IMG/VR virus record: IMGVR_UViG_2695420382_000004
Length of the DNA: 11,938 nucleotides
From: a virus
Taxonomy: Duplodnaviria; Heunggongvirae; Uroviricota; Caudoviricetes
Direction: 5' to 3' (one strand)
This document shows, piece after piece, positions 1 to 11,938 of this stretch (position 1 is the first letter of the stretch; each line of letters opens with the position of its first letter). The translations under genes and the position numbers were made by a program. Below the pieces are notes generated by a model, which saw only the letters and a list, made by a program, of their open reading frames with translations, made no database searches and had not been told where the DNA came from.

Positions 1-2184
1 CTGAAAATAGCCCGGCGTCAGCTCAATCCGCGACAGCGCTGCCGGTGCGGCAATCCGGAACGATACCGACGCCGGATCGCCCTGCTGCCCCCACGCATTT
101 ACTGCCCGGACTGTCAGCCTGTAGTTCCCCAGCGCCAGTTGTGTGAAGCGGTAAGTGGTTTCCGTCGTCCGGGCCGTGCTGACCAGCCGCTCACTGCCGT
201 CATCCGCTGTTACGGTCAGACGGAGCAGGAAGCTCACGCCCTTCACCACCTTCGGCGTGTCCCAGCGCGCCAGCACCTGATATTCCCCGCTGTCTGCGGT
301 GACTTCGGCAGTCAGGTGCTGCACCGCTGGCGGCGTGACACCATTCACCGTGCCGCTCTGGTCGCCGTCAAAGTGCGCCCCGTTATCCACGATGGCTTCT
401 TTTTCCGGCACATGCTGCACGGCGGTGATGGCATACGTGCCGTCGTCGTTCTCACGGATACTCACGCAGCGGAACAATCGCTGGTGCAGCGTCGGCAGCT
501 TCAGCCCCCACACGCTGTATTCAGCAACACCGTCAGGAACACGGCTCACTTTTACCTTCACGCCGTCGGTGACGGACTGGACCTCCACGCTGACCGGATT
601 CCCCTGCCCGTCAACCAGGCTTATCAGCGTGGTGCCGGAGGATGGCAGCGTGATTTCACGGTCGAGCGTCAGCGTCCGGGTCTGGCTGTTCACCGCCAGC
701 ACGCGCCCGCCGGTGCGGATACCGGCATAGTCATCATCGCAGATTTCAATGACATCGCCCGGTACATGACGAAGCCCTTCAGCACCCACGCTGAAATCCA
801 CGGTCTGCGTCTCCAGCAGTTCCGTTTTAATCAGCCACAGCCCGGCGCGGTGTGCCTGCCCCCGGCTGGTACAGCCAAAGGCATCCATCTTCGTGACGTT
901 ACGACCGTAACGGACAATGGCCTGCGTATCCTCCACAAGCTCTGTCGCCGTCTCCCAGCCGTTATCCGGGTCAATCCAGTTCACCTCAACGGCATTATGG
1001 CGGTCTTTCAGGGCGCTGAAACTGTAGCGGAACGGCGCGCCATCATCCGGCATCACCACATTACTGCGGTTATAGGCCCACACCTTATCCGACTGTCGGT
1101 CCTGCACGAACGTCAGCGTCTGCCCGTTCCATACCGGCATACAGCGCATCGCCGAGCAGAAATCACTGAGCACATCCCACGCCTTGCGCTGTGTGGTCAG
1201 CCAGGCATTACAGGTGATGCGCGGCTCCGTGCTGCCAAAGCCGTCCGGCACCGACTGGTCACAGTACTGGCCGATGACATACAGCGCCCATTTATCCACA
1301 TCTGCCGCACCAAGACGTTTCCCCATGCCATAGCGCGGATGGGTCAGCATATCCCACAGACACCAGGCCATGTTGTTGCTGTATGCCGGTTTTAACGTTC
1401 CGTCCCAGATACCGCTGTATTGCCGCGTCTGCGGATTATAGTTCGACGGCACCTGCAGAATGCGCCCGCGAAGATGATAATTACGGCTCACCTGCTGGCT
1501 GCCGAACTGCTCCGAATCCACCTGTACGCCGACCAGTGCCGTGTTCGGGTAGCACTGTTTCACATCGATGATTTCGGTGTATGACGACCAGAGCGTTTTG
1601 TTCTGCAGCTGGTCTGTGGTGCTGTCCGGCGTCATTCTGCGCATCCGGATATTAAACGGGCGCGGCGGCAGGTTATCCACCACCACCGAGGCCAGATACT
1701 GCGAGGTGGTTTTGCCCTTAATGGTGATGTCTTTTTCCGTCACCCAGCCACCGTTACGCTGTATCTGAACCAGCAGGCGAACTTCAGACGGATTCCTGTC
1801 TCCCTTTGAGGTGGTTTCCACCAGTGCCTGTACACCGAAGGTAAAACGCAGTCGGTCAATGTTTGCCGACGTGATGGTCCGGGTGATCGGCGTGTCATAT
1901 TTCACTTCCGTACCCAGCACCGTCTCGGAGCCGGAGGATTCAAATCCCTCCGGCGGTGACTGCTCCTGCTCACCTGCCCGGAACACCACCGTGACGCCGG
2001 AGATGTTGGTATTCCCCTCACTGTCCAGCACCGGCGTACTGTTCAGCAGCACGCTTTTTAATCCATCCACCGGACCTTCAACCGGCCCTTCGCTGATGGC
2101 ATCGATCACACTCAGCAGCTGCGTGGACTTCAGGTTGTCCTTCGCTTCGCGCGGGGTATGCCCCTTACTGCTGCCTTTACCCAT
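1..2184 (-). CDS. J: Tail tip host-specificity protein J (central tail fibre), N-terminal 728 codons; 3' end lies beyond the window start
   Basis: ATG at 2184..2182 on minus strand; my translation reads MGKGSSKGHTPREAKDNLKSTQLLSVIDAISEGPVEGPVDG... and, at the window edge (60..1), ...FRIAAPAALSRIELTPGYFQ, colinear with lambda gpJ as recalled. Open to position 1, so absent from the ORF track. About 60 bp gap after I, as in lambda. Confidence 0.93.
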   Translation of the reverse strand, partial: MGKGSSKGHTPREAKDNLKSTQLLSVIDAISEGPVEGPVDGLKSVLLNSTPVLDSEGNTNISGVTVVFRAGEQEQSPPEGFESSGSETVLGTEVKYDTPITRTITSANIDRLRFTFGVQALVETTSKGDRNPSEVRLLVQIQRNGGWVTEKDITIKGKTTSQYLASVVVDNLPPRPFNIRMRRMTPDSTTDQLQNKTLWSSYTEIIDVKQCYPNTALVGVQVDSEQFGSQQVSRNYHLRGRILQVPSNYNPQTRQYSGIWDGTLKPAYSNNMAWCLWDMLTHPRYGMGKRLGAADVDKWALYVIGQYCDQSVPDGFGSTEPRITCNAWLTTQRKAWDVLSDFCSAMRCMPVWNGQTLTFVQDRQSDKVWAYNRSNVVMPDDGAPFRYSFSALKDRHNAVEVNWIDPDNGWETATELVEDTQAIVRYGRNVTKMDAFGCTSRGQAHRAGLWLIKTELLETQTVDFSVGAEGLRHVPGDVIEICDDDYAGIRTGGRVLAVNSQTRTLTLDREITLPSSGTTLISLVDGQGNPVSVEVQSVTDGVKVKVSRVPDGVAEYSVWGLKLPTLHQRLFRCVSIRENDDGTYAITAVQHVPEKEAIVDNGAHFDGDQSGTVNGVTPPAVQHLTAEVTADSGEYQVLARWDTPKVVKGVSFLLRLTVTADDGSERLVSTARTTETTYRFTQLALGNYRLTVRAVNAWGQQGDPASVSFRIAAPAALSRIELTPGYFQ

Positions 2185-2244
2185 TCGTCATGCTCCATAA
2201 ACGATAAAACCGCCCGGAGGCGATTTCACATAAAACATTTTGCA

Positions 2245-2916
2245 TCAGCGACCAATCACCACAACCTGACCACCGTCCCCTTCGTCTGCCGTGCTGATCT
2301 CCTGAGATACCACACGTGACCCCACGCGCATTTCACCATACAGAACAGGCATAACATTGCCCTGGGCAACCATGTTATCCAGTGAGGAGAAATAGGTGTT
2401 CTGCTTACCGTTATCCGTTGTCTGTGTGCGGGGAGTTCTGGCTTTCGGTGCCAGCATCTGAGCCACACCGCCGAGCACCATACTGGCACCGAGAGAAAAC
2501 AGAATGCCGGTCATACCACCGGCACCAATGGCAGCCCCCCATGCTGCAAGGGTGGCTCCGGCGGTAAAGAATGATCCGGCAATGGCGGCTGCTCCCAGGA
2601 CAATCTGGAATACACCACCTGACTTGGCCCCGGCGACTCTGGGAACAATATGAATCACAGCGCCGTCAGGCAGAGCCTCATGTAACTGCGCCGTTAATCC
2701 GGACGTGCTAACATCCTGCCCGGCAATACGCACCTGATACCAGCCGTCGCTCAGCTTCTGACGAAACGCAGGGAGCTGTGTGGCCATCGCCCGGATGGCT
2801 TCGGCACCCGTTTTCACACGAAGGTCGATGCGGCGGCCAAATCGTTGCAAATCCCCGTAAAGGCAGATGCGTGCCATGCCCGGTGACGCCAGAGGGAGTG
2901 TGTGCGTCGCTGCCAT
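2245..2916 (-). CDS. I: Tail assembly protein I (223 aa); C-terminal Gly/Ala-rich hydrophobic segment
   Basis: 223-aa ORF colinear with lambda gpI as recalled; its 5' end overlaps the 3' end of K by 103 nt in another frame, the same overlap length I recall for lambda K/I. Confidence 0.9.
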   Translation of the reverse strand: MAATHTLPLASPGMARICLYGDLQRFGRRIDLRVKTGAEAIRAMATQLPAFRQKLSDGWYQVRIAGQDVSTSGLTAQLHEALPDGAVIHIVPRVAGAKSGGVFQIVLGAAAIAGSFFTAGATLAAWGAAIGAGGMTGILFSLGASMVLGGVAQMLAPKARTPRTQTTDNGKQNTYFSSLDNMVAQGNVMPVLYGEMRVGSRVVSQEISTADEGDGGQVVVIGR

Positions 2917-3557
2917 TTGTCGGTATACCTCTCTCGTTTGCTCAGTTGTTCAGGAATATGGTGCAGCAGCTCGCCGTCACCACAGTAAATGGCGGCATGA
3001 TTCGGCACCGATGAACCAAAACAGCACAGCAGCACATCGCCCGGCTGCGCCGCTGACAACGGCACCTGATACAGCCCTGTGGCCTCCAGATTATCCAGAT
3101 AGAGATTCTGACCGTGACGCCACCAGTCATCCTCACGATGAAAATCCGGCATCTCAATCCCCGCCAGATGGTAAGCATCCCGGAACAGCGTGTAACAGTC
3201 CGTCACCCCGTGCTCAAAGCGCCGCCCGGTAAGATGTGGCACACAGCGGAACTTGTGAATCGCCCCCCGGCAGACCAGCCACCACGGCAAATCACTCTGC
3301 ACCTGCAGCCGCCGGTCGGCCTCACTCAGCCAGGGCAGACCACCGGGGTGGCTGTGGACCAGTGCCACAATCTCACCCTGCATCTCTGCCTGCAGCCAGT
3401 CTTCCGGCGACATACGGAAATACGCCTCCGGCTCACCGGAGATATTCACGCAGGGGAAATATCTTTCCCCCTCCGGCGTTCTTACCACGAAGCCGCACGA
3501 CTCCGCTGGAGCACATCGCCGGGCGTGCGCCAGAATCGCTGATTCTGTCTCTGTCAT
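2814..3557 (-). CDS. K: Tail assembly protein K, copy 1 (247-aa form; the 199-aa lambda annotation corresponds to internal Met49); JAMM/MPN+ motif plus NlpC/P60-like region
   Basis: Starts MTETESAILAHARRCAPAESCGFV..., colinear with lambda gpK as recalled. Codons 68-81 (3315..3356) read HSHPGGLPWLSEAD, fitting HxHx7Sx2D. Starts 5 nt after the L stop. Confidence 0.9.
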   Translation of the reverse strand: MTETESAILAHARRCAPAESCGFVVRTPEGERYFPCVNISGEPEAYFRMSPEDWLQAEMQGEIVALVHSHPGGLPWLSEADRRLQVQSDLPWWLVCRGAIHKFRCVPHLTGRRFEHGVTDCYTLFRDAYHLAGIEMPDFHREDDWWRHGQNLYLDNLEATGLYQVPLSAAQPGDVLLCCFGSSVPNHAAIYCGDGELLHHIPEQLSKRERYTDKWQRRTHSLWRHRAWHASAFTGICNDLAAASTFV

Positions 3558-3562
3558 GGGAT

Positions 3563-4261
3563 TTACTGCGAAAGTTTGTTAATGGAAAGGAAGCCGCCAA
3601 AGTTGCCGACGTTATTGCGAAACTTACAGCCACTCAGGCATTTGCTGCATTTATCCTTCGTGATGTCGGACGTTGGCTGGTCATATTCATCCGCGACCGC
3701 CGGACCGTGATAACCGCACTCATCGCCGCGATAGGTCCAGGTGCAGGTGTTGGCCAGCATGATACGTCCCGGAAAAACAGCGCCATCTGTTTCCGTCGGC
3801 GTGGACAGTACAAAAGAGGCACTCACCGCGCTCAGTTCGCTGCACTGCTCAATGCGCCAGCGGCTGATCACCTCCTGCTCCGGATCGGCGTCACTGTTTC
3901 CGTTGACGAAGTTCACCGCATCCAGAAAACGGGCGTAAACCTTACGCCGGACCACCGTTCCGCCGACCAGACTCTGTAGATCTTCCGCCATCCCGGTGAC
4001 CATACCGTACAGGTTAGAAACCATCAGCGTGGGGCGCGTACTGGTGCCTTTGCCATTCAGTTCAAAACCACTCCCCTGAATGGGATACGGCTGATACTGT
4101 CGCCCCTGCCAGGTGACCGGCTCACCTTTTTCGTTCTGCTCATTACAGAAAAAATAACGTTCTCCACCGACCTCTGTCAGATCGATTTCCCAGAGCACCA
4201 CGCTGGCCGACTGCTCCGCACGGGTGCATTCATTCAGTGTTTCCTGCCGGATATCCTGCAT
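3563..4261 (-). CDS. L: Minor tail protein L, copy 1 (232 aa), C-terminal Cys cluster
   Basis: 232-aa ORF starting MQDIRQETLNE..., length and sequence match lambda gpL as recalled; C-terminal cysteines (...RGDECGYHGP...DKCSKCLSGC...). Start ATG overlaps the M stop by 1 nt (TGATG). Confidence 0.92.
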   Translation of the reverse strand: MQDIRQETLNECTRAEQSASVVLWEIDLTEVGGERYFFCNEQNEKGEPVTWQGRQYQPYPIQGSGFELNGKGTSTRPTLMVSNLYGMVTGMAEDLQSLVGGTVVRRKVYARFLDAVNFVNGNSDADPEQEVISRWRIEQCSELSAVSASFVLSTPTETDGAVFPGRIMLANTCTWTYRGDECGYHGPAVADEYDQPTSDITKDKCSKCLSGCKFRNNVGNFGGFLSINKLSQ

Positions 4262-4590
4262 CAGTTCACCACCTGTTCAAACTCTGCGCTGAACTCAACA
4301 CGCAGCATACTGACCCGCGACGACCATTTTGCGCAGGTCACCTTTATCTGCCGCCACTCATAAGGCGGCGTCCACAGAAAGGCTTTCCAGCCCCCGTGCT
4401 CTTCCAGAAACGACTCCAGTACCATGGCCTCCTCACGGGGGACAGAAAGCGTCACGCTGTACGTTTTCAGGTTGGCATTCAGCCCGGCAGGCGCTCGCTG
4501 GGAATAGCCATCACCAAAGCGCACCTTTCTTACAGAAGGGGCCGAAGCCACATCCATACCGGGTTTCACTTTCCAGCGGAAGGTTTTCAT
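4261..4590 (-). CDS. M: Minor tail protein M, copy 1 (109 aa)
   Basis: 109-aa ORF MKTFRWKVKPGMDV..., same length as lambda gpM and colinear with it as recalled; ATGA start/stop overlap with the upstream H-type reading frame. Confidence 0.92.
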   Translation of the reverse strand: MKTFRWKVKPGMDVASAPSVRKVRFGDGYSQRAPAGLNANLKTYSVTLSVPREEAMVLESFLEEHGGWKAFLWTPPYEWRQIKVTCAKWSSRVSMLRVEFSAEFEQVVN

Positions 4591-4907
4591 CGTCCACCTC
4601 CGGAGAACAGGCCACCATCACGCATCTGTGTCTGAATTTCATCACGGGCACCCTTGCGGGCCATGTCATACACGGCCTTCATCATCTGTGGACCTGGCAG
4701 ACCATTCGTACCGTCGTTCTGAATCACCACGTGATTGTTCTGATTAAAATTAATGCCTTCAGCCCGCCGCATCTGCGCCGGACTTCCGGCACCGCCCACA
4801 TAACCACCTTCCGCATAGCCGCGCATCAGCCGGTAGAGATTCCCCACGCCAATCCGGCTGGTTGCCTCCTTCGTGAAGACAAATTCACCACGGTGAACAA
4901 TCCCCGC
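4587..4907 (-). pseudogene. H: Tape measure protein H, C-terminal fragment only (last 106 codons plus stop); no N-terminus or start
   Basis: Reads AGIVHRGEFVFTKEATSRIGVGNLYRLMRGYAEGGYVG...ARDEIQTQMRDGGLFSGGGR*, colinear with the lambda gpH C-terminus as recalled. Homology begins immediately beside the 'n' at 4909; upstream of it the frame reads K-gene antisense junk. Confidence 0.85.
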
Positions 4908-4908
4908 T

Positions 4909-4909
4909 N
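4909..4909. other. Single ambiguous base marking an abrupt junction between K-internal sequence (copy 2) and H-internal sequence; probable contig or scaffold join
   Basis: Literal 'n' in the sequence. K copy-2 homology (...CCFGASVP) stops on one side and H C-terminal homology starts on the other, within about 2 nt. Confidence 0.7.
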
Positions 4910-4911
4910 TT

Positions 4912-5466
4912 CGGTACCGAAGCACCAAAGCAGCACAGCAGAATATCGCCCGCCTGTGCAGAGGACAGGGGCACCCGGTAAAAGCCGGTGACCGCCATAT
5001 TGTCCAGGTAAAGGTTCTGACCGTTGCGCCACCAGTCATCCTCGCGATGAAAATCCGGCATTTCAGTCCCCGCCAGATGATAAGCATCCCGGAACAGCGT
5101 GTAACAGTCCGTCACCCCGTGCTCAAAGCGCCGTCCTGTCAGATGTGGCACACAGCGGAATTTGTGAATGTCACCCCGGCAGACCAACCACCAGGGCAGT
5201 GCGCTTTTTATCTGCAACCGCCGGTCAGCCTCGCTCAGCCAGGGCAGCCCACCGGGATGACTGTGGACCAGTGCCACAATCTCCCCCTGCATCTCTGCCC
5301 GCAGCCAGTCTTCCGGTGCGATACGAAAATACGCCTCCGGCTCTGCGGAAATATTCACACAAGGGATATACCGCTCCCCCTCCGGCGTGCTTATCACGAA
5401 GCCGCACGACTCCGCAGGCGCACACCGCCGGGCATGTGCCAGAATCGCTGATTCAGTCTGTGTCAT
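4912..5466 (-). pseudogene. K: Tail assembly protein K, copy 2, truncated after about 185 codons (lacks the C-terminal ~60 aa including the NlpC/P60-like His region)
   Basis: ATG at 5466..5464, MTQTESAILAHARRCAPAESCGFVISTPEGERY...HSHPGGLPWLSEAD...LLCCFGASVP, then the 'n'. The JAMM motif is retained; the tail corresponding to copy 1 ...NHAAIYCGDGELLHHIPEQ... is missing. Confidence 0.85.
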
Positions 5467-5476
5467 AAACCGGGAT

Positions 5477-6175
5477 TTACTGCGAAAGTTTATTAATGGA
5501 AAGGAAACCGCCAAAATTGCCGACATTCCTGCGCAGTTCACACCCGCGCATGCACTTGCTGCATCTGTCCTTACGGATATCCGTGGTGGGGTTGTCGAAC
5601 TCATCCGCCACCGCAGGACCGTTATACCCGCATTCATCTCCCCGGTAATCCCACATACAGGTGTTCGCCAGCATGATGCGACCGGGAAACAGCGCCCCGT
5701 CCGTCTCGGTCGGTGTAGCCAGCACAAACGAGGCCGTCATGGCTGTCAGCTGCGACATCTGCTCCACCACCCAGCGGTCACTCAGCTCCTGCTCCGGGTC
5801 CGCCTCCGGATTGCCCGCAACGAAATTCACCGCATCCAGAAAACGGGCATACACCCGGCGGCGGACCACCGTGGCCCCCACCAGACTCTGCAGGTCTTCC
5901 GCCATCCCGGTGACCAGACCGAACAGATTGGACACCGTCAGCGACGGTCTGGCACTGCTGCCCCGGCCGTTCATCTCAAAGCCGCTGCCGTCAATCGGGT
6001 ATGCCTCATACTTACGCCCCTGCCAGGTGACCGGCTCCCCTTTTTCATTCAGCTCATTACAGAAAAAATACCGCTCACCACCCTGTACCGTCAGGTCGAT
6101 TTCCCAGAGTACCACCCGCGGTGACTGCTCTGACTTAACCGACTCGTTCAGACTTTCTTCGCGAATATCCTGCAT
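5477..6175 (-). CDS. L: Minor tail protein L, copy 2 (232 aa), C-terminal Cys cluster
   Basis: 232-aa ORF MQDIREESLNESVKSEQSPRVVLWEIDLT..., colinear with copy 1 and lambda gpL but clearly divergent from copy 1; cysteines conserved (...RGDECGYNGP...DRCSKCMRGC...). Confidence 0.92.
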   Translation of the reverse strand: MQDIREESLNESVKSEQSPRVVLWEIDLTVQGGERYFFCNELNEKGEPVTWQGRKYEAYPIDGSGFEMNGRGSSARPSLTVSNLFGLVTGMAEDLQSLVGATVVRRRVYARFLDAVNFVAGNPEADPEQELSDRWVVEQMSQLTAMTASFVLATPTETDGALFPGRIMLANTCMWDYRGDECGYNGPAVADEFDNPTTDIRKDRCSKCMRGCELRRNVGNFGGFLSINKLSQ

Positions 6176-6504
6176 CAGTTCACCACCTGCTTAAACTCCG
6201 CGCTGAACTCAACGCGCAACATCCCGACCCGCGCAGACCACCCGGCACAGGTCACCTTTATCTGCCGGTATGCATAGGGTGGCTTCCACAAAAATGCCTT
6301 CCAGCCACCGTGCTCTGCCAGGAACGCTTCCAGATGCCGGGCCTCCTCCCGGGTCACGGAAAGCGTCACCCTGTATGTTTTCAGGTCAGCATTCAGCCCT
6401 GCCGCCATACGCTGTGAGTACCCGTCACCAAAACGCACTTCACGCACCGATGGCTGCGAGTTCACCTCCATATCCGGCTTCACTTTCCAGCGAAAGGTTT
6501 TCAT
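6175..6504 (-). CDS. M: Minor tail protein M, copy 2 (109 aa)
   Basis: 109-aa ORF MKTFRWKVKPDMEV...; about 21 of 109 residues differ from copy 1 by my hand count; ATGA overlap with the H stop. Confidence 0.92.
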   Translation of the reverse strand: MKTFRWKVKPDMEVNSQPSVREVRFGDGYSQRMAAGLNADLKTYRVTLSVTREEARHLEAFLAEHGGWKAFLWKPPYAYRQIKVTCAGWSARVGMLRVEFSAEFKQVVN

Positions 6505-9222
6505 CCACCGCTCCCTGATAACATACCGCCATCACGCAACTGCAGCCGGAGTTCATCCTGTGCCCCCTTGCGGGCCATCTCATACACCGCTTTCATCAGC
6601 TGCGGCCCTGCCCGCCCGTTGGGGCCGTCGTTCTGAATCACCACGTGATTGTTCTGATTAAAATTAATGCCTTCAGCCCGCCGCATCTGCGCCGGACTTC
6701 CGGCACCGCCCACATAACCACCTTCCGCNNNNNNNNNNNNNNNNNNNNNNNNNNNNNNNNNNNNNNNNNNNNNNNNNGTTCTGAATCACCACGTGATTGT
6801 TCTGATTAAAATTAATGCCTTCCGCCCGCCGCATCTGCGCCGGACTTCCGGCACCGCCGACATAACCACCTTCCGCATAGCCCCGCATCAGGCGGTACAG
6901 ATTGCCGACACCAATCCGGCTGGTCGCCTCCTTCGTGAAGACAAACTCCCCGCGATGAACAATCCCCGCAGGTTCATATTTACCCCCCGTCCCCGTAAAT
7001 CCCCCGGTCGCGAAATGGAAGTTCGCCGCCGCAGCCTGAATGGCCGTCCCCGTGGAGGCAGACGCACCACCACCGAAAGCACCGCCAATGGCGCTGCCGA
7101 TACTCCCGACTATCCCCACCATCGCCTGCTTCAGAAAAATCTCTGTCAGCATGGACAGCACAGAACGGGTGAAACCACGCCAGTTCTGTTCGCTGCCGAT
7201 CAGCATCGCTGCCATATTCTGTGCAATACCGTCAAAGGTCTGCGTGGCCGCGTTTTTAACCTGCGAAAAACTGTCCGTCGCACTTTCCGCCCACTCGCCC
7301 CAGCCGGACTTCATCCCGGCCATCCAGCTTCCACGAAGCTGCTCCTCCGCAGACCAGGTGTTCTTCAGTGCAGATGTGGCCTTCGCCAGCGCAGCCGGAT
7401 TATCACCGTACACCTCACGAAGGCGCTGCTCTTCCGACTCCCGCTGCGCCTGACGGTCGGTGAGTCCGCGGGCTTTTGCGCTGATTGCCGCCTGCTTCGC
7501 GCTCTGCTGCTGTTCAAACCGCGCCGCCTGCTGTGCCAGCTCATTCAGCCGTTTCTGGTGTTCAATCTTGTCGCCCAGCTCAGCCAGCTGGCGTTTGTAC
7601 TCCAGCGTTTCTTTCTCATGGGCCAGCAGGGATTTTTCCTGCTCAGATAACTGCCGTTTCGTGGCGGCCTCTTTCAGGACCACATACTGATTTTCCGCTT
7701 TCCATAAATCACGGCGCTGCTGGCTGATTTTTTCATTCGCACCGCTGTGCTTCTCCAGCGTCCTGAGCTCAGTTTCAAGCGCCAGCAGGGCTGCATGCGC
7801 CTGGTCTTCCTGGCGCTCACCGGCAGACACCTTCACACCGGACGGCTTTTTCTGCGTCGACTCATAATCCTTTTTTGCCGACGCCATCAGCGTGTTGTAA
7901 TCCGCCTGCAGGATTTTCCCGTCTTTCAGGGCCTTATTCAGCTCTTCCTGCCGGGCGGTATATTTCTCCAGTGGCGTCAGCAGGCGCTCATACGCCTTCT
8001 GCGCCTCTCCGGTATACTTCAGCTGTGACGACTCACGCTCAGCCCTGTCCCTTGCCGCCAGTTCACCGGCTTTTTCCATATCCGACTGCAGCGTTGCCGC
8101 TGCCAGACCCAGACGGGCATTTTCCCGGTCATCCCATGCGCCCTGAAGGTTGGCCCGGAAAGAGGAGGTTTTACCGCGGCGCTGGCTCCGACTCTGGTAC
8201 CACTGCCATTTTTTATCCGCCTCATCAAATGCCTTCTGCGCACTGGCGAGCATATCCGCTGAGGATTCCGGACGACCGATATCCAGAATGGCATCCCACA
8301 TCGATTTGAATGCCTTCCCTGTTTTATCCGCCCAGGTCTCCAGTGTTCCCATGTTTTCTTTCAGGCGACGGGTCTGCTCATCAAAGCCTTTCGTGGCGAT
8401 ATCGTTCGCCGCCTGCAATGCCCCGGCCTCGTCTCCGGAACGCTGCAGCTGTGCAACATACGCAATCTGCTCTGCCGTCACGTTACGGAACTGGCGCGCC
8501 ATCGCCATCAGTCCCGACGTCGGGTCAGTGGTCAGCTTCCCGAAGGCTTCAGCGACTTTATCCACCTCCACACCGGATGCAGACGCAAAACGCGCGACAC
8601 TCTGGTTGATGGCATCAAACTGTTCACCACCACGCACACCGGCATTCACCAGGGCTGCCAGTGACTCTCTCGCCTGGTTAAACGTCAGCCCTGCTGCCTG
8701 CCCGGCTCTTGAGAGAGTCAGCATACGATCGGCAGTCAGTCCGGACTGATTACCGGAAAGAACCAGGGTTTTATTAAACGCTGAAAGCGTGGAATCTCCC
8801 TGGTACCAGGCGTACACCAGTGCACCTGTCGCCACCGCCAGCGAGGTGACCCCGACCATCGGCAGGGTGATCGCATCGGCAAGCCCCCTGAACATGGGGA
8901 TCATCCCGCCGAAGGAGTCCTTCACCTGACCGCCCTGTTGCAGCAGGATCAGCCAGGGATTCTGACCACCGGCAAGCTGCGTGGCGATATCCGTAAACTG
9001 TGCGGGCAGGGTTCGCATGGCCGCTTTATACTGCCCGACGGAAATCCCGGCTTTTTGTGCAGCCAGCGCCTGGCGGCTCAGGCCCTGTTCAACAGCACTG
9101 GCGGTTTTTCTGGCGTCGGTATCCAGACCTGAAAAATGACGCCTTACCCGGCTCATCTGCTCATCGAAACGGACAGCATCCAGACTCAGGTCAATAACAA
9201 GATCACCAACCGGCTGGGACAT
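6501..9222 (-). CDS. H: Tail tape measure protein H, interrupted by an N-run and a duplicated 99-bp flank; about 857 aa once the duplication is collapsed
   Basis: Starts MSQPVGDLVIDLSLDAVRFDEQMSRVRRHFSG..., colinear with lambda gpH (853 aa) throughout as recalled. The 70-aa ORF 6501..6713 is its C-terminus (…DGPNG…MLSGSGG*). Arithmetic: 2722 nt minus 49 N minus 99 repeated nt = 2574 = 3 x 858, in frame. Confidence 0.9.
6630..6876. repeat. 99-bp direct repeat (6630..6728 and 6778..6876, 2 mismatches) flanking the N-run; a third copy lies at 4716..4814
   Basis: Read directly: gttctgaatcaccacgtgattgttctgattaaaattaatgccttc[a/c]gcccgccgcatctgcgccggacttccggcaccgcc[c/g]acataaccaccttccgc. The pre-gap copy is identical to 4716..4814; the post-gap copy differs at 2 positions. 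Confidence 0.9.
6729..6777. other. Assembly gap (49 N) inside the H coding sequence
   Basis: Run of n characters; the ORF-track translation shows X's followed by a frame change. Confidence 0.95.
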
Positions 9223-9667
9223 ATCTCACACCTCCCGGAATCCCCGCTGAAGCCATCATTAATGCGGCATCATCCACCATGACATCCGCCACATCCGCAG
9301 ACGATAAAATATCGCGCCCTCCGTCCCCACCGAACCGGACGCCTCCGGCAAGTCCTGCCGCTTTCTGCATCAGCATTTTGTCCTCATCCGGCCTCTCCAC
9401 CTGCTCTTCCTCATGCCGGGGGACAAGCAGACTGAAATCAGAGGGATGCATATCCGGATCGCAAAAAAACAGGCTGAGTACAGCGTACGTCAGCCCGGAA
9501 AAATGCATATCCAGCTGGGTATCCTGAAAATAATGCGTGCGGTAAAAACGGTGCCAGTCGGCATATTCGGTGGATGTCATCCCGGCAAGCATGGCGCGCC
9601 AGTCGGGTCTCCCCATCTCACGCGCCAGTCTGAGGGCAAAGTTCAGCTCGCCGTCGAAGACTTTCCC
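9203..9667 (-). CDS. T: T-frame portion of the gpG-T tail assembly chaperone fusion, reached by -1 frameshift from G; not an independent gene
   Basis: ORF in the -1 frame relative to G (9643-9203 = 440, 440 mod 3 = 2) running from the slippery site to a stop at 9203; genomic position between G and H as in lambda. The in-frame Met at 9616 is probably not used. Confidence 0.8.
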   Translation of the reverse strand, partial: GKVFDGELNFALRLAREMGRPDWRAMLAGMTSTEYADWHRFYRTHYFQDTQLDMHFSGLTYAVLSLFFCDPDMHPSDFSLLVPRHEEEQVERPDEDKMLMQKAAGLAGGVRFGGDGGRDILSSADVADVMVDDAALMMASAGIPGGVRYVPAGW

Positions 9668-10074
9668 GCAGAAAAATCATCATCAGTCAGCGTGTTATTT
9701 TTCGCCACTTCAGTAATATCAGTATCCGGACGAACAGCTTCGATCATCCCGGACAGGCACAACACCACGTCTTCCGCCCGGGCAATGGCATCGGCAGGCC
9801 AGGTGGTGAGCACTTCCTGCTCTATCTTCATCACGGCCTCATTCATTGACGGTGACTGCGTTTTCTGTGGATGGTTATGCCACAGGGACATCGCCACCAG
9901 AAACGCGCCGGTTCTGACGAGATCTTCCACGCTTACCTGCAGGTTGCCGCTGGATTCTGCCTGTTCTGCACGCCGTTTCAGGAGGGCAAGATGCTCGATA
10001 CGCTGCAGCGCAGACAATTCGGAAAGCGTGACAGACACACCGTTATATTCAAATTGTTCTGTTTTCAGAAACAT
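9643..10074 (-). CDS. G: Tail assembly chaperone G (143 aa)
   Basis: MFLKTEQFEYNGVSVTLSELSALQRIEHLALLKRRAEQAES..., colinear with lambda gpG as recalled; GGAGG Shine-Dalgarno 5-9 nt upstream of the ATG (minus-strand acGGAGGtaatacATG). Confidence 0.93.
   Translation of the reverse strand: MFLKTEQFEYNGVSVTLSELSALQRIEHLALLKRRAEQAESSGNLQVSVEDLVRTGAFLVAMSLWHNHPQKTQSPSMNEAVMKIEQEVLTTWPADAIARAEDVVLCLSGMIEAVRPDTDITEVAKNNTLTDDDFSAGKSSTAS
9661..9667 (-). other. Programmed -1 ribosomal frameshift slippery heptamer G GGA AAG (G frame) / GGG AAA G (T frame)
   Basis: Plus strand 9661..9667 is ctttccc, so minus strand is GGGAAAG. The G frame reads GCG GGA AAG (…SAGK…), 6 codons before the G stop; established lambda G-T mechanism. 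Confidence 0.85.
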
Positions 10075-10087
10075 GTATTACCTCCGT

Positions 10088-10840
10088 TTACCCTGCAGCG
10101 CCCGCTTCAGTAACGGTGACTTCAGCCACTGCGGCGAACTGACCATTTCCGCTCACCACAGGGATCTGCACCTTACCTGTCGCCACGCCGTTTACCGTAA
10201 TTGTCATATCTTTCACACTAATGGTGGCTTTCGACGGATCGGCGGAAACCGCTCTGAACGTCTTGTCGGTTGCACTTTCCGGCTCAAAAGAAACCGTCAG
10301 GGTGGTTGTTTTCCCTTTTGCCACCGTACCGGATGTCGGCGTCACCTTAATCGCACTGACCGGCGTAATTTTGCTGCGTTCTTCCGCTACAGAAGGTTTA
10401 CCCACGTTAGTGACTTTCACCGTGCGGGTGATCACTTCTTTCGCCGTCACGGCCTTACCGATACTGCTGACCCAGCCACGAAACACATCCACCGTGCCAT
10501 TCGGAAAACGGATTTTATAGGCCCGGACATCGCCGCTTTCAAACCAGCCTATAAGCCCTTTCTGGCCTTCCTCTCCCGGTTTCCAGGCCAGCGTAAAACT
10601 GGTATCACCTGCAGATTTCTGCCCCTGCCCGGTCGCGCTCCAGTCCGCGTCTTCATCATCCAGGTAGTTATCATCATAGGATTCAGCCGTCATCTCGCCC
10701 GGCGTCAGATCCTTCACCTTAGCCAGTCGCTGCCAGTCATCGTCTGACAACGGGTTTGCATAAGCATCAGCCTTGCCGTTGTAAACCCACAGAGTGGTAC
10801 CGGCACCTTTTACCGGCTCCAGGGGATTTGGTGTTGCCAT
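10088..10840 (-). CDS. V: Major tail tube protein V (250 aa) with C-terminal Ig-like region
   Basis: [42 protein letters not shown]..., colinear with lambda gpV as recalled; the C-terminal roughly 90 aa are Thr/Val/Ser-rich (…[12 protein letters not shown]…[22 protein letters not shown]…), typical of a Big_2-like domain. Confidence 0.93.
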
Positions 10841-10847
10841 ATCGTCC

Positions 10848-11243
10848 TCACATCTCGTATGTAATGGAATAAGTCAGATCCGCAGAGCTCCATAACGCCA
10901 TATCGTCATCACGACGATACTCATAGCCCTGCGTAACCATCGTGGTAATCAGTCCTGCCAGTGCAGGGATCGCAGTCATCGCCGGATAAATCCGGCTTTC
11001 CATCCACTGATCGAGCTCCGAATCAGGTACCTGTGCCGGTAAAAACACCTCAATATGCAGTGTGGCCCGCCAGGTATCTGCATCCAGCTCTTCACCGGTA
11101 TACTCTGCATCCGTCAGATAAACCGCGATCGCAGGAAAATCCTCTTCGTCAAAAACAACGGGGCGACCATCAAACAGCGTCGCCCCGTGTTCATGCTGCT
11201 CGAGTGCATCCAGCACTGCGGCACGAATGTCAGTGTGTTTCAT
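10848..11243 (-). CDS. U: Tail tube terminator protein U (131 aa)
   Basis: [44 protein letters not shown]...LTYSITYEM, same length as lambda gpU and colinear with it as recalled. Confidence 0.93.
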
Positions 11244-11815
11244 CGTTTTATCGCAATCCTCAGTTGTTGTTTCAGCGCGTATGCCAGTTCTTTAGGCAGG
11301 CGTTCACGCCGGATACGGTCAACATTCTCATCAAATGCCTGTTTCAGTGGGGCCGCCATCGGGATTTTCACCACCTGAATGGGAAGGCGATTACGCTTTT
11401 TCCTTCCCTTGTCGTCATTGCCCTCCTCATATCTGGCCTGGGGAAGACGTTGCATAACATGCCAGCGCCCATTATTTAATCGCTGGATAAATGCCCGCTG
11501 ATAACGATGCTGACCGGCTTTGAGTATGCTGTTCGGACGACGCCCCAGCATTCTGATCCCCAGCTTAATCACAGGGAGATCACCGCGGTTAACGATAATT
11601 CTGGCATTCGGATTTCTGACCGTCGCCCGTTTCAGTCTGGACCGTTCCTTTACCAGTTTCCGTCTCACCCTGGTTTCCCGGGCAACCTGTGACGAAGACT
11701 GATTAATCGCCGTTGTGGCCACGCGGTTAATGGTCATTGCAGAAGCAGCCGGAATGGCGTTTTTACGAACCCGGCTCAGATTGTCAATCGCCTGATCAAG
11801 CCCTTTTATCGCCAT
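11240..11815 (-). CDS. Z: Tail completion protein Z (191 aa)
   Basis: MAIKGLDQAIDNLSRVRKNAIPAASAMTINRVATTAINQSSSQVARETRVRRKLVKER...RIAIKR, colinear with lambda gpZ as recalled; ATGA overlap with the U start. Confidence 0.92.
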   Translation of the reverse strand: MAIKGLDQAIDNLSRVRKNAIPAASAMTINRVATTAINQSSSQVARETRVRRKLVKERSRLKRATVRNPNARIIVNRGDLPVIKLGIRMLGRRPNSILKAGQHRYQRAFIQRLNNGRWHVMQRLPQARYEEGNDDKGRKKRNRLPIQVVKIPMAAPLKQAFDENVDRIRRERLPKELAYALKQQLRIAIKR

Positions 11816-11829
11816 AATTCACCCTGCGT

Positions 11830-11938
11830 TTATCGTCGCCGGTTAACTGCGGGTGGTTGCCCACGGTTGAGCCAGAGATAACAGCTGCCCCCGTCATCCG
11901 GAGATGTCAGCGCCAGTGATATAAGACGGTAATTCGCC
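11830..11938 (-). CDS. FII: Head-tail joining protein FII, C-terminal 35 codons plus stop; 5' end beyond the window
   Basis: Hand translation of the minus strand gives ANYRLISLALTSPDDGGSCYLWLNRGQPPAVNRRR*, matching the lambda gpFII C-terminus (...SPDDGGSCHLWLGRGVPPAVNRRR) as recalled; 14-nt spacer before the Z ATG. Confidence 0.8.
   Translation of the reverse strand, partial: ANYRLISLALTSPDDGGSCYLWLNRGQPPAVNRRR

What the first reader, a model, noticed from the sequence alone, without database searches (positions are those of the whole stretch)
4587..6504. Second, divergent copy of the M-L-K tail module inserted between H and the M-L-K-I-J block
Lambda-like tail clusters normally carry one copy each of M, L and K. 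Here the minus-strand order is H, M2, L2, K2 (truncated), 'n', H C-terminal fragment, M1, L1, K1, I, J. The copies are not identical (M about 80% aa identity by hand count, clear divergence in L and K), so this is not a simple collapsed-read duplication. It is either a scaffold chimera of two paralogous lambdoid prophages, which I favour because both junctions coincide with n characters, or a real recombinational mosaic or tandem duplication within a prophage tail region.
Basis: partly seen in the sequence, partly recalled or inferred. Interest (0 to 1): 0.6.

Follow-up and report, generated by a model that had tools for sequence, protein, structure and literature searches.

The report
False scaffold join of two prophages
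The apparent second copy of the phage tail genes M, L and K is an assembly artefact: a short-read scaffold of a Shigella sonnei draft genome strung together pieces of two different lambda-like prophages that lie about 556 kb apart in finished genomes.

Summary
On the minus strand the window reads Z-U-V-G-T-H | 49 N | H 3' end-M2-L2-K2 (185 codons) | 1 N | H 3' fragment-M1-L1-K1-I-J. The repeat period is 1914 nt. The copies share 81% (M), 77% (L) and 88% (K) amino-acid identity.

It is not a real duplication. The window is the whole 11,938-bp scaffold CXCV01000128.1, made of three contigs. A (6778-11938) and B (4910-6728) are essentially identical to one S. sonnei prophage remnant. There they are contiguous, overlap by 99 nt, and carry one M-L-K set. 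Merging them restores an intact 2574-nt H; as written, H is frameshifted. C (1-4908) is 99.98% identical to a different prophage of S. sonnei Ss046, where its own full-length H precedes it. One finished chromosome (CP032523.1) carries both prophages 555,908 bp apart.

The K2-to-H junction occurs in 0 of 5,426 complete E. coli genomes and 0 of 50,697 phage records. Its truncated K product occurs on one contig only, which is this record. B is the alternative arm of an assembly-graph bubble bounded by 50- and 53-nt exact repeats.

Interest is low.

The parts
6778..11938 (-). Contig A: Z, U, V, G, T and the first 2445 nt of tape-measure gene H of prophage 1
   Evidence: Pfam hits. It is 99.96% identical (2 mismatches in 5161) to L026 positions 8903-14063 (CP032523.1) and to L028 (S. 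sonnei 53G, HE616528.1).
6729..6777 (.). Spurious 49-N scaffold gap inside H; the true gap is -99 nt
   Evidence: N run. In L026, L028 and L001 the flanks A and B overlap by 99 nt. Merging them gives an intact 2574-nt H, 852/858 aa identical to the L001 tape-measure protein. As written, H is 2722 nt and out of frame.
6630..6728 (-). Start of contig B: a 99-nt duplicate of the end of A (6778-6876). Positions 6675 and 6711 carry the prophage-2 bases, so this contig end is itself chimeric
   Evidence: B's only two mismatches to the finished prophage 1 are at 6711 and 6675.
4910..6728 (-). Contig B: H 3' end (6501-6728), M2 (6175-6504), L2 (5477-6175) and K2 codons 1-185 (4910-5466), all from prophage 1
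   Evidence: Outside the 99-nt overlap it is 100% identical to L026 positions 13965-15783. There K continues to 247 aa and I follows.
4909..4909 (.). Single N: the false join between K2 of prophage 1 and the H 3' end of prophage 2
   Evidence: The K2 frame hits a stop 7 codons after the N. The junction is absent from 5,426 complete E. coli genomes and 50,697 phage records. The truncated product occurs only on this record.
1..4908 (-). Contig C: last 322 nt of prophage 2's H (4587-4908), M1 (4261-4590), L1 (3563-4261), K1 (2814-3557), I (2245-2916) and the J 5' part (1-2187)
   Evidence: It has 1 mismatch in 4908 to S. sonnei Ss046 (L016 positions 8650-13557). There it is preceded by a full 853-aa H and by T, G, V, U, Z genes only 78-82% identical to contig A.
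6625..6674 (.). 50-nt exact repeat shared by the two prophages in the H 3' end (identical to 4711-4760); upstream node of the assembly bubble
5081..5133 (.). 53-nt exact repeat shared by the two prophages in K (identical to 3172-3224); downstream node of the assembly bubble

Best explanation
The duplicated M-L-K module is a scaffolding artefact in a short-read draft assembly of a Shigella sonnei-type genome. That genome carries two paralogous lambda-like prophages. Prophage 1 is an IS-truncated remnant reading Z-U-V-G-T-H-M2-L2-K2-I-J. Prophage 2 is a full cluster reading ...H-M1-L1-K1-I-J. In the H-to-K region the two share only two exact repeats of 50 nt or more, one in the H 3' end and one in K. 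These make the two M-L-K stretches alternative arms of a bubble in the assembly graph. Shown: contigs A and B are one continuous piece of prophage 1 whose ends overlap by 99 nt but were left unmerged with 49 N between them. Shown: B's leading 54 nt took the prophage-2 variant across the 50-nt repeat. Shown: contig C belongs to prophage 2, about 556 kb away in a finished genome. Inferred: a greedy paired-read scaffolder and gap filler, probably an SSPACE/GapFiller type of pipeline, laid the two bubble arms end to end. It then marked the non-positive gap between B and C with a single N.
For: The window equals the entire 11,938-bp record CXCV01000128.1, and both internal junctions are N characters. 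A and B map contiguously with a 99-nt overlap on finished chromosomes at 99.96% and 99.89% identity. B's only two mismatches lie in the overlap and match prophage 2. Merging A and B restores an intact 2574-nt H, whereas the written sequence is frameshifted. C matches Ss046 with 1 mismatch in 4908 and is preceded there by its own different H. Both prophages sit on CP032523.1, 555,908 bp apart, each with one M-L-K set. All fetched contexts of the exact L2, K1 and V proteins show single-copy clusters. The junction is in 0 of 5,426 complete E. coli genomes and 0 of 50,697 phage records. The truncated K2 product is on exactly one contig of the collection, although K1 is indexed in 5,044 blocks and V in 1,143. 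B spans the interval between the only two exact repeats of 50 nt or more. The Sanger Velvet/SSPACE/GapFiller pipeline was run on 299 S. sonnei samples, and its authors state that these greedy tools can make false joins (PMC5320598).
Against: No reads were available, so nothing directly shows that no read pair or long read spans position 4909. B's low end (4910) and C's start (4908) do not fall on an exact repeat between the two prophages. The exact reason the contigs stop there is therefore inferred (arbitrary stops of gap-filling extension) and not shown. The attribution to the SSPACE/GapFiller pipeline rests only on neighbouring accession prefixes: CXB* records are Holt 2012 S. sonnei drafts. 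No paper naming this record was found.
Confidence: 0.93

Rival explanations
1. A real rearrangement private to this strain. Illegitimate recombination joined mid-K2 of prophage 1 to the H 3' end of prophage 2. This could be, for example, the novel joint of a ~556-kb tandem duplication between two prophages in the same orientation, or a local insertion. The result would be a true tandem M-L-K arrangement.
For: The scaffolder did link B to C, which implies some read pairs connected them. Both prophages are in the same orientation on CP032523.1. There is weak microhomology at the joint: GAACC in K2 against GAGCC in H. Lambdoid tail regions are naturally mosaic; E. coli STEC005 has an A-type H joined to C-type M-L-K.
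Against: The joint is an N, not sequence. It falls at non-homologous positions (K codon 185 against H codon about 747), leaving a truncated K2 and a promoterless H fragment. It is unique among all assemblies searched. The neighbouring A-B junction in the same scaffold is demonstrably artefactual. B's start is chimeric.
Confidence: 0.04
2. The sequence is literally correct across the 49-N gap as well. H would then carry a real internal 148-nt duplication (99 nt plus 49 unknown bases), and the whole window would be one degenerate prophage with duplicated tail genes.
For: Only the written scaffold supports this. One finished genome (L034, CP029794.1) does show an internal repeat expansion elsewhere in this H gene.
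Against: 148 nt is not a multiple of 3 and frameshifts H. The two flanks overlap exactly as in every finished genome. The second 99-nt copy carries the other prophage's bases.
Confidence: 0.01
3. A mixed culture or contaminated library. The two M-L-K versions would come from two different strains rather than two prophages of one genome.
For: Divergent paralogous contigs can arise from mixed samples.
Against: This is unnecessary. Single finished chromosomes carry both prophages at 99.9-100% identity to the window's pieces.
Confidence: 0.02

Closest known systems
Scaffold false join or unmerged bubble duplication in short-read assemblies (greedy scaffolders and gap fillers such as SSPACE and GapFiller)
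   Same: The junctions are N characters. The contig ends flanking one gap overlap by 99 nt. The two arms are paralogous sequences bounded by short exact repeats. The pieces map to separate loci in finished genomes. The pipeline's authors warn of false joins (PMC5320598).
   Different: The assembler used for this record was not verified. The duplicated arms are paralogous prophages of a haploid genome, not haplotypes.
Phage lambda tail-tip gene block H-M-L-K-I-J (single copy of each gene)
   Same: Each of the two underlying prophages has exactly this order. Pfam families match: TMP_2/Tape_meas_lam_C, Phage_min_tail, Phage_tail_L, Prok-JAB+NLPC_P60, Lambda_tail_I and the gpJ domains. A GGGAAAG site lies at the end of G.
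   Different: Nothing is biologically different once the scaffold is split. Prophage 1 is an IS-truncated remnant in finished S. sonnei genomes.
Natural mosaicism among lambdoid prophages through recombination in conserved islands
   Same: E. coli STEC005 carries an A-type Z-H joined to a C-type M-L-K-I-J. The crossover lies inside the same conserved H 3' island.
   Different: Such mosaics replace one module with another at homologous positions and keep a single copy. They do not produce a K-to-H junction or tandem copies.

Membership tests
Lambda-like tail-tip assembly module (H, M, L, K, I, J) | Gene products match the Pfam families of lambda gpH, gpM, gpL, gpK, gpI and gpJ, in that order on one strand | tested here: met
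   All matches are above the curated cut-offs, for both copies of M and L and for K1. K2 matches only the JAB domain because it is cut.
Lambda-like tail-tip assembly module (H, M, L, K, I, J) | One copy of each gene per prophage | tested here: met
   This holds for the underlying prophages. Every finished-genome context fetched (L001-L003, L006-L016, L018-L035) has a single M-L-K set.
Real tandem segmental duplication | Uninterrupted sequence across the novel joint | tested here: not met
   The joint is an N at 4909, and the other boundary is 49 N.
Real tandem segmental duplication | The joint is reproducible in independent assemblies or genomes of the lineage | tested here: not met
   0 of 5,426 complete E. 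coli genomes, 0 of 50,697 phage records, and a single contig (this record) for the joint's product.
Real tandem segmental duplication | Reads or read pairs span the joint, and depth is consistent with two copies at one locus | not testable with these tools
   No read data are available.
Scaffolding artefact (false join) | The flanks of the join map at about 100% identity to distant loci in finished genomes of the same lineage | tested here: met
   B's end is at 4,282,264 and C's start at 4,838,172 of CP032523.1, 555,908 bp apart.
Scaffolding artefact (false join) | The contig ends flanking a gap overlap (negative true gap), and removing the gap restores an intact gene | tested here: met
   99-nt overlap. 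The merged H is 2574 nt and intact, 852/858 aa identical to the reference.
Scaffolding artefact (false join) | The misplaced contig is bounded by exact repeats shared with the paralogous locus | tested here: met
   The 50-nt and 53-nt repeats are the only exact matches of 50 nt or more. B runs from 54 nt before the first to 171 nt after the second. The contig ends themselves are not exactly at the repeat edges.

The most novel reading that the evidence does not exclude
The isolate behind GCA_001252355.1 really carries an illegitimate K2-to-H joint between its two lambdoid prophages. This could be the novel junction of a ~556-kb tandem duplication or a transposed tail-gene segment, so that two diverged M-L-K sets sit in tandem.
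Probability: 0.04. Interest if true: 0.3.

Novelty: not a real feature. Interest (0 to 1): 0.05.

Why it matters
The finding carries no biological novelty. It is a clean worked example of how paralogous prophages produce artefactual tandem gene duplications, truncated genes (K2) and frameshifted genes (H) in public draft assemblies. Gene callers have already propagated the resulting chimeric proteins into protein databases: the 193-aa K2 product containing an X and the 849-aa H read through the N run. Pangenome or prophage surveys that count tail-gene copy number or pseudogenes from such scaffolds would be misled.

Tried and rejected
(1) Real tandem duplication. I searched a 601-nt junction-spanning query against complete E. 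coli genomes and against phages and found no spanning place. The two partial hits, H111 and H112, are prophage remnants with M and L deleted, in canonical H-then-K order, not the window's K-then-H order.
(2) The idea that B's low end and C's start are repeat boundaries between the two prophages. This was rejected, because the local alignment shows only a 17-nt identical run there and no exact match of 28 nt or more nearby.
(3) The idea that three prophages are needed because A's end and B's start differ at 2 sites. This was rejected, because apart from those two sites B is identical to the same finished prophage as A, and the two sites carry the prophage-2 bases.
(4) The E. coli complete-genome collection alone gave only 97% identity for contig C, because it excludes Shigella. 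The exact-protein look-ups solved this.
(5) Attempts to tie the record to a publication or pipeline failed. Supplements of PMC5320598 and a full-text search for CXCV01 / GCA_001252355 found nothing relevant.

Full report
**What is in the window**

The 11,938-nt window contains 50 non-ACGT characters: a single N at 4909 and 49 N at 6729-6777. All genes lie on the minus strand. Pfam assigns them as follows:
- Z 11240-11815, U 10848-11243, V 10088-10840, G 9643-10074, T 9203-9616
- the first 2445 nt of tape-measure gene H, 6778-9222
- after the N run: a 228-nt H 3' end (6501-6728), M2 6175-6504, L2 5477-6175, and the first 185 codons of K2 (4910-5466; JAB domain only)
- after the single N: a 322-nt H 3' fragment (4587-4908), M1 4261-4590, L1 3563-4261, K1 2814-3557 (JAB + NlpC/P60), I 2245-2916, and the 5' part of J (1-2187)

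Direct repeats with a 1914-nt period (1909 nt for the K pair) link the two modules at 76-84% nt identity.

**Three contigs**

The N characters split the window into A (6778-11938), B (4910-6728) and C (1-4908). A look-up of the truncated K2 product (193 aa, containing an X) found it on exactly one contig of the whole public collection: CXCV01000128.1 of assembly GCA_001252355.1. That record is 11,938 bp long and is the exact reverse complement of the window. So the window is an entire small scaffold of a draft assembly.

**Where the pieces belong**

Against complete E. coli genomes the best matches were B at 99.6%, A at 99.2% and C at only 97.2%. The best whole-window places span about 9.8-10.2 kb of the record for 11.9 kb of query, which means one M-L-K set.

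Exact-protein look-ups then led to Shigella sonnei.
- **K1** occurs in Ss046 (CP000038.1) and many other chromosomes (strain names from PMC5447701). C differs from Ss046 by 1 base in 4908. It is preceded there by its own complete 853-aa H and by T, G, V, U and Z genes that are only 78-82% identical to contig A.
- **V** of contig A occurs in S. sonnei 53G (HE616528.1), CP032523.1 and others. A matches these at 99.96% (L026 positions 8903-14063). B matches at 99.89% (L026 positions 13965-15783). A and B are therefore contiguous there, overlap by 99 nt, and are followed by the rest of a 247-aa K and by I.
- **CP032523.1** carries both prophages. The position matching B's end and the position matching C's start are 555,908 bp apart.

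Every finished context fetched has a single M-L-K set.

**The 49-N junction**

This is a true adjacency with a spurious gap. The last 99 nt of A and the first 99 nt of B are the same stretch of H. Merging them gives an intact 2574-nt ORF, 852/858 aa identical to the tape-measure protein of the E. coli ST648 prophage. The sequence as written is 2722 nt and out of frame.

B's only two mismatches to the finished prophage are at 6711 and 6675, inside this overlap. At both sites B carries the bases of the other prophage, identical to contig C and to L003. The leading end of B therefore switched prophage across a 50-nt exact repeat. That is how a greedy assembler or gap filler behaves. It probably also explains why the two contig ends, differing at two sites, were not merged.

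**The single-N junction**

This is the false join. It connects codon 185 of K2 to a point 322 nt before the end of the other prophage's H, which are non-homologous positions. The K2 frame stops 7 codons after the N, and the H fragment has no start.
- A 601-nt query centred on the joint found no spanning place in 5,426 complete E. coli genomes or in 50,697 phage records.
- The two partial hits are remnants with M and L deleted, in canonical order.
- The joint's product is unique to this record, although K1 is indexed in 5,044 blocks and V in 1,143.

**How the artefact probably arose (inferred)**

Within H to K, the two prophages share only two exact matches of 50 nt or more: 50 nt in the H 3' end (window 6625-6674 = 4711-4760) and 53 nt in K (5081-5133 = 3172-3224). 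B runs from 54 nt before the first to 171 nt after the second. It is thus the alternative arm of a graph bubble whose other arm lies inside C.

A paired-read scaffolder that sees A linked to both arms, and both arms linked to downstream sequence, can lay them end to end. A non-positive gap estimate is commonly written as a single n (my own recollection of SSPACE-type behaviour, not tested here). The Sanger Velvet/SSPACE/GapFiller pipeline was applied to 299 S. sonnei samples, and its authors note that these greedy tools can make false joins (PMC5320598). Accession prefixes next to this one (CXBN, CXBR, CXBV) are S. sonnei drafts from Holt et al. 2012. I could not verify that this record came from that pipeline.

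The contig ends at 4910 and 4908 are not at exact repeats. I attribute them to arbitrary stops of contig extension, which is not shown.

**Rivals**

A real strain-private illegitimate joint cannot be excluded without reads. It would need a non-homologous K-to-H breakpoint that falls exactly on an N, in a scaffold whose other junction is demonstrably artefactual, and that appears in no other assembly. I give it about 4%. A literal 148-nt duplication inside H (about 1%) and a mixed sample (about 2%) are less likely still.

**Comparison with known systems and verdict**

Each underlying prophage is an ordinary lambda-type tail cluster with one copy each of H, M, L, K, I and J. Natural mosaics do exist: E. 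coli STEC005 has an A-type H joined to C-type M-L-K, with the crossover in the same conserved H island. These are replacements at homologous positions, not tandem copies.

The finding is not a real feature.

Noticed in passing
window 9661-9667 (minus strand), near the end of G (9643-10074) and just upstream of T (9203-9616): A GGGAAAG heptamer sits at the 3' end of G. This is the slippery sequence lambda uses for the programmed -1 frameshift that makes gpGT, so the G/GT arrangement looks conserved here.
   Followed up: partly
L026/L028 positions 5896-8835 (CP032523.1, S. sonnei 53G), upstream of the Z gene that matches window 11240-11815: In finished S. sonnei genomes prophage 1 is a remnant. 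IS transposase genes replace the head genes directly upstream of Z, and J is split or degraded. This probably explains why the scaffold ends at 11938.
   Followed up: partly
L006 (E. coli STEC005, NZ_CP041437.1 3018714-3031554): This is a natural mosaic prophage. Contig A (96.6%) and contig C (95.9%) map contiguously with a 192-nt overlap, so an A-type H is joined to a C-type M-L-K-I-J. The conserved island in the H 3' end looks like a genuine recombination point among lambdoid prophages.
   Followed up: partly
L004 positions 6814-7928 and L005 positions 6814-10061 (E. coli ES9 and EM20-18-50): These are prophage remnants in which M and L are deleted, so that a truncated tape-measure gene lies next to K.
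   Followed up: partly
L034 positions 12878-14417 (CP029794.1): The H gene of this finished genome aligns to contig A in three pieces with overlapping query ranges (1-1031, 905-1313, 1187-5161), and H is called as two ORFs (428 and 385 aa). This may be an internal repeat expansion of about 350 nt in the tape measure, or an assembly error.
   Followed up: no
window 139-1395 (+ strand), antisense to J: A 418-aa TTG-start ORF lies antisense to J. The public record calls it as a gene (L036 positions 10544-11800) with no Pfam hit. It is probably a spurious antisense ORF in a GC-rich gene.
   Followed up: no
window 4870-4950 (minus strand): There is short microhomology at the false joint. K2 continues GAACC in the finished genome, and prophage 2's H has GAGCC immediately before contig C's first base. 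This may be chance.
   Followed up: partly

What the first reader, a model, noticed from the sequence alone, without database searches (positions are those of the whole stretch)
4880..4940. Single 'n' at an abrupt K-internal to H-internal breakpoint
K copy 2 is colinear with K copy 1 up to ...CCFGASVP and then, exactly at the n (4909), the sequence switches to the last 106 codons of an H gene in a different frame. A breakpoint that falls on the only isolated ambiguous base in the window is more typical of a contig join than of biology. If it is real, K2 lacks its C-terminal roughly 60 aa and the H fragment has no start codon, so both are pseudogenes.
Basis: seen in the sequence. Interest (0 to 1): 0.5.

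Follow-up and report, generated by a model that had tools for sequence, protein, structure and literature searches.

The report
False contig join in prophage tail
The lone 'n' at 4909 marks the place where assembly software glued together contigs from two different lambda-like prophages, so the truncated K gene and orphan H fragment are most likely assembly artefacts, not biology.

Summary
The window is an entire 11,938-bp draft-genome record (CXCV01000128.1, GCA_001252355.1), made of three pieces: A (1-4908), a single N, B (4910-6728), 49 Ns, and C (6778-11938).

A carries J'-I-K1-L1-M1 and the last 106 codons of H from one lambdoid prophage type. B and C carry K2'-L2-M2-H2-T-G-V-U-Z of another type, about 80% identical to A.

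Each piece matches finished E. coli genomes as one uninterrupted block that runs on past the break. No junction-spanning match was found in 5,426 complete E. coli genomes, 50,697 phage records, IMG/VR, GTDB representatives or JGI metagenome contigs.

The second gap is demonstrably spurious. B and C overlap by 99 nt in finished genomes, and merging them restores an intact 857-aa tape-measure gene.

An independent draft contig 99.96% identical to A has its own single N. It sits 98 nt further into H and joins a different K-internal point of a different paralogue. Three more IMG/VR contigs show single-N joins of the same kind.

Interest is low. The only residual doubt is that no reads could be inspected.

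The parts
4909..4909 (.). Single N: placeholder at a scaffold join between contig A and contig B
   Evidence: It is the only isolated non-ACGT base. All database alignments stop at 4908 or start at 4910.
1..4908 (-). Piece A: tail-tip module of prophage type 1. It holds the J N-terminal fragment (2184..1), I (2245-2916), K1 (2814-3557), L1 (3563-4261), M1 (4261-4590) and the last 106 codons of H (4587-4907).
   Evidence: A aligns as a single piece at 97.2% to complete genomes, which continue into H. It is 99.96% identical to IMG/VR contig L055. Pfam families are given.
4587..4908 (-). 3' end of the tape-measure gene H of prophage type 1, cut off by the end of contig A
   Evidence: It aligns to the last 322 nt of annotated tape-measure genes. 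121 of 121 IMG/VR loci that share A's last 36 nt continue with H sequence (GGCTCATATTTG...).
4910..6728 (-). Piece B: K2' (4910-5466, the first 185 codons only), L2 (5477-6175), M2 (6175-6504) and the H2 3' end (6501-6728), all of prophage type 2
   Evidence: B aligns as a single piece at 99.6% to E. coli ST648 and other complete genomes, where K runs on for 187 more nt. It is 80% identical to A 3001-4814.
4711..4814 (.). 104-nt block in A that is identical to the last 104 nt of B (6625-6728); the likely source of the false read-pair link
6625..6728 (.). End of contig B. It carries the A-type bases at 6675 and 6711, so the contig end is chimeric.
   Evidence: B's last 99 nt equal A 4716-4814 and differ from the complete-genome references at exactly those two bases.
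6729..6777 (.). 49-N scaffold gap that should not exist
   Evidence: In L001 and L003, B maps to 7001-8819 and C starts at 8721, a 99-nt overlap. Merging B and C restores an 857-aa H ORF.
6778..6876 (.). Start of contig C: the second copy of the 99-nt overlap (98% to 6630-6728, 100% to the references)
6778..11938 (-). Piece C: H2 (to 9222), T (9203-9616), G (9643-10074), V (10088-10840), U (10848-11243) and Z (11240-11815) of prophage type 2
   Evidence: C aligns as a single piece at 99.2% to complete genomes that carry the same prophage as B. Pfam families are given.

Best explanation
The junction at 4909 is a scaffolding artefact in a short-read draft assembly. The source genome carries at least two lambda-like prophages whose tail genes are paralogous: about 80% identical overall, with short identical blocks.

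Contig A ends inside gene H of prophage 1. Contig B begins inside gene K of prophage 2 and is the true neighbour of contig C. B's 3' end was extended with reads from prophage 1, so its last 104 nt are identical to A 4711-4814.

Inferred step: read pairs anchored in A whose mates fall in that shared block were also placed on B's end. That would give an 'A then B, same orientation, strongly negative gap' link. No overlap exists between A's end and B's start, so the scaffolder stacked B after A and wrote a one-base N placeholder.

The same cross-talk left the B-C gap unclosed, as 49 N flanked by a 99-nt duplicate.

Shown here: the three-piece structure, the spurious B-C gap, the chimeric end of B, the normal continuation of both flanks in other genomes, and the recurrence of such joins in other drafts. 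Inferred: the exact software and the read-pair route to the false link.

Consequence: K2 is most likely a full-length gene whose 3' end lies on another contig. The H fragment is the 3' end of a full H gene. The apparent partial tandem duplication H'-M-L-K' is not in the genome.
For: 1. The window is the complete 11,938-bp WGS record CXCV01000128.1 of draft assembly GCA_001252355.1. It holds two N features.

2. The 49-N gap is demonstrably false. B and C map to one prophage in the complete genomes CP008697 and CP018991 with a 99-nt overlap. Merging them gives an intact 857-aa tape-measure ORF, the length of the reference gene.

3. B's terminal 99 nt carry the two A-type bases, whereas C's copy equals the references. 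This shows paralogue cross-contamination at contig ends in this very record.

4. A, B and C each align end-to-end as single pieces to finished genomes, and those genomes continue past the break.

5. 121 of 121 IMG/VR loci with A's last 36 nt continue into H.

6. No match spans 4909 in 5,426 complete E. coli genomes or 50,697 phage records. The junction pattern has 0 hits in IMG/VR, GTDB representatives and JGI metagenome contigs, while the same pattern does find the window itself.

7. L055, which is 99.96% identical to A and ends at the same base in J, continues H for 98 nt beyond the window's break. It then has its own single N, joined to a different K-internal point of a different K-L-M paralogue.

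8. Five of the six single Ns in the fetched loci lie at colinearity breaks. In all five, the two joined pieces share exact blocks of 74-675 nt on the same strand; in four of the five one such block abuts the single N, and in the window it abuts the 49-N gap at the far end of B.

9. Published descriptions say that SSPACE and GapFiller are greedy and can make false joins, that joined contigs receive N gaps (PMC5320598), and that a gap is closed only if the two extensions overlap and the length fits the estimate (PMC3446322).
Against: No reads, assembly graph or AGP file could be inspected, so the absence of spanning reads is not shown.

The start of B (4910) is not in an exact repeat with A, so why contig B begins exactly there is unexplained. 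I assume a branch with a further prophage copy.

The assembler and scaffolder of this record are not documented. The accession was not found in the literature or in the held supplement text of the Sanger pipeline paper. The convention 'single n for a negative gap without overlap' (SSPACE) is from my own memory and could not be confirmed in the paper library.

Absence from other genomes does not by itself exclude a strain-specific rearrangement.
Confidence: 0.9

Rival explanations
1. A real illegitimate recombination or deletion between two lambdoid prophages lying in tandem fused K2 (after codon 185) to the last 106 codons of H1. The N would then be merely a poorly called base at a true junction. 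Both genes would be pseudogenes, and the hybrid prophage would carry two M-L modules.
For: The gene order on the minus strand (Z..H2-M2-L2-K2' | 'H1-M1-L1-K1-I-J) is what a deletion between two co-oriented prophages would leave. Such events are possible in principle, and no read data exclude one.
Against: The break falls exactly on the only isolated N, about 1 in 12,000 by chance. The other gap in the same record is proven spurious, with a chimeric contig end. The junction is absent everywhere else. The fusion protein with Lys or Asn at the X is not among about 15 billion proteins. A 99.96%-identical A contig has the same kind of single-N join at other breakpoints and with another partner, which fits a pipeline artefact and not an inherited junction.
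Confidence: 0.04
2. A and B are truly adjacent, but an unassembled repeat such as an insertion sequence lies between them, and the N stands for that missing sequence.
For: Contig ends often coincide with multi-copy elements, and N marks unknown sequence by definition.
Against: This would still need a K2-internal/IS/H1-internal structure, which is not seen in any finished genome. The flanks show no IS end or target duplication; they are plain K and H coding sequence that continues normally in relatives. A roughly 1-kb insert would normally get a sized gap, as at 6729-6777, not a single N. That last point is inference.
Confidence: 0.03
3. A genuine tandem segmental duplication of the H'-M-L-K' segment within a single prophage.
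For: On the plus strand, 3001-4814 and 4910-6728 form a head-to-tail repeat with a period of about 1.9 kb.
Against: The copies are only 80% identical. Each is 97-99.6% identical to a different, widespread prophage type, so they are paralogues from different phages and not a recent duplication. No relative has the duplication.
Confidence: 0.01

Closest known systems
Scaffolder mis-joins and negative-gap placeholders in short-read draft assemblies (SSPACE/GapFiller-type pipelines, e.g. the Sanger prokaryote assembly pipeline, PMC5320598)
   Same: The record is a draft scaffold. N sits exactly at a colinearity break. The joined contigs are paralogous copies that share exact blocks. The neighbouring gap is flanked by duplicated sequence that gap filling failed to merge. 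The pipeline paper itself states that greedy joins can be false.
   Different: The software used for this record is not documented here. The link to that pipeline is inferred from the ENA-style accession and the pattern.
Bacteriophage lambda tail-tip gene block H-M-L-K-I-J
   Same: The order and families match: TMP_2 and Tape_meas_lam_C (H), Phage_min_tail (M), Phage_tail_L (L), Prok-JAB + NlpC/P60 (K), Lambda_tail_I (I) and GpJ domains (J). The window also holds Z, U, V, G and T, with the GGGAAAG slippery site near the end of G.
   Different: The record appears to hold one and a half copies of the block. That is the artefact: each real prophage should have one.
Mosaic lambdoid prophages of E. 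coli (multiple paralogous copies per genome)
   Same: Complete E. coli genomes hold a median of 2-4 and up to 21 places matching these tail genes. That is the condition which breaks and mis-joins short-read assemblies.
   Different: Genuine mosaic junctions fall between homologous positions (gene replaced by its counterpart). This one joins K-internal to H-internal sequence out of frame.

Membership tests
Scaffolding artefact (false contig join marked by N) | The sequence is a draft scaffold assembled from several contigs | tested here: met
   The window is the whole record CXCV01000128.1 of GCA_001252355.1, with an N and a 49-N run.
Scaffolding artefact (false contig join marked by N) | The ambiguous base coincides exactly with the loss of colinearity | tested here: met
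   All alignments end at 4908 or start at 4910.
Scaffolding artefact (false contig join marked by N) | Each flank continues uninterrupted in finished genomes, and the junction is absent from them | tested here: met
   Searches show the continuation. Searches show the absence.
Scaffolding artefact (false contig join marked by N) | The joined pieces share repeat or paralogous sequence able to mislead read-pair linking | tested here: met
   A 104-nt identical block is shared by A 4711-4814 and the end of B, and B's end carries A-type SNPs.
Scaffolding artefact (false contig join marked by N) | The same kind of join recurs at different positions in independent assemblies of related sequence | tested here: met
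   L055, L069, L070 and L039.
Scaffolding artefact (false contig join marked by N) | No sequencing read or proper pair spans the join | not testable with these tools
Lambda gpK-type tail tip protein (Prok-JAB + NlpC/P60) | Both domains present | tested here: met
   This row is for K1. It has Prok-JAB (5e-14) and NLPC_P60 (5.8e-13), both above the gathering scores.
Lambda gpK-type tail tip protein (Prok-JAB + NlpC/P60) | Both domains present in K2 as recorded | tested here: not met
   K2' (185 aa) has Prok-JAB only. NlpC/P60 is cut at ...SVP, just before the NHAAIY segment of K1. This is attributed to the contig end, since the complete-genome homologue is 247 aa.
Lambda gpH tape-measure protein | TMP_2 and Tape_meas_lam_C domains; one continuous ORF | tested here: met
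   The C-piece H has both domains. The ORF becomes continuous (857 aa) only after the spurious gap and 99-nt duplicate are removed. The 106-codon fragment in A has no Pfam hit of its own, but it aligns to the 3' end of annotated tape-measure genes.
Genuine tandem segmental duplication | The copies derive from one another (near-identical, or closer to each other than to copies elsewhere) | tested here: not met
   The copies are 80% identical to each other but 97-99.6% identical to two different prophage types in other genomes.

The most novel reading that the evidence does not exclude
The junction is real. A strain-specific illegitimate deletion fused two co-oriented lambdoid prophages, K2 codon 185 to H1 codon -106. 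That would create a hybrid prophage with two M-L modules, a JAB-only K remnant and an orphan H tail, and the N would be only a bad base call.
Probability: 0.04. Interest if true: 0.2.

Novelty: not a real feature. Interest (0 to 1): 0.04.

Why it matters
As biology it does not matter. The truncated K, the orphan H fragment and the apparent duplicated M-L block should not be interpreted as pseudogenes or as a duplication.

The practical value is a caution. In short-read draft genomes with several lambdoid prophages, single-N joins can stack paralogous tail-gene contigs head to tail. The result is fake partial tandem duplications, fake truncated genes (K2', and the 849-aa + 70-aa split H) and spurious gene calls. 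Such records have propagated into derived collections: four similar cases were seen among about 120 IMG/VR loci. Anyone mining prophage tail modules for mosaicism, pseudogenes or gene fusions should break scaffolds at every N first.

Tried and rejected
1. Unmerged identical overlap of two contig ends. Rejected: the two copies are only 80% identical.

2. B as an alternative branch that leaves A at 3000, i.e. prophage 2 shares A's K 3' end, I and J. Not supported. B's first bases are not in an exact repeat with A. Complete genomes with B-type sequence have their own K 3' end, 83-84% identical to A. A synthetic A(2701-3000)+B(4910-5209) chimera has no match above 92.7% in 5,426 complete genomes.

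3. A continuing directly into C. Rejected: A 4716-4907 is only 93% identical to C 6778-6969, and L055, the near-identical relative of A, has a different H.

4. Looking for the junction elsewhere. There were 0 hits in GTDB representatives (two patterns), IMG/VR and JGI metagenome contigs. The fusion protein with K, N or X at residue 186 was not found by exact look-up. The X form is nevertheless on record through the look-up of encoding contigs, so that look-up apparently does not index X-containing sequences.

5. Literature. The accession was not found in any paper or in the held supplement text of the Sanger pipeline paper. No paper in the library states the SSPACE 'single n' convention, so that point rests on my own recollection.

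Full report
**What is in the sequence**

The window contains 50 non-ACGT characters: one isolated N at 4909 and a run of 49 N at 6729-6777. All real genes lie on the minus strand and form a lambda-type tail module:

- Z (11240-11815), U (10848-11243), V (10088-10840), G (9643-10074), T (9203-9616)
- H (9222 downwards; TMP_2 and Tape_meas_lam_C domains)
- M2 (6175-6504), L2 (5477-6175) and a K gene starting at 5466
- after the N, the last 106 codons of an H gene (4907-4590, stop 4589-4587)
- M1 (4261-4590), L1 (3563-4261), K1 (2814-3557; Prok-JAB + NlpC/P60), I (2245-2916)
- the first 728 codons of J, running off the record at base 1

**Check of the observation**

K2 aligns with K1 residue for residue up to ...CCFGASVP (residue 185 of 247). 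The N is the third base of the next codon. The H fragment is read one base out of frame with K2.

On the plus strand, the self-alignment of 4910-6728 with 3001-4814 starts exactly at 4910/3001 and is 80% identical. 4716-4907 also matches 6778-6969 at 93%. The description is therefore accurate. The coincidence of the only isolated N with the breakpoint would happen about once in 12,000 by chance.

**Origin of the window**

An exact look-up of the K2' product, including its X, returns a single contig. It is NCBI record CXCV01000128.1 of assembly GCA_001252355.1, 11,938 bp long. The window is thus a complete draft WGS scaffold made of three pieces: A = 1-4908, B = 4910-6728 and C = 6778-11938.

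**Each piece is normal on its own**

| Piece | Best match in complete E. coli genomes |
|---|---|
| A | single block, 97.2% identity (e.g. AP027748); the tape-measure gene continues for a further 2.2 kb |
| B | single block, 99.6% (e.g. strain ST648, CP008697); the K gene is 247 aa and continues 187 nt beyond B's first base, followed by I and J |
| C | single block, 99.2%, to the same prophage as B |

A and B/C therefore represent two different, widespread lambdoid prophage types. They are not copies of one another.

**The second gap is demonstrably spurious**

In CP008697 and CP018991, B maps to 7001-8819 (respectively 4281-6099) and C starts at 8721 (respectively 6001). B and C therefore overlap by 99 nt. 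In the window these 99 nt occur twice, at 6630-6728 and 6778-6876, separated by the 49 N.

The two copies differ at two bases, 6675 and 6711. C's copy equals the references. B's copy carries the bases of piece A, and the last 104 nt of B are identical to A 4711-4814. Merging B and C with the overlap removed restores an 857-aa tape-measure ORF, the size of the reference gene.

So in this very record, a contig end was built with reads from the paralogous prophage, and the gap closer failed to merge the two ends. This fits the published GapFiller rule that a gap is closed only if the extensions overlap and the length agrees with the estimate (PMC3446322).

**The junction at 4909 exists nowhere else**

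- A query spanning it (4500-5320) hits 4,359 records of 5,426 complete E. coli genomes. Every single-piece alignment stops at 4908 or starts at 4910. The four places that 'cover' over 80% are two pieces lying 1.4-1.6 kb apart in the normal K-L-M-H order.
- The same holds for 50,697 phage records.
- The junction pattern, allowing 0-20 or 0-3 filler bases, has no hit in GTDB representative genomes, IMG/VR or JGI metagenome contigs. It does find the window itself.
- All 121 occurrences of A's last 36 nt in fetched IMG/VR loci are followed by H sequence, GGCTCATATTTG....
- The fusion protein with Lys or Asn at the ambiguous codon is not among about 15 billion proteins.

**The same artefact recurs in other drafts**

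IMG/VR contig L055 (UViG_2698536312_000003) is 99.96% identical to piece A and ends at the very base where the window begins. It continues H for 98 nt past the window's break and then has its own single N. After that N comes a K-L-M copy that starts 60 nt from the K stop. That copy is a third paralogue, 85% identical to A and 81% to B.

Among the fetched loci, six contain a single N. Five of these, including the window, lie at colinearity breaks that no N-free relative spans. One (L093) is an ordinary ambiguous base spanned by 24 relatives.

L069 (I-internal | n | L-internal) and L070 (L-internal | n | H-internal) are also backward jumps that mimic partial tandem duplications. In all five cases the joined pieces share exact same-strand blocks of 74-675 nt. 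In four of the five such a block abuts the single N; in the window it abuts the 49-N gap at the far end of B.

A join of the same kind, at different coordinates and with different partners, in near-identical sequence is what a pipeline artefact predicts. It is not what an inherited rearrangement predicts.

**Most likely mechanism**

The structure above is shown; the route to the false link is inferred. The genome has at least two lambdoid prophages. Contig A ends in H1. Contig B (prophage 2) ends in a 104-nt block identical to A 4711-4814.

Read pairs with one mate in unique A sequence and the other in that block can be placed on B's end. That gives a link 'A then B, same orientation, gap of about -1.8 kb'. 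No overlap exists between A's end and B's start, so B was stacked after A with a one-base N placeholder. This reproduces the observed geometry, in which B is the homologue of A's last 1.9 kb.

The pipeline paper for a large share of ENA bacterial drafts states that SSPACE and GapFiller are greedy, can make false joins, and place N between joined contigs (PMC5320598). That this record came from that pipeline is an inference. The 'single n for a negative gap' convention is my recollection and is not verified here.

**Rivals**

- A real deletion fusing two tandem prophages would give the same gene order. It requires the N to fall on the junction by chance and ignores the proven artefacts next door and in L055. 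I give it about 4%.
- A true adjacency with an unassembled insert gets about 3%.
- A genuine tandem duplication is contradicted by the 80% identity of the copies, each of which is 97-99.6% identical to a different prophage type elsewhere.

**What remains unexplained**

I cannot say why contig B starts exactly at 4910. It is not an exact repeat with A. The idea that prophage 2 shares A's K 3' end found no support. A branch with a further prophage copy in the same genome is the likely reason, given that complete genomes hold a median of 2-4 and up to 21 places matching these tail genes. This cannot be tested without the other contigs.

**Verdict**

It is not a real biological feature. Interest is low, and confidence is about 0.9, limited only by the lack of read-level data.

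Noticed in passing
window 6630-6876: The 49-N gap (6729-6777) is flanked by a 99-nt near-identical direct repeat. In finished genomes the two flanks overlap, so the record holds 148 spurious bases that split and frameshift the tape-measure gene into 849-aa and 70-aa calls. Merging the flanks gives an intact 857-aa ORF.
   Followed up: yes
window 6625-6728 (bases 6675 and 6711): The end of contig B carries the sequence variants of the other prophage (piece A). The contig end is therefore chimeric, built from paralogous reads.
   Followed up: yes
window 139-1395 (+): A 418-aa ORF called as a gene in the public record has no Pfam family. It lies antisense to an intact 728-codon J fragment (2184..1) that has GpJ domains. 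It is almost certainly a spurious gene call, and no gene call for the partial J appears in the record's gene list.
   Followed up: partly
window base 1 / L055 base 10503: The window begins at exactly the base where an independent, 99.96%-identical IMG/VR contig ends. This suggests the same repeat boundary inside gene J breaks both assemblies.
   Followed up: partly
L055:5497, L069:3113, L070:4577, L039:8757: Four IMG/VR viral contigs carry single-N joins between paralogous tail-region contigs (K|H, I|L, L|H, lom/tail fibre|unknown). These artefacts have propagated into a curated viral genome collection.
   Followed up: partly
window 9661-9667 (-): A GGGAAAG heptamer lies just upstream of the stop of G (9643-10074), with T (9203-9616) following. 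This is the position of the lambda G-T programmed -1 frameshift site. The heptamer count in the window is not above chance, but the position fits.
   Followed up: no
window 11905-11938: The last 34 nt of the record fall outside the alignment to the complete-genome prophages, which ends at 11904. This may be another divergent or repeat-bounded contig end.
   Followed up: no

What the first reader, a model, noticed from the sequence alone, without database searches (positions are those of the whole stretch)
4716..4814. A roughly 100-bp patch is identical between the two H 3' ends while the flanks diverge, suggesting a recombination and assembly-break hotspot
4716..4814 equals 6630..6728 base for base, with a few more shared bases upstream. 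Sequence immediately 3' of it in the gene (4587..4710 vs 6501..6624) is clearly divergent, and the 5' side (4815..4907 vs 6877..6970) differs at roughly a dozen positions. Such islands of identity within otherwise diverged homologues are the classic signature of lambdoid mosaicism, and are exactly where short-read assemblers break. It explains why all three putative contig ends fall in the H 3' region.
Basis: seen in the sequence. Interest (0 to 1): 0.4.

Follow-up and report, generated by a model that had tools for sequence, protein, structure and literature searches.

The report
Conserved tape-measure patch at scaffold gaps
The identical ~100-base patch is real, but it is an ordinary short mosaic segment near the end of the lambda-like tail tape-measure gene H; it appears three times here because a draft scaffold strung contigs of two different prophages together and wrote one locus on both sides of a gap.

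Summary
Observation confirmed. 4711-4814 equals 6625-6728 exactly (104 nt). Blocks A and B are otherwise 80.7% identical, and 0 of 20,000 column shuffles gave a run that long.

The window is a scaffold of three contigs:
- A = 1-4908
- a single N at 4909
- B = 4910-6728
- 49 N at 6729-6777
- C = 6778-11938

The right edge of the exact identity is the end of contig B. In closed genomes B and C are one continuous prophage and overlap by exactly these 99 nt. Copies 2 and 3 are therefore the same locus written twice around a false gap. Merging them restores an intact 2,574-nt H gene.

The A|B joint (H 3' end fused to mid-K) is found in 0 of 5,426 closed E. coli genomes, so the "second M-L-K segment" is a scaffolding artefact.

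The patch itself is a natural mosaic unit. It covers gpH codons 779-811 and has two alleles: lambda differs from block A at 42% of patch positions but only about 2% just upstream. Closed genomes contain recombinants that switch parent inside it. Independent assemblies also break in or near it.

The parts
1..4908 (-). Contig/block A. Tail-tip end of a lambda-like prophage ('type A'): J' (1-2184, 5' part), I (2245-2817), K (2814-3557), L (3563-4261), M (4261-4590), H' (4587-4908, last 322 nt only).
   Evidence: Colinear and gap-free with L003 (AP027748) 6001-10908 at 97.2%, where these genes are annotated. Pfam hits for M, L, K and I. Sister scaffold L009 1-4908 differs by 1 SNP and continues uninterrupted into a type-A H gene.
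4909..4909 (.). Single N: a scaffold joint between the H 3' end of contig A (offset +192) and the middle of K in contig B. Chimeric join.
   Evidence: A 140-nt query spanning the joint without the N is covered at 80% or more in 0 of 5,426 closed genomes, although each half occurs at 100% (>=99% identity in 1,861 records). Single-N joints in related IMG/VR scaffolds L009, L050 and L051 also link non-adjacent pieces of different prophage types.
4910..6728 (-). Contig/block B. Piece of a second prophage ('type BC'): K' (4910-5466, 5' 557 nt), L (5477-6175), M (6175-6504), H' (6501-6728, last 228 nt).
   Evidence: 99.6% identical over its full length to closed genomes such as ST648 (L001 6001-7819), in a normal H-M-L-K context.
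4711..4814 (-). Copy 1 of the patch, in type-A H' (gpH codons about 779-813). Alleles A at offset 45 and C at offset 81.
   Evidence: Codon numbering from the alignment to lambda H.
6625..6728 (-). Copy 2 of the patch: the 3' tip of contig B, identical to copy 1. Its last base is the last base before the N run.
   Evidence: It carries the block-A alleles at both variable sites. The B-left plus A-allele combination is at 100% in only 2 closed genomes, against 571 records in the 95-99% band, whose listed members all carry 2 mismatches.
6729..6777 (.). 49-N scaffold gap. It is false: the flanking contigs overlap by 99 nt instead of being separated.
   Evidence: B and C map to overlapping coordinates in L001 (7391-7819 and 7721-8243), L002, L006, L007, L008, L009 and L011.
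6778..6876 (-). Copy 3 of the patch: the first 99 nt of contig C. It is the same locus as copy 2 and carries the common C-type alleles (C at offset 45, G at offset 81).
   Evidence: Identical to L001, L002 and L006. 14 IMG/VR loci carry B-left + (C,G) + a right flank 100% identical to block C.
6778..11938 (-). Contig/block C. Tail-shaft part of the type-BC prophage: H without its last 129 nt (6778-9222), T (9203-9616), G (9643-10074), V (10088-10840), U (10848-11243), Z (11240-11815), and the start of a head-tail joining gene (11830-11938).
   Evidence: 99.2% identical to closed genomes. Coordinates transferred from the L001 annotation. Pfam TMP_2 and Tape_meas_lam_C hits in H. Joining 6501-6629 to 6778-9222 gives an intact 2,574-nt H, the same length as L001 H, with 6 aa differences.

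Best explanation
Two things are superimposed.

**1. Biology.** The patch encodes gpH residues about 779-811. This lies in the C-terminal fragment of the lambda-type tape measure protein, just upstream of the helix (818-849) that sits on the gpI tripod in the tail tip. The patch behaves as a short exchangeable mosaic segment:
- Most E. coli lambdoid prophages share one allele at 91-100% identity, whatever their flanks look like.
- Lambda itself carries a different allele, 58% identical.
- On the M-proximal side, a sharp module boundary lies 43 codons before the H stop. Beyond it the H tail, M and L form a divergent block.
- On the other side lies about 500 nt of protein-conserved H sequence.
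- Homologous recombination between co-infecting or co-resident lambdoid phages uses these identical stretches for crossovers. That both spreads the patch and reassorts the shaft and tip modules.

**2. Assembly.** The source genome carries at least two lambdoid prophages, type A and type BC, that share this stretch. A short-read assembler broke there. A scaffolder then laid contigs A, B and C in a row. B and C are true neighbours that overlap by the 99 nt, so the patch is written on both sides of a false 49-N gap. A belongs to the other prophage and is joined to B by a single N. The perfect identity of copies 1 and 2 most likely arises because the tip of contig B was built from type-A reads or k-mers beyond the 50-nt run that both prophages share.

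**Shown:** contig structure, overlap, absence of the joint, mosaic pattern, natural recombinants.
**Inferred:** the recombination mechanism, the structural rationale, and the origin of the two alleles at the tip of B.
For: **Assembly**
- N positions.
- B and C are contiguous with a 99-nt overlap in seven independent sequences.
- The merged H is intact and of normal length.
- The A|B joint is absent from 5,426 closed genomes.
- Closed genomes span 9.8 kb where the window has 11.9 kb.
- Sister scaffold L009 has blocks A and C with 1-2 SNPs each, no break at 4908, B and C contiguous, and its own single-N chimeric joint elsewhere.
- The tip of contig B has type-A alleles, whereas B-left + (C,G) + C-right is a common natural haplotype.
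- Other assemblies break nearby. metaSPAdes contigs L058 and L059 end at +49, so their last 55-mer begins at the first shared base. L011 ends at +176 and L056 at +303.

**Biology**
- L001 vs L003 identity is 74% left of offset -6, 98% at -5..94, 88-93% out to +494, then 65-77%.
- Lambda vs L003 or block A is 98-99% in M, 58% in the patch, and 95-100% upstream of it.
- L007/L008 are L001-like except for offsets -5 to about +450, which are L003-like.
- Haplotypes (A,C), (A,G) and (C,G) combine with different right flanks.
- The patch differs in amino acids between the two alleles, so its identity among A, B and C is shared ancestry rather than strong constraint.
- gpH 818-849 binds gpI, and residues about 690-817 are unresolved (PMC10721106, PMC12617516).
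- Short mosaics flanked by lower-identity 'HR traces' are the described pattern for lambdoid phages, with a Red-beta minimum of about 30 bp (PMC3945230).
Against: - No reads or coverage are available, so the number of prophage copies in the source genome and the true alleles at offsets 45 and 81 cannot be fixed.
- The sister assembly L009 shows a third combination, (A,G), contiguous with C-right. The tip of contig C (C at offset 45) could therefore be the wrong one, or a third prophage could exist.
- B-left + (A,C) does occur in closed genomes (TUM13773 and 20AR0479), so the tip of contig B could be genuine.
- The contig ends (offsets 0, 98, 192) do not fit a simple two-copy de Bruijn graph at any single standard k. 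The assembler and scaffolder remain unidentified.
- Between L001 and L003 the patch is only modestly more similar than its right flank: 3 of 37 codons changed against 16 of 65.
Confidence: 0.85

Rival explanations
1. In-vivo gene conversion between the two co-resident prophages made the type-BC patch identical to the type-A patch. On this reading the tip of contig B is correct, and the exact repeat of 104 nt or more is what broke the assembly. The (C,G) tip of contig C would then come from a third prophage or from an error.
For: - B-left + (A,C) exists in closed genomes.
- Sister assembly L009, which also carries type A, has the A allele at offset 45 in its BC prophage. 14 IMG/VR loci with the same flanks have C there.
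- The other 1,720 nt of contig B differ from L001 at only 5 sites (one search gives 99.6% overall), against 2 differences in the last 99 nt.
Against: - Contig C covers the same 99 nt with the other alleles and matches the common natural haplotype exactly.
- A third copy must be assumed.
- The two closed genomes with B-left + (A,C) are only 97.5% identical to B and have a different right flank.
Confidence: 0.22
2. A real tandem segmental duplication of H'-M-L-K within one prophage, with the Ns being merely unsequenced bases.
For: Same orientation and order of the two M-L-K segments. The sister scaffold also places type-A and type-BC pieces next to each other.
Against: - The joint is absent from 5,426 closed genomes.
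- The two segments are only 81% identical and each matches a different natural prophage at 97-99.6%.
- In L009 block A runs on into its own H gene with no break at 4908.
- Both joints are Ns.
- A 148-nt repeat would shift the H reading frame.
Confidence: 0.03
3. The patch is kept identical by a nucleotide-level function, such as a recombination hotspot sequence, a regulatory RNA or a binding site, rather than by exchange and protein constraint.
For: Only synonymous changes occur in the patch among the common-allele sequences, and there are fewer than in the right flank.
Against: - No Chi site in the window.
- No Rfam family hit.
- The predicted fold is not unusual, z = -1.3.
- Lambda, PhiR26_1 and 4A7 carry a 58%-identical allele at the same place and are viable phages.
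- Distant siphophages match offsets 75-237, not the patch proper.
Confidence: 0.03

Closest known systems
Lambdoid phage genome mosaicism by relaxed homologous recombination (De Paepe et al. 2014, PMC3945230; modular genome hypothesis)
   Same: A short, near-identical segment lies inside diverged homologues and is flanked by regions of intermediate identity ('HR traces'). Small gene fragments are exchanged more often than whole modules. Exchange occurs between temperate phages and resident prophages. Natural recombinants switch parent inside the identical stretch.
   Different: At about 95-110 nt the patch is shorter than the median mosaic reported there (404-494 bp). Only sequence comparison was done here; no recombination assay was run.
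Lambda gpH tape measure protein, C-terminal fragment gpHC (PMC10721106, PMC12617516)
   Same: The gene carries TMP_2 and Tape_meas_lam_C domains and has lambda's length class (853-857 aa). The patch aligns to lambda codons 779-811, immediately before the gpI-bound helix 818-849.
   Different: The patch allele here differs from lambda's in about half of its residues. The function of residues 779-811 is unknown, and they are unresolved in the structures.
Short-read assembly collapse or breakage and scaffold misjoins at paralogous prophage sequence (e.g. EHEC O157 prophages, PMC5359411); sequence duplicated on both sides of a scaffold gap
   Same: Contig ends lie inside sequence shared by several prophages. 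Ns sit at the joints. The same 99 nt appear on both sides of the gap. Contigs of two prophages are serialised as an apparent tandem duplication.
   Different: The two gap-flanking copies differ at 2 positions, so one tip is a hybrid of the two prophages. The assembler and scaffolder could not be identified.

Membership tests
Lambda-family tail tape measure gene H | TMP_2 (PF06791) and Tape_meas_lam_C (PF09718) domains; position between T and M in the Z-U-V-G-T-H-M-L-K-I-J order | tested here: met
   Pfam E = 5e-69 and 5.6e-20 on 6778-9222. Gene order from annotated closed genomes. The patch aligns to lambda H codons 779-811.
Lambdoid mosaic segment (recombinational exchange unit) | Abrupt change of pairwise identity at discrete boundaries | tested here: met
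   74% to 98% at offset -6/-5 for L001 vs L003. 95-100% to 58% and back to 88-99% for lambda vs L003 or block A at offsets 3 to 96.
Lambdoid mosaic segment (recombinational exchange unit) | History of the segment discordant with that of its flanks | tested here: met
   Patch identity is 0.91-1.00 among sequences whose M and H-tail are 0.69-0.80 identical. It is 0.58 between sequences whose flanks are 0.95-1.00 identical.
Lambdoid mosaic segment (recombinational exchange unit) | Recombinants with a crossover inside the segment exist in closed genomes | tested here: met
   L007/L008 (TUM13773, 20AR0479) switch from L001-like to L003-like between offsets -6 and 45. (A,G) and (A,C) haplotypes occur with different right flanks.
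Lambdoid mosaic segment (recombinational exchange unit) | Elevated crossover rate relative to neighbouring conserved sequence (a true 'hotspot') | not tested
   Only a handful of haplotypes were examined. No rate comparison with the adjacent 500-nt conserved block was made.
Scaffold misjoin or gap-flanking false duplication | Ns at the joints, and flanking sequences that overlap when placed on closed references | tested here: met
   Ns at 4909 and 6729-6777. 99-nt overlap of B and C on L001, L002, L006, L007, L008, L009 and L011. Merging restores an intact H.
Scaffold misjoin or gap-flanking false duplication | The joint is not found in finished genomes | tested here: met
   0 of 5,426 genomes cover 80% or more of the A|B joint. 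Best whole-window matches span 9.8 kb, not 11.9 kb.
Scaffold misjoin or gap-flanking false duplication | Read or coverage evidence (no spanning reads, doubled coverage of collapsed parts) | not testable with these tools
   The source assembly was not found in genome contigs, viral contigs or metagenome contigs, and no reads are available.
Real tandem duplication of H'-M-L-K | A sequenced novel joint, with copies more alike than unrelated prophages are | tested here: not met
   The joint is an N and is absent elsewhere. The copies are 80.7% identical, and each is 97-99.6% identical to a different natural prophage.
Chi or another sequence-specific recombination hotspot, or a structured RNA | Presence of the motif or a family match | tested here: not met
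   No GCTGGTGG on either strand. No Rfam hit. Fold z = -1.3.

The most novel reading that the evidence does not exclude
gpH codons 779-811 form a discrete, freely exchangeable micro-cassette with at least two alleles (a lambda type and a common type) and its own recombination boundaries. It may be kept homogeneous among co-resident prophages by ongoing short-tract gene conversion. The block-A alleles seen in the BC prophage of this strain and of its sister would then be in-vivo conversion tracts of under 100 nt.
Probability: 0.2. Interest if true: 0.3.

Novelty: already known. Interest (0 to 1): 0.12.

Why it matters
Its main value is as a caution. The apparent second M-L-K-H' set and the 849-aa 'H' ORF that reads through the gap are assembly products and should not be annotated or counted as gene duplications. 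Base calls at contig tips inside prophage repeats (here 6675, 6711 and 6823) are unreliable for SNP typing.

Biologically it gives one clean small example of the known lambdoid pattern. The boundary between the tail-shaft and tail-tip modules lies inside gene H, 43 codons before its end. It sits next to a roughly 95-nt exchangeable patch, just before the helix that docks on gpI. This does not open a new question.

Tried and rejected
- **Source assembly.** A 45-mer scan of genome contigs, a junction pattern and a 70-mer in viral contigs, and the 70-mer in metagenome contigs did not find it. They found only a sister scaffold, L009.
- **Assembler k.** I tried to derive k from the contig ends. The 99-nt overlap suggests k of about 99-100. 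However, the two mismatches and the end positions (0, 98, 192) fit no simple two-copy de Bruijn model, so I dropped this as undeterminable.
- **Strong protein constraint as the cause of identity.** Rejected, because lambda's allele differs in about half of the residues.
- **Pfam domain on the patch.** None was found on the last 106 aa.
- **Chi site, Rfam family, RNA structure.** All negative.
- **Masked real sequence.** I considered that the Ns mask real sequence, giving a 148-nt tandem repeat. Rejected because it would shift the H frame and because B and C overlap on every reference.

Full report
**1. What is in the sequence**

The repeat search confirms that 4716-4814 and 6630-6728 are identical. 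It also finds a third copy at 6778-6876 with 2 mismatches. The exact run is 104 nt: 4711-4814 = 6625-6728.

Blocks A and B are 80.7% identical overall, and the next longest exact run is 53 nt. In 20,000 column shuffles the longest run never exceeded 80. The patch is therefore not chance.

The window contains a single N at 4909 and 49 N at 6729-6777. It is a scaffold of three contigs:
- A = 1-4908
- B = 4910-6728
- C = 6778-11938

The exact identity stops at the last base of contig B. The third copy is the first 99 nt of contig C.

**2. Gene content**

All genes are on the minus strand and follow the lambda tail order. Coordinates were transferred from annotated closed genomes and checked against Pfam.
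- C = (head-tail joining gene)'-Z-U-V-G-T-H, with H lacking its last 129 nt.
- B = H' (last 228 nt)-M-L-K' (first 557 nt).
- A = H' (last 322 nt)-M-L-K-I-J'.

The listed 849-aa ORF at 6673..9222 reads through the N run and stops out of frame in block B.

**3. The arrangement is an assembly product**

- B is 99.6% and C is 99.2% identical to prophages in closed E. coli genomes.
- In those genomes (L001, L002), in E. albertii (L006), and in L007, L008, L009 and L011, B and C are one continuous sequence. Their ends overlap by exactly the 99 nt.
- Joining 6501-6629 to 6778-9222 gives an intact 2,574-nt H. That is the same length as in L001, with 6 amino-acid differences. The two variable sites are synonymous.
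- The best whole-window matches in closed genomes span 9.8 kb, not 11.9 kb.
- A 140-nt query across the A|B joint with the N removed is covered at 80% or more in 0 of 5,426 genomes. Each half occurs at 100% identity, and 1,861 records match at >=99%.
- Block A best matches a different, lambda-like prophage type (97.2%).

A sister scaffold, IMGVR_UViG_2690316286_000003 (L009), has the same outer ends as the window. Its blocks A and C differ from the window by 1-2 SNPs each. In L009:
- block A runs straight on into its own H, T, G and V genes;
- a single N then joins it to mid-L of the BC prophage;
- the BC prophage runs through the patch without a break.

Single-N joints in two other IMG/VR isolate scaffolds (L050, L051) likewise connect non-adjacent pieces of different lambdoid types.

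The three patch copies in the window therefore represent two loci. The 'second M-L-K-H' segment' is a contig of a second prophage placed in series.

**4. The two variable sites**

Offsets count from the first base of the 99-mer. The alleles at offsets 45 and 81 are:

| Sequence | Offset 45 | Offset 81 |
|---|---|---|
| Block A | A | C |
| Tip of B | A | C |
| Tip of C | C | G |
| L009 BC prophage | A | G |

- In closed genomes, B-left with (A,C) is at 100% in 2 records. 571 records fall in the 95-99% band, and all the listed ones carry two mismatches.
- In IMG/VR, 14 loci have B-left + (C,G) + a right flank identical to block C.
- The most economical reading is that the tip of contig B was completed with type-A sequence beyond the 50-nt run shared by both prophages.
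- A real short conversion tract, or a third prophage, cannot be excluded without reads.
- Either way, 'base for base identical' is not a safe biological statement. Natural relatives of B differ from A at one or two of the 99 positions.

**5. The patch as a biological object**

Between L001 (BC type) and L003 (A type), identity changes along the region as follows:

| Offsets | Identity |
|---|---|
| Left of -6 | 74% |
| -5 to 94 | 98% |
| 95 to 494 | 88-93% |
| Beyond 494 | 65-77% |

Codon counts for the same pair:

| Segment | Codons differing | Nonsynonymous |
|---|---|---|
| H tail | 27 of 40 | 14 |
| Patch | 3 of 37 | 0 |
| Next 65 codons | 16 of 65 | 1 |

Aligned to lambda, the patch is codons 779-811 of gpH. 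Lambda, PhiR26_1 and 4A7 carry a different allele there. It is 58-60% identical in nucleotides, and about half of the residues differ. Lambda's flanks are nonetheless 95-100% identical to L003 and block A.

All other sampled sequences share the common allele at 91-100% identity, whatever their flanks look like. The patch therefore has discrete natural boundaries on both sides, at about offsets 3 and 96. Its history is discordant with both flanks.

Closed genomes TUM13773 and 20AR0479 (L007, L008) are L001-like except for offsets -5 to about +450, which are L003-like. One edge of that replacement lies inside the patch. Other haplotype and flank combinations exist.

No Chi site, Rfam family or unusual RNA fold is present. 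Distant siphophages match offsets 75-237 rather than the patch.

Published structures place gpH 818-849 as a coiled coil on the gpI tripod in the tip lumen. Residues about 690-817 are unresolved (PMC10721106, PMC12617516). By inference, the divergent last 40 residues travel with the tip genes M and L, with which they co-vary here. Also by inference, the patch is a tolerant linker just upstream.

A near-identical short segment flanked by intermediate identity is the pattern described for lambdoid mosaics made by relaxed homologous recombination (PMC3945230).

**6. Assembly-break hotspot**

Contig ends fall at these offsets from the patch start:
- the window's own ends: 0, +98 and +192;
- metaSPAdes contigs L058 and L059: +49, so their last 55-mer starts at the first base shared with the A type;
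- L011: +176;
- L056: +303;
- pieces of L051: +386 and +686.

This agrees with the known inability of short reads to resolve paralogous prophage sequence (PMC5359411).

**7. Verdict**

However, the side-by-side duplication is a scaffolding artefact, one of the three copies is a duplicate of another, and the exact extent of the identity is set by a contig tip. The phenomenon belongs to well-known categories, so interest is low.

Noticed in passing
L005 (SFGJ01000115.1, 'MAG: Clostridiales bacterium W0P5.003', 2,291 nt): This contig of a Clostridiales metagenome bin is 94-97% identical to window blocks B and C, which are E. coli lambdoid H'-M-L sequence. It is most likely bin contamination.
   Followed up: partly
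window 1 and 11938; L009 1 and 14124: Both outer ends of the window coincide to the base with the ends of sister scaffold IMGVR_UViG_2690316286_000003. The window is therefore probably a whole scaffold whose ends are set by the same repeats or pipeline. The last 34 nt (11905-11938) did not align to closed E. coli genomes.
   Followed up: partly
window 6673-9222 (-), 4587-5087 (-), 4885-5727 (-): Three ORFs in the mechanical list run across N positions: the 849-aa 'H', a 166-aa ORF and a 280-aa ORF. They are artefacts of the scaffold joints. The 849-aa ORF ends out of frame inside block B.
   Followed up: yes
L050, L051 (IMGVR_UViG_2693429733_000004, 2695420744_000007): Other isolate-derived IMG/VR scaffolds contain several single-N joints. 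Each links non-adjacent pieces of different lambdoid prophage types, for example the L gene of one type to the Z gene of another. Chimeric 'prophages' of this kind appear to be systematic in that data source.
   Followed up: partly
window 3172-3224 vs 5081-5133 (gene K): A second, smaller identity island: a 53-nt exact run inside a stretch of about 120 nt at 93-95% identity between the two K copies. Contig B starts about 170 nt beyond it.
   Followed up: no
L006 (Escherichia albertii NBRC 107761, NZ_BBMY01000112.1): The E. albertii type strain carries the same BC-type prophage tail region at 96-98% identity. Its patch and flanks over offsets -140 to +360 are identical to E. coli L001, which shows cross-species sharing of this prophage.
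   Followed up: no

What the first reader, a model, noticed from the sequence alone, without database searches (positions are those of the whole stretch)
6630..6876. N-run inside the tape-measure gene flanked by a 99-bp direct repeat; collapsing it restores an in-frame H of about 857 aa
The 99 bp before the gap (6630..6728) and after it (6778..6876) are the same sequence with 2 mismatches, and both encode the same H segment (...GGAGSPAQMRRAEGINFNQNNHVVIQN). As written, H has a frame shift across the gap. Removing the 49 N and one repeat copy gives 2574 nt, exactly 858 codons, close to lambda gpH at 853 aa. This looks like two contig ends that overlap but were joined with a gap instead of merged. 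The 2 mismatches suggest the pre-gap piece (carrying M2-L2-K2) comes from a different prophage copy than the post-gap H body.
Basis: seen in the sequence. Interest (0 to 1): 0.45.

Follow-up and report, generated by a model that had tools for sequence, protein, structure and literature searches.

The report
Scaffold gap artefact in tape-measure gene
The N-run and the 99-base repeat around it are an assembly artefact in a public draft Shigella scaffold: two contig ends that overlap were joined with a gap, and merging them gives an ordinary 857-residue lambda-type tail tape-measure gene identical to the one in finished genomes.

Summary
There are 49 N at 6729..6777. They are flanked by a 99-mer (6630..6728 and 6778..6876) whose copies differ at two synonymous positions. 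As written, the tape-measure gene H is frame-shifted. Merging the overlap gives 2574 nt, or 857 aa.

The window is a whole public record (GCA_001252355.1, CXCV01000128.1) built from three pieces:
- A: 1..4908
- B: 4910..6728
- C: 6778..11938

In four finished chromosomes, including Shigella sonnei 53G:
- B and C lie on one prophage and overlap by exactly 99 nt.
- B's only two mismatches are the two repeat SNPs.
- The called H is 857/857 identical to the merged window H.

Piece A (I-K1-L1-M1 plus an H tail) is 4907/4908 identical to a different, lambda-like prophage. That prophage lies about 531 kb away in one of the same chromosomes. The single N at 4909 is therefore a scaffold misjoin.

M2-L2-K2 does belong with the H body. 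Only B's last 54 nt carry alleles of the other prophage, and these start right after a 50-nt block that the two prophages share exactly.

This is not biology. Interest is low, apart from database hygiene.

The parts
1..4908 (-). Piece A: part of a lambda-like prophage. It holds the J N-terminal 728 aa (2184..1, open to the window edge), I1 2245..2916, K1 2814..3557, L1 3563..4261, M1 4261..4590 and the last 107 codons of a different H gene (4587..4908).
   Evidence: 4907/4908 identical to loci L017 and L018, where it continues into an 853-aa tape-measure gene unlike piece C. M1, L1, K1 and I1 are 97-98% identical in protein to lambda. Pfam families. J reading frame.
4716..4814 (.). Third copy of the 99-mer, inside the H tail of piece A. 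It carries alleles A and C.
   Evidence: 100% identical to 6630..6728. The same alleles occur in all finished relatives of piece A.
4909..4909 (.). Single N marking a scaffold misjoin between piece A (inside an H tail) and piece B (inside K2).
   Evidence: Homology of A to L003/L017 stops at 4908 and homology of B to L001/L025 starts at 4910. A query across the join (4650..5170) is covered at 80% or more in 0 of 5,426 complete E. coli genomes.
4910..6728 (-). Piece B: K2 (5' part only, 4910..5466), L2 5477..6175, M2 6175..6504 and the last 75 codons of H (6501..6728).
   Evidence: 1817/1819 identical to L025, L027, L031 and L032; the mismatches are only at 6675 and 6711. Pfam Phage_min_tail and Phage_tail_L.
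6630..6728 (.). Pre-gap copy of the 99-mer (end of piece B). Its last 54 nt (6675..6728) carry the two alleles of the other prophage.
   Evidence: The block 6625..6674 is identical in A and B (104 nt shared in all). The first deviation from the finished genomes, at 6675, comes immediately after that 50-nt block.
6729..6777 (.). 49-N scaffold gap. No real sequence is missing here; the true distance between the two pieces is -99 nt.
6778..6876 (.). Post-gap copy of the 99-mer (start of piece C), with the correct alleles C and G for this prophage.
   Evidence: 0 mismatches to L025-L032 and to the E. coli relatives L001 and L002.
6778..9222 (-). H (tail tape-measure) codons 1-815. Together with 6501..6629 this makes the complete 857-aa protein.
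   Evidence: Pfam TMP_2 (5e-69) and Tape_meas_lam_C (6e-20) on the merged protein. 77% identity to lambda gpH over the full length. 857/857 identical to the H called in four finished chromosomes.
6778..11938 (-). Piece C: H body, T 9203..9616, G 9643..10074, V 10088..10840, U 10848..11243, Z 11240..11815, then the flank of an IS element.
   Evidence: 5159/5161 identical to L025, L027, L031 and L032 over its whole length. Pfam families.

Best explanation
The window is one small scaffold of a draft assembly (GCA_001252355.1, record CXCV01000128.1). The organism is almost certainly Shigella sonnei. A scaffolder chained three contigs from two different lambdoid prophages into it.

Pieces B and C are neighbouring parts of one prophage (K-L-M-H-T-G-V-U-Z). 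Their ends overlap by 99 nt. The overlap was not merged, and 49 N were written between them. This created the apparent direct repeat and the frame shift in H.

The two mismatches are not real variation at this locus. They are the alleles of the paralogous H gene of the second prophage (piece A). They entered B's last 54 nt when the contig end was extended through a 50-nt block that is identical in both prophages. This step is inferred, not shown. The mismatches, or a wrong gap-size estimate, would then have stopped the overlap from being accepted as a closure (also inferred).

Piece A was attached at the single N at 4909, probably because read pairs from the similar tail genes linked it to the same neighbourhood.

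The real gene is an ordinary, uninterrupted 857-aa lambda-type tape-measure gene.
For: 1; the artefactual ORFs of the window occur in exactly one public record, CXCV01000128.1. It is 11,938 nt long, the same length as the window.
2; in four finished chromosomes (HE616528.1, which is S. sonnei 53G according to PMC5447701, plus CP032523.1, CP061367.1 and CP044191.1), B matches 1817/1819 and C matches 5159/5161. They map colinearly with exactly 99 nt of overlap. B's only mismatches are 6675 and 6711. The H called there is 2574 nt and 857/857 identical to the merged window H.
3. A matches 4907/4908 a different prophage with an 853-aa H, about 531 kb away in the same chromosome, CP032523.1.
4; all eight finished relatives of A carry A and C at the two sites, and all relatives of B and C carry C and G.
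5; the 99-mer occurs once per locus in 28 of the related prophage loci fetched (none was detected in 3, including lambda), but three times in the window.
6; the A|B junction is absent from 5,426 complete E. coli genomes.
7; the 50 nt before the first wrong allele (6625..6674) are identical in the two prophages.
8., literature: the Wellcome Trust Sanger Institute assembly pipeline used for 299 S. sonnei isolates runs Velvet, SSPACE and GapFiller, and calls these greedy tools that can make false joins. GapFiller extends contig ends by k-mer overlap. It accepts a closure only if the inserted size agrees with the estimated gap, and it leaves gaps open mainly in repeated areas.
Against: No reads of this isolate could be examined, so the link to a particular assembler and the origin of the two wrong alleles are inferred. 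I did not verify that this record was made with the Sanger pipeline; the tool did not even show the record's organism name. B's start at 4910 and A's end at 4908 do not sit at any repeat boundary that I could identify. Rare natural E. coli prophages do combine a B-type H tail with the A and C alleles, so such a sequence is not impossible in nature.
Confidence: 0.93

Rival explanations
1. Piece B is real as written and belongs to a third, recombinant prophage copy, with a B-type K-L-M-H tail joined to an A-type H body. Under this reading B and C are not neighbours, and C's own M-L-K lies elsewhere in the assembly.
For: Two complete E. coli genomes (TUM13773 and 20AR0479) carry B's last 169 nt at 100%, including the A and C alleles, and continue into an A/L003-like H. 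Lambdoid tail modules are highly mosaic: the exact L2 protein is found next to H genes of 853, 857, 868 and 1080 aa.
Against: Those recombinants are only 97.3-97.4% identical to B overall. The four finished chromosomes are 100% identical to B apart from the two terminal sites and place it directly next to C. C begins at exactly the position homologous to the start of B's terminal 99 nt. That is expected for two ends meeting at one locus, but would be a coincidence for unrelated loci. Both deviating bases lie in the last 54 nt of a contig end, right after a 50-nt block shared with the co-resident paralogue.
Confidence: 0.05
2. The tape-measure gene of this isolate carries a real internal tandem duplication of about 99 nt or more, with unsequenced DNA between the copies.
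For: Only the sequence as written.
Against: As written the gene is frame-shifted. The copies are separated only by N. None of the related loci fetched has two copies. The merged gene is 857/857 identical to that of finished genomes that differ from the window by 2 nt in 5 kb.
Confidence: 0.01
3. The two mismatches reflect a mixed culture or within-sample heterogeneity at a single locus: two H alleles, each captured by one contig end.
For: None directly. It would also give two versions of one 99-mer.
Against: The alternative alleles are exactly those of the paralogous H in piece A of the same scaffold, which is 100% identical over 104 nt. Cross-talk between paralogues explains them without assuming a second strain.
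Confidence: 0.01

Closest known systems
Tape-measure gene of the defective lambdoid prophage in finished Shigella sonnei chromosomes (for example 53G, HE616528.1, about 2.08-2.10 Mb; CP032523.1, about 4.28-4.30 Mb)
   Same: After merging the 99-nt overlap, the H protein is 857/857 identical. The gene order Z-U-V-G-T-H-M-L-K is the same, and the DNA differs at 2 of 5161 nt (piece C) and 2 of 1819 nt (piece B).
   Different: The window has the 49-N gap, the duplicated 99-mer with two paralogue-derived bases, and a foreign 4.9-kb piece attached at 4909.
Bacteriophage lambda gpH (NP_040595.1, 853 aa) with the M, L, K, I tail-tip genes
   Same: Same Pfam families (TMP_2 and Tape_meas_lam_C), the same position between G/T and M, and 77% protein identity over the full length for the merged H. 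Piece A's M1, L1, K1 and I1 are 97-98% identical to lambda.
   Different: The merged H is 4 residues longer. The B/C prophage is a diverged relative (M2 80%, L2 77% identical to lambda).
Unclosed-gap and false-join artefacts of greedy scaffolding and gap filling (SSPACE and GapFiller, as used in the Sanger prokaryote assembly pipeline; PMC5320598, PMC3446322)
   Same: Contigs from repeated prophage DNA were chained by N. Contig ends extend into the gap from both sides. The closure was not accepted, and the region is a multi-copy repeat. The papers themselves describe false joins and gaps left open in repeats.
   Different: I did not verify that this record was produced with those tools. The single-N convention for negative gaps is from my own memory of SSPACE, not from a tool result.

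Membership tests
Lambda-type tail tape-measure protein (gpH family) | Matches to Pfam TMP_2 (PF06791) and Tape_meas_lam_C (PF09718) above the gathering score | tested here: met
   Merged H: TMP_2 232.5 bits (cut-off 30.2) and Tape_meas_lam_C 71.5 bits (cut-off 23).
Lambda-type tail tape-measure protein (gpH family) | Full-length similarity to lambda gpH and comparable length | tested here: met
   77.3% identity over residues 1-856 versus 1-852 of lambda gpH; 857 versus 853 aa.
Lambda-type tail tape-measure protein (gpH family) | Gene lies between the G/G-T chaperone genes and the M-L-K tail-tip genes | tested here: met
   G, T, M2 and L2 were identified by Pfam on either side. A GGGAAAG slip site in frame gives an open G-T fusion.
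Lambda-type tail tape-measure protein (gpH family) | Protein length sets tail length | not testable with these tools
   Needs virions. In finished S. sonnei genomes this prophage appears defective (head genes replaced by IS elements, J fragmented).
Assembly artefact: overlapping contig ends joined by a gap | The two repeat copies are separated only by N | tested here: met
   6729..6777 are all N.
Assembly artefact: overlapping contig ends joined by a gap | Both flanks map to one continuous single-copy site in finished genomes of near-identical strains, overlapping by the repeat length | tested here: met
   99-nt overlap in L025, L027, L031 and L032 at 99.9% or more. The same overlap is seen in the E. 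coli relatives L001, L002 and L009.
Assembly artefact: overlapping contig ends joined by a gap | Merging restores the reading frame and the reference protein | tested here: met
   2574 nt; 857/857 identical to the reference H.
Assembly artefact: overlapping contig ends joined by a gap | Reads span the merged junction, and none support two copies | not testable with these tools
   No read data are available here.
Genuine tandem duplication within a tape-measure gene | Two copies in uninterrupted sequence that keep the reading frame, or are seen in related genomes | tested here: not met
   The frame is broken (148 mod 3 = 1). There is one copy per locus in every related locus examined.

The most novel reading that the evidence does not exclude
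The most novel reading not excluded is this. The roughly 104-nt block near the 3' end of H is identical between the two co-resident prophages (4711..4814 and 6625..6728). In this isolate it might have served as a real site of recombination or gene conversion between their tape-measure genes. Piece B would then be a true recombinant allele rather than an assembly error. Natural E. coli prophages with a crossover at this same block exist (L004, L005).
Probability: 0.05. Interest if true: 0.2.

Novelty: not a real feature. Interest (0 to 1): 0.05.

Why it matters
The matter is one of data quality only. The public record carries an apparent tandem M-L-K duplication and a broken tape-measure gene. 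Gene callers turn these into four artefactual proteins:
- an 849-aa H containing X's
- a 70-aa H tail
- a 193-aa K2 fragment fused to an out-of-frame H tail
- an 86-aa H tail

Such products can contaminate pangenome, prophage-typing or protein-cluster analyses. They could also be misread as a tail-length variant. The corrected reading is an ordinary gene of a known defective prophage.

Tried and rejected
1. I searched the artificial joins B+C and A+C against 5,426 complete E. coli genomes. Both exist at 98-99% because lambdoid tail modules are mosaic, so this did not discriminate.

2. I searched the pieces separately in the E. coli genomes. The best matches were only 99.2%, 99.6% and 97.2%, because the source is not E. 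coli under NCBI naming. This suggested B+C contiguity but left the two SNPs open.

3. An exact scan of the species-representative genome collection for B's end found nothing.

4. I considered that 99 nt might be a de Bruijn k-mer overlap. I rejected this as an explanation on its own. The overlap has two mismatches, and the piece boundaries lie 5-6 nt away from the nearest positions where the prophages differ.

5. I considered that A might be the true neighbour of C. This is rejected. A's 192-nt overlap with C is only 93% identical, and in finished genomes A continues into a different 853-aa H.

6. I could not explain why piece B starts at 4910, inside K2. No long block shared with piece A lies there. 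A further prophage copy elsewhere in the genome is possible but untested.

Full report
**Observation**

The window has an N-run at 6729..6777 (49 N) and a single N at 4909. The 99 nt before the run (6630..6728) and after it (6778..6876) are the same sequence except at two positions: 6675 A versus 6823 C, and 6711 C versus 6859 G. Both differences are synonymous.

On the minus strand, the tape-measure ORF reads in frame from 9222 to 6778 (815 codons). The duplicated 99 nt plus 49 N add 148 nt, which is one more than a multiple of three. As written, the ORF therefore ends in a wrong-frame stop at 6673, and the true C-terminus is left as a 70-aa ORF at 6501..6713. Deleting the N-run and one copy gives 2574 nt, or 857 aa plus stop.

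Two further facts change the picture. A third copy of the 99-mer lies at 4716..4814 and is 100% identical to the pre-gap copy. A second set of K-L-M genes sits 1.9 kb away at 76-84% identity.

**Anatomy**

The two N positions divide the window into three pieces.
- Piece A (1..4908, minus strand) holds J (N-terminal 728 aa, open to the window edge), I1, K1, L1, M1 and the last 107 codons of an H gene.
- Piece B (4910..6728) holds the 5' part of K2, then L2, M2 and the last 75 codons of an H gene.
- Piece C (6778..11938) holds H codons 1-815, then T, G, V, U and Z.

Pfam confirms the gene identities. The merged H matches TMP_2 and Tape_meas_lam_C. It is 77% identical to lambda gpH (853 aa) over its full length. 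Piece A's M1, L1, K1 and I1 are 97-98% identical to lambda, whereas M2 and L2 are about 77-80% identical. The window therefore contains parts of two different lambdoid tail modules.

**First round of comparison (E. coli)**

The best complete-genome relatives of B (99.6%) and of C (99.2%) are the same prophage type. In them, B and C map colinearly with exactly 99 nt of overlap, and the tape-measure gene is 2574 nt. B is identical to that reference over 6162..6674, and C is identical over 6778..7044. B's two terminal sites differ, and both carry the alleles of piece A.

This round was not decisive for two reasons:
- Both artificial joins, B+C and A+C, exist in E. coli at 98-99%.
- Two E. coli genomes carry a natural recombinant with B's tail and the A-type alleles.

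A query across the A|B join at 4909 found no complete genome that covers 80% or more of it.

**Decisive round**

I looked up exact proteins of the window in public assemblies.

Source record. The artefactual ORFs of the window are the K2 fragment fused across the N at 4909 (193 aa) and the 70-aa H tail. They occur in exactly one record, GCA_001252355.1 CXCV01000128.1. It is 11,938 nt long, so the window is that whole scaffold.

Piece A. The K1 protein led to finished chromosomes in which piece A matches 4907/4908. There it continues into an 853-aa H that is only about 78-82% identical to piece C.

Pieces B and C. The V protein led to four finished chromosomes: HE616528.1, CP032523.1, CP061367.1 and CP044191.1. 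In all four:
- C matches 5159/5161 over its entire length.
- B matches 1817/1819.
- B's only mismatches are 6675 and 6711.
- B and C overlap by exactly 99 nt.
- The called tape-measure protein is 857/857 identical to the merged window H.

HE616528.1 is Shigella sonnei 53G (PMC5447701). CP032523.1 contains both prophages about 531 kb apart. All finished relatives of A carry A and C at the two sites. All relatives of B and C carry C and G.

**Interpretation**

Shown:
- B and C are adjacent parts of one prophage, and no sequence is missing between them.
- The 99-mer is single-copy at this locus.
- The real H is an intact 857-aa gene.
- Piece A belongs to another prophage, and the join at 4909 is false.
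- The two mismatches are the alleles of the paralogous H of that other prophage.

Inferred, on how the artefact arose:
- The 50 nt before the first wrong base (6625..6674) are identical in both prophages. An extension by k-mers shorter than that block cannot tell the two apart and can switch to the paralogue.
- The accession series is shared with other S. sonnei drafts listed in PMC5447701. This suggests the Sanger pipeline, which runs Velvet, SSPACE and GapFiller and is described by its authors as greedy and prone to false joins.
- GapFiller extends contig ends from both sides. It accepts a closure only when an overlap is found and the size agrees with the estimated gap. It leaves gaps open mainly in repeats.
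- An overestimated gap, two mismatches in the overlap, or both, would leave exactly what is seen.

I could not verify which software made this record.

**Rivals**

- A real third, recombinant prophage. This is possible in principle. However, it requires C to start by coincidence at the base homologous to the start of B's terminal 99 nt. It also requires B to differ from finished genomes only in the last 54 nt of a contig end. I give it about 5%.
- A real tandem duplication in H. This is contradicted by the broken frame, by the N-only spacer, and by single-copy status in every related locus. I give it about 1%.
- Mixed alleles in the sample. This is unnecessary, because the alternative alleles are those of the co-resident paralogue.

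**Verdict**

The finding is a correct observation of an assembly artefact in a public draft record. Its inference that M2-L2-K2 comes from another prophage is wrong: the foreign piece is K1-L1-M1 on the other side of the N at 4909. There is no new biology here. The value is limited to flagging a misassembled record and the spurious proteins derived from it.

Noticed in passing
window 4909 and 4587..5466: A single N joins an H tail of one prophage to the middle of K2 of another. Gene calls on the public record include a chimeric 193-aa product (K2 residues, an X, then 7 out-of-frame residues) and an 86-aa H-tail fragment (4587..4847). The apparent tandem M-L-K duplication is therefore a scaffold misjoin.
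   Followed up: yes
window 4711..4814 and 6625..6728; loci L004 and L005 around 7066..7169: A block of about 104 nt near the 3' end of H is identical between the two prophages. It sits where natural E. coli prophages (TUM13773, 20AR0479) switch from a B-type H tail to an A/L003-type H body, so it looks like a recurrent mosaic boundary in lambdoid tape-measure genes.
   Followed up: partly
window 9661..9667 (minus strand), G 9643..10074 and T 9203..9616: G GGA AAG lies in the zero frame five codons before the stop of G. A -1 slip there gives an uninterrupted G-T fusion protein, as in lambda. The heptamer count itself is not above chance (2 found, 1.9 expected); it is the position and frame that fit.
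   Followed up: partly
window 11905..11938; L025 and L027 6663..7835: The last 34 nt of the window diverge from the E. coli relatives but match the finished S. sonnei chromosomes. There, IS transposase genes (rve / IS21-type) replace the head genes next to Z, and J downstream is split into fragments. The prophage carrying this H is a defective remnant, and the scaffold ends at an IS element.
   Followed up: partly
window 139..1395 (+): A 418-aa plus-strand ORF with no Pfam match is called as a gene in the public record. It lies antisense to the open J reading frame (2184..1, 728 aa without a stop), so it is most likely a spurious call on a truncated J.
   Followed up: partly
window 7045..7081: There are 14 mismatches within 37 nt against the closest E. 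coli relatives (L001, L002), in the glycine-rich part of H. The surrounding DNA is nearly identical. This is a small mosaic patch that the finished S. sonnei genomes share with the window.
   Followed up: no
window 4910 (start of piece B) and 4908 (end of piece A): Neither contig end coincides with a long block shared between the two prophages in the window. Why the contigs break here is unexplained; a further related prophage elsewhere in the genome is a possibility.
   Followed up: no
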